The notes beneath the pieces were generated by a model. It ran no database searches. It was not told the origin of the DNA and saw only the letters and a list, made by a program, of their open reading frames with translations. Both the position numbers and the translations under genes were made by a program. A stretch of DNA of 64,000 nucleotides, taken from sequence record MW735835.1; one strand, given 5' to 3'. This DNA comes from Pseudomonas phage pPa_SNUABM_DT01. Of this stretch, positions 1 through 64,000 are shown piece after piece (within the stretch, counting starts at the first letter, position 1; every line of letters begins with the position of its first letter).

Positions 1-110
1 GCTATAAGGTCACCGACATGATCGGTGGCATGGGTGTCATTCCCGACAAAAAGAAAGAACGGCCAGTGATCAAGGCAATGAGCCTGGCCGAGTTGTTCAA
101 ACTCAAATAA
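1..110 (+). CDS. 3' end of an upstream CDS (partial), hypothetical protein
   Basis: Open frame from the window edge to TAA at 108-110 (...IGGMGVIPDKKKERPVIKAMSLAELFKLK*), same strand as the following operon. Confidence 0.35.
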   Translation, partial: YKVTDMIGGMGVIPDKKKERPVIKAMSLAELFKLK

Positions 111-122
111 CCTGGGGGCTGC

Positions 123-797
123 ATGCTTCGTTATCAACCGACACACAAGGGCTTCTTGCTCGCAATCGAAGGACCGGATGGGGCGGGCAAGTCTACCCTG
201 CGTACCTGGCTGAGCGACTGGTTCCAGTCCCACGGCATTACTGCGGTGATCACCCGTGAACCAGGCGGCACGCCTGAAGCCGAGATGATCCGTCAGGATA
301 TCCTGCGTAAGCGCGAACCCCATGAAGAACCTGTCTGTGCTTTGACCCAAGCGTTGAAGTTCATGGCTGCTCGTGCCCAGCACATCGACCGTGTGCTGAA
401 ACCTAACATCGTTGCGGGCGAGTTGGTCATCACTGACCGCTTCTGCGACAGCACCTTCGCGTACCAGAGCCAGGAGGGTGTGGACCTTGGCAAGCTGCGT
501 GCTATGCATGACGTGGCGTTTGACGGGTTCAAGCCAGACCTGACCATCTTGCTCGACGGGGACCCCAACATCTTCCGTGAGCGTATGGCAGGCCGTGGTG
601 AAGGCGCCTTGAACTTCTACGACCTCAAGCCCATGTCGTTCCATGAACAGTCTCGCCGGGTCTACAGCGAGTGTGCTTCGATGGATGCCAACCGTTACGC
701 GGTGATCGACGCGACCCAGAACTTCGAACAGGTTCAGGCACAGATCATCCCGTACCTGATGGACATCGACGCCTGGCTGCGTAAACGCCCAGCATAA
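123..797 (+). CDS. tmk: thymidylate (dTMP) kinase
   Basis: P-loop 'IEGPDGAGKST', 'TREPGGT' lid motif, overall collinear with E. coli Tmk (~210 aa). Confidence 0.85.
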   Translation: MLRYQPTHKGFLLAIEGPDGAGKSTLRTWLSDWFQSHGITAVITREPGGTPEAEMIRQDILRKREPHEEPVCALTQALKFMAARAQHIDRVLKPNIVAGELVITDRFCDSTFAYQSQEGVDLGKLRAMHDVAFDGFKPDLTILLDGDPNIFRERMAGRGEGALNFYDLKPMSFHEQSRRVYSECASMDANRYAVIDATQNFEQVQAQIIPYLMDIDAWLRKRPA

Positions 798-804
798 CCC
801 AGAA

Positions 805-838
805 GAGTGGAGGGATGACCCCTCCACTCCTTTGCCCT
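805..838 (+). terminator. stem-loop after tmk (gagtggaggg-atga-ccctccactc) followed by CTTTGCCC
   Basis: 10-bp perfect inverted repeat directly after the stop codon; weak U-tract. Confidence 0.5.
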
Positions 839-850
839 TAGGAGGGTATT

Positions 851-1183
851 ATGTCCATCATCATGACCACCATTTTGGCCGGTGAAGAAGAGCCCATGCA
901 GCCTGTGGGTATCGATCCACACGGCACTCATCGGTTCCTCGAGAATCGCATCGTTCGTGACCTGCTGGACTTTGCATCTCCCCGTGGCTTCGACCTGAAC
1001 CACATTGCAGTCCGTGGTCATGAAGGCCACTACTCTGATTCCGAGCATCGTCAGATGGCGCAGCTGATCGGTTACAGCGTTTGCGGTTACGGCACGTTGT
1101 CGTATGTCAATGATGCTTCGTACGAGGAAGCCTGGCGGCGGAGCCAAGCCCTCGAATCGGAAGACGATCCGAAAGAAGAGTGA
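851..1183 (+). CDS. hypothetical protein (110 aa, acidic C-terminus)
   Basis: ORF with GGAGGG RBS 8 nt upstream of ATG; high GC3 like neighbours. Confidence 0.5.
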   Translation: MSIIMTTILAGEEEPMQPVGIDPHGTHRFLENRIVRDLLDFASPRGFDLNHIAVRGHEGHYSDSEHRQMAQLIGYSVCGYGTLSYVNDASYEEAWRRSQALESEDDPKEE

Positions 1184-1223
1184 TCCTACATTACACCAAT
1201 ACAGTCACCTAGGAGAGACAGGA

Positions 1224-1619
1224 ATGTCTAACACCCGCGCTGAAGAGTTGGCTCTCGCCGTATCCTCGATAGAGACCAACGTCAACACCATCGAAGCATT
1301 GGTCGGTCAAGCGTACGCCAATGCTGATTTCAACTTCGTTACTGATTTCCGTGATTCCCGTGGCGCCAGCCTGGCTGAGTCCGGCGCCATCATGGGGGTC
1401 CTTGTCCGCCGTATGCAGGAGAACCTCAACTCCCTGGCGAACGTGCTTTACATTCGTGAACTGGAATCCCAACGGGAAGCCGTACCATGGCGTGAAATGG
1501 CAAAGGAAAACCGTCGTGTGGAAGCCATCTCGATGCTGCGCAAGTTCGCCAGCAATATCAGTTTCAGTGTCGGAGACGCTCGTGATGTGGTAGATGCCTA
1601 CCTCAAACACGGTTTCTGA
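1224..1619 (+). CDS. hypothetical protein
   Basis: ATG at 1224 preceded by 'taggagagacagga'; the longer ORF from 1104 would overlap the previous gene. Confidence 0.55.
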   Translation: MSNTRAEELALAVSSIETNVNTIEALVGQAYANADFNFVTDFRDSRGASLAESGAIMGVLVRRMQENLNSLANVLYIRELESQREAVPWREMAKENRRVEAISMLRKFASNISFSVGDARDVVDAYLKHGF

Positions 1620-1707
1620 CCACCCGGAATAGGTAGAGCAGACCTAAGGCCATATACTGGTATAAACCGTTTTGGATGCTCAAACCAACATCAATCGGAG
1701 AAACACC

Positions 1708-2745
1708 ATGCATACCACTCAAACCACCCACCATCGTATCTTCGCTACCAATCTCGGCGGGTCTGTGCTCGACGATGTAATGGCGGGCATTGGCGCAGAC
1801 TTCACTGGTGACGCTGGGGTATTTGACCTCGTCATCGCTGAGGGGGACGACTTCTCGCTGGACACCGTCATCCGTGACATGTTCCCAGCACGTCTGCTTC
1901 CTGACACCGCAGAAACCCCGTGGCACGTCGATCTGGGTGTCCTGGCTGAAAAGCTGGGCGAACTCTGCGAGCAGGAGGGCTACAAGCCTCAGACTGGCAT
2001 GTTCACCCGCAAGTACTACGAGGACGGCGTCCAGGCTTCCTGTGACATCTCCTGCATCGAACTGATGGACCTGCTGATGGCTTTGGCGGGCAACCATTAT
2101 AAGATCGAAGGTATCTACACCCAGTGGGCGATGCACAGCGACAAAGCGCAGTTTGGTGCTCACGCTGGTGGTACCCGCATCACCACCCGCCACTTCTCGG
2201 TGCCGTGCTTCACTCCGCCGGATCGGGCAGAGACCGTGATCAAGACTCTGGCCAAGCACAAGCTGTGCGAAGTCGGCGACTACTTCGTCAACGAGTTCAT
2301 CAACCCGATCCTGGATTGTGTCCCGGAAGGTCCGATGCAGGGTGCAGTGGAGCGTGCTGCCATTCGTTTTATGGGTGGCTATCGTGCACCGGTGTCCGAA
2401 GGCTTCCTGGCCAGTGTGTCTGAGCCTGCGGATAAGTCCGACGTGGCAGGAAACGAGGTGCCGGTGTTCGGTGGGGTCCCGATGGAGAAAACCGGTAAAG
2501 ACTGGACCGTTCGTGATCTGGACTACTACCGTAACTGGAACTTCAGGCAGGTTGGCATCCTCTCTGGGATTTCGGTGACTGAGGAAGACGCCATCTTCTA
2601 CATCGACTGGTTCGGTCTGAAACTTTCCGACTACCTGCACAATCAGCTGAAACTGCCAGCAGACTACGTGGCTACCGTCAAGGACATCCGTTCTCGTCTG
2701 CTCGCTGGTGAAGAACTCACCATCCCGAATCGCGAAAACAAGTGA
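1708..2745 (+). CDS. hypothetical protein (345 aa)
   Basis: ATG 1708 preceded by GGAG RBS; followed by a hairpin at 2753-2778. Confidence 0.6.
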   Translation: MHTTQTTHHRIFATNLGGSVLDDVMAGIGADFTGDAGVFDLVIAEGDDFSLDTVIRDMFPARLLPDTAETPWHVDLGVLAEKLGELCEQEGYKPQTGMFTRKYYEDGVQASCDISCIELMDLLMALAGNHYKIEGIYTQWAMHSDKAQFGAHAGGTRITTRHFSVPCFTPPDRAETVIKTLAKHKLCEVGDYFVNEFINPILDCVPEGPMQGAVERAAIRFMGGYRAPVSEGFLASVSEPADKSDVAGNEVPVFGGVPMEKTGKDWTVRDLDYYRNWNFRQVGILSGISVTEEDAIFYIDWFGLKLSDYLHNQLKLPADYVATVKDIRSRLLAGEELTIPNRENK

Positions 2746-2752
2746 CAAAATA

Positions 2753-2778
2753 GATAGAGGGACTTCGGTCCCTCTATC
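2753..2778 (+). terminator. hairpin gatagagggac-ttcg-gtccctctatc
   Basis: Perfect 11-bp stem with a TTCG tetraloop after the stop codon; no clear U-tract. Confidence 0.45.
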
Positions 2779-2790
2779 ATTCACCAATCT

Positions 2791-2811
2791 TTATCAGGAA
2801 TCATCATCGTG
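2791..2811 (+). promoter_or_regulatory. conserved translation-initiation box 'TTATCAGGAATCATCATCGTG'
   Basis: One of 5-6 near-identical 'ATCAAGGAAT(C/T)ATCATG' boxes in front of start codons (also 31041, 44527, 45494, 52717). Confidence 0.45.
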
Positions 2812-3489
2812 GCAGAAGCAGTTACCGAAATCGAATACGACACCCTTGAGCAGGAGTCCTCCGTACTGGAAATGTTCATGGCGATCAAGAACCCCAACGC
2901 CAAGAAAGTCAAGAAGCTCGCTGCCCGGCTTTATAACGAACTCCCGCTCGAGATCCAGAAGCGTCTGTGCCGTGACATCTACCGCGCACATGACCCGGTC
3001 CTCTACATGACCACCTGCTACAACAAGATCCACGATTGCGCCATCCTCGTGAAACAGTTCATCGAAGACGGCTGCCACGGGATGATCTTTACCGGCAAGA
3101 ACGGTACGGACACCTACCCGATCAAGTTGGACACCCGCACCAACTGGCTGAACGAAGGCAAACGCTGGGACCCCGAGCAGGAAATGATCATCCAGCATGA
3201 AGCCGTGAATTCATGGATGCGTGATCACGACAAGGGTTACTTCTTCGGCAAGGTCGTACTCTTCCCCACCTTCGGTTTCTCCGGTGAGCCTCGCATCATC
3301 GAGATGGCCTGCGGCGACACCGAGGGCATGGTCAAGTACCCGGGCACTGACTTCTACGTGAAGGCTGGTGCTGAACTCGATGTGCAGGCAGTAGCTAGGG
3401 CTCAGATCGACATGGATCGCCGTCGCAATGAAAAGTCCAAGCTACTCGACCACCAACTGAAGCAGGAGTTTGCCAAGCTTGCGAAATAA
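2809..3489 (+). CDS. hypothetical protein (226 aa, GTG start)
   Basis: ORF track; start sits inside the conserved initiation box; no recognisable motif. Confidence 0.55.
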   Translation: MAEAVTEIEYDTLEQESSVLEMFMAIKNPNAKKVKKLAARLYNELPLEIQKRLCRDIYRAHDPVLYMTTCYNKIHDCAILVKQFIEDGCHGMIFTGKNGTDTYPIKLDTRTNWLNEGKRWDPEQEMIIQHEAVNSWMRDHDKGYFFGKVVLFPTFGFSGEPRIIEMACGDTEGMVKYPGTDFYVKAGAELDVQAVARAQIDMDRRRNEKSKLLDHQLKQEFAKLAK

Positions 3490-3500
3490 CGAGGTGTAAG

Positions 3501-4181
3501 ATGAGCAGACCTGTCATTGATCTCATCGGGCAGCGTTTCAACATGTGGACGGTTAAAGATCTCCATAAGAACCGCTCTAAAGATGGGGGTTCTCGATGGG
3601 TCTGTGAGTGTGATTGTGGGGCGACCGGGGTGGTCTCTCGGCGCAACCTGGTTACAGGAAAATCCAAGTGTTGCGGCTGTTATGTCAGTGCGGAAGGGCT
3701 AGCCAATATCAGTCAGGCTAATTTCGTGCACGGCATGCGGACATCTCCAGAATACACCGCTTGGGCGGCGATGGTGCAACAATGCACTAATCCAAAGCAC
3801 ATCGACTTTTGGAGATACGGCGGGTCTGGAATCGGGATCGTCCCAGAATGGGAGGCGGACTTCGAGAACTTTCTTACCGACATGGGCCTACGACCCTCAC
3901 CGTTGCATCGGCTCGAACGTATCGACGATACGCAGGGGTTCTCCAAGGATAACTGTCAATGGTCCATGACAGCCCACAAGAAAAGAAAGATCGATTATAC
4001 TGGAACCCACACAATCCATGGCGAAGACCTCACCCTCCTTGAGATCGCTGAAAAATACAAGGTGCATTATTTTCGATTGCGGTACCGAGTCGCTAAGAAG
4101 GGACAGGCTGCTATCGATGCACTCAATGAATTACTGGAGCTAAAGAAAACATATGTCGCAGAAACTCTACATCGAGAATAA
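3501..4181 (+). CDS. free-standing homing-endonuclease-like protein (HNH-associated / AP2-type DNA-binding fold)
   Basis: N-terminal 'IGQRFNMWTV...RWVCECDCG...VSRRNLVTGKSKCCGC' and 'YTAWAAMVQQC...YGGSGIGIVPEWE..FENFLTDMG.RP...LERIDDTQGFSKDNCQW' match the pattern of phage stand-alone HNH/AP2-type endonucleases; codon usage is visibly more AT-rich than the flanking genes. Confidence 0.55.
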   Translation: MSRPVIDLIGQRFNMWTVKDLHKNRSKDGGSRWVCECDCGATGVVSRRNLVTGKSKCCGCYVSAEGLANISQANFVHGMRTSPEYTAWAAMVQQCTNPKHIDFWRYGGSGIGIVPEWEADFENFLTDMGLRPSPLHRLERIDDTQGFSKDNCQWSMTAHKKRKIDYTGTHTIHGEDLTLLEIAEKYKVHYFRLRYRVAKKGQAAIDALNELLELKKTYVAETLHRE

Positions 4182-4758
4182 CCAGGAAGTCCGTGATCTG
4201 ATCACCAAGTACGGCTTTGCGCAGAATGCACACGGTCGTTACTTCCTGGATGAACCGTTCCTGGATCATGCAGTCGTGGATGAAGAGTGCCCCGAGGGTT
4301 TCCGTCCGGTGGCATTGCATATCGTACCGTACACCATCGTTGAGGGTGAGATCATCTACTACGCTTTCAACAGCATGGGCTTGCCGACTATCTACGTCAG
4401 CTTCAGCATCACCCCGGACGACTTCGTCAACCACAAGGCCGGGGATGAACTGATGTCGCCTTGCCAGTCGATTGTGGGTAAGGTCATCCAAACCTTCGAT
4501 GCGCCACACATCGACCTGAAGGTGGACATCGACAAGTTCAAGTTCCCGGCAGTGGTCGATGGTGAGTTCGTGTGGTCGATGGAAGTCCAATCTGCTGACC
4601 ATCACACTGTGGATGAGCTGGTCGCTCAGTTGGGTTCCATCCTGGGGCGCGTCACCAAAGAGCAAATCATCAATGGTGACGTGGAAGTCAACAAATTGTC
4701 CAAGGACGTGGTCGCTTACAAGGCGCCTGACGTCGCTCCGGACATCACGGTGGGCTGA
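4153..4758 (+). CDS. hypothetical protein (201 aa)
   Basis: ORF track; start overlaps the end of the endonuclease-like gene; typical high GC3. Confidence 0.55.
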   Translation: MSQKLYIENNQEVRDLITKYGFAQNAHGRYFLDEPFLDHAVVDEECPEGFRPVALHIVPYTIVEGEIIYYAFNSMGLPTIYVSFSITPDDFVNHKAGDELMSPCQSIVGKVIQTFDAPHIDLKVDIDKFKFPAVVDGEFVWSMEVQSADHHTVDELVAQLGSILGRVTKEQIINGDVEVNKLSKDVVAYKAPDVAPDITVG

Positions 4759-4759
4759 C

Positions 4760-4987
4760 ATGATCTTCCTCAAGGTTACCGTCATCGCACTGATCGCGAT
4801 GCTTGTCCTGGCCTGGTTGGTTTATCGAGTCAGGCCGCGTTACACCAACTGGATCGACCACGACTGTGAGCGAGCCATGAGTTTCCTGATGTACCTGCGC
4901 ACGACTTGGAAGGAACGCCTGTTCGCCTTGGTCTGCCTGTGGATCATCGTCTACTACAGCCTCATCAATAACCCCTGGAGTTCGTAA
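4760..4987 (+). CDS. small membrane protein (75 aa, one TM)
   Basis: ATG 4760 overlaps the upstream stop (TGACATG); 'VIALIAMLVLAWLVY' hydrophobic segment. Confidence 0.45.
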   Translation: MIFLKVTVIALIAMLVLAWLVYRVRPRYTNWIDHDCERAMSFLMYLRTTWKERLFALVCLWIIVYYSLINNPWSS

Positions 4988-4988
4988 C

Positions 4989-5354
4989 ATGGGAGCCAAG
5001 GCGGCTATCCTGATTCACCTCTTTTCTATGGCGATGTTCATCACCTTGCTGGTGGCGTACATCATCCATGGGCTGATCTACCCACGGGTATCTGGAACGA
5101 TCCCGCTGGGCCCTCACACGGTCGACTACAAGGTCGGTCGAGTGCCGTTCTTCTCAGCACGCAAGTTCTTCGTCAAGTTGTACTACCGTTGGCAGTATGT
5201 CCCTGACTTGAACGGCTTCCTGCAAAGCAGTGCGGGTCGTGACTTGAAGTGCGAAGATAAGTCCTATTGGACACATCTCTTGGACTGCGGTCTTCTGTAT
5301 CCGGCATTGTATGTTTATGTCTATGCCGGATTAGACTGGCTGCTGTTCGGATGA
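4989..5354 (+). CDS. membrane protein (121 aa)
   Basis: N-terminal TM 'AILIHLFSMAMFITLLVAYIIHGLI'; starts 2 nt after the previous stop. Confidence 0.5.
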   Translation: MGAKAAILIHLFSMAMFITLLVAYIIHGLIYPRVSGTIPLGPHTVDYKVGRVPFFSARKFFVKLYYRWQYVPDLNGFLQSSAGRDLKCEDKSYWTHLLDCGLLYPALYVYVYAGLDWLLFG

Positions 5355-5358
5355 TAAT

Positions 5359-5389
5359 AAGGTCGGGATAACACCCGACCCTTTATTTT
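5359..5389 (+). terminator. intrinsic terminator ggtcggg-ataaca-cccgacc + CTTTATTTTT
   Basis: 7-bp GC stem followed by a T-rich tract. Confidence 0.7.
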
Positions 5390-5403
5390 TGAGGGGTCCT
5401 GTC

Positions 5404-5580
5404 GTGGAAGTGTCACTCAAAGCAATCCTGTTCTTCGCAACGCTGTTCCTCATCATCTCCTTCTGTACGTTGGAGGTGAAAAGAAAAGAGTGGGTCGACA
5501 TGATCCGCATCATGCAGTGTGTCTTCTTCGGGGCCATCATCTGCATGTCCTTGACCGGGCTAGACATAGCCGGTTTTTAA
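5404..5580 (+). CDS. small hydrophobic protein (59 aa), start uncertain
   Basis: GTG 5404 with GAGGGG 10 nt upstream; two predicted TM stretches. Confidence 0.3.
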   Translation: MEVSLKAILFFATLFLIISFCTLEVKRKEWVDMIRIMQCVFFGAIICMSLTGLDIAGF

Positions 5581-5657
5581 GTACCTTGTGTGCATCATCT
5601 ATGACAAACACTCGGGCTGAGGACACATCCTCAGCCCACTATTCCGAGGTACCGGTA

Positions 5658-6065
5658 ATGAATGCTTTTGGTATCAAGCAAGCCACTCTTCCTAAAGCTC
5701 CTGTCACCTGTGGCCGGATCATCGTCACGATGCCCACTCTGGAGCACGTGAAGGCTCTCCAGTTTCTGCTGAAGGACAATGGCATCAGTCAGGAAGAGCC
5801 CATCCGTTACGAGGATTTCATCGCCAAGCCGAGTGATTACCCGGACAAGACCCGGTTGATCTGGCTGTTCCTCGAGAACCCGATGCAAATCTACTCAGTG
5901 ATGGACCCGTTGACCATGTTCATGTGCGACGAGATCTTCGCTCTGGTTGGCAGGGCGGTCATTGTAACGCGCGACCAGTCTGGCAAACGCTGGGGCGTCA
6001 ATGATGGTCCGTCGACGGAACACCTCGGTCAGTTCTGGGATGCGTTCGCTTACGTGAACCGTTAA
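5658..6065 (+). CDS. hypothetical protein (135 aa)
   Basis: ATG 5658 with GAGGT RBS; the longer ORF from 5490 would run through a hairpin (5613-5636). Confidence 0.5.
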   Translation: MNAFGIKQATLPKAPVTCGRIIVTMPTLEHVKALQFLLKDNGISQEEPIRYEDFIAKPSDYPDKTRLIWLFLENPMQIYSVMDPLTMFMCDEIFALVGRAVIVTRDQSGKRWGVNDGPSTEHLGQFWDAFAYVNR

Positions 6066-6114
6066 TAAAACCATCTGTCTGATCATCTATAGACAATAAT
6101 AGCAAGGGGCCACC

Positions 6115-6840
6115 ATGTACAAACGTAAAGACACGATCGCCTTGGAGGCGGTGTTGTTGGAGAAGGGCTTGGATCTAAACACCGAGCTGGAGATCCTGGA
6201 TGCCTGCAAACCTACGGCGAAAGATCTGTACGCTTCCCTGGCTTGTGCTCGCCGCCTGTTAGGCTATGGCATTGCTGTGCCGAACGTAACCATCGAACCC
6301 CGCAACACTTTGGTCGTGATGCAAGATATCGCGCTCAAGGGCGCTGACGGGGTCCACCTGGTCGTACGGACACAGTTCGATGAGAACCTGCACCTAGACC
6401 GCTGTGACGTCATTATCAAAGGCGTTGTGCTCAAGGATCAAGGCCCTCGGGGCGGTGAACACACCGGCTACCTGTACTCCAAAGTGGAGATCACGACACT
6501 GGTTACGGTAACGCAGCTACTCGCTACGTTCGTCACTGACCTGTTCAAGCTGGTCTTCAACAGTGAATACGAAGAGGACCTGGTCCACATGGTCCTTCTC
6601 GAGGGTGTCGAGCTGAAGCGCGATCTGCCGATCCACTTCGCCAATCACTACCATGATGTCATCCTCAAGGACCACCCGTCCGTTGATGATCCGATTGGGG
6701 GTTACCCCGACCTGATCAAAGTGGCAGCGCTGTTGTTCCATCGCAACTGTCCAGACCAGGACAGCGTGATGTTCGTTCTCGAAAAGGGCGAAGAAGACGG
6801 CCATGCGGTCCTTGCCGTTCAGGTAGAGGAAGAGGCTTAA
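6115..6840 (+). CDS. hypothetical protein (241 aa)
   Basis: ORF track; 'aaggggccaccATG' RBS. Confidence 0.55.
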   Translation: MYKRKDTIALEAVLLEKGLDLNTELEILDACKPTAKDLYASLACARRLLGYGIAVPNVTIEPRNTLVVMQDIALKGADGVHLVVRTQFDENLHLDRCDVIIKGVVLKDQGPRGGEHTGYLYSKVEITTLVTVTQLLATFVTDLFKLVFNSEYEEDLVHMVLLEGVELKRDLPIHFANHYHDVILKDHPSVDDPIGGYPDLIKVAALLFHRNCPDQDSVMFVLEKGEEDGHAVLAVQVEEEA

Positions 6841-6905
6841 CGGCCTTGACCCAGGGGAGGATGATCTTATGACACAATCCAATAAAGTAACTTCGGGTAT
6901 TGTCT

Positions 6906-7391
6906 ATGGATCGAACTCCCCTGGCGCTTTGGGCTAAGCACCTCATAAGGGCCGCCATTGACTACTTCAATGAACGCTCGACCAAAGCCTGTCTTATCGT
7001 TGACAACACCATTCTCAAGGATGGGGTCCTGGCCGCAATGGCTCAGGAGAACAACAGCAGTGACTTCATTGTCTGTGTCGCACCGGGTTTCACCACCCAG
7101 TTAGATTTCGGAGACGCTGATCTGACCATCAGTGTGAAGTTCCACGATGCTGCCCATTCAATGGTCATCCCGTACCACGCGATTCGTGCAGTGATTGCTG
7201 CCGACAGCGGTGGTGTGCTGACCGAGAACGGCCACATTAACATCATCAGCGTCCCGCCGGTTGTGTACCCGCCTGCGTCCCGCTACCGTAATGAAGAAGA
7301 ACTGGACAAGATTGCTCAGCAAGTGGTAGAGGAAGAAGTCCATGCCCAGCCCACGCAGTCTGAGCTTCAGCTAGTTGTACGGAGATCATGA
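6906..7391 (+). CDS. hypothetical protein (161 aa)
   Basis: ATG 6906; weak RBS, start uncertain. Confidence 0.45.
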   Translation: MDRTPLALWAKHLIRAAIDYFNERSTKACLIVDNTILKDGVLAAMAQENNSSDFIVCVAPGFTTQLDFGDADLTISVKFHDAAHSMVIPYHAIRAVIAADSGGVLTENGHINIISVPPVVYPPASRYRNEEELDKIAQQVVEEEVHAQPTQSELQLVVRRS

Positions 7392-7398
7392 GGAAACA

Positions 7399-7710
7399 AT
7401 GGTCGCACAAGTCTGGAATGACACCTTCGGGAAACTTGAGTCCTTTACTCAGGAACTGGAGAGAGTCAAGTCTTACGTAGCCCTGTCCGAACTCAAGCCG
7501 CTGTGGCGGATCATGAAGTCGATTCAGTTGCGCTACCTTCCTGTGCTGGACGAGGATCTTTCTCGTCGGCTTGAGAAGATGATTGAGAAGCTGGAGATTC
7601 AGGACGTGACGCCCACGGCCTACTCCGAAGATGCTGCTCGCACCATGTTAGGTAACCTCGGGTACTCGTGCTCCATCGACCCAGATTCCTTCGATGAGGA
7701 AGATCGTTAA
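7399..7710 (+). CDS. hypothetical protein (103 aa)
   Basis: ATG 7399 preceded by GAGGAAA, 8 nt after the upstream stop. Confidence 0.5.
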   Translation: MVAQVWNDTFGKLESFTQELERVKSYVALSELKPLWRIMKSIQLRYLPVLDEDLSRRLEKMIEKLEIQDVTPTAYSEDAARTMLGNLGYSCSIDPDSFDEEDR

Positions 7711-7756
7711 GTCCTTGTCGTCCCACCCAAGCCAACACCAGTAGTAAGGGAACACC

Positions 7757-8410
7757 ATGAAGAAAGAGAACATTCCCAATCCGCGTACTTTCCTCGGTCA
7801 CCCGATCGTGTTCGTCGACTCGTACGAGCAAGTCGGCCGGATCGTTGCCACCCAGGGTCACATTGGCGAGTTCTTCGTTATCGGAGACAACGTCAAGAAG
7901 CCTGGCGCGGCTGTCGAAGCGATTTTCAAAGATCACTTCGTCAAGCAATTCCGCATTCGTTCTTCTGGTTCATGGAATTCCCTGTTCCGAGCCATGGCTG
8001 ACGTCGACACTGCACGTGAGGATGGTACTCACTACAGTGAGGCTCGCGACCTGATGTTCGTCTCGTTGCATTCGCCCCACGACATCAGCTCGGCACTGAA
8101 CCGTCATCGCGCACTGAACAACATCACGTGCCGCGAGATGTACTGGCTCGACACCATCCACCTCGGTGAAGAAGCCGACGACCTGGTTGACATGGCCCTC
8201 AAGACCATGCCCTCGGTCATCACCCCGGTCCGTTACTCTGACCTGACCATTGCTCAGCGTTTCGACCTGACCGCCTTCGAGTTCGCTCGTTTCATGCGAC
8301 CGATCCATTGTGTGGATTCGGTGGACAACAGTTACAAGGGTGCTCCGTTCTACCCCGACCTCGTGATCAGTGGCCAGTTCAAGCTGCCTAACCGCATCAC
8401 ACCTGACTAA
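7757..8410 (+). CDS. hypothetical protein (217 aa)
   Basis: ORF track; 'agtaagggaacaccATG'. Confidence 0.55.
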   Translation: MKKENIPNPRTFLGHPIVFVDSYEQVGRIVATQGHIGEFFVIGDNVKKPGAAVEAIFKDHFVKQFRIRSSGSWNSLFRAMADVDTAREDGTHYSEARDLMFVSLHSPHDISSALNRHRALNNITCREMYWLDTIHLGEEADDLVDMALKTMPSVITPVRYSDLTIAQRFDLTAFEFARFMRPIHCVDSVDNSYKGAPFYPDLVISGQFKLPNRITPD

Positions 8411-8413
8411 TGC

Positions 8414-8446
8414 GAGGGGCTTCGGCCCCTCCTTCCTTTTCTTTTG
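8414..8446 (+). terminator. intrinsic terminator gaggggc-ttcg-gcccctc + CTTCCTTTTCTTTTG
   Basis: GC hairpin with TTCG loop and a T-rich tail. Confidence 0.7.
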
Positions 8447-8457
8447 AGAACACTGTT

Positions 8458-8736
8458 ATGATGACGCACTACCAACACCAGGATGATCACATCGTCATTG
8501 GTTCTGTCGCCGGTGACGAGGAAGCTCTGGCCAGCCTACTGAACAAGTTCAGTGACGCCGGTATCCAGCCCACGTTGATCAACCTGATCCATGAGGATGA
8601 TCTGCACCTGATGATGGTGCACCACAAGGGCTTCGACGAAGCCACCTTGGCCGACCCGCAGAAAGCTCTGGCCAAGGTGAAAGAGATCCTCAATCCTTTC
8701 GCTGACGGCTTCACGGTCGCCCCTGAACAGCCGTAA
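8458..8736 (+). CDS. hypothetical protein (92 aa)
   Basis: ATG 8458 downstream of the terminator; 'gagaacactgttATGATG'. Confidence 0.5.
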   Translation: MMTHYQHQDDHIVIGSVAGDEEALASLLNKFSDAGIQPTLINLIHEDDLHLMMVHHKGFDEATLADPQKALAKVKEILNPFADGFTVAPEQP

Positions 8737-8772
8737 GGAGCCATTATGTCATTCCACGAGGGTCACTACACA

Positions 8773-8800
8773 CGCTAGCCTCCATCATGTCGATGGAGGC
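8773..8800 (+). promoter_or_regulatory. inverted repeat gcctccatc-atgtc-gatggaggc immediately upstream of gene 8820
   Basis: 9-bp perfect inverted repeat 20 nt before the start codon; operator-like or 5'-UTR structure. Confidence 0.35.
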
Positions 8801-8819
8801 GCGAAAGTGAGTGACCAAG

Positions 8820-9074
8820 ATGTCTTACGACAAAGTATCCAAGCGCCTCAAGCGCCATCAGGATGCAGTGGCTGTGAATCAGCAACTGGCTATCTGCAAG
8901 TTTCACGAAGCGGTCGTGACGGAACCTTCTGGAGTCTTCCGTAAACGACATGCGCTGAACTGCGGACGGTCCAAATGCTTTCTTTGCTCCAATCCGCGGC
9001 GGCGGTTTAAAGCCATTACCTTGCCTGAACGTAGGGTAAACGAGGCGATGAAGTACGAACTGTTGTTCATCTAA
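8820..9074 (+). CDS. small Cys-containing protein (84 aa), possible Zn-binding
   Basis: 'CKFHE...NCGRSKCFLCSNPRRR' four-Cys/His pattern; basic. Confidence 0.4.
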   Translation: MSYDKVSKRLKRHQDAVAVNQQLAICKFHEAVVTEPSGVFRKRHALNCGRSKCFLCSNPRRRFKAITLPERRVNEAMKYELLFI

Positions 9075-9075
9075 A

Positions 9076-9106
9076 CATAGAGGGAGGCTTCGGCCTCCCT
9101 CTATGC
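9076..9106 (+). terminator. hairpin catagagggaggc-ttcg-gcctccctctatg followed by CCG
   Basis: 13-bp perfect stem, TTCG loop. Confidence 0.55.
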
Positions 9107-9168
9107 CGTGACACAAGTGTTTTTGAACAAACCTGACCTATTCGATAGGTAACCAAGAGGATGCCGTC

Positions 9169-9456
9169 ATGGATTATTTTCACGTCTTTCGACAAGAAGG
9201 TCCGGTGTGCGTCTGCTTGACTCAATCACCGAACCACATCTATCAATGGGATAAATCTCGCGACTATGTGGCCAGTCATGTCATTGAGTTGCATGGTAAA
9301 TGTTATCACTTGTTCATCTCGGGTGCTGAGAACATGACCATGCTTCGACAAGACAAGCACGCGGCGACTCGATTCGCTCGAGATTTCATCTGCAAAGGCA
9401 ACGATGAATTTCTGGATATTGCTCGTATCCTGTTTAACCATCCGAGGAAGTTTTAA
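9169..9456 (+). CDS. hypothetical protein (95 aa)
   Basis: 'ccaagaggatgccgtcATG' RBS. Confidence 0.5.
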   Translation: MDYFHVFRQEGPVCVCLTQSPNHIYQWDKSRDYVASHVIELHGKCYHLFISGAENMTMLRQDKHAATRFARDFICKGNDEFLDIARILFNHPRKF

Positions 9457-10047
9457 GTGGCGACCAAACAACAAAAGAAAATGAAGAAGGCGCGCAAGAT
9501 GCGCGAGAAACAGATCAAAGTCTTCTGGGGTATTGGATTTCTGATCGTGCTGGCAATTGGCCTTGTCTGGGCCAAACCGAGCCATGCAGCGGTGGTCGTG
9601 TCCCGTCCGGTCATAGTGGCCAGGCCAGCGGTCACACCACCGCCACCTCGGGTATCGCCCACTCGTGTGTCCAGCACACCGACCCCCAAAGCAGCCACTG
9701 CCACCGGTGCTCACCCTACGCAACGCTATAGCTCCAGCCTGAGCGGTAGTTCGTCCTCGCCGACGTTCTTGCCGATGTACATCCCGATCTACCTGCCGAG
9801 TGCTTCAACTCCTGGTACGGTCGAGAAAGTCGATGTGGCCACTCCCATGTTGACCAAGTGCACGCAGGAGCAGTTCCAGCAGGCGAAGCTGTGGCAGCAG
9901 GACTGCAAGCAGCTGGAAGACATCAGTGACCGTTACTGTCCGATCCTGTCGTACTTCCGTTACTGTAAGGAGGCCCAGCCTGACGAGATCAAAGAACTCA
10001 AGCAGGCAGGTCCGAACTACAAGCACGTCTACCTGATCCCGGAGTGA
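9457..10047 (+). CDS. membrane-anchored proline/serine-rich protein (196 aa)
   Basis: Basic N-terminus 'KKMKKARKMREK', TM 'VFWGIGFLIVLAIGLVWA', then PPPPRVSPTRVSSTPTPK low-complexity, Cys-containing C-terminal domain. Confidence 0.5.
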   Translation: MATKQQKKMKKARKMREKQIKVFWGIGFLIVLAIGLVWAKPSHAAVVVSRPVIVARPAVTPPPPRVSPTRVSSTPTPKAATATGAHPTQRYSSSLSGSSSSPTFLPMYIPIYLPSASTPGTVEKVDVATPMLTKCTQEQFQQAKLWQQDCKQLEDISDRYCPILSYFRYCKEAQPDEIKELKQAGPNYKHVYLIPE

Positions 10048-10050
10048 CGC

Positions 10051-10422
10051 ATGGACGAGAACGAATACCCACTCAAACAGTGGAAGTCCAACGAACTGCT
10101 CAAGGCTGCCTGCAAGCACCTCCTTGAACAGCCGGAGTACGTGGCTATGGATGTGGCTCAGCGGGACGAGATGGTCCGCTTTGCTCACGCCTTGCGTCGC
10201 AAACTCATGTTGGTCGTGGATAAGCCCGATCAGGCGGATAAAGACTTCCTCCTGCGGGGTTTCTCTAGCCTGTATGACATCGAGATCACCACCGACGATC
10301 ACCTGCGTTACGTCGTGACCATCCATGGCTATACCTTCGTCTTCATCATGGGGATTCCACTCGGTGACAATAAAATCCATCCCGCTATGCAGATACTGTT
10401 CCCGGAAGGACGTGATAGTTGA
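10051..10422 (+). CDS. hypothetical protein (123 aa)
   Basis: ORF track; starts 4 nt after the upstream stop. Confidence 0.5.
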   Translation: MDENEYPLKQWKSNELLKAACKHLLEQPEYVAMDVAQRDEMVRFAHALRRKLMLVVDKPDQADKDFLLRGFSSLYDIEITTDDHLRYVVTIHGYTFVFIMGIPLGDNKIHPAMQILFPEGRDS

Positions 10423-10482
10423 CGGCTTCTTCCCGTATTGCATTGACTACAACCGCTGTGCCATTCACAAGGACACAAATTG

Positions 10483-11904
10483 ATGATTCCGCAGAACTTG
10501 CTCGCTCTTAACGAGAACTTCATGACCCCGACCGACGACGTGTATCACGGCCTGATCGAGGACGTGCTCACCAACGGCAACTACAAGGGTGACCGTACCG
10601 GTACCGGCACCTTCGCCGTCGTGGGCCGTATGGCTCGTTACAACCTGATGAACGGCCGTAGCCCTCGACCGACCACCAAGGCCATGAGCGACAACCCCGA
10701 ACGCGAACTGTTGTGGTTCCGCAATGGTTCGTCTTCCATCAAAGAGCTACGTGACCAGAAAATCGGCATCTGGAACAGCTGGTTGATGCCTGGCTCGGCC
10801 AAGTACCGCCCGATGACCGTGGAAGAGATGAAACCCGGTATCATCAAGCATTACAAAGAGCAGGGTTACGACGACGTCGAGTTCGCTCCATATGCTGAAG
10901 GCGATGAAGACGTCACCGGTAAGTGGTTCACCGAGACCGGCATCAATCTCAACCCGAATGAAAAGACGCCCAAGGTGCGCACGGTAGGTTATGCTGGCAC
11001 GGCTGATCTGGCTGATTTCTACGCATGGCTATTGAGCATGAAAGCTCAAGTGCTGGTCGATGGTGATATCGGTCCTGGTGGCTACGGTCCTCAATGGCGC
11101 CACTGGCAGGACACTCAGCTCATCGACGAGAGCGAACTGCCAGCATACCAAGCTCAAGGTTACCAGCACGTCATCGACGTGCGTGACAGCGAAGCCTTCT
11201 ATGGCAAGGTTGTGGTACACCGTGAGATCGACCAGCTGGCCAATGCGATCAAGCTGCTCCGTGAGGACCCGAACAGTCGGCGCATCATCGTGACTGCCTG
11301 GAACCCGGCACTGACCTGGAAAGCCGCTCTGCCTCCGTGCCACCTGTACTTCCAGTTCATCTCCCACGAGCTGACCTTGGAGCAGCGTTACATCATCGCC
11401 AAGGACCGTATGCTGCTCGAGAAGTACGACATCGCTCGTCATGAACAGCAAACCGGCATGATGGACTGCGCCCTGCGCACCTGGAACGAATACGACATCC
11501 AGATCGACCGTCGTCACAAGACCGATGAAGAACTGCATGTCGTGATGGATCAGTTGCAGATCCCTCGCCGTGGCCTGTACGGCTTCGTTCTGCTGCGTTC
11601 CAACGACCTCGGCCTGGGACAGCCGTTCAACGTCGCTCAGTACGCCAGCCTGACTCACATGGTCGCCCAGTGTGTCGGCATGGCTCCGCTCGAACTGGTC
11701 TGGACTGCCGTGGATGCTCACGTGTATTCCAACCACGTCGAGGCACTGCGCGAACAGCTGGAACTCGAGTCCAAGGAATGTATCCCGCGGATCGTTCTGA
11801 CCAAAGGCATCACCGACATCGACGCGTTCACCATCTCCGACATCAAGATCATTGACCACGAGATGCACAAGGCGCTGTCGGACAAGATGCCAGTCGCCGT
11901 CTGA
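10483..11904 (+). CDS. thyA: thymidylate-synthase-family enzyme (ThyA fold, 473 aa, two large insertions); could be ThyA or a dUMP hydroxymethylase
   Basis: 'DRTGTGT', 'RRIIVTAWNP', catalytic 'LPPCHLYFQF', 'RSNDLGLG', 'DAHVYSNH' all collinear with E. coli ThyA (264 aa), but ~95 aa extra after 'IWNSW' and ~55 aa extra after 'FQF'. Confidence 0.8.
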   Translation: MIPQNLLALNENFMTPTDDVYHGLIEDVLTNGNYKGDRTGTGTFAVVGRMARYNLMNGRSPRPTTKAMSDNPERELLWFRNGSSSIKELRDQKIGIWNSWLMPGSAKYRPMTVEEMKPGIIKHYKEQGYDDVEFAPYAEGDEDVTGKWFTETGINLNPNEKTPKVRTVGYAGTADLADFYAWLLSMKAQVLVDGDIGPGGYGPQWRHWQDTQLIDESELPAYQAQGYQHVIDVRDSEAFYGKVVVHREIDQLANAIKLLREDPNSRRIIVTAWNPALTWKAALPPCHLYFQFISHELTLEQRYIIAKDRMLLEKYDIARHEQQTGMMDCALRTWNEYDIQIDRRHKTDEELHVVMDQLQIPRRGLYGFVLLRSNDLGLGQPFNVAQYASLTHMVAQCVGMAPLELVWTAVDAHVYSNHVEALREQLELESKECIPRIVLTKGITDIDAFTISDIKIIDHEMHKALSDKMPVAV

Positions 11905-12122
11905 TGCTTGAGACGGTAGAAAAGGATGGGGAGTACTTCTCCCCATCCGGTCTGCGCTTCAAAGTGTTGCACCTTGGCAAACATGGCCAGGATTGTTCGT
12001 GGCCAATGGTCATCTACACCAACCTCGAACCCACCCATGATCGCCCTGCTGGCGAAATCTGGGTGATCGAGGAGACGTTGTTCATGAAGCAGTTCTCCGA
12101 TCAAGTACAGGAATCTCCATGA
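11904..12122 (+). CDS. hypothetical protein (72 aa)
   Basis: ATG overlaps the thyA stop (TGATG). Confidence 0.4.
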   Translation: MLETVEKDGEYFSPSGLRFKVLHLGKHGQDCSWPMVIYTNLEPTHDRPAGEIWVIEETLFMKQFSDQVQESP

Positions 12123-12319
12123 ATCATACTCGCAACGCTGTCCGATTCTTCATTGTGATCTTCTGGATCATCGTGATCGGATTGGGGTACACCGTCATTT
12201 CGCATTCCGGCAATGCGTACGCGCTTAGCTGGGCGTCTTGGTTGTTTTACGCTGTTGTAACCATCGTGGTGCTGTATATCGGCGCCGTACTCTCCTTCAA
12301 ACTCTGGAACATCAAATGA
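12119..12319 (+). CDS. small membrane protein (66 aa, 2 TM)
   Basis: ATGA overlap; 'FFIVIFWIIVIGLGY' and 'WLFYAVVTIVVLYIGAVL'. Confidence 0.45.
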   Translation: MNHTRNAVRFFIVIFWIIVIGLGYTVISHSGNAYALSWASWLFYAVVTIVVLYIGAVLSFKLWNIK

Positions 12320-13017
12320 AGAACATCTTCGCTGCTGTACTCATCATGCTCGCCATCGTTGGTTGCAGCCGTACCCCGTCGAACGTCCACGTGATCTCGA
12401 CGACCAACTGCGGCGCATCGTGGGAGAAGCTCTCCGTCGGCTCCACTGTTCCCAAGCACACTGGCAACCCGTGCGGCTACACCGTGGCTCTGCCGAACTG
12501 GCCGATGGCCGGCGACACTCAGTTCAAGACCCAATTCTCCAAGAAGGTCCTGAGCAACGCGAAGATGTCGTACACCTACACCATCACCGATCCGCTTCTG
12601 TTCATCAACGAAGCACGCTACCTCGGCAAGATGGGCGGCTCCCTCGAACTCTCTGCTGACAGCGTCGGCAGCCGTTACGAGATGGCTGAGAACATCATCA
12701 TCGACAAGATGCTGCGTGAGGTGACGACTGAGCTGACTCGTGATCTGGACGTCGTCGATGCCAACCCGGCTGAGATCGAAGATGCGATCCTGAAGACCGC
12801 CAAGGACACCCTGGAGAAGAAAGGCATCGTCCTGAGCGATCTCGCCCTGGTCATCGAGAACGATGATCTGACTCGTCTGGCTATCGACGCCGCTACGGCG
12901 ATCCGTGTGTACGAAGCTGCTGGCATCCGTTCGGTCGGCGAAAGCGTCATGACTGCTCGTGCCGGAGCTACCAAGATCCAGGTCATCACTGCCGCCGACG
13001 GCAACCCGGAACAGTAA
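12316..13017 (+). CDS. lipoprotein with SPFH/band-7-like domain
   Basis: Signal peptide plus lipobox 'LAIVGC'; C-terminal Ala-rich helical region typical of SPFH proteins. Confidence 0.5.
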   Translation: MKNIFAAVLIMLAIVGCSRTPSNVHVISTTNCGASWEKLSVGSTVPKHTGNPCGYTVALPNWPMAGDTQFKTQFSKKVLSNAKMSYTYTITDPLLFINEARYLGKMGGSLELSADSVGSRYEMAENIIIDKMLREVTTELTRDLDVVDANPAEIEDAILKTAKDTLEKKGIVLSDLALVIENDDLTRLAIDAATAIRVYEAAGIRSVGESVMTARAGATKIQVITAADGNPEQ

Positions 13018-13021
13018 CGCT

Positions 13022-13288
13022 ATGGTCGTGACAGGAAGACGGCCCAACATGACCCATGTCTCGGGTGCGTTCTATCTTGTTCGCACCCAGGCTGGCCTGA
13101 AGAAAGCCATCAAGCATTACTTCGACGAAGACGATGCCAAGATGGATGTGCACGGCTATCCGAAGAAGTACCCGGCGTTGATTAGTCTCAATACCGGGTA
13201 TCAGGGCTACTGGTACATCGTCGTCAAGCAAGTACATCTGAACGATCTGAAGAAGGTCCTACTGGACCAAGGTGAAATCAAGGAGTAG
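13022..13288 (+). CDS. hypothetical protein (88 aa), start uncertain (alt ATG 13049)
   Basis: ORF track sub-start. Confidence 0.4.
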   Translation: MVVTGRRPNMTHVSGAFYLVRTQAGLKKAIKHYFDEDDAKMDVHGYPKKYPALISLNTGYQGYWYIVVKQVHLNDLKKVLLDQGEIKE

Positions 13289-13290
13289 TT

Positions 13291-13473
13291 GTGGACAAAC
13301 GTACTTTCATGCTTCAGTTCATCCTGAATGCACGTCGTTCTGGCCGTGATCGGGATATCCATAGCGAACGCGATCGTAGTGAAATTGTGGATGCAGCTGA
13401 AGATCTGTGGAACAAGGTAAACGAGAAGTGTGGCCCGGTAGCTAATCCGCACACCCCTGTGCCGAGACCCTGA
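13291..13473 (+). CDS. small basic protein (60 aa)
   Basis: GTG start right after the upstream stop. Confidence 0.35.
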   Translation: MDKRTFMLQFILNARRSGRDRDIHSERDRSEIVDAAEDLWNKVNEKCGPVANPHTPVPRP

Positions 13474-13489
13474 CGATAAGGAGAAAACA

Positions 13490-14527
13490 ATGGGTGGTAA
13501 TGCACTGGCTCCGTTTGGAGCGCGTCGCGTAGACGCAAAGACTGCAAAAGCAGTGACCAGAAAGATGTTCGACGTGATGTCTGCTATCGCGGTCAAGCAC
13601 GGCCTGGTTCTGAACATGCACCTGATTCCGGCTTATCGCACCAAGCCGGACTTCGGTGACCTGGACTTCGTCGTTGACAGTCGCTTCATGCAGGGGATCG
13701 ACCGTACCACCCTCCTTGCCGAGTTGAAAGAACACTTCAACGCGGACATTCCGTTCAACAATGGTGGAACGGTGCTAAGTGTTGGCGTTCCGTTGGAAGA
13801 AGGTGGGTGTCTACAAGTCGATCTCATCTGGACTGCCGAAGAGAACATCAACACTTCGTTGGCGTACTTTGCCTGGAACGATCTCGGTAACCTGATGGGT
13901 CGGATCGCGCACAAGTTCGGTTTGAAGTATGGCCATGATGGTTTGTGGATCGTCCTCCGTGACGGCACCTATGAGTTCGGCAAGATCCTCATCACGCGGG
14001 ACACTGCCGAAGCTCTGACCTTCATGGGCTACGATCCCGTACGTTGGCTAGAAGGGTTCGAAACCCGTGACGATATCTACCGTTTCACGGCATCGACTCG
14101 TTTCTTCAACAAAGCGATCTTCGAACTGGACAACCGGAACCACACGGCACGGGTACGTGAGAAGAAACGTCCTGTGTACATGGAGTTCCTGGAGTGGGTG
14201 AAGAACCCGCCGTTCGAGTTGGCTGAGTACGAGTTCCCTGCGGACAAGTCGCTGAACCTCCCTCGTCTGTTTGAAGTGTTCCCACATGTCAAGCCGATCT
14301 ACGAGAAAGAGTGGGCGAAGCTGGAAGAGCAGAAGTACCTCAAGACCCGGTTCAACGCAAGCCTTGTGAAAGAAATCACAGGGCGTGAAGATCGGGCGCT
14401 GGGTGATTACATGAAGCACTTCAAAGCAAACCACTGGAGTGCACTGGCGGACATCCGGAATATGTCGGACGACCAAGTCCGTGACCTGATCGTCCGTGTC
14501 GAGAAGGAATTGACTGAGATGGCGTAA
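13490..14527 (+). CDS. hypothetical protein (345 aa), possible degenerate Pol-beta-type nucleotidyltransferase fold
   Basis: 'AYRTKPDFGDLDFVVDS' resembles the hG[GS]x9-13DhD motif (GS replaced by AY); immediately upstream of cca. Confidence 0.55.
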   Translation: MGGNALAPFGARRVDAKTAKAVTRKMFDVMSAIAVKHGLVLNMHLIPAYRTKPDFGDLDFVVDSRFMQGIDRTTLLAELKEHFNADIPFNNGGTVLSVGVPLEEGGCLQVDLIWTAEENINTSLAYFAWNDLGNLMGRIAHKFGLKYGHDGLWIVLRDGTYEFGKILITRDTAEALTFMGYDPVRWLEGFETRDDIYRFTASTRFFNKAIFELDNRNHTARVREKKRPVYMEFLEWVKNPPFELAEYEFPADKSLNLPRLFEVFPHVKPIYEKEWAKLEEQKYLKTRFNASLVKEITGREDRALGDYMKHFKANHWSALADIRNMSDDQVRDLIVRVEKELTEMA

Positions 14528-14547
14528 GCTACTCATAAGGAGTCTAA

Positions 14548-15858
14548 ATGGAAGTATTTCTGGTAGGTGGGTTTGTCCGGGATACACTTCTCGGACTCTC
14601 GCCGAACGATCGCGACTATGTCGTGGTTGGAGAAAGCCCAGAAAGCATGCTGGCGAAGGGGTTCACCCAAGTGGGTGGCCACTTCCCGGTATTCTTGCAT
14701 CCCGAAACCCAAGAAGAATATGCCCTGGCCCGGCAAGAGGTGAGCACCGGTGACGGTTACGGTGACTTCACCTATAACTGGGACGGGGTGTCGCTCGAGA
14801 TGGACTTGAGCCGTCGTGATTTGACGATCAATGCCATGGCGATTGACACCAACGGTGAAGTGGTAGACCTGTTTGGAGGGGTAGCTGACCTCAACGCACG
14901 ACTACTGCGGCACGTAGGTCCTGCATTCGTTGAAGACCCGTTACGGATCATGCGTGTGGCTCGTCTGTCTGCGGTATTGGGCTTCGACATCGCGTACGAA
15001 ACCATGGCCCTCATGAAAGAAATGGTGGCCAAGGGCATGCTTCAGGCGTTACCGGGCGAACGCGTGTGGAAAGAGACTGAGAAGGCTCTGCTCAGCAAAG
15101 AACCGAGTCGGTATTTCAAGGTGCTGAAGGAATGCGGTGCTCTCCATGTCTGGTTCCCTGAACTGGACTTGATGGATCGTGTCCCGCAGCGTCCTGATTA
15201 CCACGCTGAAGGCGATGTCTGGGTGCACACCCTGATGGTGCTGGATGAATCGGTGCCGCTGACCATGCATTTGGATCGTGAGCGTTGCTTGCGAGTGCGT
15301 TACGCCACGTTGACGCATGACTTCGGTAAGCTGGGCACACCGCAGAAGCTCTTGTGGGCAGATGACGGTGAGTTGCTGGGCAAACACCATGGTCATGAGG
15401 ACCCAGATCGCTTTGGTCCGTTCCTGATGGCCTTCTCCAACCGGATTAAGGTGCCTACTCGCCTGCGTAAGTTCGCTCATGTCGTGTCGGTCATTCATCA
15501 GAATGTCCACTCGATCAAGAAGATGTCTCCTAAGGGCCTGGTGTCGTTGTTCGACAAGGTCGGCGGTAACCGTTCCATTCGCGATGATGAATACTACCTG
15601 GAAGATCTCTCGATCGCCTGCTTGGCTGATAGCCTCGGTAGGCTGATAACCAAAGAAGATGGGTCGCTGGCTCAGATTCCCGGGTATCCTCAAGGCCAGT
15701 ACTTCATCGACACCATGACACTCATCAACAACGTCGATGCTGGCGAGATCATGCAGAAAGAACTGGCCAAACGATGGCCGGTGAAGAAAGCACTGGAGAG
15801 CGTCCGGTCTGCTCGCAGTAAGGCAGTCGCTCCCTACGTCCGATCCCATAAATCTTAG
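14548..15858 (+). CDS. cca: multifunctional CCA-adding tRNA nucleotidyltransferase with HD-domain phosphohydrolase
   Basis: 'LVGGFVRDTLLG..DRDYVVVG', 'RRDLTINAMA', 'FPVFLHP..EEYALAR', HD motifs 'HTLMVL..THDFGK'; near full-length collinearity with E. coli Cca. Confidence 0.9.
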   Translation: MEVFLVGGFVRDTLLGLSPNDRDYVVVGESPESMLAKGFTQVGGHFPVFLHPETQEEYALARQEVSTGDGYGDFTYNWDGVSLEMDLSRRDLTINAMAIDTNGEVVDLFGGVADLNARLLRHVGPAFVEDPLRIMRVARLSAVLGFDIAYETMALMKEMVAKGMLQALPGERVWKETEKALLSKEPSRYFKVLKECGALHVWFPELDLMDRVPQRPDYHAEGDVWVHTLMVLDESVPLTMHLDRERCLRVRYATLTHDFGKLGTPQKLLWADDGELLGKHHGHEDPDRFGPFLMAFSNRIKVPTRLRKFAHVVSVIHQNVHSIKKMSPKGLVSLFDKVGGNRSIRDDEYYLEDLSIACLADSLGRLITKEDGSLAQIPGYPQGQYFIDTMTLINNVDAGEIMQKELAKRWPVKKALESVRSARSKAVAPYVRSHKS

Positions 15859-15866
15859 GAGTCCGT

Positions 15867-16364
15867 ATGGACCGTGAGTTTCTTGCTGAAATCGATCCTA
15901 TCATCGCACAGATCAAGTCCGATGATGCAGGCAACTACGTCTTCCACCCGACCGAGAAGTCGTACGCCCTGATCCTGATCGACCGTACCATCGACATCTA
16001 CGCTCGCATCCAGCACACCGGCCTGCAAGAGGCCATGAAGGACATGTGCGGCGTATTCGACCTCGTGTACGAGCCGCCGCAGGGCTGGAAGCTGAACGGG
16101 GTGTCATCGTTCTCGATCACTCTGATCGGCCAACGTGTCGACGTGTCGCTCGAGTTCTCCCGACACAACCCTGAAGACTCGAGCGTCATCGAGAAGGACC
16201 GGAAGGACTACGTGATCGAGCTGGCGAACTTCGCCGAGCGTGTCTACCTGTGTCGTATCCTCAGTGGCATCAATGTCAACATGCCTGTACACCGTAACCG
16301 TCAGCTGGACTTCGTGTTCACGTACGACGGTAAGGAACTGGCTATCAGTAAGCCGGGGGAGTGA
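15867..16364 (+). CDS. hypothetical protein (165 aa)
   Basis: ORF track; GGAGTCCGTATG RBS. Confidence 0.55.
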   Translation: MDREFLAEIDPIIAQIKSDDAGNYVFHPTEKSYALILIDRTIDIYARIQHTGLQEAMKDMCGVFDLVYEPPQGWKLNGVSSFSITLIGQRVDVSLEFSRHNPEDSSVIEKDRKDYVIELANFAERVYLCRILSGINVNMPVHRNRQLDFVFTYDGKELAISKPGE

Positions 16365-17005
16365 TGAACCACTTTCTTACTCGTCTGGAAGGTAAGCTGC
16401 TGGTAGTCCTTGAGACGAATCCCAGTGCTAACCTTCCATACCACAACAACGAACACATGAAACAGATGTGGGCGCTGGCCAGGACCATCTGGGAACGTGA
16501 GGAGGAAGATGTCGGTCTGGGCGATTCCACTTGGAACTACGTGGTGCTGATGTTCGCCTGCCTGTTCCATGATTGGGATCATTCCGGTGGCCACGACTCC
16601 GATCACTACAACGTGCTCCGGGCTCGTGAGTTCGTCGAAGAGCTGATCGCCAAGAATGGTTACACCCTCCCGGGGCGTGTCATCAAGGCGATTGACGATG
16701 CGATCGCCGTGACCGAGTTCCCCTTCGTTATCCAGCCGAAGAATCGACTGGAAGCAGTGATTCGCGATGCGGACTCACTGTATGCCACTCATCGTCGCGA
16801 CCCTACCGTCATCATTGACGGCTTGCGTCAAGAGATGGAAGTCAAGTTTGGCAATGCGATCTCTGACCAGCAGATGCTGGACGGTCATATCGACTTCATG
16901 GCCAAGACCACCATGTTCACCAAAACCGCCCACGATATCTGGGCTGCCAACGCGCAGCCGTTCGTGGAAGACCTGAAACGCTACGTTAAAGAACGAGGTA
17001 ATTGA
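16361..17005 (+). CDS. HD-domain phosphohydrolase
   Basis: 'YHNNEHMKQMWALA' ... 'FHDWDHSGGHDSDH' (H...HD...D metal-binding pattern). Confidence 0.55.
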   Translation: MMNHFLTRLEGKLLVVLETNPSANLPYHNNEHMKQMWALARTIWEREEEDVGLGDSTWNYVVLMFACLFHDWDHSGGHDSDHYNVLRAREFVEELIAKNGYTLPGRVIKAIDDAIAVTEFPFVIQPKNRLEAVIRDADSLYATHRRDPTVIIDGLRQEMEVKFGNAISDQQMLDGHIDFMAKTTMFTKTAHDIWAANAQPFVEDLKRYVKERGN

Positions 17006-17310
17006 TGTCTACTCACCAGGTACGCAGCTACACCCTGAGCGGTGCTGCCATGGACGTGTTCACCAAGCTGTATCACAAAGGTCCGCAGGAAGACGGCGAT
17101 CTGCCGAGCAAAGCCGGCATGACCGAATTGATCGATCTCGGCCTGGCCAAGAAAGACACCCGTCAAGACGGCATCAACAAGCTGACCAAACTCGGTGAGC
17201 ATGAAGCGGGCGTGTACTTCACCCAAGTGGCCGTCAACAAGCAGCAAGAAGAAGCTGCTGCACGTGAAGCCGAGGAAGAGGATACCACCGATGAAGCAGA
17301 GCAGGCGTAA
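17005..17310 (+). CDS. acidic hypothetical protein (101 aa)
   Basis: ATGA overlap with the upstream stop; C-terminal 'EEAAAREAEEEDTTDEAEQA'. Confidence 0.5.
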   Translation: MSTHQVRSYTLSGAAMDVFTKLYHKGPQEDGDLPSKAGMTELIDLGLAKKDTRQDGINKLTKLGEHEAGVYFTQVAVNKQQEEAAAREAEEEDTTDEAEQA

Positions 17311-17587
17311 TTTCCTGCGGATGATCGGTGTAGGTGCAGGAGCGGCAATTGCCGCTCCTGTGTTTGCACTGGTCCCTGAACCGCAGGTCGACTTGGCCGC
17401 CCTCGAAGCTGAGTATCATCAGAAGGTCCTTGACGATCTGCTGACCCGCATCCGTGAAGGCGTCTACGAACAGGTCCAGAATAGCAACTACGAAACTGCC
17501 CTCGAAGCTGCTCGTGGTGACGCGTTTGCCAACATGCTCTTTCAGAACCGGGTGGTAACGCCCGATGAAGTTGGACTCTTCGTATAA
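17291..17587 (+). CDS. Tat-signal-peptide protein (98 aa)
   Basis: 'MKQSRRNFLRMIGVGAGAAIAAPVFA' is a twin-arginine (S-R-R-x-F-L) signal peptide with an AxA cleavage site. Confidence 0.5.
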   Translation: MKQSRRNFLRMIGVGAGAAIAAPVFALVPEPQVDLAALEAEYHQKVLDDLLTRIREGVYEQVQNSNYETALEAARGDAFANMLFQNRVVTPDEVGLFV

Positions 17588-17617
17588 ACGCTCTAAGAGC
17601 ACAACAAGGACTAAGAA

Positions 17618-18040
17618 ATGAAGAAGTACAGCCTGTTTCTCGCCGTCGCTTTCGCTTCCCTGACCCACATCGCCCCGACTCAAGCAGCCGAGATCATCGG
17701 CGAGGTAACGGCGGTCGTCGAGAAGGCAACCTGCACGCTCGTAGCGAAGGAAGACACCACCGGGAAGACCGTGGTAGGTGGTGGCGCTGGCGCGGTCGGT
17801 GGGGCCGTTGTAGGCCGTCTGATAGGGGGTAAGAAAGGTACCGGGTGGGGTGCACTGATTGGTGCCGGTGCTGGTGCCCTGATCGGTAACAACATGGGCG
17901 ACGAGACCTACTCGTGCAACCTGATCATTACTGCTGATGGCAAGCGCCAGATGGTCGATGCGACCACCGAGAAGAAGCTCAAGCAGGGTGACCAGATCAC
18001 CCTGATCAAGACCGACGACGGGAAACTGTCTGTCATGTGA
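17618..18040 (+). CDS. secreted glycine-zipper protein (140 aa)
   Basis: Signal peptide 'MKKYSLFLAVAFASLTHIAPTQA'; 'GGGAGAVGGAVVGRLIGG..GWGALIGAGAGALIGN' glycine-zipper motif. Confidence 0.6.
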   Translation: MKKYSLFLAVAFASLTHIAPTQAAEIIGEVTAVVEKATCTLVAKEDTTGKTVVGGGAGAVGGAVVGRLIGGKKGTGWGALIGAGAGALIGNNMGDETYSCNLIITADGKRQMVDATTEKKLKQGDQITLIKTDDGKLSVM

Positions 18041-18047
18041 TCCAAGC

Positions 18048-18072
18048 GTCCGAGGGGTAACTCCCTCGGACT
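18048..18072 (+). terminator. hairpin gtccgagggg-taac-tccctcggac followed by TGTATACCGC
   Basis: 10-bp stem after the stop codon. Confidence 0.5.
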
Positions 18073-18094
18073 GTATACCGCATTGGATTTTTCT

Positions 18095-18110
18095 TTGGTC
18101 CTACATTATC
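18095..18110 (+). promoter_or_regulatory. 'CTACATTAT' -10-like box upstream of gene 18140
   Basis: Same TACATTAT element as at 30101 and 38150; no well-spaced -35 here. Confidence 0.3.
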
Positions 18111-18139
18111 CAGCAGCACTAAGCTAAGGGGGTAACACC

Positions 18140-18418
18140 ATGAGCGAGTCACCAGAAGAGTTTGGGCCACTGACGCCTGAACAAGAACAAGAGATGCTCC
18201 GTCATCCGTTGAACGGACAGTACATCCACGAGCTGGAAGAGGATGTCAAGTACTACAGCCGTGTGCTCAAGGACACTTCGGAAGGCGATCCAGTACATCG
18301 CCGCTTTACCGCCCAGCTGGAATCCACGCAGCGTTACATTAACCTTCGCCGTCGGTTTGACCAATACGGCGTCGCTACCATCTTCGACCTGGACAAAGTC
18401 CACGACACCCGCCGTTAA
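18140..18418 (+). CDS. hypothetical protein (92 aa)
   Basis: 'aagggggtaacaccATG' RBS. Confidence 0.5.
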   Translation: MSESPEEFGPLTPEQEQEMLRHPLNGQYIHELEEDVKYYSRVLKDTSEGDPVHRRFTAQLESTQRYINLRRRFDQYGVATIFDLDKVHDTRR

Positions 18419-18447
18419 TTCACCCAGCAATCATCAGGAGATACCCC

Positions 18448-18786
18448 ATGAACAAAGCACTCGACGAACTGATGTGGGCTGCTCACCGCGCGGAAGGTGA
18501 AGCCGCTCATGCAATCGACAACACCGAAGGGATGTTCATCGACATCCGTGACGAGCAACAACTGCCCGTTGAAGGTGACATCGAAGGTATCCATACCTTT
18601 AACCTGGGCGTGTCCATGGGTATCAAAACCTTCCTGGATCATTTGTCCACGGCAGGCTACAGCATCGTTACTCCTGACGGTGACGTCATTGCGCCTCATA
18701 GCGAAGGCTGCAAGACCGAACCGCTGGGTGAGACCTGGCAACACTGGCTGCTCTCGGGTGGCAAGAACCTGCGGGTGGCGGAATGA
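18448..18786 (+). CDS. hypothetical protein (112 aa)
   Basis: 'caggagataccccATG' RBS. Confidence 0.5.
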   Translation: MNKALDELMWAAHRAEGEAAHAIDNTEGMFIDIRDEQQLPVEGDIEGIHTFNLGVSMGIKTFLDHLSTAGYSIVTPDGDVIAPHSEGCKTEPLGETWQHWLLSGGKNLRVAE

Positions 18787-19139
18787 AAACGGCAGTAGAT
18801 CTCCACGTGCGTGTGAAAAGTGTCTACCTTGCTTCCACGCACCATTATAAACGCCTGAAGGGAGGCAAACAACTCAGTCGTATTCGCCGTTGTGTGAAGG
18901 ACGTTACAACCGAAGTCAGACCCAAGCAGGACGCTGTTAATGGCATCAACCTGATCATCGAAGTCCGTGATCGTCAATTCACGGGTCGTCTGGAAGGTGT
19001 CCTGTGCAAGAAGACCGGTACCATCAGCTTCGCGGTTGTCGATTCCCAGATGTCCAGTTACCTGAAGAAGAAACGCTTCAATGTAATTGGTTATGAACTC
19101 GAAGCCCGCCAAACCAACCTCAATCGCCGTAAAACGTAA
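18783..19139 (+). CDS. hypothetical protein (118 aa)
   Basis: ATGA overlap. Confidence 0.5.
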   Translation: MKTAVDLHVRVKSVYLASTHHYKRLKGGKQLSRIRRCVKDVTTEVRPKQDAVNGINLIIEVRDRQFTGRLEGVLCKKTGTISFAVVDSQMSSYLKKKRFNVIGYELEARQTNLNRRKT

Positions 19140-19150
19140 GAGAGATAACC

Positions 19151-19384
19151 ATGAGTGAGAACAAAAGCGCTGTAGATTTCATCCTGGATCAGGCTGACCA
19201 GTTTGATCCGACCACCGTGCCCGGCTTTGAAGAGCGGGACAAGGCCGGTGAGTTCAAGAACAAGACCCCGTCCGAGATCCGCGAGATCCTCCTGAACGAA
19301 GCCGAGATGGAGGATTACAACCGCGAAGAGGCCGACGCCATGGAAGAAGAAGACCGTCGTAATGAGGAGCGCGATGATGGCTGA
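19151..19384 (+). CDS. acidic hypothetical protein (77 aa)
   Basis: 'agagataaccATG'; Glu/Asp-rich C-terminus. Confidence 0.5.
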   Translation: MSENKSAVDFILDQADQFDPTTVPGFEERDKAGEFKNKTPSEIREILLNEAEMEDYNREEADAMEEEDRRNEERDDG

Positions 19385-19685
19385 GAAAGACGATCAGCTG
19401 GCTGAAGACCTGCGCGTACCTGTCGGCGGTTTCTCGGTCAGCACTCAGCTGAAAGCGCAGCTGTCCGGCGTCAAGAAGCTCCTGGAAACCGACTACTCCA
19501 AGTTCAAGGAGAAGAAGGCCTACAGGCTGAAGAAGATCCCGGACGCCGCCTACTTCATCAACTACATCGCCGTGTGCCCGAACAGCGGTCTGCCAATGGC
19601 CCTGGGCTTCACGGTGACCACCACTGGCTACGCTCCTCAGGCAATGCTGCTGAAGGACCTCAAACCGGAAGAAGTGTTCTTCTAA
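19374..19685 (+). CDS. hypothetical protein (~103 aa)
   Basis: ATG 19374/19377 after GAGGAG; overlaps the upstream stop. Confidence 0.45.
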   Translation: MMAEKDDQLAEDLRVPVGGFSVSTQLKAQLSGVKKLLETDYSKFKEKKAYRLKKIPDAAYFINYIAVCPNSGLPMALGFTVTTTGYAPQAMLLKDLKPEEVFF

Positions 19686-19694
19686 GGAGTTGTC

Positions 19695-20018
19695 ATGTCG
19701 CTGAAAGAAGACGATCCCTGGGCAGGGACGATCGACCTCACTCAGGCCAGTTTCGGGCGAGGGCGCGAGATCAAGGTCCAGTTGATGGTGGCGCACCAGT
19801 TGGCCACCATGGATTTCAGTGGTTTCAAGGCCAAGCACTGCTACCGGGTGCGTGGTCAAGAAGATGCTGTCTTCTACATCAACGAGATCCAGAAGCACCA
19901 CGAATCGGCCATGCCGGAAGCCTGCGGGTTCTTGTGCATTCCCGGCTCCCTGAAACCTGCCCGTGTCATGCTCACTGAGTTGGGCGGGGAGGTGTTCATT
20001 GGTCCTTCCGTACTCTAA
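19695..20018 (+). CDS. hypothetical protein (107 aa)
   Basis: 'ctaaggagttgtcATG'. Confidence 0.5.
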   Translation: MSLKEDDPWAGTIDLTQASFGRGREIKVQLMVAHQLATMDFSGFKAKHCYRVRGQEDAVFYINEIQKHHESAMPEACGFLCIPGSLKPARVMLTELGGEVFIGPSVL

Positions 20019-20049
20019 GCAGAAGCCATCTGTTGGTGGTCTGGCGCTG

Positions 20050-20262
20050 ATGGTTCCGGCCAACGACAACAAGCCAGACTTCGTCATCATTGGCGACCAT
20101 ACCAGGCTCTCCGTCAAGGCGTCTCTCTGGTTCAAGGTACGGGCAACCGTTCAGCACCAGTGGGCCTACGATCAACTCAAGAAGTTCGCTGAAGCGAATG
20201 AAATGAGTGAGCCGATCTTGGTCATCATCGATTACGACCACCAAGTCATCAAGCCGAAATAG
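20050..20262 (+). CDS. hypothetical protein (70 aa), start uncertain
   Basis: First ATG after the upstream stop in the ORF 19963-20262. Confidence 0.35.
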   Translation: MVPANDNKPDFVIIGDHTRLSVKASLWFKVRATVQHQWAYDQLKKFAEANEMSEPILVIIDYDHQVIKPK

Positions 20263-20291
20263 AGGAGAGGCCTTCGGGCCTCTCCTTTTCA
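20263..20291 (+). terminator. intrinsic terminator gaggagaggcc-ttcg-ggcctctcc + TTTTC
   Basis: 11-bp stem, TTCG loop, short T-run. Confidence 0.65.
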
Positions 20292-20309
20292 CCATCGTGA
20301 GGGAACGAC

Positions 20310-21119
20310 ATGTACACTGCCAAGTCTTCAGGGATCGTGCAATACAACGCAAACGACAGTCGCGTTGAGATCCTGCGGCCGGTCAACGCATCGGAACGTG
20401 CAAACCCCGAATCCTTTTATCAGCTTGAGGAATTCCTCACTGGTACCGTGATCCAGATGGTCGCTACCAAGGACCTCAATCACTTCCGCCAGCATGAGAA
20501 CCTGCATGTCTGGGGTAAAGAACTCTACACCATGGAGATGTACGTCAACCTGCTACGAGATGTGCACCGCATGGTGATCGTTCATGGACCTAATACCGAA
20601 GTCTTCGGTCCACAACCAGATCAGGGCTTCATCATGAAGTCCATCGGCAACAAGATGCACGTCGGGATGCAAGTGACCAACCAAGCGGTGTTAATGGCCT
20701 TGGACACGCACATCGCCGGTATCATGGCAGATGGCACTATCCTGCGTGAAGGGACGGTGTCTTCGTTTGACAGTTTCGTCGCAATGGCTCAGCAACGTGT
20801 CGATAACGCGTTATCAATCATCACCACGGAGGCTTCTGGCTGCTTGCGTCGACAATGGGACCAAGCTGCTGGGTTGGAGATCCATGAGATCCAGCACTTC
20901 TACGTTCGCAACACGTCGACAGACTGGAAGGACTACCTCGACCTGCAACGGGTCATGGACATCCTCAACGTCTCGCACACCACCATCAATCGTTACCGAG
21001 CTGGGCAAGTCCCTGCGGGTTGCGATCCCTTCCCCAAACCTGACCGCTTTCGTGGTCGGTCCCCGTACTGGCATAAGAACACCATCGATGGCTGGATCGT
21101 CCGCCGGGTAATGGAGTGA
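20310..21119 (+). CDS. hypothetical protein (269 aa)
   Basis: 'gtgagggaacgacATG'. Confidence 0.55.
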   Translation: MYTAKSSGIVQYNANDSRVEILRPVNASERANPESFYQLEEFLTGTVIQMVATKDLNHFRQHENLHVWGKELYTMEMYVNLLRDVHRMVIVHGPNTEVFGPQPDQGFIMKSIGNKMHVGMQVTNQAVLMALDTHIAGIMADGTILREGTVSSFDSFVAMAQQRVDNALSIITTEASGCLRRQWDQAAGLEIHEIQHFYVRNTSTDWKDYLDLQRVMDILNVSHTTINRYRAGQVPAGCDPFPKPDRFRGRSPYWHKNTIDGWIVRRVME

Positions 21120-21121
21120 TC

Positions 21122-21151
21122 GAGGGAGCCTTCGGGCTCCCTCTTATGCCG
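21122..21151 (+). terminator. hairpin gagggagcc-ttcg-ggctccctc + TTATGCCG
   Basis: Perfect 9-bp stem; recurring TTATGCCG tail. Confidence 0.55.
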
Positions 21152-21236
21152 CCTCGCCTATTTATTTTTTCCAAGATATCCCTATGTACCGCTTTCTTTA
21201 ATAAGCCTGTTAAGGCTCCCAAACAGGTAGTAAATC

Positions 21237-22154
21237 ATGCCGCCCAGCTTTGAAACACTCAAGACGAAGTTCATGGCGCTGTTGGTAGCGATCTCTGAGC
21301 ACCTGGACACCAAGCTGGACAAAACCAGTGCCGCTGTCAGCGCAGATAAGCTTACCAATCCGTTCAGCCTGACTCTCAGTGGTGATCTTTCTGGTAACGT
21401 CTTCATCCAAGGCAATACCAGCATCAACTGGAATGTCACTCTCGTGAATTCCGGCGTTACCGCCGGGGTCTACCCAAAAGTCACTGTCGATGCCAAAGGC
21501 CGTGTGACTGGTGGCGAACTACTTATCGCGGCAGACATCCCTTCCCTAGATGCGGCCAAGATCGGTTCGGGTACCTTTGCCGTTGCTCGCATTCCGACAC
21601 TCGATGCATCGAAGGTGGGTACGGGTGTGTTTGACCCTCAGCGTATCCCACTGCCCACTAAACTGGCCGCATCCCGTTCCTTCACCATGACAGGCGATGG
21701 TGATTGGTCGGTCAGTGGTGACCTCAGTGGTAACCTGACCGGCGTCCTGACCCTGGCCAACTCCGGTGTCGTTGCGGGTACGTACGGTGGGGCTACTCAG
21801 ATCCCCCAAGTGACTGTGGATGCCAAAGGCCGTATCACGGGTGTCACGCTGGTGAACATCAAGGCCCAAACGGCCATCCCGGTGAACGAATACGTGACTG
21901 TGGCAGCAGGTGGCGTGAAGCAGTACGACCTGCAAACCCTGCTCGGCGCAGGTCATGCCAGCTTCGACAAGAAGACTGCTGAGATCTGCGTCCGTGCCAA
22001 AGACACCAACAGCGCTTCGCCGATGTACCAGGCGTACGCCAACGCAGAAGCACTGGTCAGTGCGGGCATCAAGGACGAACGCTACGTAATCATCGCCAAC
22101 CAGTCCACTTCCGCGCTGGACCTGTTCGTCAAGGTCCTTGTACATCCTCTTTAA
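21237..22154 (+). CDS. tail fibre protein (305 aa)
   Basis: Repeats 'SGVTAGVYPKVTVDAKGRVTGG' and 'SGVVAGTYGGATQIPQVTVDAKGRITGV' typical of phage tail-fibre repeat units; N-terminal 'KFMALLVAISEHLDTKLD' shared with gene 36910. Confidence 0.75.
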   Translation: MPPSFETLKTKFMALLVAISEHLDTKLDKTSAAVSADKLTNPFSLTLSGDLSGNVFIQGNTSINWNVTLVNSGVTAGVYPKVTVDAKGRVTGGELLIAADIPSLDAAKIGSGTFAVARIPTLDASKVGTGVFDPQRIPLPTKLAASRSFTMTGDGDWSVSGDLSGNLTGVLTLANSGVVAGTYGGATQIPQVTVDAKGRITGVTLVNIKAQTAIPVNEYVTVAAGGVKQYDLQTLLGAGHASFDKKTAEICVRAKDTNSASPMYQAYANAEALVSAGIKDERYVIIANQSTSALDLFVKVLVHPL

Positions 22155-22164
22155 GGACTGAGCC

Positions 22165-24855
22165 ATGGCTGATATTTCCTTTGATGTGGCAGAAGGGTAC
22201 TATCTAGCGCCCTTCACTGCCAACATGCTCTTGAGCGCCAATGTTCAGAGCTTGCAGTTCAGTGTCAACGGGGCACCGCCTGCCATTTCTAAGTACATCG
22301 CGTACGACACCCTCACTCCTCCGAACCCGTTCATCGCGGTGACCCAGGACGGTACGGGTAACGTGGTGTACGACGGTGGTTTCCCGAAGTTCTACAACAG
22401 TGTGGCTCCTGTGGCGGGGATCAATGCCTCGATCACCATGGAGTTCAAAGCCACTCGCACTGCTGGCGCCACCGGTAACACGTACTACTACGATGCGTTC
22501 ACCAACAAGAACGTCACCATTGCTATCGGTGACAAGTTGGTGTACGACATGTTCCAGGATAACATCGACGCCCGGGTCGGTATCGATGCTATCACTGCGG
22601 CTAACCCACAGACCGATCCTGCGACGTATTCCCTGCGTGATTGGGGATGGCCCACCTCTGGTTCCATTAAGGACCAGAACGGTTTGGCAGCGCACCCTAG
22701 CACCGCCCTGGGCACCCTGCCCGTCGGACAATGGTACCACCGTGAGTTCGACCTGTCGCAGTGTGCCGGTCACACCTTCATCAAATGGTCGCTGGCCTAC
22801 GAAGGTGAAGTGGCAGGTACGTTTGCCACCCGTTTCCGTGACATCTACATCCTGGACCGTGATGGCAACATCAAGGCCACCTTGTTCAAGGATGTCATTG
22901 ACCTGCCCAACAGCTCGTCTGCTGAAGCAGGGGCTTCGGGTTACACCAACCTGAGCAAGACCCTGTACGACCCACGGTCTCAGTTGTCTGCATCATTCAA
23001 GTACCTGTACAACGCCATCAACTGGGTAGCCAACCCCAAGAAGGTGGCAGCGGGTAACCGTAAGATCCTGATTTTGGGTGATGCCATCTCCACGGGCTCT
23101 TATCCAGTCAAGGGGACGACAGCAAGCGGGTTCAACACCAGCTTTACTCGCTTGTGCGCAGCGGCTGGTTTCACGCCGACGTTTAAGGACATCTCTGATT
23201 ACGCCGGTAGTCGACTTGACCCGACTGCTGCTGAACTGAGTCAGTACACCTGCGTACTGCTGATGTCTTCGCAATCCGGTAACATCGCTTACATCACCGA
23301 TGCTGCGGTGCAGAACTTGCTGGCATTCCGAGAAGCAGGTAACGGCTTGATCGTGGTGACCGACCACGGTCCTGTCATCAGCGATATCGCTCAAGCCAAC
23401 AACACCGCACTAGGCTCGGCCTTCTTCTGGACAGCAAACAAGCTGATCAGTCAATTTGGCGCGTACTTCAGTGGTGACTACAACCGTACGCCTGTGAACG
23501 TGGGGTTCCTTCGTTCAACGTACGGCGATCATCCTCTGTATGCCGGCATGACCAACGCTGAGAACATCAGTGCAGGTGGCTCCGAGAGCCGGGTGCAGGT
23601 GGCGATCTATCCATCGCTCACGCCTGGTCAAGTGGCTCCGTTCAACATCGGCAACGGTAAGACGGTGATCCAAGTCACCGCCACGTTGAACAGCGGTGAT
23701 ATCGTCAGCTACAAGATCACCTACAACGTCGTGACGTTCAAGATCTCCTTCTCGGATGGGACTCAGATCCGGGATAACGGCCAGACCATGGACGTGGGAG
23801 CGAAGAACCAATCCCTCATCAACGCGGTCTTGGTGGGTTCTCTCGACCAGGCGGTTAACGGCATCGTCTACAAGAACGGTGTTCGTGTAGGGGCTGTCAC
23901 GTACACTGTTGCCGGTGGTCTAGTACAGACCTGGGACGATTCAAGCGCAGGTGGGGTGAAGGTACAGAACTCCGACAAGTTCACTGTGATCATGGGCGCT
24001 CCCCTGAACATGACCAGTGAGATCACCATCAAGCGATTCCAACCTATCACGGTTCGTGGTAAGAAGGACCTCGCCGACATCATGAACACCCTGCGGACGT
24101 TCAAGCCTGAGTTGACTGACATCAAGCGGGTTGGAGCAATCATTGCCGACATCGCTGCTGGTGCCCCTGGGCTTGGGATTACCCACTCGGTTAACATCCC
24201 GCTCAACCTGAAACTGTTGGGCGACCACTTCAACAACGAAGGCCGCACATCCGCTGACCACATTTGGAAACTGGAAGCCGACCTTGCAGACCTCATGGGA
24301 ACCAAAGCAGCAGTTGCAACCGGAGCAATGAACTACGTCACCTTCGGTGGCAAGAACGCATTGAAGTTTACGCCGGGCAGCAACGCATGGGTGACCATCA
24401 ACAACCTGAAATTCGGTACCGGTCCGTGGTCGGTGAACCTCTGGTACAACCCAGTCAACTTCACTGATTACCACCACCTCCTCTCGACACCGGACAACGC
24501 GACACTCATCTTCAAGATAGGCAAGAACACTGACCCAATCGCAGCGGCCAAGCCTTATGTAGTCGCGAGTTCGTTCAACGTCGCCGGAGGTAAGGTTGGA
24601 GCTGATTTGGTTACAGCGGGGGCTTGGTCGATGTTCACGTTCACGTTTACCGGGTCTTCTTTGAAGATCTACGTGAACGGCGTACTGAAAGGTGACTTCG
24701 CCGTCACCATGAACGTACCTCTGTCCAATTTCAAGATTGGACATTACACGAACGGGACGACCACCGAGCAATCCAACGGCTATCAGCGTGACCTGTCCAT
24801 CTACAGTCATGCCTTGACGACCAATGAAATACTCGAACTGTACGCTTCTGGATAA
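22165..24855 (+). CDS. large tail fibre / receptor-binding protein (896 aa) with C-terminal concanavalin-A-like (LamG) domain
   Basis: Size and position after the fibre gene; C-terminus 'WSVNLWYNPVNFTDYHHLLS...FTFTGSSLKIYVNGVLKGDF' matches LamG-type lectin folds. Confidence 0.75.
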   Translation: MADISFDVAEGYYLAPFTANMLLSANVQSLQFSVNGAPPAISKYIAYDTLTPPNPFIAVTQDGTGNVVYDGGFPKFYNSVAPVAGINASITMEFKATRTAGATGNTYYYDAFTNKNVTIAIGDKLVYDMFQDNIDARVGIDAITAANPQTDPATYSLRDWGWPTSGSIKDQNGLAAHPSTALGTLPVGQWYHREFDLSQCAGHTFIKWSLAYEGEVAGTFATRFRDIYILDRDGNIKATLFKDVIDLPNSSSAEAGASGYTNLSKTLYDPRSQLSASFKYLYNAINWVANPKKVAAGNRKILILGDAISTGSYPVKGTTASGFNTSFTRLCAAAGFTPTFKDISDYAGSRLDPTAAELSQYTCVLLMSSQSGNIAYITDAAVQNLLAFREAGNGLIVVTDHGPVISDIAQANNTALGSAFFWTANKLISQFGAYFSGDYNRTPVNVGFLRSTYGDHPLYAGMTNAENISAGGSESRVQVAIYPSLTPGQVAPFNIGNGKTVIQVTATLNSGDIVSYKITYNVVTFKISFSDGTQIRDNGQTMDVGAKNQSLINAVLVGSLDQAVNGIVYKNGVRVGAVTYTVAGGLVQTWDDSSAGGVKVQNSDKFTVIMGAPLNMTSEITIKRFQPITVRGKKDLADIMNTLRTFKPELTDIKRVGAIIADIAAGAPGLGITHSVNIPLNLKLLGDHFNNEGRTSADHIWKLEADLADLMGTKAAVATGAMNYVTFGGKNALKFTPGSNAWVTINNLKFGTGPWSVNLWYNPVNFTDYHHLLSTPDNATLIFKIGKNTDPIAAAKPYVVASSFNVAGGKVGADLVTAGAWSMFTFTFTGSSLKIYVNGVLKGDFAVTMNVPLSNFKIGHYTNGTTTEQSNGYQRDLSIYSHALTTNEILELYASG

Positions 24856-24866
24856 CGGAGAATAAC

Positions 24867-25316
24867 ATGAGCGTCGCTCTTCCCAAGTTCACTGAACCGC
24901 TCGAGGAGATCCACTACCTCAAAGCGTTCTCAAACTTCGACACGCGTCAAATCGGCAAGCGTCAGTACATGATGCTTGAAGAGTTCTCGTTCGACGACGA
25001 AGTCTTCGGCAAGATCACTGTACCGAAAGGCTTCGTTACCAACTACGCCTCCCTGGATGCATTGCGCAACATCGTCCTCTTCCCGGTCTACGCTCTGCTG
25101 GCCGATTACGGGGACATGTCCGCGACCATTCACGACTACCTGTACAGCAAAGGCAGCCGAATCACCGTCAACGGTGAGTTGGTGCGCCCGACCAAAGAAC
25201 AGGCAGACGAGATCTTCTACCGCGCCCTGCGCAGTGAAGGCATCGCTCGGTGGCGTGCAGGTATGTTCTTCTACGGCGTGCATCTGTTTGCAGAAGACGC
25301 TTACGAAGAAGACTGA
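24867..25316 (+). CDS. hypothetical protein (149 aa), DUF1353-like
   Basis: 'ITVPKGFVTNYASLD' resembles the 'VP.GF.TDGAS.P' core of DUF1353 proteins often found in tail-fibre loci. Confidence 0.45.
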   Translation: MSVALPKFTEPLEEIHYLKAFSNFDTRQIGKRQYMMLEEFSFDDEVFGKITVPKGFVTNYASLDALRNIVLFPVYALLADYGDMSATIHDYLYSKGSRITVNGELVRPTKEQADEIFYRALRSEGIARWRAGMFFYGVHLFAEDAYEED

Positions 25317-25327
25317 AGGATCTCATT

Positions 25328-26017
25328 ATGCGCATCCTGTTGATGGCCGCGGCAAACAGCAAGAATGGTTACCCGACCGATGTCCTCGCTGACATCATCA
25401 GCCAGTTCACGTTCAAGAACAACTCGATCGTGGATGAGAAATCTAAACGCAACCTCACCTTCACAGGCGGTGCGTCGGTGGTTGATGGTCAGGCCGTGGT
25501 CCCACATGGGACTGGTAAATACACCCAAGTGGCGATTGACTACTTTGGTGCGGGAGACTTCACCTACGAAATCCACTTCACCAGGACTAATCCCGTTTCG
25601 GGTGAGGGCATGGTATTGCCTTGTCATTGGGCAAACGGTGGACTTACCAGCGACGATAACCGCTTCAGTGTGTTGGTTGCTCCAGATGGTTCGATTGGGG
25701 TCTGTTTCGCCACCTCGGGCGCAGCAGGCGCTTATACGTGGCGCGCTAGTGCGGCGAATGTCGTGGGTGTTCTCAACAGGGAATACCATGTGGTCGTCGA
25801 GCGGTATAACGGGATCATCAAGGTCTTTGTTGACCGTGTCGAAGTGTTGTCGTGGAGTCAGCCTGCTCCGCTCTGGGCCACGACCGGCAACTACCTCAGA
25901 GACACCTATAGTGGCACAGGTAACGCAGGGCACAAATGGCGTAACCTCCGGGTTGCTAAGCGTGCGCTCTACAAACACGTCATTCCGGCATTCGTGCCGT
26001 TCCCAGCGATTCCGTGA
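25328..26017 (+). CDS. hypothetical structural protein (229 aa), probable LamG-like jelly-roll
   Basis: ATG 25328 with 'gaaggatctcattATG'; 'YHVVVERYNGIIKVFVDRVEV' beta-sandwich-like. Confidence 0.5.
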   Translation: MRILLMAAANSKNGYPTDVLADIISQFTFKNNSIVDEKSKRNLTFTGGASVVDGQAVVPHGTGKYTQVAIDYFGAGDFTYEIHFTRTNPVSGEGMVLPCHWANGGLTSDDNRFSVLVAPDGSIGVCFATSGAAGAYTWRASAANVVGVLNREYHVVVERYNGIIKVFVDRVEVLSWSQPAPLWATTGNYLRDTYSGTGNAGHKWRNLRVAKRALYKHVIPAFVPFPAIP

Positions 26018-26024
26018 CAGGCAT

Positions 26025-26046
26025 AGAGGAGGGCTTCGGCCCTCCT
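26025..26046 (+). terminator. hairpin gaggagggc-ttcg-gccctcctc
   Basis: Perfect 9-bp stem, TTCG loop, then ATTTATTCG. Confidence 0.55.
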
Positions 26047-26056
26047 CATTTATTCG

Positions 26057-26082
26057 ATTCGAAATATTTTCAACGATACATA
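26057..26082 (+). promoter_or_regulatory. conserved promoter-like box 'TTTTCAACGATACATAGTAGCAGTGA'
   Basis: One of six copies of the same ~26-nt element placed 20-65 nt upstream of start codons. Confidence 0.55.
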
Positions 26083-26145
26083 GTAGCAGTGAGTAGGAAG
26101 AATAATCTACCTATCTCACTTACCCAACTCTCTGGAGAGACTACT

Positions 26146-26355
26146 ATGTACACTGTTAAACACAACCGCATCATCGACAACTACATCGAGCTGCTGAAAG
26201 CTGGTCTGGAAAAAGCCATGGCTACCTTCATCGCTCGTGCTCTGTCGGCCAAAGTGATCCTGGACGTCGCTGTTAGCGATACCGGTATCCACCTGAACAT
26301 CTGGGACAACGAAACCACCAGCGAGAAAGCTGTGGTCTTCGCGTTCAAAGCGTAA
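26146..26355 (+). CDS. small hypothetical protein (69 aa)
   Basis: ATG 26146 with 'ggagagactactATG', downstream of the promoter box. Confidence 0.45.
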   Translation: MYTVKHNRIIDNYIELLKAGLEKAMATFIARALSAKVILDVAVSDTGIHLNIWDNETTSEKAVVFAFKA

Positions 26356-26360
26356 GGAGA

Positions 26361-26396
26361 AAAGGGGATGTACTTCCCTTTTCTTTTTTCTTTTTT
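26361..26396 (+). terminator. intrinsic terminator aaaggg-gatgtactt-cccttt + TCTTTTTTCTTTTTT
   Basis: Stem-loop plus long T-tract. Confidence 0.75.
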
Positions 26397-26455
26397 GCCT
26401 GGGTTTAACAGCCAAATCCCTATGACATAAACCAATCGGCATCAAAGGAACGACC

Positions 26456-27118
26456 ATGCTCGATTTCAGTCCGCTTACGCTTGCGATCCAACGCTTTACC
26501 GACAACATCAAGACCCTCCTGTCGTCTGCTCCCGTTGTGTACGTGGGCGAATACAAAGGCTGGGCTCCGAGCACCATTCCGACTGGCTGGCTGCTGTGCG
26601 ACGGCAGTGCAGTGAGCCGTACCGAGTACGCTGACCTCTTCGCTGAGATCGGCGTTGCGTTCGGAGCAGGAGATGGTAGCACAACCTTTAACCTGCCTGA
26701 CTTCCGTGGTCGAGTGCCTCGTGGTTTGACCGATCTCGAAGCCATGGGTTCAACTGGCGGTAGTGACGACGTTGTTCTCGTGGAGGGCAACCTGCCGGCG
26801 CACGCACACGCCCTTGGTGCAGAAGCCCAAGCCGATACCGTCATGAAATTGGCGACTACCGAGATCAGTCCTGTCAATGTCCCGACGAGCACGAAGAACG
26901 TCTTCGGACCTGCCTTCAGTGGTAGAACTCCAGTCACTACCTATACCGAACCCTCATCTCTTGCCAGTGGTGAGGCCAATTATGGTTCTATCACTACGGA
27001 TCTGTCGGGTGATACCAGCACTGTCGGTTCTGGTGATCCGGTCGACATCACGCCTTCGTATATCGGTCTCCGCTGGATCATCGCCGCTGTCGGTGTACGG
27101 GCTACTGCTGTAGCCTAA
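26456..27118 (+). CDS. tail fibre protein with phage tail-collar domain (220 aa)
   Basis: 'GWLLCDGSAVSRTEYADLFAEIGVAFGAGDGSTTFNLPDFRGR' is the canonical tail-collar motif. Confidence 0.75.
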   Translation: MLDFSPLTLAIQRFTDNIKTLLSSAPVVYVGEYKGWAPSTIPTGWLLCDGSAVSRTEYADLFAEIGVAFGAGDGSTTFNLPDFRGRVPRGLTDLEAMGSTGGSDDVVLVEGNLPAHAHALGAEAQADTVMKLATTEISPVNVPTSTKNVFGPAFSGRTPVTTYTEPSSLASGEANYGSITTDLSGDTSTVGSGDPVDITPSYIGLRWIIAAVGVRATAVA

Positions 27119-27133
27119 ACAGCAATAAGGATA

Positions 27134-27168
27134 GGGGATAGGGGCATTGCCCCTATCCCCATTTATTT
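27134..27168 (+). terminator. hairpin ggggataggggc-att-gcccctatcccc + ATTTATTT
   Basis: 12-bp perfect stem. Confidence 0.6.
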
Positions 27169-27252
27169 AATGGATTTTCTGATTATTCACAGGATACAAA
27201 ACACCTGTCTTTGAAAACGTATGGAAAATACCCTATTTAGAAAGGTCTCGAC

Positions 27253-27795
27253 ATGACCACCTATTTAACCGAAATAGCCAGGTACGCTGCCAACCTCAAG
27301 ACGCTACTGAACAACACAGCAGCCTTGATGAAAACTATCAGGGACTCGAACAGCTATCGCGCTCAAGATGTGTTCAGGACGTTTATCATTGGTACTGGAG
27401 GTCCTTCAGGCACTGGCGGTACTGGCGACATGACTGTCGACAACCTGGGTCAGACAAACAACGTCTACCTCCACTTAAAACTCCCCATCACCAACGCACA
27501 AGACAAGGTCTCCTTCCTGATGCGGATGGAAGGGTACAACTACGGTGCTAGCAAGATAATCAACGTAGCTTGGAGTGGTGGCATGAATGGTGGGAGTCTC
27601 CTCAAAGCCACGTCAGGGACCCATCCTGTTGATGTCTACGTCGACGCCAATGGCAACCTCGTGTGCTCGATCTTCTTCACCAGTATCTACTACACGACTG
27701 TCAACATCGAGACCATGTGTCAAGACGACAGTAAACGAATCATCAGGGGTCAGCTTCAAGGTAAGGTTTCCCTAGCTTCTCAGATCAATTTCTAG
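27253..27795 (+). CDS. hypothetical structural protein (180 aa), paralog A
   Basis: Shares 'Y.D.NGN.V.SI.F.SIYY.T..I..M' and overall layout with the next gene (tandem duplication). Confidence 0.55.
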   Translation: MTTYLTEIARYAANLKTLLNNTAALMKTIRDSNSYRAQDVFRTFIIGTGGPSGTGGTGDMTVDNLGQTNNVYLHLKLPITNAQDKVSFLMRMEGYNYGASKIINVAWSGGMNGGSLLKATSGTHPVDVYVDANGNLVCSIFFTSIYYTTVNIETMCQDDSKRIIRGQLQGKVSLASQINF

Positions 27796-27804
27796 GTGAG
27801 TGCC

Positions 27805-28368
27805 ATGACTCTAACCGCCTCGATACTCAACTACACGAGTAAAGTAAAAGCCAAGATAGACAAGATCATTGCAGACAAGGACATCATCGGCACTGACAAC
27901 GTCCGTGGTAGCATCTACCGCAATATCTTCAAGGGTTTCATCCGTACGGTCAGCACGCAGGAAGGTGGACCGAGTGTATCGGGCGATTTTCCTGCTGTCG
28001 GTACTCCGTTTGCAGATAACCTGAACATTTACCTACACTTCCGGATACCCTACAACATCAACGTGGATTCCAAGATGTTCTGGTTGAACATCCGAGGTTA
28101 CTGCTTCGGGGGTTCCCAGATCATCGGCACGACTGCGGTCGGGTACAGCTACGCTCCTACCAAGCAACTCTTGAACACGCAAGTGTCCTCGGTTCAAACA
28201 GCTGAGCTGTACGCGGATACCAACGGAAACGTCGTACTGTCTATTCTGTTCCCCAGCATCTACTACGTCACGCTTGAGATTGACTCCATGATGGTAGGGA
28301 ACGGAACCCCGATCAAACGCGACATGTTGCAGGTGAAATACTCGAAGTCGAATCGCGTGGTGTTCTAA
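27805..28368 (+). CDS. hypothetical structural protein (187 aa), paralog B
   Basis: ATG 27805 with AGGTGA RBS; paralogous to 27253-27795. Confidence 0.55.
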   Translation: MTLTASILNYTSKVKAKIDKIIADKDIIGTDNVRGSIYRNIFKGFIRTVSTQEGGPSVSGDFPAVGTPFADNLNIYLHFRIPYNINVDSKMFWLNIRGYCFGGSQIIGTTAVGYSYAPTKQLLNTQVSSVQTAELYADTNGNVVLSILFPSIYYVTLEIDSMMVGNGTPIKRDMLQVKYSKSNRVVF

Positions 28369-28493
28369 ACCCTATTGTATGTACAGGCAGTTGATACTGT
28401 CTAGTGAGGGGGTGATCCAGCACGAGTTTTGACCCGGAACGGTTTAGCCTCGACGGGAGTCAGTTGCATACGTTCCAACGGCGCCTGTACGAC

Positions 28494-28521
28494 GACCCAC
28501 GTGGCGGCGGTCACGTGGGTC
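28494..28521 (+). other. perfect hairpin gacccacgtg-gcggcggt-cacgtgggtc in a 180-bp intergenic gap
   Basis: 10-bp perfect inverted repeat followed by ATTTTGCCGCC; contains two CACGTG palindromes. Confidence 0.5.
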
Positions 28522-28551
28522 ATTTTGCCGCCTCTATCCCAGGGTATTGAA

Positions 28552-28926
28552 ATGAGCGCATCCGCTAGCTTGAATGCTCTGGCACAGAGCAGCAGTCGGT
28601 ATCTCGCCCTACTGCGAGACATCATCCTTAAAGGCATTCCGCAAGTCTTCACTCCGTCTGGAAGACTCACCACCGGTCCATTGAAAGAGTGGTATGGAAC
28701 GGTAACGTCCGTCAACGGAGTGTGGACGGCCAACGTGCAGAACGCAGGGTTTGTTCAGATCCTTCACGTTGATCCTCAGGCTGTTTACAATGATACCGCG
28801 TACAACCAGCAAGTCACAGCGTCCATCAACTCTGTCTCCCTGACTTCGATCTCCGGTCGTGTCATCCGGGATGGCGGTAAAGCGGGCCCGAACTGTTCTG
28901 TCATGGTTAAAGTTACGGGAAGGTAA
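28552..28926 (+). CDS. hypothetical protein (124 aa)
   Basis: First ATG after the hairpin in ORF 28429-28926. Confidence 0.45.
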   Translation: MSASASLNALAQSSSRYLALLRDIILKGIPQVFTPSGRLTTGPLKEWYGTVTSVNGVWTANVQNAGFVQILHVDPQAVYNDTAYNQQVTASINSVSLTSISGRVIRDGGKAGPNCSVMVKVTGR

Positions 28927-28932
28927 TGTCCT

Positions 28933-29550
28933 ATGTACTACTTCTACCCCGCCGAAAAGGCATTCAACCATGGCGCCTCCATTTGGCCTACGTCTGTCGA
29001 AGTCACTGATGCGGTTTATGCTCAGTTGATGATCGATCTGGACAACGGCTATGTGTTGGAGGTCGATGAGAACGGTCATCCGTATAGCGTGGCTCCTTCC
29101 GAACCTTCGGTGAAGCCAATCGCTGATCTGTTCCAAGAACGCTTGGCCAGATTGAACAACGACTACGAGGCAGCAGTCTTGTACCTCAAGTCGACGTACC
29201 CGCCATCGGAAGTCATCACGTGGCCCGTGCAGATCATTGAGGCACGCGCTATTTTCTCGTGGCTGGATGCGAACCCCACCCTGACCATCGCTGATATGCC
29301 TGAAAGCATAGCGCCGTTCCTGGTGGCGCTGAGTGCCTCACGTGTAGCATTGGGTTATCCCAGTGACTTGCAACACTTGGCGCAACGCGTGATCGAGAAC
29401 GATGCATTGTTCACCCCTGCTTTGGCGAATGTCACCGCGGTGCGTCACATGACCGAGAAAGAGATGTTGGCTGCGGTGAATGCGAACGATAGCATCCTGC
29501 TGATGGCCATCACTTGGACGTTCCCCTATCCGCCTGTCGTGATCGAATGA
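28933..29550 (+). CDS. tail fibre assembly protein (chaperone)
   Basis: 'MYYFYPAEKAFNHGASIWPTSVEVTDAVYAQL...YVLEVDENGHPY' matches the N-terminal signature of Tfa/gpU-type tail-fibre assembly proteins. Confidence 0.65.
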   Translation: MYYFYPAEKAFNHGASIWPTSVEVTDAVYAQLMIDLDNGYVLEVDENGHPYSVAPSEPSVKPIADLFQERLARLNNDYEAAVLYLKSTYPPSEVITWPVQIIEARAIFSWLDANPTLTIADMPESIAPFLVALSASRVALGYPSDLQHLAQRVIENDALFTPALANVTAVRHMTEKEMLAAVNANDSILLMAITWTFPYPPVVIE

Positions 29551-29556
29551 AATAAA

Positions 29557-29582
29557 ATTCAACGATACATGATAGCAGTGAT
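29557..29582 (+). promoter_or_regulatory. promoter-like box 'AATTCAACGATACATGATAGCAGTGA'
   Basis: Second copy of the conserved element, 34 nt before ATG 29616. Confidence 0.55.
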
Positions 29583-29615
29583 CATACTAACCATGTCCCT
29601 TTGGGAGATCTCAAG

Positions 29616-30029
29616 ATGCGTGACAGACACGGCATTAGCATCATCATGGCCGACTCCGGTGACGAAGTCGACAGTATCATTCATCTGCTAGGCATTACCG
29701 AAGCATTTCCGCTCCGTTCTTTGGAGCAGATGTTTCAGCTCGACCCTGACGCGGTCTACTTCGTGGTCATGCGGACCAAGGAAGAGATGACCAAGTTCGC
29801 TGAGTACTTCACTGTCAAACGTGGAGTGATGTCAGTGGGCGGACATCGTAGCAGTCTGGGCTTCAACGTGGATTGGATGTCGAAGATCCTCCTGAAGCCT
29901 CGGACTCAACCATCTCCCAGTGTGGCAGCGGTGGTGGAGAAAGCCTTACCCAAGGCGTTCACTGCAATCGAGATCCCGCCGCACATCGAGAAGGACGATC
30001 CGTACGCCGATTTGGGTTACAGGCGCTAA
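29616..30029 (+). CDS. hypothetical protein (137 aa)
   Basis: 'gggagatctcaagATG'. Confidence 0.5.
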   Translation: MRDRHGISIIMADSGDEVDSIIHLLGITEAFPLRSLEQMFQLDPDAVYFVVMRTKEEMTKFAEYFTVKRGVMSVGGHRSSLGFNVDWMSKILLKPRTQPSPSVAAVVEKALPKAFTAIEIPPHIEKDDPYADLGYRR

Positions 30030-30037
30030 TAAGCATG

Positions 30038-30070
30038 GGCGGGGTAATCCCCGCCCTTATGCCCTTTTTT
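30038..30070 (+). terminator. intrinsic terminator gggcgggg-taat-ccccgccc + TTATGCCCTTTTTTCTTTGG
   Basis: 8-bp GC stem plus T-tract. Confidence 0.7.
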
Positions 30071-30076
30071 CTTTGG

Positions 30077-30106
30077 TTGTAATTAAAAATTATAGAGCAA
30101 TACATT
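30077..30106 (+). promoter_or_regulatory. sigma70-like promoter TTGTAA-18-TACATT
   Basis: -35/-10-like hexamers at proper spacing, 40 nt upstream of ATG 30149. Confidence 0.45.
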
Positions 30107-30148
30107 ATAACCATGGAAGCACAACCATAAATCCATTAAGGGGATATC

Positions 30149-30988
30149 ATGAAAGAAGCACTCGCCAACGAAACTGAACGCAACCAACAAGCCGCTGGGA
30201 AGGCTGAAGGGGACGTTCGGATCAGCGATCTGCCAGTCATGGGAGAAGGGGTTGAGGATCTCTCGCTGAGCGACAACAATCCGCATGTCGGTATGGAGGC
30301 TATCATGGGCAAGGCACTCGATGAGCCTGAGCATGAGGTTGTCAATGACGAACAAGGTCGTCCGATCAAGATTTACGGATACAGCGGCAACAGCTCTGCT
30401 GGTTCGGTAGCCCACACTGATCGCGGCGACATGTCCATCAGTGATATCATCGATCTGCGCAATGGTGTACCTCGCGGTACTACCAGCCGTGACCTCGCCA
30501 TCGATCCCGGCATCCGCGCCCGTACTCGTCTCGAGACCCGCGGTCAAAAGATCAAGCGTGCTGCGGTGCGTACCTACCTGATCCTTCTCACGTTGATCCT
30601 GGCAGCTGTAGGTAGCCTCGGTTACTACATTTACCATCAGACCTTCGAAGTGCCCGGCAAACGCCTGACCGACTATCGTCCCTGCTCCTACGTCGACGAG
30701 AAGCTCGGCCTGGAGATCACGGGTCGTCGTGAATTCTCCTACCTGGAGCGTTCGCTGTTCGGCGTTCACTACCGGCTGGAGAAGGACATCAGTGAGCGCA
30801 CTCAGATCGACATCCGTGGCGAGGCCATCACTGCCGTCGGCTTGACTGGCGACAAAGCCAAGCCATTCTGGGCGAAATTCGCTGACATGGGTGAACGAGG
30901 TATTATGATACTCGACCCCGCGAATCAGTATGTCTTCACCACCAAGAAGAAGGCAGTCGTGATCGACTACGATCAATTCTGCCGCTAA
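30149..30988 (+). CDS. membrane protein (279 aa, central TM)
   Basis: 'aaggggatatcATG'; TM 'YLILLTLILAAVGSLGYYIY' in the middle of the protein. Confidence 0.55.
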   Translation: MKEALANETERNQQAAGKAEGDVRISDLPVMGEGVEDLSLSDNNPHVGMEAIMGKALDEPEHEVVNDEQGRPIKIYGYSGNSSAGSVAHTDRGDMSISDIIDLRNGVPRGTTSRDLAIDPGIRARTRLETRGQKIKRAAVRTYLILLTLILAAVGSLGYYIYHQTFEVPGKRLTDYRPCSYVDEKLGLEITGRREFSYLERSLFGVHYRLEKDISERTQIDIRGEAITAVGLTGDKAKPFWAKFADMGERGIMILDPANQYVFTTKKKAVVIDYDQFCR

Positions 30989-31004
30989 GTAACGACATCA
31001 AGAC

Positions 31005-31024
31005 AGGGAGGCTACGGCCTCCCG
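31005..31024 (+). terminator. hairpin gggaggc-tacg-gcctccc
   Basis: 7-bp stem after the stop; no U-tract. Confidence 0.4.
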
Positions 31025-31056
31025 CATTATCCATCTGCACGCAACCAAGGAACATC

Positions 31057-31266
31057 ATGGCAGACATCGACGCATCGGTAAAGAACATCCAGCAATCCAT
31101 CGCCGCACTGCTGGAGCGCGTCAATAAAGGGGAAGTTCTGTCCAAGGAAGAAGCTCAGGCACTCCTCGAGTGTCGAAAGCAGTTCGACCAGCTCAAGCAG
31201 GTCGACACTTACAAGGAAATTCTGCGTGGCACCAAACTGAAAGAACTCACTGACAAGTGGGCTTAG
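31057..31266 (+). CDS. hypothetical protein (69 aa)
   Basis: Preceded by the 'CAACCAAGGAACATCATG' initiation box. Confidence 0.5.
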   Translation: MADIDASVKNIQQSIAALLERVNKGEVLSKEEAQALLECRKQFDQLKQVDTYKEILRGTKLKELTDKWA

Positions 31267-31274
31267 GGGGCATC

Positions 31275-31634
31275 ATGAGTAATCGCAATCTGGCAGCGTG
31301 TTACGACACGGTCATCTATTTCCAGGACAAGGGCAAGCCGCGTCAGTACATCAAGGCGATCGGCAAAGACCTCCTCGAGTTCATTTACTTCACGGAGAAT
31401 CTGGACGAAGCCAAACTGTTCCGCCCCCATGTAGGCTGGGCAGGTGAAGGCATCGACTACGACTCTTACCACAACGCGTTCAACATCTTGGTCCAGCGCT
31501 TGCGCAAGGATGACAAGTATCGTGTGGCGTTGGGGAATGAGATCTTCGACGAAACCAATAACCAGACGGTCGTCGCAGCCATGCGCATCGAGCACACCGA
31601 CCGTCTGACCACCGTACTGATGCCGCAGGAGTAA
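31275..31634 (+). CDS. hypothetical protein (119 aa)
   Basis: ATG 31275, 'taggggggcatcATG'. Confidence 0.5.
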   Translation: MSNRNLAACYDTVIYFQDKGKPRQYIKAIGKDLLEFIYFTENLDEAKLFRPHVGWAGEGIDYDSYHNAFNILVQRLRKDDKYRVALGNEIFDETNNQTVVAAMRIEHTDRLTTVLMPQE

Positions 31635-31636
31635 CC

Positions 31637-31993
31637 GTGAGCAAATCTGAGGAACCGATTGTCGTCATCAAATGGCTACACTCGTCCTCGGGCCGCAGTA
31701 AACGCAGCGAGATCGTCAACCAAGGATGCTTCGTGCTCGAGCACGAAGCTACCGGGCGCTTCTATCTGGGCCAGAGCGACAACGTCAGCAAAGACGTCGA
31801 TAAACAACTTTCCCAACTGGCAAACGGCAAGCACCCGAACAAGATCCTGAACGTCCTCTACGAGAAGGACAACGAGATCCGGGTGTTCGAATATCCACAG
31901 AAGGCAAAGAAGAAACGCGTAACCCTCATGCGTGAGCTGATTGAGAAGGCCGGCTACCTTTGCCTAAATCCAAGAGATGTCCGCAATGTATAA
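31637..31993 (+). CDS. small GIY-YIG-like domain protein (118 aa)
   Basis: 'GCFVLEHEATGRFYLGQSDNVSKDV' has the G-x-(Y/F)...Y-(I/L)-G spacing of GIY-YIG modules; GTG start. Confidence 0.4.
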   Translation: MSKSEEPIVVIKWLHSSSGRSKRSEIVNQGCFVLEHEATGRFYLGQSDNVSKDVDKQLSQLANGKHPNKILNVLYEKDNEIRVFEYPQKAKKKRVTLMRELIEKAGYLCLNPRDVRNV

Positions 31994-32492
31994 AGACCTG
32001 AAGCTTCCCAAGCTGGTGCAGCAGATTCTCCTGGTCACCCGTGACCACATTCTTTCTTCGTCCGCCAAGTGCCACATGTTGGTGCTGGCGACTCCCAAGT
32101 TCCTCAAGGACAATCCGCACCTGAAGCCGAGCGCGTTCGAACACGCGATCTTCGGCCCGGTCGTGGTCCTGAACATCACCCCGCAAGCGATCGGCCCGAT
32201 CACCTTGGGTGATGACTTCATCAGCTTCGAAGCCCGCTACAGTGGTGCCCTGCTGACCAACTTCGTGACCATGGGTGACATCGTTGGCTTGTATTCGCCA
32301 GAAGAAGGCTCGGTCATGATCGACGTCGGTGTGGTCAACCTCATCGGTGATACCGGCATGGGTGACGGCAGTGTCGGCATGATTGCTGCCCGTCCGCTGA
32401 ACAGCTACGAGCCGGCAGAATCCGAAGCCCAGGTCCAAACCCAACCCGTTCAACCGCCGCGTGAGCGCCCTAGCCTGAAGGTAGTCAAATGA
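31977..32492 (+). CDS. SspB-like ClpXP adaptor protein
   Basis: 'VVLNITPQAIGPITLGDDFISFEARYSGALLTNFVTMGDIVGLYSPEEGSVMI' parallels E. coli SspB 'IVLNIAPRAVGNLELANDEVRFNARFGGIPRQVSVPLAAVLAIYARENGAGTMF'; C-terminus 'QPPRERPSLKVVK' matches the SspB ClpX-binding tail '...RGGRPALRVVK'. Confidence 0.7.
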   Translation: MSAMYKDLKLPKLVQQILLVTRDHILSSSAKCHMLVLATPKFLKDNPHLKPSAFEHAIFGPVVVLNITPQAIGPITLGDDFISFEARYSGALLTNFVTMGDIVGLYSPEEGSVMIDVGVVNLIGDTGMGDGSVGMIAARPLNSYEPAESEAQVQTQPVQPPRERPSLKVVK

Positions 32493-32911
32493 GTCAGATA
32501 GCTCTGTTCGATGACGGCCGTAAAGAACCTGTCGAGTACGCTTTCGGCGTCCCGGTGCAGGTCTTAATCCCGGACTCCCATGGCCTGACCCAGGCTGAGG
32601 TCGATGACCTGATGCCGTCGGCTGCCCTGCCGATCTTCACCACCTATCCGAAGCGCAACCTGCGTCCGGGTCTGGCGGATTTCTATGCCAAGCTCAAGCC
32701 GGCTAAGATCGGCTACCTGCGGGCCTCAGGCTTCGTAAAAGGAAATGAAGGCTGGGTATTACATGGGAGAATCGAGTATGGGGACAATGTGCGCAGTGAA
32801 CTGCTCACCGATCCCCGCCTGGTGGTTCTCAGTGTCGACATCGAACGTGGCGATCCTTCTAAGGGGCGAAAGGCTATTGGCCTGGACCGGATGATGGTAA
32901 GCCCGAAGTAA
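32489..32911 (+). CDS. hypothetical protein (140 aa)
   Basis: ATGA overlap with the SspB-like gene. Confidence 0.5.
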   Translation: MSQIALFDDGRKEPVEYAFGVPVQVLIPDSHGLTQAEVDDLMPSAALPIFTTYPKRNLRPGLADFYAKLKPAKIGYLRASGFVKGNEGWVLHGRIEYGDNVRSELLTDPRLVVLSVDIERGDPSKGRKAIGLDRMMVSPK

Positions 32912-32920
32912 GGAGCCTCC

Positions 32921-34915
32921 ATGGACAACCGCATCGAAGCCCTGCGGGCAGAGATCAGTCGTCTGAACGATCTCTACTACAACGAAGGGGATTCCGGCGT
33001 CGAAGATGCCGTGTACGATTCCCTGAAGAAGGAACTGCGGGAACTCGAAGGTGAAACCGACGACCCGCTGTCCCCTCTGAACATCATCGGGGCTCCCGTC
33101 GCCGGGGGCTTCGATAAAGTCAAGCACCTGACCCCCATGCAGAGCCTGGGCAACGTGTATAACGAGACTGAACTCACCGACTGGTGTGACAATCTCGAGT
33201 ATCCGGCCTGCGCTCAGATGGAACTCAAGCATGACGGCCTGGCCATTGACCTGCTGTACGACAAGACTCACCTGAAGTATGCCGCTACCCGCGGCGACGG
33301 TGAAGTCGGTGATGATATCACCGATAACGCCATTTACTTCGAGGGTGTGCCAGAGCAGCTGCGTGGTTTCAGCGGTAAAGTTGAAATCCGTGGTGAAGCT
33401 GTCATCCCGCACAAGCACTTCAAGCGTGTTTGTGAACTGCGTGAGTCGCTGGGCAAGAAAGTCTACGCCAACCCCCGCAACATGGTGGCTGGACTGGCTC
33501 GCAAAAAGGAAGGAGCGGAGCTGCAAGGCATGGGCATCCGCTTCATCGCCTACGATGCAGTCATTCACACCGACGAAGGCCCGCTTTCGGTGCCGATGTC
33601 GTACTTCCAGCAGGATCTTCAGAGCCAGTTCTACATCTCTCTGCCGGTCTGGGAGGGTTTGACCAGCGATATCGTCAACATCGTCGAAACAATCGACGAC
33701 GTAGCCGAGACTCGTGAGACCCTAGGGCATGACATTGACGGCTTGGTACTGAAATTGATCAAGCCTGAAGACCGCAAAGCCCTCGGCAGCCGTTCTACCA
33801 GCCCGCGATGGGCCGTGGCGTACAAGTTCGAAGCCCAGACCACGACCTCAGTGCTGCAAAGCGTCGAATTGCAGGTCGGTCGTACCGGGGCCATCACCCC
33901 AGTGGCCAAGATCAAGCCCGTCAAGCTCTGCGGTGTGACCATCAGCAGCGTGACGCTTCACAATTTCGAAGAAATCGAGCGGTTGGACCTCCGTCTGCTC
34001 GACACGGTTGTCGTTTCCCGTCGTGGCGACGTCATCCCGAAGATCGAAAGCGTGATCACGGCTCTGCGTACTGACGAACACGGCATCATCCCCATTCCCA
34101 CGGAGTGTCCGTGCTGTGGGGCGCCGTTGAGCAAGAAGGAAGTGGGCAAAGAAGAAGGTGTGAAGCTGTACTGCACCAACTCCGTCACCTGTCCTGCTCA
34201 GGTCATCAACAAAATGGCCTACTTTGTCAGCCGCGATGGCATCGACGTGAAGAACCTCGGCCCAGCCGCCGTCGAATCCTTGATTGTGTCGGGTTCGTTG
34301 GGGTCGTTCAGCTCGTTGTTCCACCTGACCGAGTCGGATTTCTACAACGCTGGCATCGGGGAAGCCATGACCGACAAGATCATGGCCAGTATCGAACGCT
34401 GCAAGAAGCTGCCGTTCAAGAAAGTCCTGCGTGCTGTCGGTATCCCGGAAGTCGGCGACTCCACTGCTCGTGATTTGGCGTTGTTCTACTCGTCGTTCAA
34501 GGAGTTGTTCGAAGCCAAGGCTGAAGACATTGAACGAATCCCGGACATCGGCCCTGCGGTCTCTGCAAGCCTCGCTAAGGCGTTCGAATCCAATGGCGCC
34601 GATTACCTGGCCTTGGATAAGATCCTCACCTACGAGGCTGATACGGTCCTTAAAGCCGAGATTCAGGACCTCGCCGGCAAAACTGTGGTGGTGAGTGGCA
34701 GTGACTTCGATGGTAAGTCGCGCAAGGAGATGGAAGCCGACGTGATTTCGCGTGGTGCTAAGCTCTCCAAGTCCGTCAGCAAGAAAACCGACATCCTCTT
34801 CGCAGGTATTGGTGCTGGCCCAGACAAAGTCAAGACCGCCAAAGAGCTGGGGTTCGTCGTTGATGGCATCATGATGACCAATCCCAATTCCCTCACTCGC
34901 ATTCTTCCTCTGTAA
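32921..34915 (+). CDS. ligA: NAD-dependent DNA ligase
   Basis: Adenylation motif 'ELKHDGLAI', Zn-finger 'CPCCGAPL...CTNSVTCPAQ', C-terminal BRCT-like 'GKTVVVSGS...'; 664 aa. Confidence 0.9.
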   Translation: MDNRIEALRAEISRLNDLYYNEGDSGVEDAVYDSLKKELRELEGETDDPLSPLNIIGAPVAGGFDKVKHLTPMQSLGNVYNETELTDWCDNLEYPACAQMELKHDGLAIDLLYDKTHLKYAATRGDGEVGDDITDNAIYFEGVPEQLRGFSGKVEIRGEAVIPHKHFKRVCELRESLGKKVYANPRNMVAGLARKKEGAELQGMGIRFIAYDAVIHTDEGPLSVPMSYFQQDLQSQFYISLPVWEGLTSDIVNIVETIDDVAETRETLGHDIDGLVLKLIKPEDRKALGSRSTSPRWAVAYKFEAQTTTSVLQSVELQVGRTGAITPVAKIKPVKLCGVTISSVTLHNFEEIERLDLRLLDTVVVSRRGDVIPKIESVITALRTDEHGIIPIPTECPCCGAPLSKKEVGKEEGVKLYCTNSVTCPAQVINKMAYFVSRDGIDVKNLGPAAVESLIVSGSLGSFSSLFHLTESDFYNAGIGEAMTDKIMASIERCKKLPFKKVLRAVGIPEVGDSTARDLALFYSSFKELFEAKAEDIERIPDIGPAVSASLAKAFESNGADYLALDKILTYEADTVLKAEIQDLAGKTVVVSGSDFDGKSRKEMEADVISRGAKLSKSVSKKTDILFAGIGAGPDKVKTAKELGFVVDGIMMTNPNSLTRILPL

Positions 34916-34928
34916 ACAGGAGTACTCA

Positions 34929-35393
34929 ATGAGCACCCAACAACTGATCATGTTCGACAAGCCGCTGACCATCGAGGAGGCCGTGCAAGCGGCCCCTGAC
35001 CAAGCTCTGGCGCTTCCCTGGGGTGTCCAGTCCATGGTGGCCGACACGGTGCGTCACATGGTCCTGCTGGCGTCGTCCATCAGCGAACACTACCGCTATG
35101 CCCTCGGCCTGTCCGGAGGCATCGCCCAGTACCTTTACGACCAACCGGCCGGTGCCATCACCAACCCGGATCTCTTCCTGCGCACCGCTCAGGTTGGTAG
35201 CCTGATCGGTCACTTCGATGGCTTGGAAACCCATGCCATCCAGGCCGAGATCCCCGAAGACGAACAGTGCATGATGCTGCTCGTCATCAACGACGACAAG
35301 CTGGTAGTCGGCTACCTGCTCACCAAGCTGCGCGAGTACGGCGACCACATCAACGTGAACAACGTCCTTCCTAAGACCAAGGCGGCTCAATAA
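34929..35393 (+). CDS. hypothetical protein (154 aa)
   Basis: ORF track, 'caggagtactcaATG'. Confidence 0.5.
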   Translation: MSTQQLIMFDKPLTIEEAVQAAPDQALALPWGVQSMVADTVRHMVLLASSISEHYRYALGLSGGIAQYLYDQPAGAITNPDLFLRTAQVGSLIGHFDGLETHAIQAEIPEDEQCMMLLVINDDKLVVGYLLTKLREYGDHINVNNVLPKTKAAQ

Positions 35394-35954
35394 ATGGAAA
35401 TCTTCAACAAGCTGGTCGACGCCCTGCGTGCTGCGCAGAATGACGACATTCAACTGACCCTGACCGGTAAAGCCGGCCAAGGCAACCTGACTGCGCGAGT
35501 GCACTACAAGCGCGACAACCTGCTGACCAAGATCCTGTACCGCCACGACCTGTCGCGCCTGGGCCCGAACAGCGAAGAGTTGGCCATGTATTGCGCCGGT
35601 CTCGAACGTCCGCAGCAGCACATGTGGACCAAGATCCCCGGCCGTCAAATGGTCGAGTTGGCACGTGTCACCGGTAGCCTGGGTGTGAACCCGGACATGT
35701 ACCTGCCGGCCTGCTGCGACATCGGCGGCCTGGTGCTGAAGGGCTACGACGAGTTCCCGCACACCAGCGCGTACCTGCGCCAGTGGTCTGCCAAGGGCAA
35801 GGGCATCGGCCTCGAGCTGATCGTCCTGTACCGCAGCGAAGCCGAAGTCCACGTCTTCGAGTCGTCGATCAACTACTACATCCAGCCGGACATGGACAAG
35901 TTGGTCGCCAGCCTGAAGAAGATCCACGAAGCCGGCGCTCTCAAGGTCGGCTAA
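35394..35954 (+). CDS. hypothetical protein (186 aa)
   Basis: TAAATG overlap. Confidence 0.5.
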   Translation: MEIFNKLVDALRAAQNDDIQLTLTGKAGQGNLTARVHYKRDNLLTKILYRHDLSRLGPNSEELAMYCAGLERPQQHMWTKIPGRQMVELARVTGSLGVNPDMYLPACCDIGGLVLKGYDEFPHTSAYLRQWSAKGKGIGLELIVLYRSEAEVHVFESSINYYIQPDMDKLVASLKKIHEAGALKVG

Positions 35955-36470
35955 ATGGTCAAGGTCTCGCTGATCTACGCCCAGAACGAGGACGGTGCCA
36001 TCGGTTTGAAGGGTTCTCACCCGATGCCGTGGCACTTCCCGGAGGACATGCAGCGTTTCGCAGCCCTTACCAAAGGTAAGGCGATGGTCATGGGGTCGAG
36101 TACCTTCGACTCCCTGCCTCGTATCCTTCCGGGTCGCTTCCATTACGTGATGACCCGTAGCCAGGGTCTCCCGCGTCTGGGGCGCCTCGATCAAGTACAG
36201 TTTCTGAACAGCCTCGAGCAGGTGTTCGAGAAAGCCACCCTACACGCTGAAGAACTCTTCGTGATCGGCGGTGGTGACATCTTGAACCAAGCCATGCATT
36301 GGGCTGACACCATTTATCGCACAGTCGTGCTCAACACTCCGCTTCGGGGTCGTGAGCTGGCCAAGGTCAAGAAGCCGGGTGAAGACCCGATCTGGAAACG
36401 CTTCAAGCTGACCGACACCCAGCGCATCGATGATCGTCTGATCTTCGAGACCTACGAACGCATCATCTAA
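35955..36470 (+). CDS. folA: dihydrofolate reductase
   Basis: 'VSLIYAQNEDGAIGLKGSHPMPWHFPEDMQRFAALTKGKAMVMGSSTF..LPGR.HYVMTRS' DHFR signature; TAAATG coupling. Confidence 0.85.
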   Translation: MVKVSLIYAQNEDGAIGLKGSHPMPWHFPEDMQRFAALTKGKAMVMGSSTFDSLPRILPGRFHYVMTRSQGLPRLGRLDQVQFLNSLEQVFEKATLHAEELFVIGGGDILNQAMHWADTIYRTVVLNTPLRGRELAKVKKPGEDPIWKRFKLTDTQRIDDRLIFETYERII

Positions 36471-36480
36471 GGATTGCATC

Positions 36481-36825
36481 ATGAAGAAATGGCTTTTGGT
36501 TATGTTGTCTCTGTTGTGTACTTCTGCATTCGCTGAAGAGCAGCGCTTTGTAATGGAACCCGCTCATTGCAAGGTCCTGAGGCTTCATGCCCTAAAGGCC
36601 ATCACGGGTAAGCAAACTGGGGTTGTGTACCCTCAGTATGTCCGTGAACGGGTGGAGGACTCCCAGTCACTCGTGGCAGGGGAACGGTTGATCTACATGG
36701 ACATCCTTCCGTACTCGCTGGAAATGGCGTACGAGTACTACCACAACGACTTCAACGACAGCACCCCTTACGAGGAAGTGATCTACGACAACTGCATGAA
36801 ACGCGTCGGCGACGTCGCGCAATAA
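36481..36825 (+). CDS. secreted protein (114 aa)
   Basis: Signal peptide 'MKKWLLVMLSLLCTSAFA'. Confidence 0.55.
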   Translation: MKKWLLVMLSLLCTSAFAEEQRFVMEPAHCKVLRLHALKAITGKQTGVVYPQYVRERVEDSQSLVAGERLIYMDILPYSLEMAYEYYHNDFNDSTPYEEVIYDNCMKRVGDVAQ

Positions 36826-36829
36826 TACC

Positions 36830-36860
36830 GGGAGGGCCTAGGCCCTCCCTTTTTATTTTG
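36830..36860 (+). terminator. intrinsic terminator gggagggcc-ta-ggccctccc + TTTTTATTTT
   Basis: Perfect palindrome plus T-tract. Confidence 0.75.
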
Positions 36861-36909
36861 TCATCTTATGACTCTGTGTCGTTCATTTTTCTTTTAGGGA
36901 ATAAATAAG

Positions 36910-38070
36910 ATGGCCTCTTCAAGTCAGTTGTCTGCAAAGTTTGCAGCGCTGTTGGTTGCCATTGCGGGTAAGATCAATGGAAAGCTGGATGCCGGAGCCA
37001 AGGCTGCGGACTCTGCACTCCTTGACGGTAAGAACATCACGCAGGTAGGGGCCGCAGCCATTGCAGCCAACCTGGGCGGTGTGAACGGCCGTAAAGGCGA
37101 GCTTCCATTCTTCACCCAAGATGGCGTCCCCATGGCTCTTGGCAGTGCTGAACTTTTGACGCAACTGCGAATGGCCAATGATGACACCACCATCGCCAAC
37201 CTCAAGAGCGCTTCGGTCTCGTTCTCCGAGATCTTCAACAAATGGAAGCGCATCAGCCACGGAAGCAACCTGGTGTTCCCGAACATCCCGGCTGAACTGG
37301 ATGGCTGGTCTTACGACAGCGGCACCGATCGAATCTCCTCGACCATCAATAGCGTCAGCTTGATCGGTATCATCAGTACCGATCGGTTCGACAGCTACGA
37401 GTTCGAGACCATCATGAAGTCCACTGCGGCGGACGACGATGGTGTGGGCATGTGCCTGGCGTTCAAGACCATAGGCTCTCGCGAGTACACCCTTTCGGTG
37501 ATGATCTCCGCAGGTGGGATCAGTCCAGCTGGTGGAGTGGTGAACGGGCAGTTGCCTCTCGTGATGGTGGCCGTCAACTACGGACAAGGTGCGGCGAACG
37601 GTCAGGAAATCCTGGCAGTGCAGAACCTGGGTGTCCCTGCTCAGATGTGGAACAACGGTGCGGACTTCGCTGCTGGTGTAAGGGTTGTGGCAAAGCGCAC
37701 AATCACCAACCAGCTCGAGATCACTTGTACCCGTGCCGACGGTTCGCCGTGGCCGACCCCGTTCTACTGGACCGGCGCATTGCCGACCATCTTCCAGACC
37801 AAATGTCCGATCGGTTACCTGGCTATTTCTCAGCCAGGGGCGACTTGGCAGAACGTCAAGCTCCCCACCTCGAAAGCCGATATCATCGACATGCGCGATC
37901 TGACCGTGTGGCGGTACTTGAACAACAACTGGGTGAACGCAGGTAAGGCGAACAACGCCGGCGTGCTGACTCCAGGGCGGCTGTACAAGAACAACATCGG
38001 AACGATGGGCTCGTACTACCTGGACTTCGAGGGTAACTTCATTACCCTCGGCGTACCGAACGTGCTGTAA
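36910..38070 (+). CDS. tail-fibre-like structural protein (386 aa)
   Basis: N-terminus 'MASSSQLSAKFAALLVAIAGKINGKLD' homologous to the N-terminus of fibre gene 21237. Confidence 0.55.
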   Translation: MASSSQLSAKFAALLVAIAGKINGKLDAGAKAADSALLDGKNITQVGAAAIAANLGGVNGRKGELPFFTQDGVPMALGSAELLTQLRMANDDTTIANLKSASVSFSEIFNKWKRISHGSNLVFPNIPAELDGWSYDSGTDRISSTINSVSLIGIISTDRFDSYEFETIMKSTAADDDGVGMCLAFKTIGSREYTLSVMISAGGISPAGGVVNGQLPLVMVAVNYGQGAANGQEILAVQNLGVPAQMWNNGADFAAGVRVVAKRTITNQLEITCTRADGSPWPTPFYWTGALPTIFQTKCPIGYLAISQPGATWQNVKLPTSKADIIDMRDLTVWRYLNNNWVNAGKANNAGVLTPGRLYKNNIGTMGSYYLDFEGNFITLGVPNVL

Positions 38071-38073
38071 TAG

Positions 38074-38100
38074 AGGGAGGGCTTCGGCCCTCCCCTTTTA
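38074..38100 (+). terminator. hairpin agggagggc-ttcg-gccctccc + CTTTTATGCGCC
   Basis: GC stem, TTCG loop, short T-run. Confidence 0.65.
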
Positions 38101-38126
38101 TGCGCCAAATCGTATGAATCGGGCTT

Positions 38127-38155
38127 TTGACTCGATTGTTTCATGGCACTACATT
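38127..38155 (+). promoter_or_regulatory. sigma70-like promoter TTGACT-17-TACATT
   Basis: Near-consensus -35, 17-nt spacer, 4/6 -10; ~80 nt upstream of gene 38234. Confidence 0.5.
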
Positions 38156-38233
38156 ATTCACACGGACAAGGTTATGCCAACACCCTACCCAGTGAAAGAG
38201 AGCCGCAGTTGAGACCGTAAAGGAAAGACTCTC

Positions 38234-38716
38234 ATGTCGAAAGGCAAATACGTAATTCCGGTGATTTTGGGGCAACCGGGCAGCGAGCTTTATCTCGTGA
38301 AAGGGGACTTGCCTCCGCGACAAGGTATGGCACTCGTTCGTTTGACTGGTGAACGCCAGCTGAACGCCAAGGACGAGAAAGAACTGGACAAACTCATCGA
38401 GCGGATGGGGCCGCCGAAGAATCGTCCAGCACGTCTGACGGAACTCACCTTCCTGAACGACACTGTCATCACCCTCGTTGACCAGCATGAGGCCACTCTC
38501 GTGCAAGGTTACATCAACAATACTCTGCCAGGTGCGTTCCGGGCTCCGGAATTGAACAACTGGTACATCTTCGAGCGCCAGGGTGATCTCACCCCGCTGA
38601 AGCTTGCTCGCTTCGCCATCAACCTGCTTGAGCGAAGTCAGCGCATGGAGCTTCTCGGAAACCTGTCGGGTAAGAGCGTGTCCTTCACGCACTACAAGTA
38701 CGACAACTTCCGTTGA
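38234..38716 (+). CDS. hypothetical protein (160 aa)
   Basis: 'aaaggaaagactctcATG'. Confidence 0.55.
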   Translation: MSKGKYVIPVILGQPGSELYLVKGDLPPRQGMALVRLTGERQLNAKDEKELDKLIERMGPPKNRPARLTELTFLNDTVITLVDQHEATLVQGYINNTLPGAFRAPELNNWYIFERQGDLTPLKLARFAINLLERSQRMELLGNLSGKSVSFTHYKYDNFR

Positions 38717-38721
38717 TCCTC

Positions 38722-38745
38722 ACGGCACTCCTTCGGGGGTGCCGT
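38722..38745 (+). terminator. hairpin acggcactcc-ttcg-ggggtgccgt + TTATGCCGC
   Basis: 10-bp stem, TTCG loop. Confidence 0.5.
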
Positions 38746-38808
38746 TTATGCCGCATGTCAAAGAAAACGAACCCATCATCAAGTATGTCACCAAGAGAGT
38801 ACTCATCA

Positions 38809-39909
38809 ATGTCGCAGCAAACTGAGCGGTACAACATCTTCTACCCGGCCATCTCGGTCGGTGATGTGCAAGCATCTTTCGGTGAAGGTCGCCGGATCGG
38901 TATCACCATGCAGGATGTGGCTGAGATCGTGAAAGTCACCGAGAACCTCAGTCAGGTCCCGGATGTGAGCGAGCTGCGCATCGTTCAGCGCAACAACAAG
39001 CCCTGCGTCAAACTGGGCAAGGTCCTCGTCGGCGTTCTGATGTGGCCGCCGGTCGAAGAGCTGGCGAACTGGGAGCAGTGGGAAAACTCCTTCGTCATCG
39101 AAGCGCCGGCCTGGTTGAAAGAAATGGCCATGGCGCAGAAGATCGCCGAGAAAGGTGTGGTCACCGAAACGATGGCCTCGATCTGGATCAAGGAGATGCG
39201 AGAGAAACTGGTAGCATTGAATCCCGATGATTCGACGCTCATCTATTTCGACTCCTTGAGCGAAATCGTACCCAACATCGACAAGGTGGGTGATACCCAC
39301 GTCGTTGTGCCGAACGCCGAGAACATGACTGAGGACATGATCGACGCGTCGCGTTCCCTGCTGCTTTATACCGACACCTTCAGCACTGCGAACATCCAGA
39401 GCATCCGTCGCAAGATTTCGTTGCGTCCCTGGACTGCCCGTCACCTGCCGAAGTGGTTCCTCGAGACCGACTGCCACCTGACCAAGGCTGGTCGCGCTAT
39501 GTTGGCGTACCACCTGACTCTAGCAGCCGCCATCGATCCGCCCGTGGAGGAAGAGAAATACTTCCACACCAAGGAACCCAAGCAGTTGACCGCCTACGGC
39601 GTAGAGCTGGTGCTGGATGCCAACGGTCGTCAGCTGGCTCTGACTCAGGCCTTCGAGTCCCTGTGGCTCAAGGTGGAAGACGGTCAGATGTTCGATCTGC
39701 AAGTCAACCGTCATCAGCTGCCTGACGAGTGGAAGGGTTTCTTCCGCAAGCAGGCCGTTGAGATCAGCGGCGTCATCCGTAAAGGTGAAGGCGGCGTCAT
39801 CGAACTGAAGAACCCCATAGTGCGTCTGGGTCTGAAGAACGAGTTCGCCGACATTGTCACCTACTCCATCAATCCTTCCGCGGACATCCCGCGTAACAAG
39901 AAGGTGTAA
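38809..39909 (+). CDS. hypothetical protein (~366 aa), start uncertain (in-frame ATGs at 38755, 38785, 38809)
   Basis: Long ORF; the first ATG lies inside the terminator tail so a downstream start was chosen. Confidence 0.5.
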   Translation: MSQQTERYNIFYPAISVGDVQASFGEGRRIGITMQDVAEIVKVTENLSQVPDVSELRIVQRNNKPCVKLGKVLVGVLMWPPVEELANWEQWENSFVIEAPAWLKEMAMAQKIAEKGVVTETMASIWIKEMREKLVALNPDDSTLIYFDSLSEIVPNIDKVGDTHVVVPNAENMTEDMIDASRSLLLYTDTFSTANIQSIRRKISLRPWTARHLPKWFLETDCHLTKAGRAMLAYHLTLAAAIDPPVEEEKYFHTKEPKQLTAYGVELVLDANGRQLALTQAFESLWLKVEDGQMFDLQVNRHQLPDEWKGFFRKQAVEISGVIRKGEGGVIELKNPIVRLGLKNEFADIVTYSINPSADIPRNKKV

Positions 39910-39911
39910 CC

Positions 39912-40370
39912 ATGGCTATCCACATGATGCTCGTGGCGTTCGGCACTAACGACCCTAGCACCGACAACGCTGCTCTGCTCAAGCACTGCGGTTGGAACCC
40001 GGAGACTGAAGGCCGGACTATCGACGGTGCTGTTCAACAGTACCAAGTCGATACCGAAGTGCCTGGCGTGAAGATCCGCATCGTCTCGATCATGGACAGG
40101 CAGATCGCTGCTGAGAACGTGACGGTGGTCTTCGAGAACGCGTTCCCTGAGGAACTCTCTCACGAAGAGTACATGACCCGGATCGATAAGATCGAGGCCA
40201 TCCTTCAGGAGTTCTATAAGCGCATCTCGCTGCCCGAGGACTTCAACACCACGTACTACAACCTCAATGGCGACACTGCTGTTGTTCTGCCAGGCATGGC
40301 CGGCAACCTGACTGCTGCACTCGCCTCCAGCCGTAAAGAAGATATCAAGGCCCAAAATGAAACTGAATGA
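39912..40370 (+). CDS. hypothetical protein (152 aa)
   Basis: 'aaggtgtaaccATG'. Confidence 0.5.
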   Translation: MAIHMMLVAFGTNDPSTDNAALLKHCGWNPETEGRTIDGAVQQYQVDTEVPGVKIRIVSIMDRQIAAENVTVVFENAFPEELSHEEYMTRIDKIEAILQEFYKRISLPEDFNTTYYNLNGDTAVVLPGMAGNLTAALASSRKEDIKAQNETE

Positions 40371-40620
40371 AGTCTTCATCGTCACCGCCATCGTTGGGAT
40401 CATTGCCACCAGTGTGGGTTGGGCTGATCCCGATGGCGCCAAGCAATTGTTGGAATCCGAAGGGTTCACTGGCGTGCAGATCAAAGGACGTACCTTCTTT
40501 GGCTGCGGCAAGACGGATATCTGGAGAACCGAGTTCAGTGCCAAGAACCCTCGCGAGATCCCGGTTCATGGGGTCATCTGCAAGAGCGTGACTGGCGAGG
40601 CCTACATCAGAAGGAAGTAA
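40357..40620 (+). CDS. hypothetical protein (87 aa)
   Basis: 14-nt overlap with the upstream gene. Confidence 0.45.
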   Translation: MKLNEVFIVTAIVGIIATSVGWADPDGAKQLLESEGFTGVQIKGRTFFGCGKTDIWRTEFSAKNPREIPVHGVICKSVTGEAYIRRK

Positions 40621-40623
40621 GGC

Positions 40624-41052
40624 ATGCAACAGGTACGTGTAGGGGTCGGCGTTATCATCATGCGTGATAACAAGATCCTGATGGGTAAGCGCAAGGGCAG
40701 TCATGGTGCGGGTTGCTATTCTGTCCCGGGCGGTCATCTGGAGTTCGGCGAGAACATCGGTGCCTGTGCCAAGCGTGAAGTTCTGGAAGAAACGGGGATC
40801 GTGCTTCTCGATCCCCTGGTCCAAGGTGGCTACACCAACGACATCTTCAGTGAAGAAGGCAAGCACTACGCCACGCTCTTTGTGGTGTCGCGCTTCAACG
40901 AGGGCGAAGCTCAGAACCTCGAGCCAGAGAAGTGTGATGGTTGGGCCTGGTACGACATGGCCGACCTTCCCCAGCCCTTGTTCTTGCCGTTCCAGAACTA
41001 CATGGACAAGGTGCACGAGCATCTGTTCGGCCGTGAGAAACTGACCGCCTAA
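40624..41052 (+). CDS. NUDIX hydrolase
   Basis: Nudix box 'GGHLEFGENIGACAKREVLEETGI'. Confidence 0.8.
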   Translation: MQQVRVGVGVIIMRDNKILMGKRKGSHGAGCYSVPGGHLEFGENIGACAKREVLEETGIVLLDPLVQGGYTNDIFSEEGKHYATLFVVSRFNEGEAQNLEPEKCDGWAWYDMADLPQPLFLPFQNYMDKVHEHLFGREKLTA

Positions 41053-41061
41053 GGAGCCGTC

Positions 41062-41334
41062 ATGTGCAAGCGTCTCGGTAAGAAGCACTTCCAGTACGTC
41101 GGCACCGATGGCCTGGATAAGTTGAAACAGGACAAGTCCCATTGGAACCCCAAGCGCCGGCTATGGGACACCTATCGGGTACAGATCCTGCTTGCCCACA
41201 CCAACTTGCGGGATGTCTATTGGAATCCCCAGCATAAAACCCCTGCCGGGATCGAGAAGAAGCTCACCCGCGCTAAAGCAGCTTACTACGCCAAACTCGA
41301 GAAGTACTACGAGCGCACTGGCAACGGCAAGTAA
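41062..41334 (+). CDS. hypothetical basic protein (90 aa)
   Basis: 'ctaaggagccgtcATG'. Confidence 0.5.
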   Translation: MCKRLGKKHFQYVGTDGLDKLKQDKSHWNPKRRLWDTYRVQILLAHTNLRDVYWNPQHKTPAGIEKKLTRAKAAYYAKLEKYYERTGNGK

Positions 41335-41373
41335 CTCATCAAGTATTTTCAGCAAAGAAGAAGGAAGAACGAC

Positions 41374-43245
41374 GTGACTGAAGCAATCCAATACCACGAA
41401 GCCCTGGACGAACTGCGCGCAGCCTCCGAGGCTCTCCTGAAAGATGGCGCCGGTGTCATCTTCACCACCCAGTGCCGTAAGAAGCTGGGCGAACAATATC
41501 TGCGCGCGATGGCCAACGCGGCCAAAGAGCTGAACATGGACGTCAACGAGGTGGTCACTCACTTCCGTTGCTCCACCTGCTCCCGCTTCATGGCCCGTGT
41601 GGGTCACCTGGTGATCTCCAACCCGGAAAACCCCTTCGCCGTTCGTTCTGTGTTCTGGAACCCGGCAGTCGTCACCGACCCGCTGATGAAACTGGTCGTG
41701 GCCGAGATGAAGCGTTACGTCGAGAGCGCTCGTATCCAGAACGTCTACAACGTGGACGGCCCGTACAAGCAGTACACCGAGGTGACCAACCTGGGCGGTA
41801 AAGAGTTCCGCCACTACTTCATCCCGCAGGCCGTGCTGACCCACCGCGTCCCGGTGCTGAACAACCCGATCAGCATCGCCGACTTCTCCAAGAAGTTCGA
41901 CCAGGTCGCAGCCCTGATCCGTTTCACCGGTGAAGTGTCGCTGGACACCGTGATGTACGTCGACGGCCTGTTCCAGGCGCGCATGATCGAACACGTCGGC
42001 GCGTCCGAGAAGACCATGGGTGATCTGAAGGCCCTGTTGGCCAGCCTGCAAGTGGCCAAGTCCACCTCGGACTACGGCCTGGCTCAGGGTGACTACAACA
42101 AGGAAACCATTCTGGTCAACACCATCTGGATGGCAGCCCTGCGCAACATGAACATGCTGTCGATCCGTGGTTCGATCCTCGGCAAGCTGCTGGCCTTCAC
42201 CCACGATGCCCTGGCCAAGGGCGCTCGTGAAGCGCAACTGGACGGCATCAAGAAGTTCTGGGCCACCCAGACCGACGGCCTGCACTACCAGCGCACCACC
42301 CGTGAGGCTAGCGAGTCGCAGCTCTCCAAGACCGCTCGTTTCCTGGAAGAAGGCGGCTGGAACGAGTCGCTGAAGCAGGTCGAAGCGGCCGAACTGGACC
42401 TGCCGGTACTCTGGCAAGCCAAGGAAGCCTGGACGTTCGAAGAAGGCCACAAAGCCATCTCCAACGACTTCGCTGCCTTCGCGGCCAAGAAGGGCGTCGA
42501 GCTGAACGATCCGACTCAACCGAAACCCATCGACCTCGGCTACTTCATCAACGAAGTCCTGCCGTTTGTCGAATCCATGGGCTTCGTGGCTACCGGCCTG
42601 ACCTTCATGCCGATCCTGGTGAACCGTATGGCCAACCTGGAAGCCAAGCCGATCTTCGTCTACGACACCCTCGAGAACCGCGCTCCGTTCATCCCGTGGC
42701 GTTACGACCGTAACTACTCGGTGCGTGAGCTGAACCCGCTGGCCAGCCTGACCAAGAACGGCGAGACCGTCCTGCCGGTGCTGTCGATCACCTCGGATTC
42801 CACCATTGGTTACAAGGGCCGTCGTCCTCAGGACAACGACATCTTCTTCCAGTTCGGTGGCATCTCGATGCCGCAAGCGCCGCGCCCGGCACTCTTCGCC
42901 GAGTCCATGGACAAGCAGTTCTACGAGCACCGTCGTGCGATCGAGGACTACTGCCGCAACACCATCGTACCGCGTTCGGAAACCCAGCAGTCGATCTCGA
43001 TGGTCTTCGGCCCGCGTCATCCGCAGGACCACTCGAATGTGTTCGTGCTCCTGCACGTGCGTTTCGGTGAAGAAGGCAAGGCCCGTTTCGGTGCGACCAA
43101 TGTGACCTACCGCTTCGATGCGCGCGGTTACACCGTCCAGCCGGACCTCAGCAAGTTCGAAGTGATTCGTGACCGGACCAAGGTCGCCGTCACCGAGCCG
43201 ACTGAAGCGCCGAAAGTGCCCACGGCAGAAGTCCGCGCACTGTAA
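41374..43245 (+). CDS. large hypothetical protein (623 aa)
   Basis: GTG start after 'gaagaaggaagaacgacGTG'; Cys cluster 'FRCSTCSRF'; no recognised catalytic motif. Confidence 0.6.
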   Translation: MTEAIQYHEALDELRAASEALLKDGAGVIFTTQCRKKLGEQYLRAMANAAKELNMDVNEVVTHFRCSTCSRFMARVGHLVISNPENPFAVRSVFWNPAVVTDPLMKLVVAEMKRYVESARIQNVYNVDGPYKQYTEVTNLGGKEFRHYFIPQAVLTHRVPVLNNPISIADFSKKFDQVAALIRFTGEVSLDTVMYVDGLFQARMIEHVGASEKTMGDLKALLASLQVAKSTSDYGLAQGDYNKETILVNTIWMAALRNMNMLSIRGSILGKLLAFTHDALAKGAREAQLDGIKKFWATQTDGLHYQRTTREASESQLSKTARFLEEGGWNESLKQVEAAELDLPVLWQAKEAWTFEEGHKAISNDFAAFAAKKGVELNDPTQPKPIDLGYFINEVLPFVESMGFVATGLTFMPILVNRMANLEAKPIFVYDTLENRAPFIPWRYDRNYSVRELNPLASLTKNGETVLPVLSITSDSTIGYKGRRPQDNDIFFQFGGISMPQAPRPALFAESMDKQFYEHRRAIEDYCRNTIVPRSETQQSISMVFGPRHPQDHSNVFVLLHVRFGEEGKARFGATNVTYRFDARGYTVQPDLSKFEVIRDRTKVAVTEPTEAPKVPTAEVRAL

Positions 43246-43290
43246 GTCCCTTGGGGGTGGACCTTCCACCCCCTTTCCATTCAAGATTCA

Positions 43291-43314
43291 TTCACTGATA
43301 CATCATGTCAGTGA
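43291..43314 (+). promoter_or_regulatory. promoter-like box variant 'TTCACTGATACATCATGTCAGTGA'
   Basis: Matches the conserved element at 14 of 18 core positions; 22 nt before GTG 43337. Confidence 0.45.
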
Positions 43315-43336
43315 ACATCCACTAGGAGTAACACCT

Positions 43337-44464
43337 GTGCTCAAGCCCACCCCGCTCGTACGTACCAAGCGCGATGAAATGACCTTCGGCATCCTGCCGG
43401 AATACGTTCCCCAGGACCTGGTCGGCAACATGAAAGGCGATGCTCGTCTGTACAGCTCCGACGAGATCTACAACCTGATGATGAAGATGGACGAAGGCTT
43501 CGTCGGCATGCGTCGTTCGGTCATCGACAAGACCGAAGCTGTACGTCAGCTGATCCTCTACGCCCTGGCCACCAAGCTGATCGGCGGCGTGCTGCACTAC
43601 GCTGTGTACCAGCGTGCTGCTGGCGCTGAAGCCCAGCTGAAAGACGGCTTCTCCATCGGCTTCGGCGGTCACGTCGAGAAGAAGGACCTGTGCAGCCACG
43701 TCTCGCTGGACGAACACGGCAACGAAGTGGAAGTGGAAGAAGTCCCGTCCTCCTTCTACTCCACCATGCGCTCCGGCATCCGTGAGCTGCAAGAAGAAGT
43801 GCTCTTCTACCACCCGAGCGACGTTGAGCGTCCGTTCACCCAGGAAGAGATCCTCAACCACATCGGCGCTGGCTTCGGCTACCGTCAGTTCGCGCTGGTG
43901 GAAGTGGAGAAGCTCTCCGAAGAACAGCAAGTCGCTTCCAAGTACAACCACGCCCACTTCGCCGTCATCGACGCCGATATCCCGGGTGCTGGCGCTCTAG
44001 TCGTCGAGAAGGACGTGTTCTTCGCCGGTGACGCATTCCGCGAACTGTTCCAGCAAGAACCGATCCGTCGTGTGCAGGGCGCCCAACTGGGCAGCAACGT
44101 CGTACCGTTCGCCTTCATCAGCGACCGTGACGTCGAAGGCAAGCCGGGCTTCGTCGGTAACACCCACCTGGGTCTGGCAGCCATCCTGCGCGTTGAAGGC
44201 GACATCTCCTTCAAGGTGCTGGAAGAGAAGTACACCACCATTGGTTGGAAGACCAAGGAAGAACTCCTCGAACTGCGCTCGCGCTGCGAACCGTGGACCC
44301 AGTACCTGCTGGAGCACATCGACGCCATCGAACTGATCGCGCGCAACGAGTGCTTCACCCAGCCGCCGCAAATGCAGGCTGCGCCGACCGTGGAAGAGCT
44401 GGCTGCCAAGCAAGCTGAAATCCCGGCCGAAGAAGGCCTGGTGGGCGACGAAACCGTCCACTAA
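43337..44464 (+). CDS. hypothetical protein (375 aa) with a possible interrupted Nudix-like fold
   Basis: GTG 43337 with AGGAG RBS; 'FSIGFGGHVE...(25-aa insert)...RSGIRELQEEVLF' resembles a split G-x5-E-x7-REUxEExGU box. Confidence 0.5.
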   Translation: MLKPTPLVRTKRDEMTFGILPEYVPQDLVGNMKGDARLYSSDEIYNLMMKMDEGFVGMRRSVIDKTEAVRQLILYALATKLIGGVLHYAVYQRAAGAEAQLKDGFSIGFGGHVEKKDLCSHVSLDEHGNEVEVEEVPSSFYSTMRSGIRELQEEVLFYHPSDVERPFTQEEILNHIGAGFGYRQFALVEVEKLSEEQQVASKYNHAHFAVIDADIPGAGALVVEKDVFFAGDAFRELFQQEPIRRVQGAQLGSNVVPFAFISDRDVEGKPGFVGNTHLGLAAILRVEGDISFKVLEEKYTTIGWKTKEELLELRSRCEPWTQYLLEHIDAIELIARNECFTQPPQMQAAPTVEELAAKQAEIPAEEGLVGDETVH

Positions 44465-44475
44465 GCAGTAACAAA

Positions 44476-44500
44476 GAGGTGAGGGGTCCGCCCTCACCTC
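44476..44500 (+). terminator. hairpin gaggtgaggg-gtccg-ccctcacctc
   Basis: 10-bp perfect stem after the stop. Confidence 0.45.
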
Positions 44501-44526
44501 TCTGCCGTCTCGCACATTCACCTGAT

Positions 44527-44545
44527 CTATCAAGGAATCATCATG
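44527..44545 (+). promoter_or_regulatory. initiation box 'TCTATCAAGGAATCATCATG'
   Basis: Copy of the conserved box; the ATG is the start of gene 44543. Confidence 0.45.
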
Positions 44546-45472
44546 TCTGACAAGAAACCCGCTACTGTTTTCATTGTTCATCGCAACGACGCAGTCCTCC
44601 CTGACGAGGTGCGTAAGAATTACAACATCTTTGAGATGTCTGAGAAGTGGAGCCTTTCTGCGCTGACGCCGGAGAACTTCGCGCTCATCAATCCCGAAGA
44701 CAAGGTCGTTGGTGTCGGTTACACCAAAGACGCCGAAGATGCATTCGGGTTCATCGACCCCGATTACGAGAAACTGTCGATGGACGCTGCCAAGCGTTTC
44801 TACGCTCGGCCCACTGTTGCCCATTTCTTGGGTCTGCTTCTGGGTTGGTCGATGGTCAACGAAGAGCTGGAGTCTTACGACGACGGTGATGGTGCCTCCT
44901 GGACCCGTGTCGATGACGAATGCTGGTACGGCGATATCGACTCTGTGATCCTGAACCTCGTCATGCCGAAGGATGGCGGCGGTGCCTGTGGCTGCGGTAG
45001 CAACTACGCCGCTGTGTTGTCGCTGGACAAGTTCCTGCGCACCCAGATGAACCACCCGTTCATCTCCAAGGATGAAGATGACATCCGCAAGGGTCATCTC
45101 GAAGACACCGTTTATCGTGAAGACCTGCTCGGCCACGCCTTCTGGTTCATTGCCTACGTCATGGACGCGGCGGGGATGACCGAACACGGCTCCGGCATTC
45201 GTCATGGCTGGCTGCAACTCAAAGGCGTCCTGTTGGCGCTGTTGATCGGCGAATCTATCCGGATGAGCACCTCTCAGGATGAGGAAGAGCCGGTCGACCA
45301 AGAAGTGCATGACGAATTCAACCCGACTAAAGAAAAGGCCATGGAAGCTGCCATCCATCTGGATAAAGACCTTCAGATGTTGATGGCTGGAACCTGGGTA
45401 CCCGATCGCCATTCCTGCGAAGCAGCACTGGATAACGTCGGGGTCGTCCGTCGGTTCATCGAATCCAAGTAA
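44543..45472 (+). CDS. hypothetical protein (309 aa)
   Basis: ORF track. Confidence 0.55.
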   Translation: MSDKKPATVFIVHRNDAVLPDEVRKNYNIFEMSEKWSLSALTPENFALINPEDKVVGVGYTKDAEDAFGFIDPDYEKLSMDAAKRFYARPTVAHFLGLLLGWSMVNEELESYDDGDGASWTRVDDECWYGDIDSVILNLVMPKDGGGACGCGSNYAAVLSLDKFLRTQMNHPFISKDEDDIRKGHLEDTVYREDLLGHAFWFIAYVMDAAGMTEHGSGIRHGWLQLKGVLLALLIGESIRMSTSQDEEEPVDQEVHDEFNPTKEKAMEAAIHLDKDLQMLMAGTWVPDRHSCEAALDNVGVVRRFIESK

Positions 45473-45493
45473 CTCGCACATCCACCTCCGAAC

Positions 45494-45516
45494 ATTCATC
45501 AAGGAATTTCACCATG
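45494..45516 (+). promoter_or_regulatory. initiation box 'CATTCATCAAGGAATTTCACCATG'
   Basis: Copy of the conserved box before the AAA+ gene. Confidence 0.45.
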
Positions 45517-46743
45517 CCTGCACAAGTCAACATCAACAACTACGACAACCACCTCGTGATCACCGCCACCGACCAGAGCAATCTGGTGGATCATGTCCCG
45601 GCGATGGTCTACAAGGCAGTGTTGCGTCCGTACGGCATCGTGCTGATCAAGGACCGTCCGACCTTCACCCTTCCGCAACTGCGCTTCGGTCGCCATAAGC
45701 GTTTCTTCACCCAGATCAGTAACAGCTATGACCGCGATGGCCGTGGCACTGGCGTGCTGTTGGCTGGTGAAAAGGGCACCGGTAAGTCGCTGATGGCGGA
45801 AGAACTGGGCGCCTGGATGATCAAGCAGGACCTGCCGGTGATCATGGTCAGCGAACCCATGTCGGCTGAAGACCTGTCGGTCGTCATTAAGGCTGTCGGG
45901 CCGTGCATGGTGCTCTTCGACGAGTTCGGTAAGGTGTATCACGATGTCCACGAGCGTGAACGCCTGCTGACCCTGTTCTCGGACACCTCGTTCGTCGGTG
46001 TGATGTTCGTCATCACGGGCAACGCTGCCAGTGAGTTCTCCGAGTTCCTGGTTCACCGCCCTCAGCGGTTCCTCTACTGCATCAACTACCACAGTGGTGT
46101 GGACGAGGAGACCATGGAAGACATCCTTACCACCATGCAGGTCAAGCCGGAGATGCATGAGCTGTTCCGCGAGTACCGGGTCGATAGCCGTACCCTGAAC
46201 ATCGACTCGCTCATGTGCGTCGTGCGTCAGTCGGCGGACTGCAAGACCCCGGAGGAGCTTGTAGAGCGTTGCGAGATCCTCAACGTACCGGAACTTCCTA
46301 AGAAGCGCTGGTACATCAAGGATGTCGTTCAGCTCAGCACGGACACCGAGGAAGTCAAGCCGTTTGGCTGGGACTTCAACGCGAACCGTGTAGGCTTCAT
46401 CGGCCTGATCGAAGGACGTGTGATGGAAGCCCGCCATATTCGCGATCCAGAGGGCCGTCGTACGTCTGTCGAGTACCAAGTCTCTGCTGACAACAGCGAC
46501 GTCAAGATCGTCGTAGAAGGCATGCGCACTTTCGAGGTAACCCTCACTTACGGTTACATGCGCCCATGCTTTGATGCTGTGAAGCATGGTGAGCCGCACC
46601 CTGAGGCGGTTCTTACCAGAGAAAACAACCTCATGGTCCCTTCACGGGCAGGTGGTTTTGGTACGTTCCATTCCGAGGCCACCGTGGATAGCGGCTCGCC
46701 GCGTGAACCGTGGCGAGCCGTTCAACCGGCAGGCCGTCATTAA
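45514..46743 (+). CDS. AAA+ ATPase (409 aa)
   Basis: Walker A 'GEKGTGKS', Walker B 'MVLFDEFG', sensor-1-like 'VITGN'. Confidence 0.6.
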   Translation: MPAQVNINNYDNHLVITATDQSNLVDHVPAMVYKAVLRPYGIVLIKDRPTFTLPQLRFGRHKRFFTQISNSYDRDGRGTGVLLAGEKGTGKSLMAEELGAWMIKQDLPVIMVSEPMSAEDLSVVIKAVGPCMVLFDEFGKVYHDVHERERLLTLFSDTSFVGVMFVITGNAASEFSEFLVHRPQRFLYCINYHSGVDEETMEDILTTMQVKPEMHELFREYRVDSRTLNIDSLMCVVRQSADCKTPEELVERCEILNVPELPKKRWYIKDVVQLSTDTEEVKPFGWDFNANRVGFIGLIEGRVMEARHIRDPEGRRTSVEYQVSADNSDVKIVVEGMRTFEVTLTYGYMRPCFDAVKHGEPHPEAVLTRENNLMVPSRAGGFGTFHSEATVDSGSPREPWRAVQPAGRH

Positions 46744-46782
46744 TCCCTGTTCCACCCAACCCAAGGACTAAGGAGTCCAGCA

Positions 46783-47100
46783 ATGCAAGTGAAAAACCTG
46801 AGCAACATCGCTGAAGCCCTGAAAGCCGTCTCCAAAGAAGGCAAGGTCACGTTGGTCATCGACACCCTGAAGAAGCGCGACAGCGCAGCTGTGGGCAAGG
46901 TCGGTGACGTGTACTTCCAGCTGTCCTTCGACTCGTTGGCTGACGGTATCAAAGCTGGTCGTTCCGTGGAACTGAACGTGGAAACCGGCGAGGCTGTACT
47001 GCTCGACGTTCCTGTCCAGCCAGTGACCAAGGCCGTAGAGCCTACTTCTCGTCCTGGCCGCTCCTGCTCCTCCCGCATCAGCAACAAGGACATGATGTAA
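46783..47100 (+). CDS. hypothetical protein (105 aa)
   Basis: 'ctaaggagtccagcaATG'. Confidence 0.5.
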   Translation: MQVKNLSNIAEALKAVSKEGKVTLVIDTLKKRDSAAVGKVGDVYFQLSFDSLADGIKAGRSVELNVETGEAVLLDVPVQPVTKAVEPTSRPGRSCSSRISNKDMM

Positions 47101-47116
47101 CCACCCCGTTCAGAGA

Positions 47117-47147
47117 GGAGGGCTTCGGCCCTCTTTCTCTTTTGTTT
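47117..47147 (+). terminator. hairpin gagggc-ttcg-gccctc + TTTCTCTTTTGTTTG
   Basis: GC stem plus T-rich tail. Confidence 0.6.
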
Positions 47148-47158
47148 GCGAGGAAAGC

Positions 47159-47689
47159 ATGACCACGATCGTTTATCATCAAGGCGCCATCTACGCGGAT
47201 CAGGTCCACGTACGTGCTGGCACACCCTGCACCAGCCATCTGGCTGTTAAAATCTTCACCTCTGCCGATAAGCAGTTCGCCTACGGCGTGAGCGGTCGAG
47301 CCATTGCCCCGAAGGAGCGCGAATCTCTCGAACAGATTCTTCGCAAGGGCCTAGAGAAGCTTCTTGTAGCGAACATGGGCGATTCTATCATGACTCCCAT
47401 GATCTTCTCTGAAGAGGAAATAGAACGTCTCAGCGATTTCGGTGGTTGGGTCATCATGACCAAGACCAGGGCATTCATTTGGCTGTCGCGGATGATCCGC
47501 GAGGCCACAGGAGCAACCATGGGCGCCGGTACCGGTTGCTGGCTGGTGTGCGGAATGATTTACGGCGGCATGAAGCCGGAGAAAGCCATTCTTAACACAG
47601 GTGACTTGGATTGCTGCACTGGTGGCGGTGTGAACAAGATCAGTGCTAAATCCCTGAAACCCTTCGTCATCAAAGGAGAGTCCAAATGA
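47159..47689 (+). CDS. HslV-like N-terminal-nucleophile (proteasome beta-type) hydrolase (176 aa)
   Basis: 'MTTIVYHQGAIYADQ' matches HslV '[20 protein letters not shown]' (Thr1 nucleophile after Met removal); same length as HslV (176 aa). Confidence 0.45.
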   Translation: MTTIVYHQGAIYADQVHVRAGTPCTSHLAVKIFTSADKQFAYGVSGRAIAPKERESLEQILRKGLEKLLVANMGDSIMTPMIFSEEEIERLSDFGGWVIMTKTRAFIWLSRMIREATGATMGAGTGCWLVCGMIYGGMKPEKAILNTGDLDCCTGGGVNKISAKSLKPFVIKGESK

Positions 47690-48267
47690 CCCTCGCAGTC
47701 TGGCTCGACGACGAAGTCGGCCTTCAAGCCCAGGCCAACCCGATGGAAGGTGTGTACTTCCGCCTACCGGAAGACAACTTCGATCGTTGCTTCTCCAAGT
47801 ATGGTTTCGTCTACTCCCTCAAGGAGTTCGAGATCAACTACCCGGCCGTGGTGGAAAATCGCCTCCCGCCAATCCCACGCCACATCAACAATGCGTCCAG
47901 TCAGCTGGTCTACATGCTGATCGATCATTATGGAGAAGTCTGGCAGATCGACTATTGGTCTGATCGCGAAGGCCGCGTCAATGCTCCTCAAATGTCCATC
48001 TTCTCCATGCCGGCCGGAAAGGTGAAGACCCTGGTAGCGTGCACGGATGAAGGCGATTTGGAGTTGCTCACTGGTTTCGTCATGGCCAACCGAAACAAAG
48101 ACGAAATCAACCAGTTCATCTTCGATAAGAAGCTCGGTCACGGCAAACGCCTTACGTGGCTGAGCAAAAAGGACATCGTCGAACGTCTCAATAAGGAGTT
48201 CCCGCTTGAGAAAGATCCCGGTGAAAGTAATCCCTTCGCCCAAGCCATCGCCACCCCCTCGCCCTAA
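47686..48267 (+). CDS. hypothetical protein (193 aa)
   Basis: ATGA overlap with the Ntn-hydrolase gene. Confidence 0.5.
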   Translation: MTLAVWLDDEVGLQAQANPMEGVYFRLPEDNFDRCFSKYGFVYSLKEFEINYPAVVENRLPPIPRHINNASSQLVYMLIDHYGEVWQIDYWSDREGRVNAPQMSIFSMPAGKVKTLVACTDEGDLELLTGFVMANRNKDEINQFIFDKKLGHGKRLTWLSKKDIVERLNKEFPLEKDPGESNPFAQAIATPSP

Positions 48268-48342
48268 CGCGGTGGTAACCTTCTCTCCAGAAGGCAAGAT
48301 CGTGCTCGGACCTGGGCCTATTGGTGGCCCGGGTAAATAAAT

Positions 48343-48378
48343 ACGATCCGACCAAAGATCTATGTAGTAGCACTGTGA
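48343..48378 (+). promoter_or_regulatory. degenerate promoter-like box 'ACGATCCGACCAAAGATCTATGTAGTAGCACTGTGA'
   Basis: Shares 'ACGAT...TAGTAGCA..TGTGA' with the 26057 copy; sits at the start of the structured non-coding locus. Confidence 0.35.
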
Positions 48379-48405
48379 CATCATCCCAAGATCACAAGGA
48401 ACCCA

Positions 48406-48639
48406 ATGCTGCTGAGCCCGGTCATTGGTCTCCTGTGCCGCCCTAACGTCCTATCCTTCGCCTGGAAGGCGCTGATCAAGGCCGTGGCTTTCGAGCCGCC
48501 GCCTACCGAACCCAGCTGGACGCGGCCGCACCCTAAGGAGACCGCCTCTTCGCGGTCCGAGCATTCTGGTCCCTGCCTCACGGATAAGGCCCGTGGCATG
48601 GTGGCGACCGAACGCTTAGACCTAATGTACATCTGCTGA
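48406..48639 (+). CDS. possible small protein (77 aa) - alternatively part of an ncRNA
   Basis: ATG preceded by 'ATCACAAGGAACCCAATG' (initiation-box-like); product Pro/Cys-rich and atypical. Confidence 0.25.
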   Translation: MLLSPVIGLLCRPNVLSFAWKALIKAVAFEPPPTEPSWTRPHPKETASSRSEHSGPCLTDKARGMVATERLDLMYIC

Positions 48640-49165
48640 AGCGAACGCTTAAAACTATCGCCTCTAAGGAGAGCTTGCGATCAAAACCCTCAGCGTTGCC
48701 ACTATGGCGATGCTAACCCTGCTCGTCGCCACCGTCGCTAACGCGGCACCCGTAGTCGGGAGCCCAGGCAAACGGAAGGACGCGGTCGAGATGCCGGATA
48801 GGACCCTCACCCAGGACTCGACACCTGGTCTATCGAGGGCAGTCCCTACTGTGGACTGCTTTGGGTACGAGGCTCCTCTGACAGCGGCTCACGACTGGCG
48901 TGATTCGACACTGGAGCGGGGTAGCTACGTTGTAGTGCCCGAGAGGACTGTCAAGCGCGTGCTTCCGGTGCACGGCAGCCTGACAGTATCGGGAAATACA
49001 ATTTAAGTACCGATACTGATTCGATTAAGTTCGAAGATGATGAGGGGGCAGTGGTCCTCCGTCCTTAGCAGTTAGGCCACCCAAGTATAACGGGACAGGG
49101 CGATTGCCCGACGACACCTGTTGAACGGCTCGAGCCTGGTGCGGGACAAACGTGGTAAAGGTTAC

Positions 49166-49262
49166 GGGGCGTCGTTAGTTTGTAGTTCCTATGGCGGGGT
49201 TGATCTCCCAGCTGAGGTGCTGCCAAACGACGGCCCCTAGACTTCTCTTTATTTTTTGTTTT
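49166..49262 (+). terminator. long hairpin (ggggcgtcgt ... acgacggcccc) + U-tract closing the non-coding locus
   Basis: 10/11-bp outer stem enclosing a ~50-nt structured loop, followed by CTTTATTTTTTGTTTTG. Confidence 0.45.
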
Positions 49263-49296
49263 GCCGGGATACCAATCCTATGGTTACTAATCCCGA

Positions 49297-49618
49297 GACT
49301 TTTATCATGTCCCTGACCCCTCTGGTACAAGTCACCACCTCGTTTGCCAACAGCTCCTCTCCGGGGTCGTTGGATAACCGTGAGCGGTGGCAGGCTGCGC
49401 GAATTACCGCAAGCCACATCAACACCTTCCTCGTTCTCATGACCCGTTGCCCGAAAGAAGCGTTCTCGGGTGAAGAGTTCGAGTCTGCCAAGCACTTGAT
49501 GACCACGTTCCAGGCGGCCTGTGGTATATTCATCGATGGTCTACATACTGCGACCACCGTAGAGCAATTATTGGAGATCAACCAGGAATTCTACTCCATG
49601 TGCTGCGCTAAAGGATAA
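49297..49618 (+). CDS. hypothetical protein (107 aa), start uncertain (alt ATG 49274)
   Basis: ORF 49256-49618. Confidence 0.4.
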
Positions 49619-49623
49619 ACACC

Positions 49624-50274
49624 ATGACCATTAGAACGCTGCTGTGCGCTGGCGCACAGACCAATAAAACCTACTTGCCAGGACCCCAGAACCTCGCGTT
49701 TGGCACAATGGAAGACCGTGGGTATTTCGGCGAGGTGAGTAGTGCTGACCTCGCTACCAGCGCCGAGCTGGCCACTTTGGTTGATTTGGATTCGATCGGC
49801 ACGATAATGAATCCGGCAGCCAGCTGGTTGAAATTCGCTCACAAAGGCAAGGTCCTCTATATTGCCAAACAGCCCCTGCGCCGGGGCTTGACGATCGCTC
49901 AGTATAGCGCCCGTGGTCTGATATATGGTCGTGATGTCACCATTAAAGACATTCCGTTTAAGGTCAGGTTCATGACCGGGGGTGACGCCGATCCCGCTAC
50001 CGTCGGCGGTGGTGAATGGAACGACCTCATGTACCCGGTATGTTCAGCCAGGCCAGCGGGACAACCAATATGGGCCAACTTCTCCGAAGCTACCCTCATG
50101 GTCAATAACGCTGATGTGGGCCGGGCTACTTTCTGTCAAGAATTACGATCAGGGTCTACATTCCACATCTACCGTGGTTACACGTCACTGCAAACTTTTG
50201 CAGCAGCAGTAGCTAACTCCGACATGAACAACTACGGTTGGCGTCCTGTCCTTGAGTACACCGGTTCTCTCTGA
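49624..50274 (+). CDS. hypothetical protein (216 aa)
   Basis: 'aaaggataaacaccATG'. Confidence 0.55.
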   Translation: MTIRTLLCAGAQTNKTYLPGPQNLAFGTMEDRGYFGEVSSADLATSAELATLVDLDSIGTIMNPAASWLKFAHKGKVLYIAKQPLRRGLTIAQYSARGLIYGRDVTIKDIPFKVRFMTGGDADPATVGGGEWNDLMYPVCSARPAGQPIWANFSEATLMVNNADVGRATFCQELRSGSTFHIYRGYTSLQTFAAAVANSDMNNYGWRPVLEYTGSL

Positions 50275-50280
50275 TGCGTC

Positions 50281-50310
50281 ATACAGGGCAGGCCTAGGCC
50301 TGCCCTGTAT
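50281..50310 (+). terminator. perfect palindrome atacagggcaggcc-ta-ggcctgccctgtat + GCCG
   Basis: 14-bp stem. Confidence 0.55.
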
Positions 50311-50355
50311 GCCGATTTGATTGAAACTTTTTTCAACGATACATGATAGCGGTGA
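50308..50355 (+). promoter_or_regulatory. 48-nt block 'TATGCCGATTTGATTGAAACTTTTTTCAACGATACATGATAGCGGTGA' (promoter-like box)
   Basis: Identical 48-mer also at 54033-54080; contains the conserved promoter-like element 35 nt before ATG 50390. Confidence 0.6.
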
Positions 50356-50389
50356 ATAACCCCCGCAATAATCTAATGGAGATTGAACT

Positions 50390-51112
50390 ATGAACGCTAC
50401 TAAAACTGCTCTGATCGCTGGCGCCGGTGTCCTGGGTGTGGCTGCTGTTGCTGGTCTCGGCTGGCGCTGCCTGAAGTCCCGCAATAAAGCCAAGGCTGTC
50501 GAGCCGGTAGCTGCTGTTCCGGTGGTACCGCCGGTGACCAAGAAGCCGGAGACTGTGGAGGTGAAAGAACTCTCCACCCTGTCGCTGCGCAAGGCTGGCG
50601 ATCCTGTCCTGTCGGCAGTCGCTGACATGATGGACAACAACTGGAACCTGGGTAATCACCCGGTGACAGAAGAAGCTGTTGTTGAAGAGGTCGTGACCGA
50701 GGCTGTTGTTGCTCCCAACGACAAGGTCGAAGAAATCCAGGATGGCGAAGGTCAACCGCTCGTCTCGGTCTCCCGTGTCCGCGTCCCGGACCAATCGACT
50801 GAAGCCGAACCGGACATGACCCCAGTCTTCTGGAAGAACTTCCTGGCCAACATCAAGCGCCCTGACGTGATCGCTGTCGAGTCCAAGTCGGACTTTGCAG
50901 TGCACGATACTAAGCGTGCCAAGGGCTTCCATCGCTGCACCCTGGATGGCGTGGAGGGTGTCCTCCACGTCACCAAGTCCCACACCACTGCTCTGATTCA
51001 TCTCGGTGGTACGGAGTTCAGTGGTATCAGCACCAGCTCCTCGCGCTTCCAAGGCAAGGGCCTGCGCAACCTGAACGCCGATCAAGCCAAGAACTTCTTG
51101 GCCGGTCGGTAA
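50390..51112 (+). CDS. membrane-anchored protein (240 aa) with Gly/Ala-rich N-terminal TM
   Basis: 'TALIAGAGVLGVAAVAGLGW' is a SAR-like weakly hydrophobic TM; the rest is unknown. Confidence 0.55.
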   Translation: MNATKTALIAGAGVLGVAAVAGLGWRCLKSRNKAKAVEPVAAVPVVPPVTKKPETVEVKELSTLSLRKAGDPVLSAVADMMDNNWNLGNHPVTEEAVVEEVVTEAVVAPNDKVEEIQDGEGQPLVSVSRVRVPDQSTEAEPDMTPVFWKNFLANIKRPDVIAVESKSDFAVHDTKRAKGFHRCTLDGVEGVLHVTKSHTTALIHLGGTEFSGISTSSSRFQGKGLRNLNADQAKNFLAGR

Positions 51113-51121
51113 GACAGCATA

Positions 51122-51160
51122 AGAGGAGGCCTTCGGGCCTCCTCTAGCTTTTCTTTTTTG
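51122..51160. terminator. bidirectional terminator agaggaggcc-ttcg-ggcctcctct + AGCTTTTCTTTTTTG between convergent genes
   Basis: 10-bp stem, T-tract on the + side; the minus gene stops 4 nt downstream. Confidence 0.7.
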
Positions 51161-51163
51161 ACC

Positions 51164-51631
51164 TTACCAGTTCAGCGCAGCACGATCCGAGGTGATGGTC
51201 AACTTCTTCCGAGCCAGCCAAGCCTTCAGGTCCACTTCGGTGCACGAGTCAATCATGCTTGCCGAGATGGTCTCCTTGGTTTTGTACTCGTTGAGGATAC
51301 CGTTGTAGAGGTTGTCCACTTTGACCCACAGTGCTCGGTCCCAGTCAATCTTGTACAGGTACACCTGGAGTTTCTCCAGTTCCTGCTTGCTGGGTACCTT
51401 ACCCTCGAAGCAAAGCATGATGTCGTTGCCAGCGGATTTGAAGCGGTTCAGCTTGTAGTGTTTCTCCACCACGGAAGCGAAGCCCTGGGCAATGGCTTCT
51501 TCCAGCAGAGTGGTCGCGTACAGCCACTCATTGGACTCCGTGGTGTCCCACTCGACCTTGATCCCAGTGTAGGCGATACCTGGCTTGAGTTCGGGTTGAC
51601 GGTAGCCCGATCCGTGGTAAAGGTGCGGCAT
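51164..51631 (-). CDS. hypothetical protein (155 aa), isolated minus-strand gene; faint ART/PARP-like 'LYHGS' N-terminus
   Basis: Only minus-strand gene in a 50-kb plus-strand run; 'MPHLYHGSGY...EWLYATT' loosely recalls the H-Y-E ADP-ribosyltransferase beta1/beta3 motifs. Confidence 0.45.
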   Translation of the reverse strand: MPHLYHGSGYRQPELKPGIAYTGIKVEWDTTESNEWLYATTLLEEAIAQGFASVVEKHYKLNRFKSAGNDIMLCFEGKVPSKQELEKLQVYLYKIDWDRALWVKVDNLYNGILNEYKTKETISASMIDSCTEVDLKAWLARKKLTITSDRAALNW

Positions 51632-51693
51632 GATGATCCCCGTTATTTAGAAAGGAGAGGCCTCATAGTGTAGAACTTTACAAGGCCTACTCC

Positions 51694-52236
51694 ATGAAAA
51701 AGTTGTTGGTTTTCCGAGAGGGGGTACACCCCGATCCTCGAGAGCTTGACGACTTCCTATACGATAGCGAGCTATTCCGAAGTGACTTCCTTGACCTTTC
51801 CCCTGAGGAGAAGTTCGAGCACTACTCGGATAACCTGTCGCTACACACATCGACATGGGAAGTCGTCTTCAAGGATGACGACAAGTACGACTTTTGGCAC
51901 TTCCTCTGCGTGGGCTCTGACACTTACGCCTTCGATGAGCCTGCATTCATCGCGACGTTCGATTTCTTTCCTAAAGAATTGATCAACGTCCGCTGCTGCA
52001 ACTGCCGTGCCGTGTTCCACAAAGACAATTACATGGTGGTGATCTACCGCCTTCCGAAAGCAGTGTCGCATCTGGTCGATCTGCACCTCAAATATCGACT
52101 GGAAAGCTTCAAAGATGGAAAGTACCACTATGATCTACCTAAGGATGACCTGGGATCTGTTAATGTACAAATGGAGGAAGCGGAAGTTTCTGAAGGAGAC
52201 GAAACAAGCAATCCTAAACACCGTACTCGATCCTGA
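51694..52236 (+). CDS. hypothetical protein (180 aa)
   Basis: ORF track; somewhat lower GC3 than the genome norm. Confidence 0.5.
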   Translation: MKKLLVFREGVHPDPRELDDFLYDSELFRSDFLDLSPEEKFEHYSDNLSLHTSTWEVVFKDDDKYDFWHFLCVGSDTYAFDEPAFIATFDFFPKELINVRCCNCRAVFHKDNYMVVIYRLPKAVSHLVDLHLKYRLESFKDGKYHYDLPKDDLGSVNVQMEEAEVSEGDETSNPKHRTRS

Positions 52237-52678
52237 CACCTTTTACGTTTACTTGGCCATTCGAGCTGGCGGTAATAAGGAATACGCCTACCAGAACCTG
52301 GTGCAGTCGGTCTACGCGATGATCTATAGCATCTACCGCGAGAAAGGCCTCCAGAAGGAGTTCTACACGTCTTTGATGCCCAAGCACATAGACGAGTGGG
52401 CTAAGACGTTGGAGTACCGTGGAGCGCTTGCTACGGCGGCTAACGCGACGAAGTGTGTCTTTGCTCAACCTGGGGTCACCGAAGGTCGTCGGATGTACTT
52501 CCTGCTGGGTGATTTGGTCTACAACCGCCTGAGTGAAGATGAACACCTTAGGCTGGAATTGTCGGAGATGATGTTTGACCTGATTGCAGATCAAGCCGAG
52601 CCAAGCATCAAGCCTGTGGTGTTCGCCGATGGCGATCGGATCGTCAATCTGTTCACATTGCGCTTCGAAAATACTTGA
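52145..52678 (+). CDS. hypothetical protein (~177 aa), start uncertain (ORF opens at 52115)
   Basis: ATG 52145 after 'ctaagg'; overlaps the upstream gene in another frame. Confidence 0.4.
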   Translation: MTWDLLMYKWRKRKFLKETKQAILNTVLDPDTFYVYLAIRAGGNKEYAYQNLVQSVYAMIYSIYREKGLQKEFYTSLMPKHIDEWAKTLEYRGALATAANATKCVFAQPGVTEGRRMYFLLGDLVYNRLSEDEHLRLELSEMMFDLIADQAEPSIKPVVFADGDRIVNLFTLRFENT

Positions 52679-52716
52679 TAGTATGAGGTTGATCAAAAAT
52701 CAGCCAACACTAGACA

Positions 52717-52736
52717 CTATCAAGGACGCCATCATG
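52717..52736 (+). promoter_or_regulatory. initiation box 'CTATCAAGGACGCCATCATG'
   Basis: Copy of the conserved box before the H1-like gene. Confidence 0.4.
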
Positions 52737-53141
52737 CCCGTCAAGAAAAGCATCGCTGCTGAAGTTAAGCCTGCCGCCAAACCCGCTGTCAAGAAACCTG
52801 CCGTGAAGAAGCCCGCCGCCAAGAAGCCGGCTGCAAAGCCTGCTGCCAAGGCTCCGGTAGCCTCGATCAAGGTGCCGGCCAAGGTCGCTGCCGCTGCTGC
52901 CAAACCGGCAACCAAGAAGGCCGCCACCAAGCGCAAGCCGGTCGATCAGATCCCCGCTGCCCTGAAGGAAATCCTGGCTTCCTTCAAGACCGGTGGCCTG
53001 AGCCGTACCGAGTCCCTCGGCGGTAAGGTCAGCAAGGCCCAGAAAGAAGCGCTGGCACGCGTTGCCAAGAAATACGACATCACCCCGTCGGAACTGGTTG
53101 CCGCTCTGGTGATCAACTTCCTGAGCGTCGCTGACGTCTAA
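52734..53141 (+). CDS. histone H1-like / AlgP-like lysine-alanine repeat DNA-binding protein (136 aa)
   Basis: 'KPAAKPAVKKPAVKKPAAKKPAAKPAAKAP' repeats followed by a small globular C-terminal domain. Confidence 0.65.
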   Translation: MPVKKSIAAEVKPAAKPAVKKPAVKKPAAKKPAAKPAAKAPVASIKVPAKVAAAAAKPATKKAATKRKPVDQIPAALKEILASFKTGGLSRTESLGGKVSKAQKEALARVAKKYDITPSELVAALVINFLSVADV

Positions 53142-53156
53142 GGCGTCCATCGCACT

Positions 53157-53178
53157 GAGGAGGGCTTCGGTCCTCCTC
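53157..53178 (+). terminator. hairpin gaggagggc-ttcg-gtcctcctc + TTTGCCGCATGC
   Basis: 9-bp stem (one G-U pair), TTCG loop. Confidence 0.5.
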
Positions 53179-53220
53179 TTTGCCGCATGCTATGAGTCTA
53201 GCCCTTATGAGGATTATGCA

Positions 53221-53727
53221 ATGGGTAAAGTATTCACCGGTACTGTGCTGAAGTACGGCCTCCTTGCCCTGGTGCTCCTTGGCGGTTTGTACTACTGGAT
53301 TGACTGGTCGTTGGATAAAGTCACTGAAGTGGCTAACCAGAAGACCACCATCGAAGAACGTGACAAGACCATCACTGATCTGCGTCAACAGATCACCGAT
53401 TACGTCACTGGCAAACAACATACTGACAATGGTTACGCCGATATCGAACAGGATCAGGTGGACCTACTCTGTGCGGCCCGTTACAAGGCGCCACCGCCTG
53501 TCGCCCCTGTTGCACCCAAACCCGAAATCGTCGAGGTGGTGAAATGGCGCGATCGGACCACCCAATGTCCCACCACCGATCCTGAGAAGGCCGAGCCGTT
53601 CGATCCGAACACCAGTGAGCTGCGACCTGTCAACGAAGAGATTGCCTTGCAATCGCTCAATAACACCTGGAAGGCGTACTGCCTTGCAGTCAACAACAAG
53701 GAGGAGATATGTGCTCCATTCCGTTGA
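53221..53727 (+). CDS. i-spanin (Rz-like)
   Basis: N-terminal TM 'LKYGLLALVLLGGLYYWI' then a coiled-coil periplasmic domain; the 3' end overlaps the next gene. Confidence 0.6.
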   Translation: MGKVFTGTVLKYGLLALVLLGGLYYWIDWSLDKVTEVANQKTTIEERDKTITDLRQQITDYVTGKQHTDNGYADIEQDQVDLLCAARYKAPPPVAPVAPKPEIVEVVKWRDRTTQCPTTDPEKAEPFDPNTSELRPVNEEIALQSLNNTWKAYCLAVNNKEEICAPFR

Positions 53728-54002
53728 CGGGCCGGCCTAAGGTCCCGCCACCCAGTGGCCTGCTGCTGTTGGCTGTGCTACTGGTGCTGCCCTTCCTGCA
53801 CGGGTGCGGCAATAACCAGTACAAAGCTGTCCCGGAGTGTGCCATCACTACTCCGCCTGATGTCAAGCGTTTCGCTCAGGGTAACCCTGACGAGCGTCTG
53901 GTCCTGATGTCCAACGCGTACATCTCCCAGACCAAGAACGTCAACGATTGCAACGCCAAGATCCGTTTGGTGAACGCATCGAACAAAGCCGTGGACAACT
54001 GA
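53709..54002 (+). CDS. o-spanin (Rz1-like outer-membrane lipoprotein), start uncertain
   Basis: Hydrophobic signal 'LLLLAVLLVLPFL' plus lipobox 'LHGC'; Pro-rich small mature protein with extra Cys; overlaps the i-spanin 3' end in a different frame. Confidence 0.5.
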   Translation: MCSIPLTGRPKVPPPSGLLLLAVLLVLPFLHGCGNNQYKAVPECAITTPPDVKRFAQGNPDERLVLMSNAYISQTKNVNDCNAKIRLVNASNKAVDN

Positions 54003-54008
54003 ATAATT

Positions 54009-54030
54009 GGCGAGGGCAAATGCCCTCGCC
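54009..54030 (+). terminator. hairpin ggcgagggc-aaat-gccctcgcc + TTTATGCCG
   Basis: 9-bp perfect stem. Confidence 0.5.
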
Positions 54031-54032
54031 TT

Positions 54033-54080
54033 TATGCCGATTTGATTGAAACTTTTTTCAACGATACATGATAGCGGTGA
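54033..54080 (+). promoter_or_regulatory. second copy of the 48-nt promoter-like block
   Basis: Identical to 50308-50355; 34 nt upstream of ATG 54114. Confidence 0.6.
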
Positions 54081-54113
54081 TCTACCATAACCTAGTCGTC
54101 GGAGACTATCATC

Positions 54114-54242
54114 ATGATCTTTCAAATCATCAATCTGCTGTCCGCTGTCAGCGTCATCAGTATCAACTGCCCGTTCGCGGATAAAGCAGTCATCACTGAA
54201 GTCTTCAAATTCGCCAAGCGCATCATCAGCGCTGTAATCTGA
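54114..54242 (+). CDS. small hydrophobic protein (42 aa), holin/antiholin-like candidate
   Basis: 'ggagactatcatcATG'; 'MIFQIINLLSAVSVISINCPF' single TM; below the ORF-track size cutoff. Confidence 0.35.
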   Translation: MIFQIINLLSAVSVISINCPFADKAVITEVFKFAKRIISAVI

Positions 54243-54252
54243 GGACATCGCC

Positions 54253-54417
54253 ATGAGCCTTCAAAACGCTGTCATCAGTGTCGCCATCGTGGGTAGTGGA
54301 GTCGGGGTGTACTACCTCGCCAAACACTACATTCAAAAGAAGAAAGAAGCTGAGGCCCGAGAGGTCGTCAGCAAACTGATCGCCGATGTACCGGAGATCA
54401 TCAAACCTTCCCGCTAA
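54253..54417 (+). CDS. small membrane protein (54 aa), holin-like candidate
   Basis: 'gaggacatcgccATG'; TM 'AVISVAIVGSGVGVYYLA' followed by a charged C-terminus. Confidence 0.4.
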   Translation: MSLQNAVISVAIVGSGVGVYYLAKHYIQKKKEAEAREVVSKLIADVPEIIKPSR

Positions 54418-54451
54418 ACGTGCACTTACCCTAGATCTAAGGAGATCTAAA

Positions 54452-54823
54452 ATGTCTTACCTTGATTCTGTTGTGTCGGTGTTCGCGCCGGTCATCCGAT
54501 TGTGGGCTGACAACCGTTCCATCCTGACCGAGTACGCTGCGGGTGCCCTAGTGGCAGTCAGCATTGAACTCAACAAAGACGAAGAGTCCGACGATGTCGA
54601 CTTGATCGTCCGGGCTCTGCATGGTGAGATCCTTCACCAAGAGCGTTTCACTTACAACTTCGAGAAATTGAAGGGGTATGCAGAAACCGCCAACAACCTG
54701 ACCGTCCATGGTCTCCGCAAAGAAGACCAACCGCAGTACCGCTCCAAAGCTGTCATCGGTTCGAAGACCATCCTGCTCACGCTGGACTGGACTCCGCTCG
54801 AAGATAACTCCTCGCAACACTGA
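54452..54823 (+). CDS. hypothetical protein (123 aa)
   Basis: 'taaggagatctaaaATG'. Confidence 0.5.
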   Translation: MSYLDSVVSVFAPVIRLWADNRSILTEYAAGALVAVSIELNKDEESDDVDLIVRALHGEILHQERFTYNFEKLKGYAETANNLTVHGLRKEDQPQYRSKAVIGSKTILLTLDWTPLEDNSSQH

Positions 54824-54855
54824 TAACCTTTACCCACATGCTAAGGAGCATGACC

Positions 54856-55518
54856 ATGTACACCAACTACACCATCATCGTCGACGCCCGTGAAATCGCT
54901 GAAGCACAAGTCAACACCGCTGAGCCCTTCAAAGATCTCTTCGTCACTCGCCTGCCCAGCGAGTGCGAGGAGGTCGGCTATGAACGCGTCAACGACACTC
55001 TCATCGTCAAGTACGAAGAGAATGAAGATGGCCGCATGATGATCACTGCGCAGATGCCGTACGAACTGCACGATCACCTGCCCCGCATCTTCGGCGTCAT
55101 CATGAAGTTGCACTACGGTGTCACCAAAATCAAGTTGGGGAACAAGACCATGCGTATCGACGTTATAGTGAACGACCCTACTGGGGTCTACTACAATGAA
55201 GCTGTGCTGGGCGGCAAGATCGTCCGTCACGAAACCGCCGGTAGCGTGTTCATTCGCATGGGTGATACCTACTCGGCGGTCAGTGACATCGCCCTAAAGG
55301 TCATCTACGAACGCTTCGTGCGCCGTGGTACCGGTGTCTTCATTCCTGACCATTACCTGGTGCGGTTCGTGATCAACGGCCGCTACATCTACGAACCTAT
55401 GGCTCGTCTGTTCGGCGATGCTGAAGTGGCCGCGTCTTTCAACAGCGCCATCGAAGCTGCCGATTGGGTAGAGAAGAGCAACATCATCCTCAAACAACTT
55501 GGAGATCTGACTTCATGA
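54856..55518 (+). CDS. hypothetical protein (220 aa)
   Basis: 'ctaaggagcatgaccATG'. Confidence 0.5.
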   Translation: MYTNYTIIVDAREIAEAQVNTAEPFKDLFVTRLPSECEEVGYERVNDTLIVKYEENEDGRMMITAQMPYELHDHLPRIFGVIMKLHYGVTKIKLGNKTMRIDVIVNDPTGVYYNEAVLGGKIVRHETAGSVFIRMGDTYSAVSDIALKVIYERFVRRGTGVFIPDHYLVRFVINGRYIYEPMARLFGDAEVAASFNSAIEAADWVEKSNIILKQLGDLTS

Positions 55519-55826
55519 TGAACGTCTATCACGAACAAGAAGGCCTGGTCTTCCGTAAGATCAAAGGCGAAGCCGGCATCAGCTACATTGCGGTGCCGGT
55601 GGAACAAGTGCCTGACACCACCAAGGAAGTCCCTTACGACCTGCTCGTCCGCCACGGCAATCCCCACACCGGCAATTGTGGCTACTATCCGTTATCCCTG
55701 CTCCTGGCCACACCCGATCGCCGCTGGTACGCAGCACAAAGAGCCAACAAGCGCCCGCCCACTGAAGAATGGGTGCGGCGCACGTTGATTGCCCTGGAGT
55801 TCGGAGGACTCCCGGTCATTCACTGA
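55515..55826 (+). CDS. hypothetical protein (103 aa)
   Basis: ATGA overlap; 'ggagatctgacttcATG'. Confidence 0.45.
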   Translation: MMNVYHEQEGLVFRKIKGEAGISYIAVPVEQVPDTTKEVPYDLLVRHGNPHTGNCGYYPLSLLLATPDRRWYAAQRANKRPPTEEWVRRTLIALEFGGLPVIH

Positions 55827-55833
55827 CGGAATA

Positions 55834-55875
55834 GAGGAGGGCCACTGGCCCTCCTCATCTCTTTCTTTTTTGCTT
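55834..55875. terminator. bidirectional terminator gaggagggcc-actg-gccctcctc + ATCTCTTTCTTTTTTGCTTTT
   Basis: Between convergent genes; long T-tract. Confidence 0.7.
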
Positions 55876-56994
55876 TTATTTGATCGAGCGATCCATCCAC
55901 TTGATCAGGCCGGTGACCACCTTGTGTTTCGGGTTCAGGTACTCCAGGCCGTCTTGCCAGCAATCACGAGCACCCTGCCAGTAGAAGCGGTCGTAGTAGT
56001 CCTCGTAAGTACTGTAGTCCGCTTCGTAGATCCAGTTGCTGAACCTGTCGCCGCCTTTGAAATCAAGCCACGGCAGCCATTCCATGCGCGGGAAGAACTT
56101 GGCGTTGGTCATGATCTCTTTGACCAGCAGAGCAACCTTGTGGATACCCTCCTTGTCTAGAGCAGGCAGGGTGTCTGACGGAGTTACCTCCATCTTCGCC
56201 TTTACCTGAATCCAACCATGCTTGTCGTCCACGTACGGAATCTGGTTGCCCAACGCCGTGCTGTTGAAGGTCGGGAACTTGTCGAGCGGATCGGGAAGGG
56301 CATTGAACTCTTCCACAGCCTTCCGAACGATCGCAATGGCTTCCTCGTCGTCCTCCGCGGCGCCAGCAGTAGCCGCTACAGTGCGCTTGTGGATAGCCTG
56401 AACCTGATCGTTCAACTTCTTGACCTGAGGTTCCCAGGTCTTGATGAACGCGCTGAGGTTCTTGTTGTGTTGTTCGATATTGGCCAGCGGATCAGTGACC
56501 GGCTTGCCATCGATCTGGAAGGTGCCAGAGAAGTCTTTCGCCGGGACGGTGCCTTCGACGAACTTCTGCTTGCCCAACCAGCTCTGGTTCAGGTAGGTCT
56601 TCTCCATCTCCTGAAGGAACTGACGGATCGCTTTGTCACGTTGCGACCAATCGGACTTTTCTTCGTCGGGGATGTACTTGGGATCGGGCTTAGGTTTGCT
56701 CCAGAAGCCGGACAGCTTGGTCAGTGCACCCAGGAGACCACTTTCTTGCGAGACCTGCACGTCATCCCCGGCCAAGCCAATCAGCATCTGCATCATGCCT
56801 TGGTGAACCAACGGGTTCTCGGGGTAGTCGTTGCCGATACGCATTGCGAGGGTGGTGGCGTCTTCAACGACCCGTGCCTTTTGTTCAGCCAGTTCGTCGA
56901 TCAGCTCGATATTCTCCAGCGAAGCCAACAGGGTCTTACCTGCCAGCCGGGCATCCGTAGGGAGAAGGTCTTGCATCAATGCGGATTTCATCAT
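55876..56994 (-). CDS. hypothetical protein (372 aa), minus strand
   Basis: Long ORF with coherent codon usage; convergent with the + block, co-directional with the helicase. Confidence 0.6.
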   Translation of the reverse strand: MMKSALMQDLLPTDARLAGKTLLASLENIELIDELAEQKARVVEDATTLAMRIGNDYPENPLVHQGMMQMLIGLAGDDVQVSQESGLLGALTKLSGFWSKPKPDPKYIPDEEKSDWSQRDKAIRQFLQEMEKTYLNQSWLGKQKFVEGTVPAKDFSGTFQIDGKPVTDPLANIEQHNKNLSAFIKTWEPQVKKLNDQVQAIHKRTVAATAGAAEDDEEAIAIVRKAVEEFNALPDPLDKFPTFNSTALGNQIPYVDDKHGWIQVKAKMEVTPSDTLPALDKEGIHKVALLVKEIMTNAKFFPRMEWLPWLDFKGGDRFSNWIYEADYSTYEDYYDRFYWQGARDCWQDGLEYLNPKHKVVTGLIKWMDRSIK

Positions 56995-57010
56995 CGGTCC
57001 TTAAATAGAT

Positions 57011-57030
57011 GATGGGCCCGAAGGCCCATC
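57011..57030 (-). terminator. hairpin gatgggcc-cgaa-ggcccatc between two minus-strand genes
   Basis: 8-bp stem, 4 nt after the helicase stop. Confidence 0.45.
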
Positions 57031-57033
57031 GGA

Positions 57034-59154
57034 TTAGAAGTTCATTGCACGGGGCGGCAGGAAGTCATCCCAACCGTCCTGGCCAAGGCTTTCCAGGCTT
57101 GGATCGTTGGCAGCAACGGTGTCCACTGGCAACAGTGCCTTGAGCTGTCCCAAGAACTGCTCGTTGTCGCCATCGGTCAGGTACGGGGCTTCTACCAGAG
57201 ACTCCAAGGAAGCTTCCAGATCGTCCGGTGCTTGCACGCCAAGGATTGCTTCCACTTGCTGCTTCGACCACTGCATGATGTCCTTCGAACGGGTGGAGAT
57301 GTTGGCTTCCATCCCGGTATCGAGGAACGTCTCCCAGACCTTGCAACGGTGCTTCTGACCCACACGGTCAACCCGTGCAATGGCTTGAGTCCGCTCGTAG
57401 TCACGGAAGGGCGCGTTGGTGAAGATCTCGGTATTGGCCATGGTCAGCGGGACCGCAGTGGACAGCGACTTGAAGGTCGCTACCAACGGGTTAGCATCTT
57501 GGTCTGCCTCGAACTTCTTGGTGATTTCCGGGAGGTCCTTGTTGGTCTCCCCGTACACCAAGAGCGGCTTGTAGCCGGCGTCCTTGAGCAGTACTTCCAG
57601 TTCCTTGACCACTTCCACGTAGCTGGTGAAGATCACCGTCTTACTGGCAGCGTTGTCGATGATGGTGTCCAGGGGCATGTTCGGCAGCATGTCCAGATGA
57701 CACTGGATACGCAGACGACCGAGGACCTGGGACAGCGCTTCACCCATCACCTTGAGGTCAACGTACTTGATGATCGCCCGCACGTTCAGGAACGGCTTGC
57801 GATACGCCTCAGGCAGACTGCCCACGATCTGCTTCAGTTCGTACCGGTTGCAGAACATCACCATGTCCTTCATGGTCACGGGGTCGTAACCACGGCGGAT
57901 CTGCTTGACGTACGCTTGGTACTGACCAAAGGCTGCACGGTCGGCGTTGTTCTTCAGCGTGGCTTCATGGAGGTCCATGCACTTGAAGTACAGGCCTTCG
58001 TATTCCTTCATCCCGTCCCGGTAGTACTTCAGGCGCTCTTCGATGAACTTACTCATCTTGTCACGCACGGAGGTCAGGGTGTACTCACTGCCGTTCTTGA
58101 TGGCGATCTTGACTTCCTCGGTGTCAACACCGGGAGTCTCGACCTCTTCTTTCACGACCTTGAAGGACACGATACCGATACGGTTGGCGAGGATGCTGAG
58201 TGCTTTCTTGGCTTCCTTACCGAAAATCTTGCGGAAGGCGTTTTCCACTTCCTTGGTGAAGTCGTTACAGATCGTGGCCAGCAACGTGATGGCTTCGGAA
58301 CCCATTGCCTTGAACGGGGTACCGGAAGCATGGACGACGTCACGGGCTTTCAGCGTGGTGCAGATGTCGATCAGGAAGCTGGTGCGATCCGACTGCTCGT
58401 TGAAGTTGTGGGATTCGTCGATGGCCACGAACACCTGGCCGAAGTTGCCTTTGTTGACACGAACGAACTCCAGGAACTTCTCCAGGTAGTCGTAGTGGAC
58501 GATATAGTACTCTTTACCGGGAGTCGGAGCCTCGCCACTCAGACTGTGCCAGTAATCAGGAACGCCCTTCTTGAAGAGCATCTTGATGGTCTTGACCCAC
58601 ACGTCGTAGACCGAGTTCTTCGGCACGACCATGACTTTGGTGTCAGCACCCAGGCAATGACCAAGAGCGTAGTTGGTGATGGTTTTGCCGCCACCGGCTG
58701 CCACGTCCATCAGCATGCCTTTCAGGGCGTACTCGAACGTGCGGCGATCGTACTCCTGTAAAAATTTATGCTGATAGTGAAATAATGTGACATTCAGGTC
58801 ACCCAGTTTGGAGTAATCCACACGCGGCTTGAACCCTGTCACCCCGATATTGTGCAACCACGTCGACTTGACCAGTTCCTCGTGGACCTTGGCCAGCAAC
58901 CGACGACCAACGAAAGTCCGTCGGGCTTCCATCAGTTCTTCAATGATGTGCAACACTTCGATGGCAAAGAACTTCGGAAACTTGACCGAGGAACGAGACA
59001 CCGAAGTGAAGATATTGCTGCTGATCTTGCTGGTTTTCCAGGCATTGTAAATGTCCTTGGAAAAGCGCAGACCGGGTATTCCGTTCACTATAATGTGAGA
59101 ATCCGTCTCTTTGACAGAGACAATCCCCAACATGCGCGAAAAGCTGGCGTACAT
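57034..59154 (-). CDS. SNF2/DExH-box superfamily-2 helicase (~707 aa)
   Basis: Walker A 'DVAAGGGKT', DExH 'VAIDESHNF', helicase C-terminal domain; start placed at 'MYASFSRM' (AGGAA RBS) rather than the ORF-track 59253. Confidence 0.7.
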   Translation of the reverse strand: MYASFSRMLGIVSVKETDSHIIVNGIPGLRFSKDIYNAWKTSKISSNIFTSVSRSSVKFPKFFAIEVLHIIEELMEARRTFVGRRLLAKVHEELVKSTWLHNIGVTGFKPRVDYSKLGDLNVTLFHYQHKFLQEYDRRTFEYALKGMLMDVAAGGGKTITNYALGHCLGADTKVMVVPKNSVYDVWVKTIKMLFKKGVPDYWHSLSGEAPTPGKEYYIVHYDYLEKFLEFVRVNKGNFGQVFVAIDESHNFNEQSDRTSFLIDICTTLKARDVVHASGTPFKAMGSEAITLLATICNDFTKEVENAFRKIFGKEAKKALSILANRIGIVSFKVVKEEVETPGVDTEEVKIAIKNGSEYTLTSVRDKMSKFIEERLKYYRDGMKEYEGLYFKCMDLHEATLKNNADRAAFGQYQAYVKQIRRGYDPVTMKDMVMFCNRYELKQIVGSLPEAYRKPFLNVRAIIKYVDLKVMGEALSQVLGRLRIQCHLDMLPNMPLDTIIDNAASKTVIFTSYVEVVKELEVLLKDAGYKPLLVYGETNKDLPEITKKFEADQDANPLVATFKSLSTAVPLTMANTEIFTNAPFRDYERTQAIARVDRVGQKHRCKVWETFLDTGMEANISTRSKDIMQWSKQQVEAILGVQAPDDLEASLESLVEAPYLTDGDNEQFLGQLKALLPVDTVAANDPSLESLGQDGWDDFLPPRAMNF

Positions 59155-59198
59155 TCCTATATTCCTTGCGAGGAGTATAAAACAAAGAGGGTCATAAC

Positions 59199-60779
59199 AT
59201 GACGCAGAAAACCACCGCTCAACCCAGCGCTGCCGAGATGCTGCGGGAAGCACAAAACTACCGCACCAGCCTCGAAGCCCTGATGTCGGTTGGCCGCGGC
59301 TTGCTGCTCAGCCCGTCCATGGAAAACGACGCTGCTGCGAGTTTCAAAGTCCTCACCGAAAACGTGCTGGAAGAAGCCAATCACCAGGCCGATCTCCAAG
59401 TCGTCGACGGCGTGGAAGAGCCCGCAGCTCAAGTCGAACTGATCATGCAGGACGTCCTCACTCCTCGCCTCACCGAAGTCGAGCAGATCGAACAAGCTCT
59501 GGCCATCAAGGCCGAGAACGACGAACCTGTTCCGTTCACCACTCGTGACGCTGAAACCAGCGCCTCGATGGAATCGCTGGCTCAGTCCGAAATCCTCGGC
59601 CTGTTCCACGAGAACATCAAAACCGTCGGCACCATGCTGTCGATGGAAAGTGCTACGGCCGATATGGTCCGTCCCCAAGTGCTGGCCATCGCCAAGCGTG
59701 CGGGTGAAGGCCTGGCGGCTCTGGGCATCTCGATGGAAGATCTGGAACAAACCCAGGTCATCGGCGAGATGCAAGATGCAGTGGCCCGTATCGAGACCCT
59801 CGTCGAGAAGGCGCGTGAATCCGCCGACGAGATCGCCGAGAACGCTCGTGCCGCTGCTGCTGAAGTGGGTTCCGAAGGCGGTGATCCGCTGGGCGACCTG
59901 ATCGAACAGCACCGTGCTGACCGTCCGACCGGGGCCAACCTCGATGACGGTACCACCACTTCCACCGTAGACACCGCCATCCCGGGTAAAGATGCCTCGG
60001 GTGACGCCGGTCTCGATGAAGGCGGTGCTGTGGGCGATGCAGGCGATGGTTCTGGCGACCTGCAAGAGCCGGACGCTGGCGGCGCTGATCTCGGCGCCGG
60101 TGGCGACGACCTGACGGGTGGTGATGCAGGTGACGACCTCGGCGCTGGTGCCGATGGTGATGGCACCGATCTCGACCTGGAAGGTGGTGACGGTTCCGAC
60201 CTGAACGACGCGGGTGCTGGTGATGGCACTGATGGCCTCGGTGACGGTTCGGGCGATGACCTGGGTGATGGCACTGACGGCGGTGACGCCGGCACTGGCG
60301 ATGACCTGGACCTGGGTGACGGTACCGATGGTGGCACTGGCGATGACCTGGAAGGCGGTGACGTCAATTCCGGTGATGCCGATGGTTCCCCGGTGAACGA
60401 TCCCGACAACGTCGCCGACGAAAACGACAACAACGAGGAAGAAGAGGAAGAGGATGAGGACGACCTCACCAACTCCAACGAATCCGATGTTGCTCCGGTC
60501 GTCTTCGAAGACTTCAACCGCCGTGCGCCGGAAGAAGTCCTGACTGCCAAGCCGATCCTCGGTGAGCTGATGAACTGGCTCTCTGGTTACGACCTGCTGA
60601 CCGAGAAGGGTCAAGCCCAACTCGCCGCTGGCGTTGAAGACGGCTTCGTCCTCGACAGCTCGATGGTGACCACTGGTGCAGCCGAAGTCCTGGCCCGTCA
60701 TTACGACACCTGGATCAACGGCTCCATCCGTGACGGTTCTGCCAACATCATGGCCCTGGCCGTGCTGATGGGCGTATAA
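59199..60779 (+). CDS. highly acidic Gly/Asp-repeat protein (526 aa)
   Basis: ~200-aa 'DLGAGGDDLTGGDAGDDLGAGADGDGTDLDLEGGDGSD...' low-complexity core ending in 'EEEEEEDEDD'; divergent from the helicase gene. Confidence 0.55.
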   Translation: MTQKTTAQPSAAEMLREAQNYRTSLEALMSVGRGLLLSPSMENDAAASFKVLTENVLEEANHQADLQVVDGVEEPAAQVELIMQDVLTPRLTEVEQIEQALAIKAENDEPVPFTTRDAETSASMESLAQSEILGLFHENIKTVGTMLSMESATADMVRPQVLAIAKRAGEGLAALGISMEDLEQTQVIGEMQDAVARIETLVEKARESADEIAENARAAAAEVGSEGGDPLGDLIEQHRADRPTGANLDDGTTTSTVDTAIPGKDASGDAGLDEGGAVGDAGDGSGDLQEPDAGGADLGAGGDDLTGGDAGDDLGAGADGDGTDLDLEGGDGSDLNDAGAGDGTDGLGDGSGDDLGDGTDGGDAGTGDDLDLGDGTDGGTGDDLEGGDVNSGDADGSPVNDPDNVADENDNNEEEEEEDEDDLTNSNESDVAPVVFEDFNRRAPEEVLTAKPILGELMNWLSGYDLLTEKGQAQLAAGVEDGFVLDSSMVTTGAAEVLARHYDTWINGSIRDGSANIMALAVLMGV

Positions 60780-60932
60780 GGTACTGGAAAACCCCGGTAT
60801 AGTATGTAGGACCTGTTCTTTCACAATGGACCGGCACACTGCATCCTGATGCGCTTGACTGCGTAGAACTGGATGGTCTTGAACCATCACCCTAGCGGTA
60901 CCCGCCCACTCCCCCATGGGGCGGGCCGCAAA

Positions 60933-60957
60933 GCGAGGAGGGCTTCGGCCCTCCCGC
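60933..60957 (+). terminator. hairpin gcgaggagggc-ttcg-gccctcccgc
   Basis: Preceded by a second hairpin cccgccc-(11 nt)-gggcggg at 60901-60925. Confidence 0.5.
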
Positions 60958-60959
60958 AC

Positions 60960-61247
60960 TATTTCGTTGCCTCTGGTGAACTCATCGTGATAACCAGAGA
61001 GGTGTTACCGTTCTGTTACCAGTGACCTCGCTACCTCGCTGCTCTAACAGTAAACGATGGCGACGTTGAGCCTGTGCTCCGCGCCGCTGCCAAAAGGTTG
61101 TTTTCCTGATCCGGCTAACAGGAAAGCGATCTGGTGCTCGGGGTGCCACTCCTCACCCTAAGAGTATCGCTAGAGTGCAGCCTCCAGTGTTCAGTCTTCG
61201 GATCGAACACTGGGGGAAGCACTCTGGTTATGCTTTTTTTGCCGTCT
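60960..61247 (+). ncRNA. candidate small RNA / structured regulatory region
   Basis: ~500-bp gap without ORFs; hairpins tttcctg-atccggctaa-caggaaa and cagtgttc-agtcttcggatc-gaacactg, ending with gaagca...tgcttTTTTTTGCC (intrinsic terminator) although the upstream gene already has its own terminator. Confidence 0.3.
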
Positions 61248-61292
61248 TCCAGAAATAATGGCGGGTAAGATATAGCACACTGGGAGGCGAGT

Positions 61293-61661
61293 ATGGAACT
61301 CTACACTGTAGCGCTCTCCCAATGGCGTAAAGCCAAGGAGAGACAAATTGAACTCTTCGACATCACGGTCAAGTCTGGCAAGGAGAAACTCTTTGCTCCA
61401 GATGACCAAGTCCTCTGGGCTTATAAGCGTGGCGAAGTCACTGACGAGCAGTACACTAAGCTTTACTTCCAACGGCTGAAGAAGAACATTGCAGCGCATC
61501 CTGACGTGTTTGAGTCCTTCCTGCAATTGGAAGGTCCGTTAGCTGTCGCCTGTTATTGTCGTGCGGGTAAGTTCTGCCACAGGCACTTGTTTGTGGAATT
61601 CATGGTCGAAGTAGCCGATGACAACGGCTATGAACTGAAGGTACGCGGCGAAATACTATGA
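61293..61661 (+). CDS. hypothetical protein (122 aa) with C-terminal 'CYCRAGKFCHRH' motif
   Basis: Better coding character than the antisense ORF 61191-61526; Cys-x-Cys...Cys-His-Arg cluster. Confidence 0.5.
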   Translation: MELYTVALSQWRKAKERQIELFDITVKSGKEKLFAPDDQVLWAYKRGEVTDEQYTKLYFQRLKKNIAAHPDVFESFLQLEGPLAVACYCRAGKFCHRHLFVEFMVEVADDNGYELKVRGEIL

Positions 61662-61695
61662 GTCTCGGATAAACAATCCTTCTAAAGAGGTTCTA

Positions 61696-62121
61696 ATGAA
61701 TTTCCTGCTAAGGGCGGCAGCCCTCCTGCCGAAGATCCCTCAGTACAACATCGCTCACGAACTCACCATGACTGTCGCGGGTCCAAACAACATGGACAAC
61801 CGTGGCTATGCAGGCGGGCGCAGTGCGAACATCGGCACCGGTTCCGCCATTGGTGCATTGAGCAACTACTCGTTCTTTGGCAACCAGCTCTATGCCATTG
61901 TCAACCGCTGGGAAGGCAATGAGATCCGAGTAGAGATCGATCAGCAGACCGCAGGGGCAACGATCCCTGACATCAAGGCCATCATTGTGGGTACGGCGCG
62001 TTACGACCTGTATGCTCGCGGTGGCAACCAGTACAGCAACACGTACGGTCTCTACTTCAGAGGTGAGGCCGGCAAGTTCCCGCCAAACGGACCTAACGTC
62101 CCTGTTAAGTTCGTGCTTTAA
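61696..62121 (+). CDS. hypothetical (possibly structural) protein (141 aa)
   Basis: 'aaagaggttctaATG'. Confidence 0.5.
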   Translation: MNFLLRAAALLPKIPQYNIAHELTMTVAGPNNMDNRGYAGGRSANIGTGSAIGALSNYSFFGNQLYAIVNRWEGNEIRVEIDQQTAGATIPDIKAIIVGTARYDLYARGGNQYSNTYGLYFRGEAGKFPPNGPNVPVKFVL

Positions 62122-62126
62122 CATAG

Positions 62127-62699
62127 GTGACGGTCATGGCATGTAAGACGGACAACTTCAAGTTCGATCCCGATAAGACGGCGTTGGAAAACCTCTTCGC
62201 TCTTATCTATCGAACCAACCGTGTGAAACTCAATCCAAACTTCGTGGACGTCGAGACTCCACGGGCCTTGGAAGACGGAGAGGACGATGATGGCGATAAC
62301 ACCGTCATTAAGGTTGTGGCAAAGGCGGGAGGACCCTTCAAAGGTCAAGAAGACCTCTACTACGCCCGAGCTGACATCAACACCCACTACCCCACCTTCA
62401 CCATCGACCTCAAGGATGTCATGGGCATCCACGACAAGTCCGCGCTGATTGCGTATCTGGACGGTCGGTTTAATCTGGTGGATGGTGAGTTCGACATCGA
62501 CATCAATGATCCGTTCCAGTCGTTGATGCAGTTCGGTGACGTGGACATCTTTGCCAAGGAAACCTCGCTCATCTACATCGGCCAGAAGAAGATCCATTTG
62601 TTCTGGTCTGAAGGCATTCGTCGAGTCACTGACGAAGGGCGCCTGCGCATTACTGATGAAGGTCAGATCCGCTTCGTGGAACTCGGTACTCTTGACTGA
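62127..62699 (+). CDS. hypothetical (possibly structural) protein (190 aa)
   Basis: GTG 62127 / ATG 62136 right after the upstream stop. Confidence 0.5.
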   Translation: MTVMACKTDNFKFDPDKTALENLFALIYRTNRVKLNPNFVDVETPRALEDGEDDDGDNTVIKVVAKAGGPFKGQEDLYYARADINTHYPTFTIDLKDVMGIHDKSALIAYLDGRFNLVDGEFDIDINDPFQSLMQFGDVDIFAKETSLIYIGQKKIHLFWSEGIRRVTDEGRLRITDEGQIRFVELGTLD

Positions 62700-62702
62700 C
62701 AG

Positions 62703-62734
62703 CATAGAGGGAGGGCCTAGGCCCTCCCTCTATG
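62703..62734. terminator. perfect palindrome catagagggagggcc-ta-ggccctccctctatg between convergent genes
   Basis: 15-bp stem. Confidence 0.6.
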
Positions 62735-62746
62735 TCGGATCGCCGA

Positions 62747-64000
62747 TTAGGCCGGGTTTTCCAGGCCGTCAGCAGCGGTGTCGAACGCGTCAGTCAGCGC
62801 CAGGGCCAGAGCCTCGATGTCCGAGGTGTTCTGAGCGATGGCGGTGTTCAGCGGAGCGTTCGCAGCAGCGATGGCAGCATCGCGCTCGCTTTCCACGGTA
62901 GCCAGGGTTTTACCGCCCAGCTTCGCGGAGTCGGCAGCCTGCTCGGTTTTGCCGAGTTTGCCGTCGATGACCAGAGTCAGCGCCGCGACGGCGTCGTTCT
63001 GGTTGGCCAGGGCATCGGCCAGTTCCTTCAGGGTGTCGAGGGCAGTCGGAGCGCCGTCCACCAGAGCAGCGATGGCACCGTCAACCGAAGCCTTCAGACC
63101 CAGGGCGGTGATGTACTTGACATCGTCGGTACCAGCGATGGCTTCAGCAGTGGAAGCCTTGGCAGCGATGAACGCGTCCAGGGCGGTCTGAACAGCGGTG
63201 ATGCTGTCAGCGTTGTTGCCATCGGCAGCTTGCAGAGCAGCGATCAGAGCGGTCAGGGTCTGACCACCGACGCTGTACTGGCCGAAGTCGTCGGTCTTCA
63301 GAACGACGTTGCCCAGGTCGACTTCACCGGACGCCATGGCCACCACTTCGAGCAGGGTCTTACCTTCGAGCTTCGCGGAGTCCGCGGCGGTCTCGGTCTT
63401 ACCCAGCTTGTTCGGCAGCTCAGCCGCAGCGGCAGCAGCGGCAGCAGCCGCGCCATCGGCGGTAGCCTGAGCAGCTTGTGCAGCGGCAGCAGCAGCGCCG
63501 GTAGCAGCAACGCCGCTTTCCAGGTGCTGCTTGAGGGTCTTCGGATCGGTGCTGGCGGTCACGAAGTACGTGGTGCCATCAACGGCCGAAGCAGCGGTCA
63601 GGGCAGCGTCCAGAGCAGCGAGCACGCCGCTGTCCAGAGGCTCAGCCGGAGCTTCGAAGGTGCCGTTCAGGTCGGGGTCGACTTGAACAGTCAGTTCGCC
63701 AGCGTTGCGCACTACCGAGTAGGTAGCGGTACCAGCGTTGACTTCAGCAGCGACGTAGACAACTTCGTCGCTGGCCACGGCTACCGGGTTGGCACCCAGG
63801 TCGCTGGTCGCGGTCAGGAAGTTGGAGCCTTCGCCAACTTGGGCTTCCAGCGCGGTAACGCGGTCGTCCAGCGGGTCAACGGCAGCAGCGATCTTCGCAT
63901 CGGCTGCGGTGTTGGCAGCAGCCAGCGCAGCGTCGGCTTTGGCTTGGGCGCCAGCCGGGGTTTCCTTGGTACCGATCTCGGACATCAGGGTGTTGATGAT
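62747..64000 (-). CDS. tail-fibre-like Ala-rich protein, partial (N-terminus beyond window end)
   Basis: Repeats 'LGKTETAADSAKLEGKTL' and 'LGKTEQAADSAKLGGKTL' typical of phage side-tail-fibre repeat units; ORF open to the window edge. Confidence 0.55.
   Translation of the reverse strand: MINTLMSEIGTKETPAGAQAKADAALAAANTAADAKIAAAVDPLDDRVTALEAQVGEGSNFLTATSDLGANPVAVASDEVVYVAAEVNAGTATYSVVRNAGELTVQVDPDLNGTFEAPAEPLDSGVLAALDAALTAASAVDGTTYFVTASTDPKTLKQHLESGVAATGAAAAAAQAAQATADGAAAAAAAAAAELPNKLGKTETAADSAKLEGKTLLEVVAMASGEVDLGNVVLKTDDFGQYSVGGQTLTALIAALQAADGNNADSITAVQTALDAFIAAKASTAEAIAGTDDVKYITALGLKASVDGAIAALVDGAPTALDTLKELADALANQNDAVAALTLVIDGKLGKTEQAADSAKLGGKTLATVESERDAAIAAANAPLNTAIAQNTSDIEALALALTDAFDTAADGLENPA

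Follow-up and report, generated by a model that had tools for sequence, protein, structure and literature searches.

The locus and its reading frames

In the Pseudomonas jumbo phage pPa_SNUABM_DT01 (DT01), for which genome and growth data have been reported (PMC8541153), tightly packed plus-strand genes surround an ORF-poor stretch at positions 48268-49279. All positions refer to the window, the whole stretch of 64,000 nucleotides that was analysed. The kilobase gap noted in the preliminary description of this DNA is real: it holds only two ORFs, of 77 and 100 aa (ORF77 and ORF100; Table 1). Neither yields a family match, nor does any other frame of the gap, and coding scores are weak. A hidden long gene and stop-codon recoding are both rejected because TAA, TAG and TGA all occur in every one of the six frames. 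Decayed gene fragments were likewise rejected, as six-frame segments compared with PHROGs and Pfam gave nothing significant. In L007-L012 the genes g98 and g94 lie 3′ of the g193 homolog; diverged or decayed orthologs of these were sought in the gap by tblastn and rejected without a match, and a single hhalign alignment (P = 0.06) gained no support when the whole window was searched with an HMM. Searches with the window DNA and the flanking proteins found no match among annotated phages, in a collection without DT01. No template repeat turned up in the window that would point to a diversity-generating retroelement acting on the variable sites of g216.

Table 1. Features of the ORF-poor locus and its borders, in window coordinates
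Feature	Position	Strand	Remarks
Two upstream hairpins	48279-48294, 48310-48334	+	Directly 3′ of the g193 stop; fold of 48268-48345, z = -3.4
Promoter-like box CCAAAGATCTATGTAGTAGCACTGTGACATCATC	48352-48385	+	Contains TATG (48361-48364); the RNA presumably starts in this region
SD AAGGA and ORF77	48396-48400 and 48406-48639	+	GenBank PA10_00292; possible micro-protein with an N-terminal helix
Hairpin Hx and conserved block GGUGGCGACCGAACGC	48573-48604 and 48600-48615	+	Loop AUAAGGC; within the 3′ half of ORF77
Middle structured domain	48660-48958	+	Consensus-fold z = -5.4 (+) versus -3.4 (-), DT01/L025
"ORF100"	48704-49006	+	Within or overlapping the middle structured domain
Domain I	48936-49067	+	Helices P0, P1, P2, P3, Hc
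P0	48939-48952 with 48982-48992	+	Helix enclosing P1
P1	48958-48974	+	Hairpin, loop UUCCGGU
P2	48984-48992 with 49010-49018	+	Alternative helix
P3	49020-49035	+	Hairpin, invariant loop UUAAGU
Hc	49044-49059	+	Hairpin of variable sequence; four different stems in four lineages
Domain II	49068-49154	+	Branched; in its present form only in DT01 and L025
Domain III	49155-49265	+	Terminal stem, three-tier inner stem-loop and U-run; 3′ end
Terminal stem	49166-49176 with 49226-49237	+	11 bp
GGGG-UUGAUCU-CCC hairpin	49196-49209	+	Within the three-tier inner stem-loop of ~49 nt
U-run	49244-49262	+	Begins ~6 nt past the stem
Motif TACCAATCCTATGG	49270-49283	+	Conserved; 3′ of the terminator, outside the RNA

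Tests for tmRNA, tRNA and known RNA families

Three strings in the gap, TGAAGCGAACGCTTAAAACT (48637-48656), CCAAACGACGG (49223-49233) and GCGGGGTTGATCTCCC...GCTGCCA (49195-49226), had been likened to parts of a tmRNA, possibly permuted, with a tRNA-like domain. All three are present, but the tmRNA reading is not borne out. ARAGORN found no tRNA or tmRNA gene and no tag peptide in the whole 64 kb. At gathering scores, the window is without a match to the 4227 Rfam families; the tmRNA models singled out beforehand were RF00023 and the permuted RF01849-RF01851. Relaxing the threshold to E <= 10 across 48100-49400 gave just four junk matches, none of them to tmRNA or tRNA. The homologous loci of three related lineages (L021, L025 and L026, described below) are without a match at E <= 1, and Rfam (E <= 10) returned no tmRNA or tRNA in DT01 or these three loci. 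A tRNA cloverleaf with an anticodon arm was not detected by ARAGORN or by the Rfam tRNA model. Covariance models of GOLLD, ROOL, OLE, raiA, HEARO and other large Rfam RNAs, run at permissive thresholds on the four lineages, found no match either.

Inspection of the strings themselves agrees with these searches. The T-loop consensus is UUCRANY; the loop of the putative T arm, UUGAUCU, carries G at the consensus C and U at the conserved A, and does not fit. GCUGCCA sits inside the terminator domain, where it pairs with 49182-49186, and GCUGCCA...AACGACGG forms the 3′ strand of helices in this domain rather than an acceptor end. CCAAACGACGG is the 3′ strand of a covarying terminal stem rather than the start of a tag ORF. 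An acceptor stem would lack a 5′ partner in the locus, and neither a tRNA-like domain ending in CCA nor a reading frame for a tag is present. Only short resemblances (the GGGG-UUGAUCU-CCC hairpin, ...GCUGCCA and CCAAACGACGG) speak for a tmRNA of the phage, in standard or permuted form, or for another tRNA-like RNA, and such an identity is almost certainly wrong.

Conservation and consensus folding in four lineages

Homologous loci occur in L025, L021 and L026, each upstream of the same gene, g112, which makes four diverged lineages with DT01. Identity between DT01 and L025 is 76-91% across the locus, with 76-78% in the ORF parts and 90.6% at 49061-49240. The flanking genes upstream are 52-55% identical, and g112 is 75% identical with differences at 45% of third positions. 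The conservation of the locus thus lies above the neutral level (~55% identity at synonymous sites of neighbours) and shows no codon periodicity. Unequal divergence along mosaic genomes could inflate apparent conservation. The more distant g216 relatives L005 and L006 are not syntenic, and the element was not found in them. Matches to the pattern AAGCGCG-N-CGATTAAGTTCG in IMG/VR (L023 and L024) were discarded on inspection as chance matches, and a stricter form of the pattern had no match in bacterial genomes.

The locus had also been called highly structured. As a single sequence it is no outlier: over sliding 200-nt segments the mean folding z is -1.6 in the gap and -1.0 (SD 1.3) for the genome as background, with several coding stretches equal or lower. 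Polymorphisms among strains show no significant avoidance of fold destabilisation (P = 0.38 and 0.20). The description does hold once homologs are compared. Consensus folds of DT01 and L025 reach z = -3.2, -5.4 and, for the 3′ 300 nt, -7.4 on the plus strand, against -2.6, -3.4 and -0.6 on the minus strand and a range of +2.4 to -3.0 for coding controls. In four-lineage alignments, column shuffling gives z = -11.8 and -10.0 on the plus strand, and both strands are strongly negative.

Covariance models R1-R3, trained on DT01 and L025, then recover the diverged L021, L026 or both. Model R1 (domain I) scores 146 bits on L025 and finds L021 at E = 1.6e-10 and L026 at E = 7.5e-6; R2 (domain III) scores 132 bits on L025 and finds L021 at E = 7.5e-8; R3 (hairpin Hx) finds L026 at E = 0.0024. 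The Hx stem changes from CACGG/CCGUG in DT01 to CAUGC/GCAUG in L026, and in L021, where it was read directly, the stem is CGAUC/GGUCG with an unchanged loop. The covariation analysis in related phages proposed in the preliminary description found compensatory double changes at 10 of 28 pairs in domain I (slid controls <=2) and at 10 of 27 in domain III (slid controls <=3), with 96% of cells paired in each and 0 of 500 shuffles as high. These counts draw on four lineages, of which two are close, and on alignments fitted with covariance models and so inclined towards the modelled structure. As judged from these alignments, the locus is under purifying selection at the nucleotide level without codon periodicity, and its helices have been kept by compensatory substitutions in the four lineages. 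The fallback of the preliminary description, another large non-coding RNA, gains support from this lack of periodicity, from the consensus fold being stronger on the plus strand and from the compensatory changes.

Selection might instead act on the DNA, for instance if the locus were an origin of replication, a packaging site or a stretch bound by a protein. The palindromes CCGG, TTAA, GATC and TTCGAA in several conserved loops and stems would suit such an element, as would the strongly negative z on both strands in the four-lineage alignments. The marked preference for the plus strand in the 3′ 300 nt of DT01 and L025 argues for RNA, because G·U pairs work on one strand only. Moreover, strain variants turn G·U into A-U on the plus strand, and the promoter-like box, SD and U-run terminator share one orientation. 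Neither iterons nor an AT-rich unwinding region was found in the gap, the GC content of which is 55-61%. A DNA element is accordingly a highly improbable account of the conservation.

The 5′ part: hairpins, promoter-like box and ORF77

The two hairpins at the 5′ border probably end the upstream transcription unit and lie outside the RNA itself. Their strain variants preserve pairing: 48289 A>G gives G·U, 48313 turns U·G into C-G, 48328 turns G-C into G·U, and 48286 is in a loop. This stretch is 77% identical to L025. The box that follows keeps 33 of 34 positions in L025, and a TATGT(A/G) motif stands at an equal distance from SD and ATG in L021 and L026, so that the order TATGT-SD-ATG is found in all four lineages. 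It had been taken for a degenerate copy of a conserved promoter box. That resemblance does not rise above chance when four strong boxes of the same genome serve as the reference (gapped score 20, against 44 for real copies and 20-28 for shuffles). The box presumably acts as a phage promoter.

An SD and ATG open an ORF of 71-90 aa in all four lineages. The preliminary description had held that conservation of the 77-aa ORF at the amino-acid level would count against an RNA. A small ORF is indeed kept at this position, but its sequence is poorly kept: DT01 and L025 share 59% of amino acids at 76% nucleotide identity, with 10 synonymous and 23 non-synonymous codon changes, differences of 0.21/0.20/0.30 at the three codon positions, 7 gap columns, frame-shifting indels and different C-termini. 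Between L021 and L026, codon positions 1/2/3 differ at 51/39/63 of 87, a weak coding pattern, and a motif W..VSLVRS.GSL..GPL is shared. No similarity is detectable between the proteins of the DT01/L025 pair and those of the L021/L026 pair, and no homologs of the ORF77 protein were found elsewhere. AlphaFold gives a single helix at pLDDT 61, which is of low confidence and uninformative. Conserved RNA structure overlaps the 3′ half of the ORF, where the Hx/GGUGGCGACCGAACGC region is identical at 29 of 30 positions in L025 despite the different reading frames there.

These observations bear on a simpler reading, in which the transcript would be plain mRNA encoding a small protein of the ORF77 family, with the structured part as a long 3′ UTR acting in cis on stability or translation. 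The SD-led ORF right after the promoter-like box in every lineage agrees with it, as do the weak coding pattern and shared motif of L021 and L026 and the fact that the other promoter boxes of the genome each precede small protein genes. On the other hand, the non-coding part is better kept (up to 90.6%) than the ORF (76%), the ORF has indels and differing C-termini in DT01 and L025 and its 3′ half is overlapped by RNA structure, and a multi-domain structure of ~650 nt with invariant loops far exceeds what message stability usually needs. A messenger with a long 3′ UTR is unlikely.

The middle domain and ORF100

ORF100 is most likely not a protein-coding gene, to judge from its pattern of substitution. 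Differences between DT01 and L025 are flat over its codon positions (0.22/0.18/0.22), and its changed codons comprise 7 synonymous and 31 non-synonymous, resembling out-of-frame controls. The corresponding values for g112 are 0.18/0.12/0.45 and 41:23. Strain polymorphisms in ORF100 are non-synonymous in 4 of 4 cases, with none synonymous, against a synonymous to non-synonymous ratio of ~35:5 in the four upstream flanking genes. L021 and L026 have no ORF at this position, and L021 carries a frame-breaking 1-nt indel within the conserved block CCGAGAGGACT..AAGCGCGTG. No protein homologs were found beyond L025, in which the first ATG is missing and gene callers give 51 aa only. The AlphaFold model (pLDDT 46) is of low confidence and uninformative.

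Some room is left for a fast-evolving protein in the DT01/L025 branch, because ORF100 stays open without an indel over ~295 nt in L025 and, preceded by a good SD, opens with a sequence resembling a signal peptide; extension to an ATC at 48680 gives a good Sec signal peptide. The gap could then be a moron-like cassette of two lineage-specific ORFan genes, one for a 77-aa and one for a secreted 100-aa protein. Both ORFs are preceded by SD-like sequences and are open in L025, and ORF77 is annotated in GenBank. Against this stand the missing third-position excess of ORF100, its uniformly non-synonymous polymorphisms, the loss of its first ATG in L025, the lack of an ORF at this position in L021 and L026, the L021 indel, the weak coding scores, the lack of homologs or families and the low pLDDT. 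Taken together, they make a pair of ORFan genes very unlikely.

The 3′ domains, the terminator and g112

In domain I, P0 and P2 compete for one strand, and each is able to form in all four lineages, with different sequences in L026. Domain II, part of the most conserved stretch, adopts a multibranch fold in RNAalifold with some compensatory pairs; ~80 nt are missing at its position in L021. Domain III agrees with the long hairpin and U-tract reported earlier for the 3′ end, and compensatory changes are seen in a relative: the terminal stem is GGGGCGUCGUU/AACGACGGCCCC in DT01 and GGGGAACUCUU/AAGAGUUACCCC in L021. An analogous stem in L026, GGCACCGA/UCGGUGCC, is followed by a T-run. The length of the T-run varies among strains, and a strain variant, 49221 T>G, disrupts an A-U pair of the domain. 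The stem and U-run of domain III are the predicted intrinsic terminator and 3′ end of the RNA.

Beyond the U-run, TACCWATCCTAT is kept in DT01, L025 and L021, and the motif TACCAATCCTATGG probably serves g112, the next unit, as promoter or start region. The start codon of g112 is probably misplaced in the annotation, since the annotated codon of DT01 is ATA in L025 and homologs align only from ~residue 13-15.

The position of the element allows another interpretation, that of a long leader or attenuator for the late genes (g112 and virion genes), in which the stem and U-run would form a conditional terminator while P0 and P2 sense a factor. The element lies 5′ of g112 in all four lineages, with the terminator immediately before g112, and the P0/P2 competition persists in all four with other sequences in L026. 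However, ~170-250 nt separate P0 and P2 from the terminator downstream, with no overlap, so that an antiterminator helix is not evident. In addition, TACCWATCCTAT between the U-run and g112 resembles a separate start signal, a 206-aa gene separates the element from g112 in L021, and a leader of ~900 nt with its own translated ORF would be unusual. An attenuator of this kind is improbable.

A large structured RNA as the probable explanation

The gap is probably a single plus-strand unit of ~0.9 kb (~48.36-49.26 kb) whose main product would be a large structured RNA of an undescribed family, which appears to run through one small clade of phiKZ-like jumbo phages. The existence of the transcript is predicted, as are its 5′ and 3′ ends and its abundance. 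In the proposed scheme, the conserved TATGT box would serve as the phage promoter that starts the transcript. The first ~230 nt would hold the small SD-led ORF, which is perhaps translated into a micro-protein, and the remaining ~650 nt (Hx, the middle domain with its apparent ORF100, and domains I-III) would fold into a multi-domain RNA. Transcription would end at the intrinsic terminator of the unit itself, after which g112 has what looks like a separate start signal. The RNA may accumulate as a stable, independent molecule. We would guess that it acts in trans, through contacts made by a few invariant single-stranded loops, UUCCGGU, UUAAGU and UUGAUC, with a protein or RNA partner or with its own copies. 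The mutually exclusive conserved helices P0 and P2 could give it two conformations.

Contacts between copies are suggested by self-complementary tetramers in three conserved loops: CCGG in P1 (UUAA in L021), UUAA in P3 and GAUC in domain III. By this bolder proposal, copies of the RNA would bind one another through kissing loops and build a multimeric particle, much as GOLLD and ROOL form nanocages and phi29 pRNA forms a ring; the RNA would then make up a new class among the large "ornate" RNAs of phages, and P0/P2 would switch between assembly states. We regard this as an outside chance. Were the RNA to self-assemble, it could be a scaffold, or a decoy against host defences, in a jumbo phage with its own RNA polymerases.

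A structured RNA family of ~0.7-0.9 kb in a cultivable, therapeutically studied P. aeruginosa jumbo phage would offer a tractable system, in which host and phage can both be cultured, for the roles of such RNAs during infection. Such a family would also correct the annotation: PA10_00292 overlaps conserved RNA, ORF100 should most likely not be counted among the genes, and the start codon given for g112 is probably wrong. On a wider view, conserved RNAs can lie in ORF-poor stretches of jumbo-phage genomes and escape both Rfam and folding statistics computed on one sequence.

Comparison with known systems

To our knowledge, non-coding RNAs that are both large and structured are rare, and no function is known for most classes (GOLLD, ROOL, OLE and raiA). 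Several of these classes are phage-borne. The DT01 RNA resembles GOLLD and ROOL in being phage-encoded, several hundred nucleotides long, multi-domain and supported by covariation (PMC12286853). Like the DT01 locus, GOLLD combines a well conserved 3′ region with a poorly conserved 5′ region (PMC12286853). In contrast to GOLLD and ROOL, which belong to Lactobacillales or rumen phages, the DT01 locus resides in a Pseudomonas-type jumbo phage, has no Rfam match in any of the four lineages and no nearby tRNA island, and may carry a 5′ micro-ORF.

Small RNAs are known from giant Pseudomonas phages, for example sRNA005 of 201phi2-1 and the phiKZ sRNA upstream of gp182 (PMC11512511). As non-coding RNAs of phiKZ-like phages that keep their position beside morphogenesis genes and have a conserved predicted secondary structure, they share several traits with the DT01 RNA (PMC11512511). 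Those sRNAs are shorter than 250 nt and arise from 5′ UTRs by premature termination, whereas the DT01 unit spans ~900 nt, with a promoter-like box and a terminator of its own. In sequence, the DT01 locus showed no relation to the 201phi2-1 and phiKZ sRNAs.

With Rho-independent terminators, domain III shares a G+C-rich stem, here covarying, followed by a U-run. Unlike theirs, its stem does not close on a short loop but surrounds a conserved three-tier stem-loop of ~49 nt, and the U-run begins ~6 nt from the stem. A simple terminator scan missed domain III. It also differs from the standard GGAGGGCUUCGGCCCUCC terminators of the genome. With tmRNA, the locus shares short string resemblances and, in broad terms, the combination of RNA structure with a short reading frame; it differs in having no tRNA-like domain, no tag-peptide frame and no ARAGORN or Infernal match.

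The phi29 pRNA, ~120-174 nt long and restricted to phi29-like phages, assembles by loop-loop contacts. The Rfam library searched, which presumably contains a pRNA model, gave no such match in the DT01 locus, and nothing ties the RNA to packaging. What the two have in common is that each is a structured phage RNA near morphogenesis genes, and the palindromic loops of the DT01 RNA could in principle pair in the same manner.

Genomic setting and homologous loci

pPa_SNUABM_DT01 (DT01) is a jumbo phage of 265,520 bp and 56% GC with virion and non-virion multisubunit RNA polymerases, and its annotation lists two tRNAs, with no tmRNA reported (PMC8541153). Genes in the window abut and lie nearly all on the + strand. 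The ORF-poor kilobase noticed from the sequence is borne out: 48268-49279 (the gap) holds just a 77-aa and a 100-aa ORF (ORF77 and ORF100). A recoded gene is ruled out because all three stop codons occur in each of the six frames; other frames contain no recognisable gene remnants. Its upstream flank consists of an ATPase, a 105-aa gene, an HslV-like peptidase and the 193-aa gene g193, its downstream flank of the 112-aa gene g112 and the virion structural protein g216. Exact protein look-up identifies ORF77 and g112 as hypothetical proteins PA10_00292 and PA10_00293. Near-identical strains differ in g216 (49624-50274) at 8 non-synonymous and 2 synonymous sites, with A>G changes clustered in adjacent AAT AAC codons (50104, 50105, 50107, 50108). 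The pattern resembles diversifying selection on a protein of the receptor-binding type, with adenine-directed mutagenesis as another possibility; the window showed no template repeat for these sites.

Neither the phage (MW735835) nor the flanking genes matched a collection of annotated phages at the DNA or protein level. Relatives reached via g193, at ~50% amino-acid identity (L007, L009, L010, L011, L012), are without the gap, and synteny with them breaks over 45514-48267. They carry the HslV-like gene and a g193 homolog, followed by a 98-aa gene, a 94-aa gene and an AAA ATPase of 461-490 aa, none of which is detectable in the DT01 gap. In DT01 the ATPase homolog (409 aa) sits upstream, and neither small gene can be detected. 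Homologous loci were reached via g112 in the IMG/VR contig L021 (266,646 bp; g112 61% identical) and, with a small g112 alignment, in the metagenome contigs L025 (80%) and L026 (65%). Upstream of g112, each has 0.9-1.5 kb of ORF-poor sequence, a position that would suit a leader or attenuator for this gene. In L021, a 206-aa gene (4371-4991) with no homolog detectable in DT01 intervenes, so the element and g112 are not always directly adjacent.

Between DT01 and L025 the whole gap is 79.5% identical over 1,023 nt (5′ hairpins 77%, ORF77 76%, ORF100 region 78%, 49061-49240 90.6%), next to 55% for the HslV-like gene, 52% for g193, 75% for g112 and 65% for the gene g240. The locus has thus diverged at roughly half the synonymous rate of neighbouring genes, and evenly over codon positions, which indicates selection acting on the nucleotides themselves and not on an encoded protein. 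The lineages available number four, two of them close, and their mosaic genomes diverge unevenly along their length.

Coding capacity

In a rival and unlikely reading, the gap would encode two ORFan proteins. Codon-usage scores of both ORFs are intermediate between real genes and shadow ORFs, with coding-like signal confined to the first ~100 nt of each. Neither has a Pfam or PHROG match, nor, in 5.8 billion proteins, a homolog other than 99%-identical copies; for ORF100, exhaustive HMMER searching turned up nothing more than one related contig's fragment and a low-complexity protein. AlphaFold pLDDT is 46 for ORF100 and 61 for ORF77. Across eleven near-identical metagenomic contigs (98.7-99.9% identity), four upstream flanking genes have ~35 synonymous and 5 non-synonymous variable sites, ORF100 has 0 and 4, and in ORF77 there is a single synonymous site, with three alleles, plus a dinucleotide change that is non-synonymous.

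Codon-position differences between DT01 and L025 are flat in ORF100 (0.22/0.18/0.22), while real genes have a third-position excess (g112 0.18/0.12/0.45, g240 0.26/0.21/0.47, g180 0.12/0.09/0.36). Its changed codons comprise 7 synonymous and 31 non-synonymous, with out-of-frame controls at 6:37 and 6:39. The first ATG of ORF100 is absent in L025, where gene callers report a 51-aa piece only; L021 has a 1-nt indel in the conserved block CCGAGAGGACT(GTC/CA)AAGCGCGTG inside ORF100; and L021 and L026 have no ORF at this position. Within 48680-48750, a GGAGA Shine-Dalgarno sequence is followed 7 nt later by an ATC codon, and read from there ORF100 opens with a textbook-like Sec signal peptide, IKTLSVATMAMLTLLVATVANA|AP. 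A pure RNA does not explain this start, which may have arisen by chance in G+C-rich DNA or be left over from a former gene.

Compared with L025, ORF77 has seven gap columns, some mutually compensating, and a different C-terminus; within it, CCUCACGGAUAAGGCCCGUGG and CUUAGACCUA.UGUACAU.CUGCUGAAGCGAAC are nearly identical regardless of frame. A small ORF follows the 5′ Shine-Dalgarno sequence in all four lineages (77, 71, 90 and 90 aa). Between L021 and L026 its codon-position differences are 51/39/63 of 87 (first 42 codons, 22/14/30), against 34/16/56 for g112, and the two peptides have a common W..VSLVRS.GSL..GPL motif; no similarity was detected between them and the DT01/L025 peptide. The coding signal of this ORF is weak, and the transcript may thus be bifunctional. 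The same signal would suit a rival reading in which the structure downstream is the cis-acting 3′ UTR of a micro-protein mRNA.

Structure and covariation of the predicted RNA

The locus had been likened to tmRNA and tRNA, and the strings quoted in support do occur where the preliminary description placed them. ARAGORN detects no tRNA or tmRNA in the whole window, and Rfam gives zero matches at gathering scores and only four junk matches in the region at E <= 10. The predicted RNA is not a tmRNA, not a tRNA and not a member of any Rfam family. The supposed T-arm is the GGGG-UUGAUCU-CCC hairpin enclosed by the long stem of domain III. The fallback proposal of another large ncRNA is supported by nucleotide-level conservation without a coding pattern, a conserved + strand fold and compensatory changes.

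Features of the locus and of transcription signals in the window
Feature	Position	Remark
Two hairpins after g193 stop codon	48279-48334	
Promoter-like box	48352-48385	33/34 conserved in L025
Shine-Dalgarno sequence	48396-48400	
Small ORF (ORF77)	48406-48639	
Hairpin Hx and GGUGGCGACCGAACGC block	48573-48615	
Middle structured domain ("ORF100")	about 48660-48958	
ORF100	48704-49006	
Domain I	48936-49067	P1 (loop UUCCGGU), enclosing P0, alternative P2, P3 (invariant loop UUAAGU), Hc
Domain II	49068-49154	this form in DT01 and L025 only
Domain III	49155-49265	long stem around GGGG-UUGAUCU-CCC hairpin, then U-run
Conserved TACCWATCCTAT motif	49270-49283	overlaps 49280
Strong boxes (GATTGAAA-N)-TTCAACGATACATGATAGCRGTGA	26071-26092, 29560-29581, 50334-50355, 54059-54080	strongly conserved
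Terminator hairpins GGAGGGCUUCGGCCCUCC (or CCUAGG-loop variant) and T-run	9076, 21118, 26022, 31000, 36824, 38076, 47111, 50280, 51125, 53153, 60937, 62703	

Judged from the single sequence, the region does not stand out as "highly structured". Folding of 998 nt beats shuffled sequence on either strand (z = -3.2 and -3.5), but sliding windows show this to be ordinary for the genome (gap mean -1.6, background -1.0, SD 1.3). A strain-polymorphism test for structure was likewise negative. For the DT01/L025 pair, RNAalifold predicts 261 pairs, 17 with double compensatory changes; as the program favours compatible pairs, consensus energies were compared with column-shuffled alignments. The resulting z scores on the + and - strands are -3.2 and -2.6 for columns 1-300, -5.4 and -3.4 for columns 300-600, and -7.4 and -0.6 for columns 600-900; four flanking coding regions of similar divergence range from +0.9 to -3.0 and from +2.4 to -2.2. 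A + strand RNA is the product indicated by the asymmetry between strands, by the G.U pairs of the + strand and by the orientation of box, Shine-Dalgarno sequence and U-run, the rival here being a DNA-level element.

Covariance models built solely from DT01 and L025 recover the diverged copies at full length: domain I in L021 (E = 1.6e-10) and L026 (E = 7.5e-6), domain III in L021 (E = 7.5e-8) and the upstream block in L026 (E = 0.0024). Neither the rest of the window nor the more distant relatives yielded a further copy. The covariation looked for across related phages is present: in multi-lineage alignments fitted to the models, and hence biased towards structure, 10 of the 28 domain I pairs and 10 of the 27 domain III pairs change on both sides, standard pairs fill 96% of cells, and column-shuffle z is -11.8 and -10.0 on the + strand. 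These both-side counts were reached by 0/500 shuffles, and slid-partner controls gave at most 3 such pairs.

Direct reading finds different stems at the same places: Hc (DT01 GGGGGC/GUCCUC, L025 GGGAGC/GCUCUC, L021 UUGGAU/AUCCAA, L026 UAGAC/GUCUA), the terminal stem (DT01 GGGGCGUCGUU/AACGACGGCCCC, L021 GGGGAACUCUU/AAGAGUUACCCC, L026 GGCACCGA/UCGGUGCC) and Hx (DT01 CACGG/CCGUG, L021 CGAUC/GGUCG, L026 CAUGC/GCAUG). The 3′ strand of P0 can alternatively pair with a downstream segment, forming P2, in 4/4 lineages (P0/P2 energies -27.2/-24.0, -31.1/-27.0, -17.3/-10.6 and -24.6/-22.6 kcal/mol), and L026 builds both helices from quite different sequences. Among strains, 49039-49063 contains three G/A differences exactly 3 nt apart (49045, 49048, 49051), two turning G.U into A-U in Hc and one in its loop; at 49051 the DT01 isolate alone has G. 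The T-run at 49244-49262 also differs in length, with extra T's in L002 (four), L014 and L017.

Transcription signals

A clear promoter-like box, CAACGATACATGATAGCRGTGA, has four copies in the window. Each strong box stands behind a terminator hairpin, 20-35 nt ahead of a Shine-Dalgarno sequence and ATG, often of a small gene; the four probably belong to one class of phage promoter, of which ~43291-43314 may hold a weaker variant. The supposed degenerate copy in the gap is as far from the four-copy consensus as shuffled sequence. The genome also has a terminator family, GGAGGGCTTCGGCCCTCC, and near-identical GGAGGGCUUCGGCCCUCC-type hairpins mark transcription-unit ends across the window. Beyond the U-run, the TACCWATCCTAT motif resembles a promoter or start-site signal for the unit that follows. 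The annotated g112 ATG at 49280 is probably a wrong start codon, since L025 has ATA there and the L021 and L026 homologs align from residue ~13-15 only; a more plausible start is the ATG at 49307.

Interpretation and comparison with known RNAs

The reading with the best support makes the locus a single + strand transcription unit, its main product presumably being a large structured RNA that belongs to a new family. The comparisons show how the locus is conserved, that it is structured and that it fits no known family; from sequence signals, we infer the transcript, where it starts and ends, and that it is independent of the flanking units. As a reasoned guess, it may be a stable trans-acting RNA whose invariant loops bind a partner, and P0 and P2 may act as a conformational switch. 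More adventurously, and by analogy, the RNA may self-assemble through its loops. Self-complementary tetramers (CCGG or UUAA, UUAA, and GAUC) occur in three of the conserved loops, a feature noticed post hoc and expected by chance in all three at ~1%, by our own rough estimate made with no tool.

Giant Pseudomonas phages make small RNAs of < 250 nt (PMC11512511), and a literature search found no RNA of the present size and architecture. The predicted RNA is alike in kind to GOLLD and ROOL, as a large phage-borne RNA, but has no detectable sequence or structure in common with them and belongs to another phage group. GOLLD resembles it in having a better-conserved 3′ part. Kissing-loop contacts occur in GOLLD and ROOL nanocages (PMC12286853), and the palindromic loops described here recall them.
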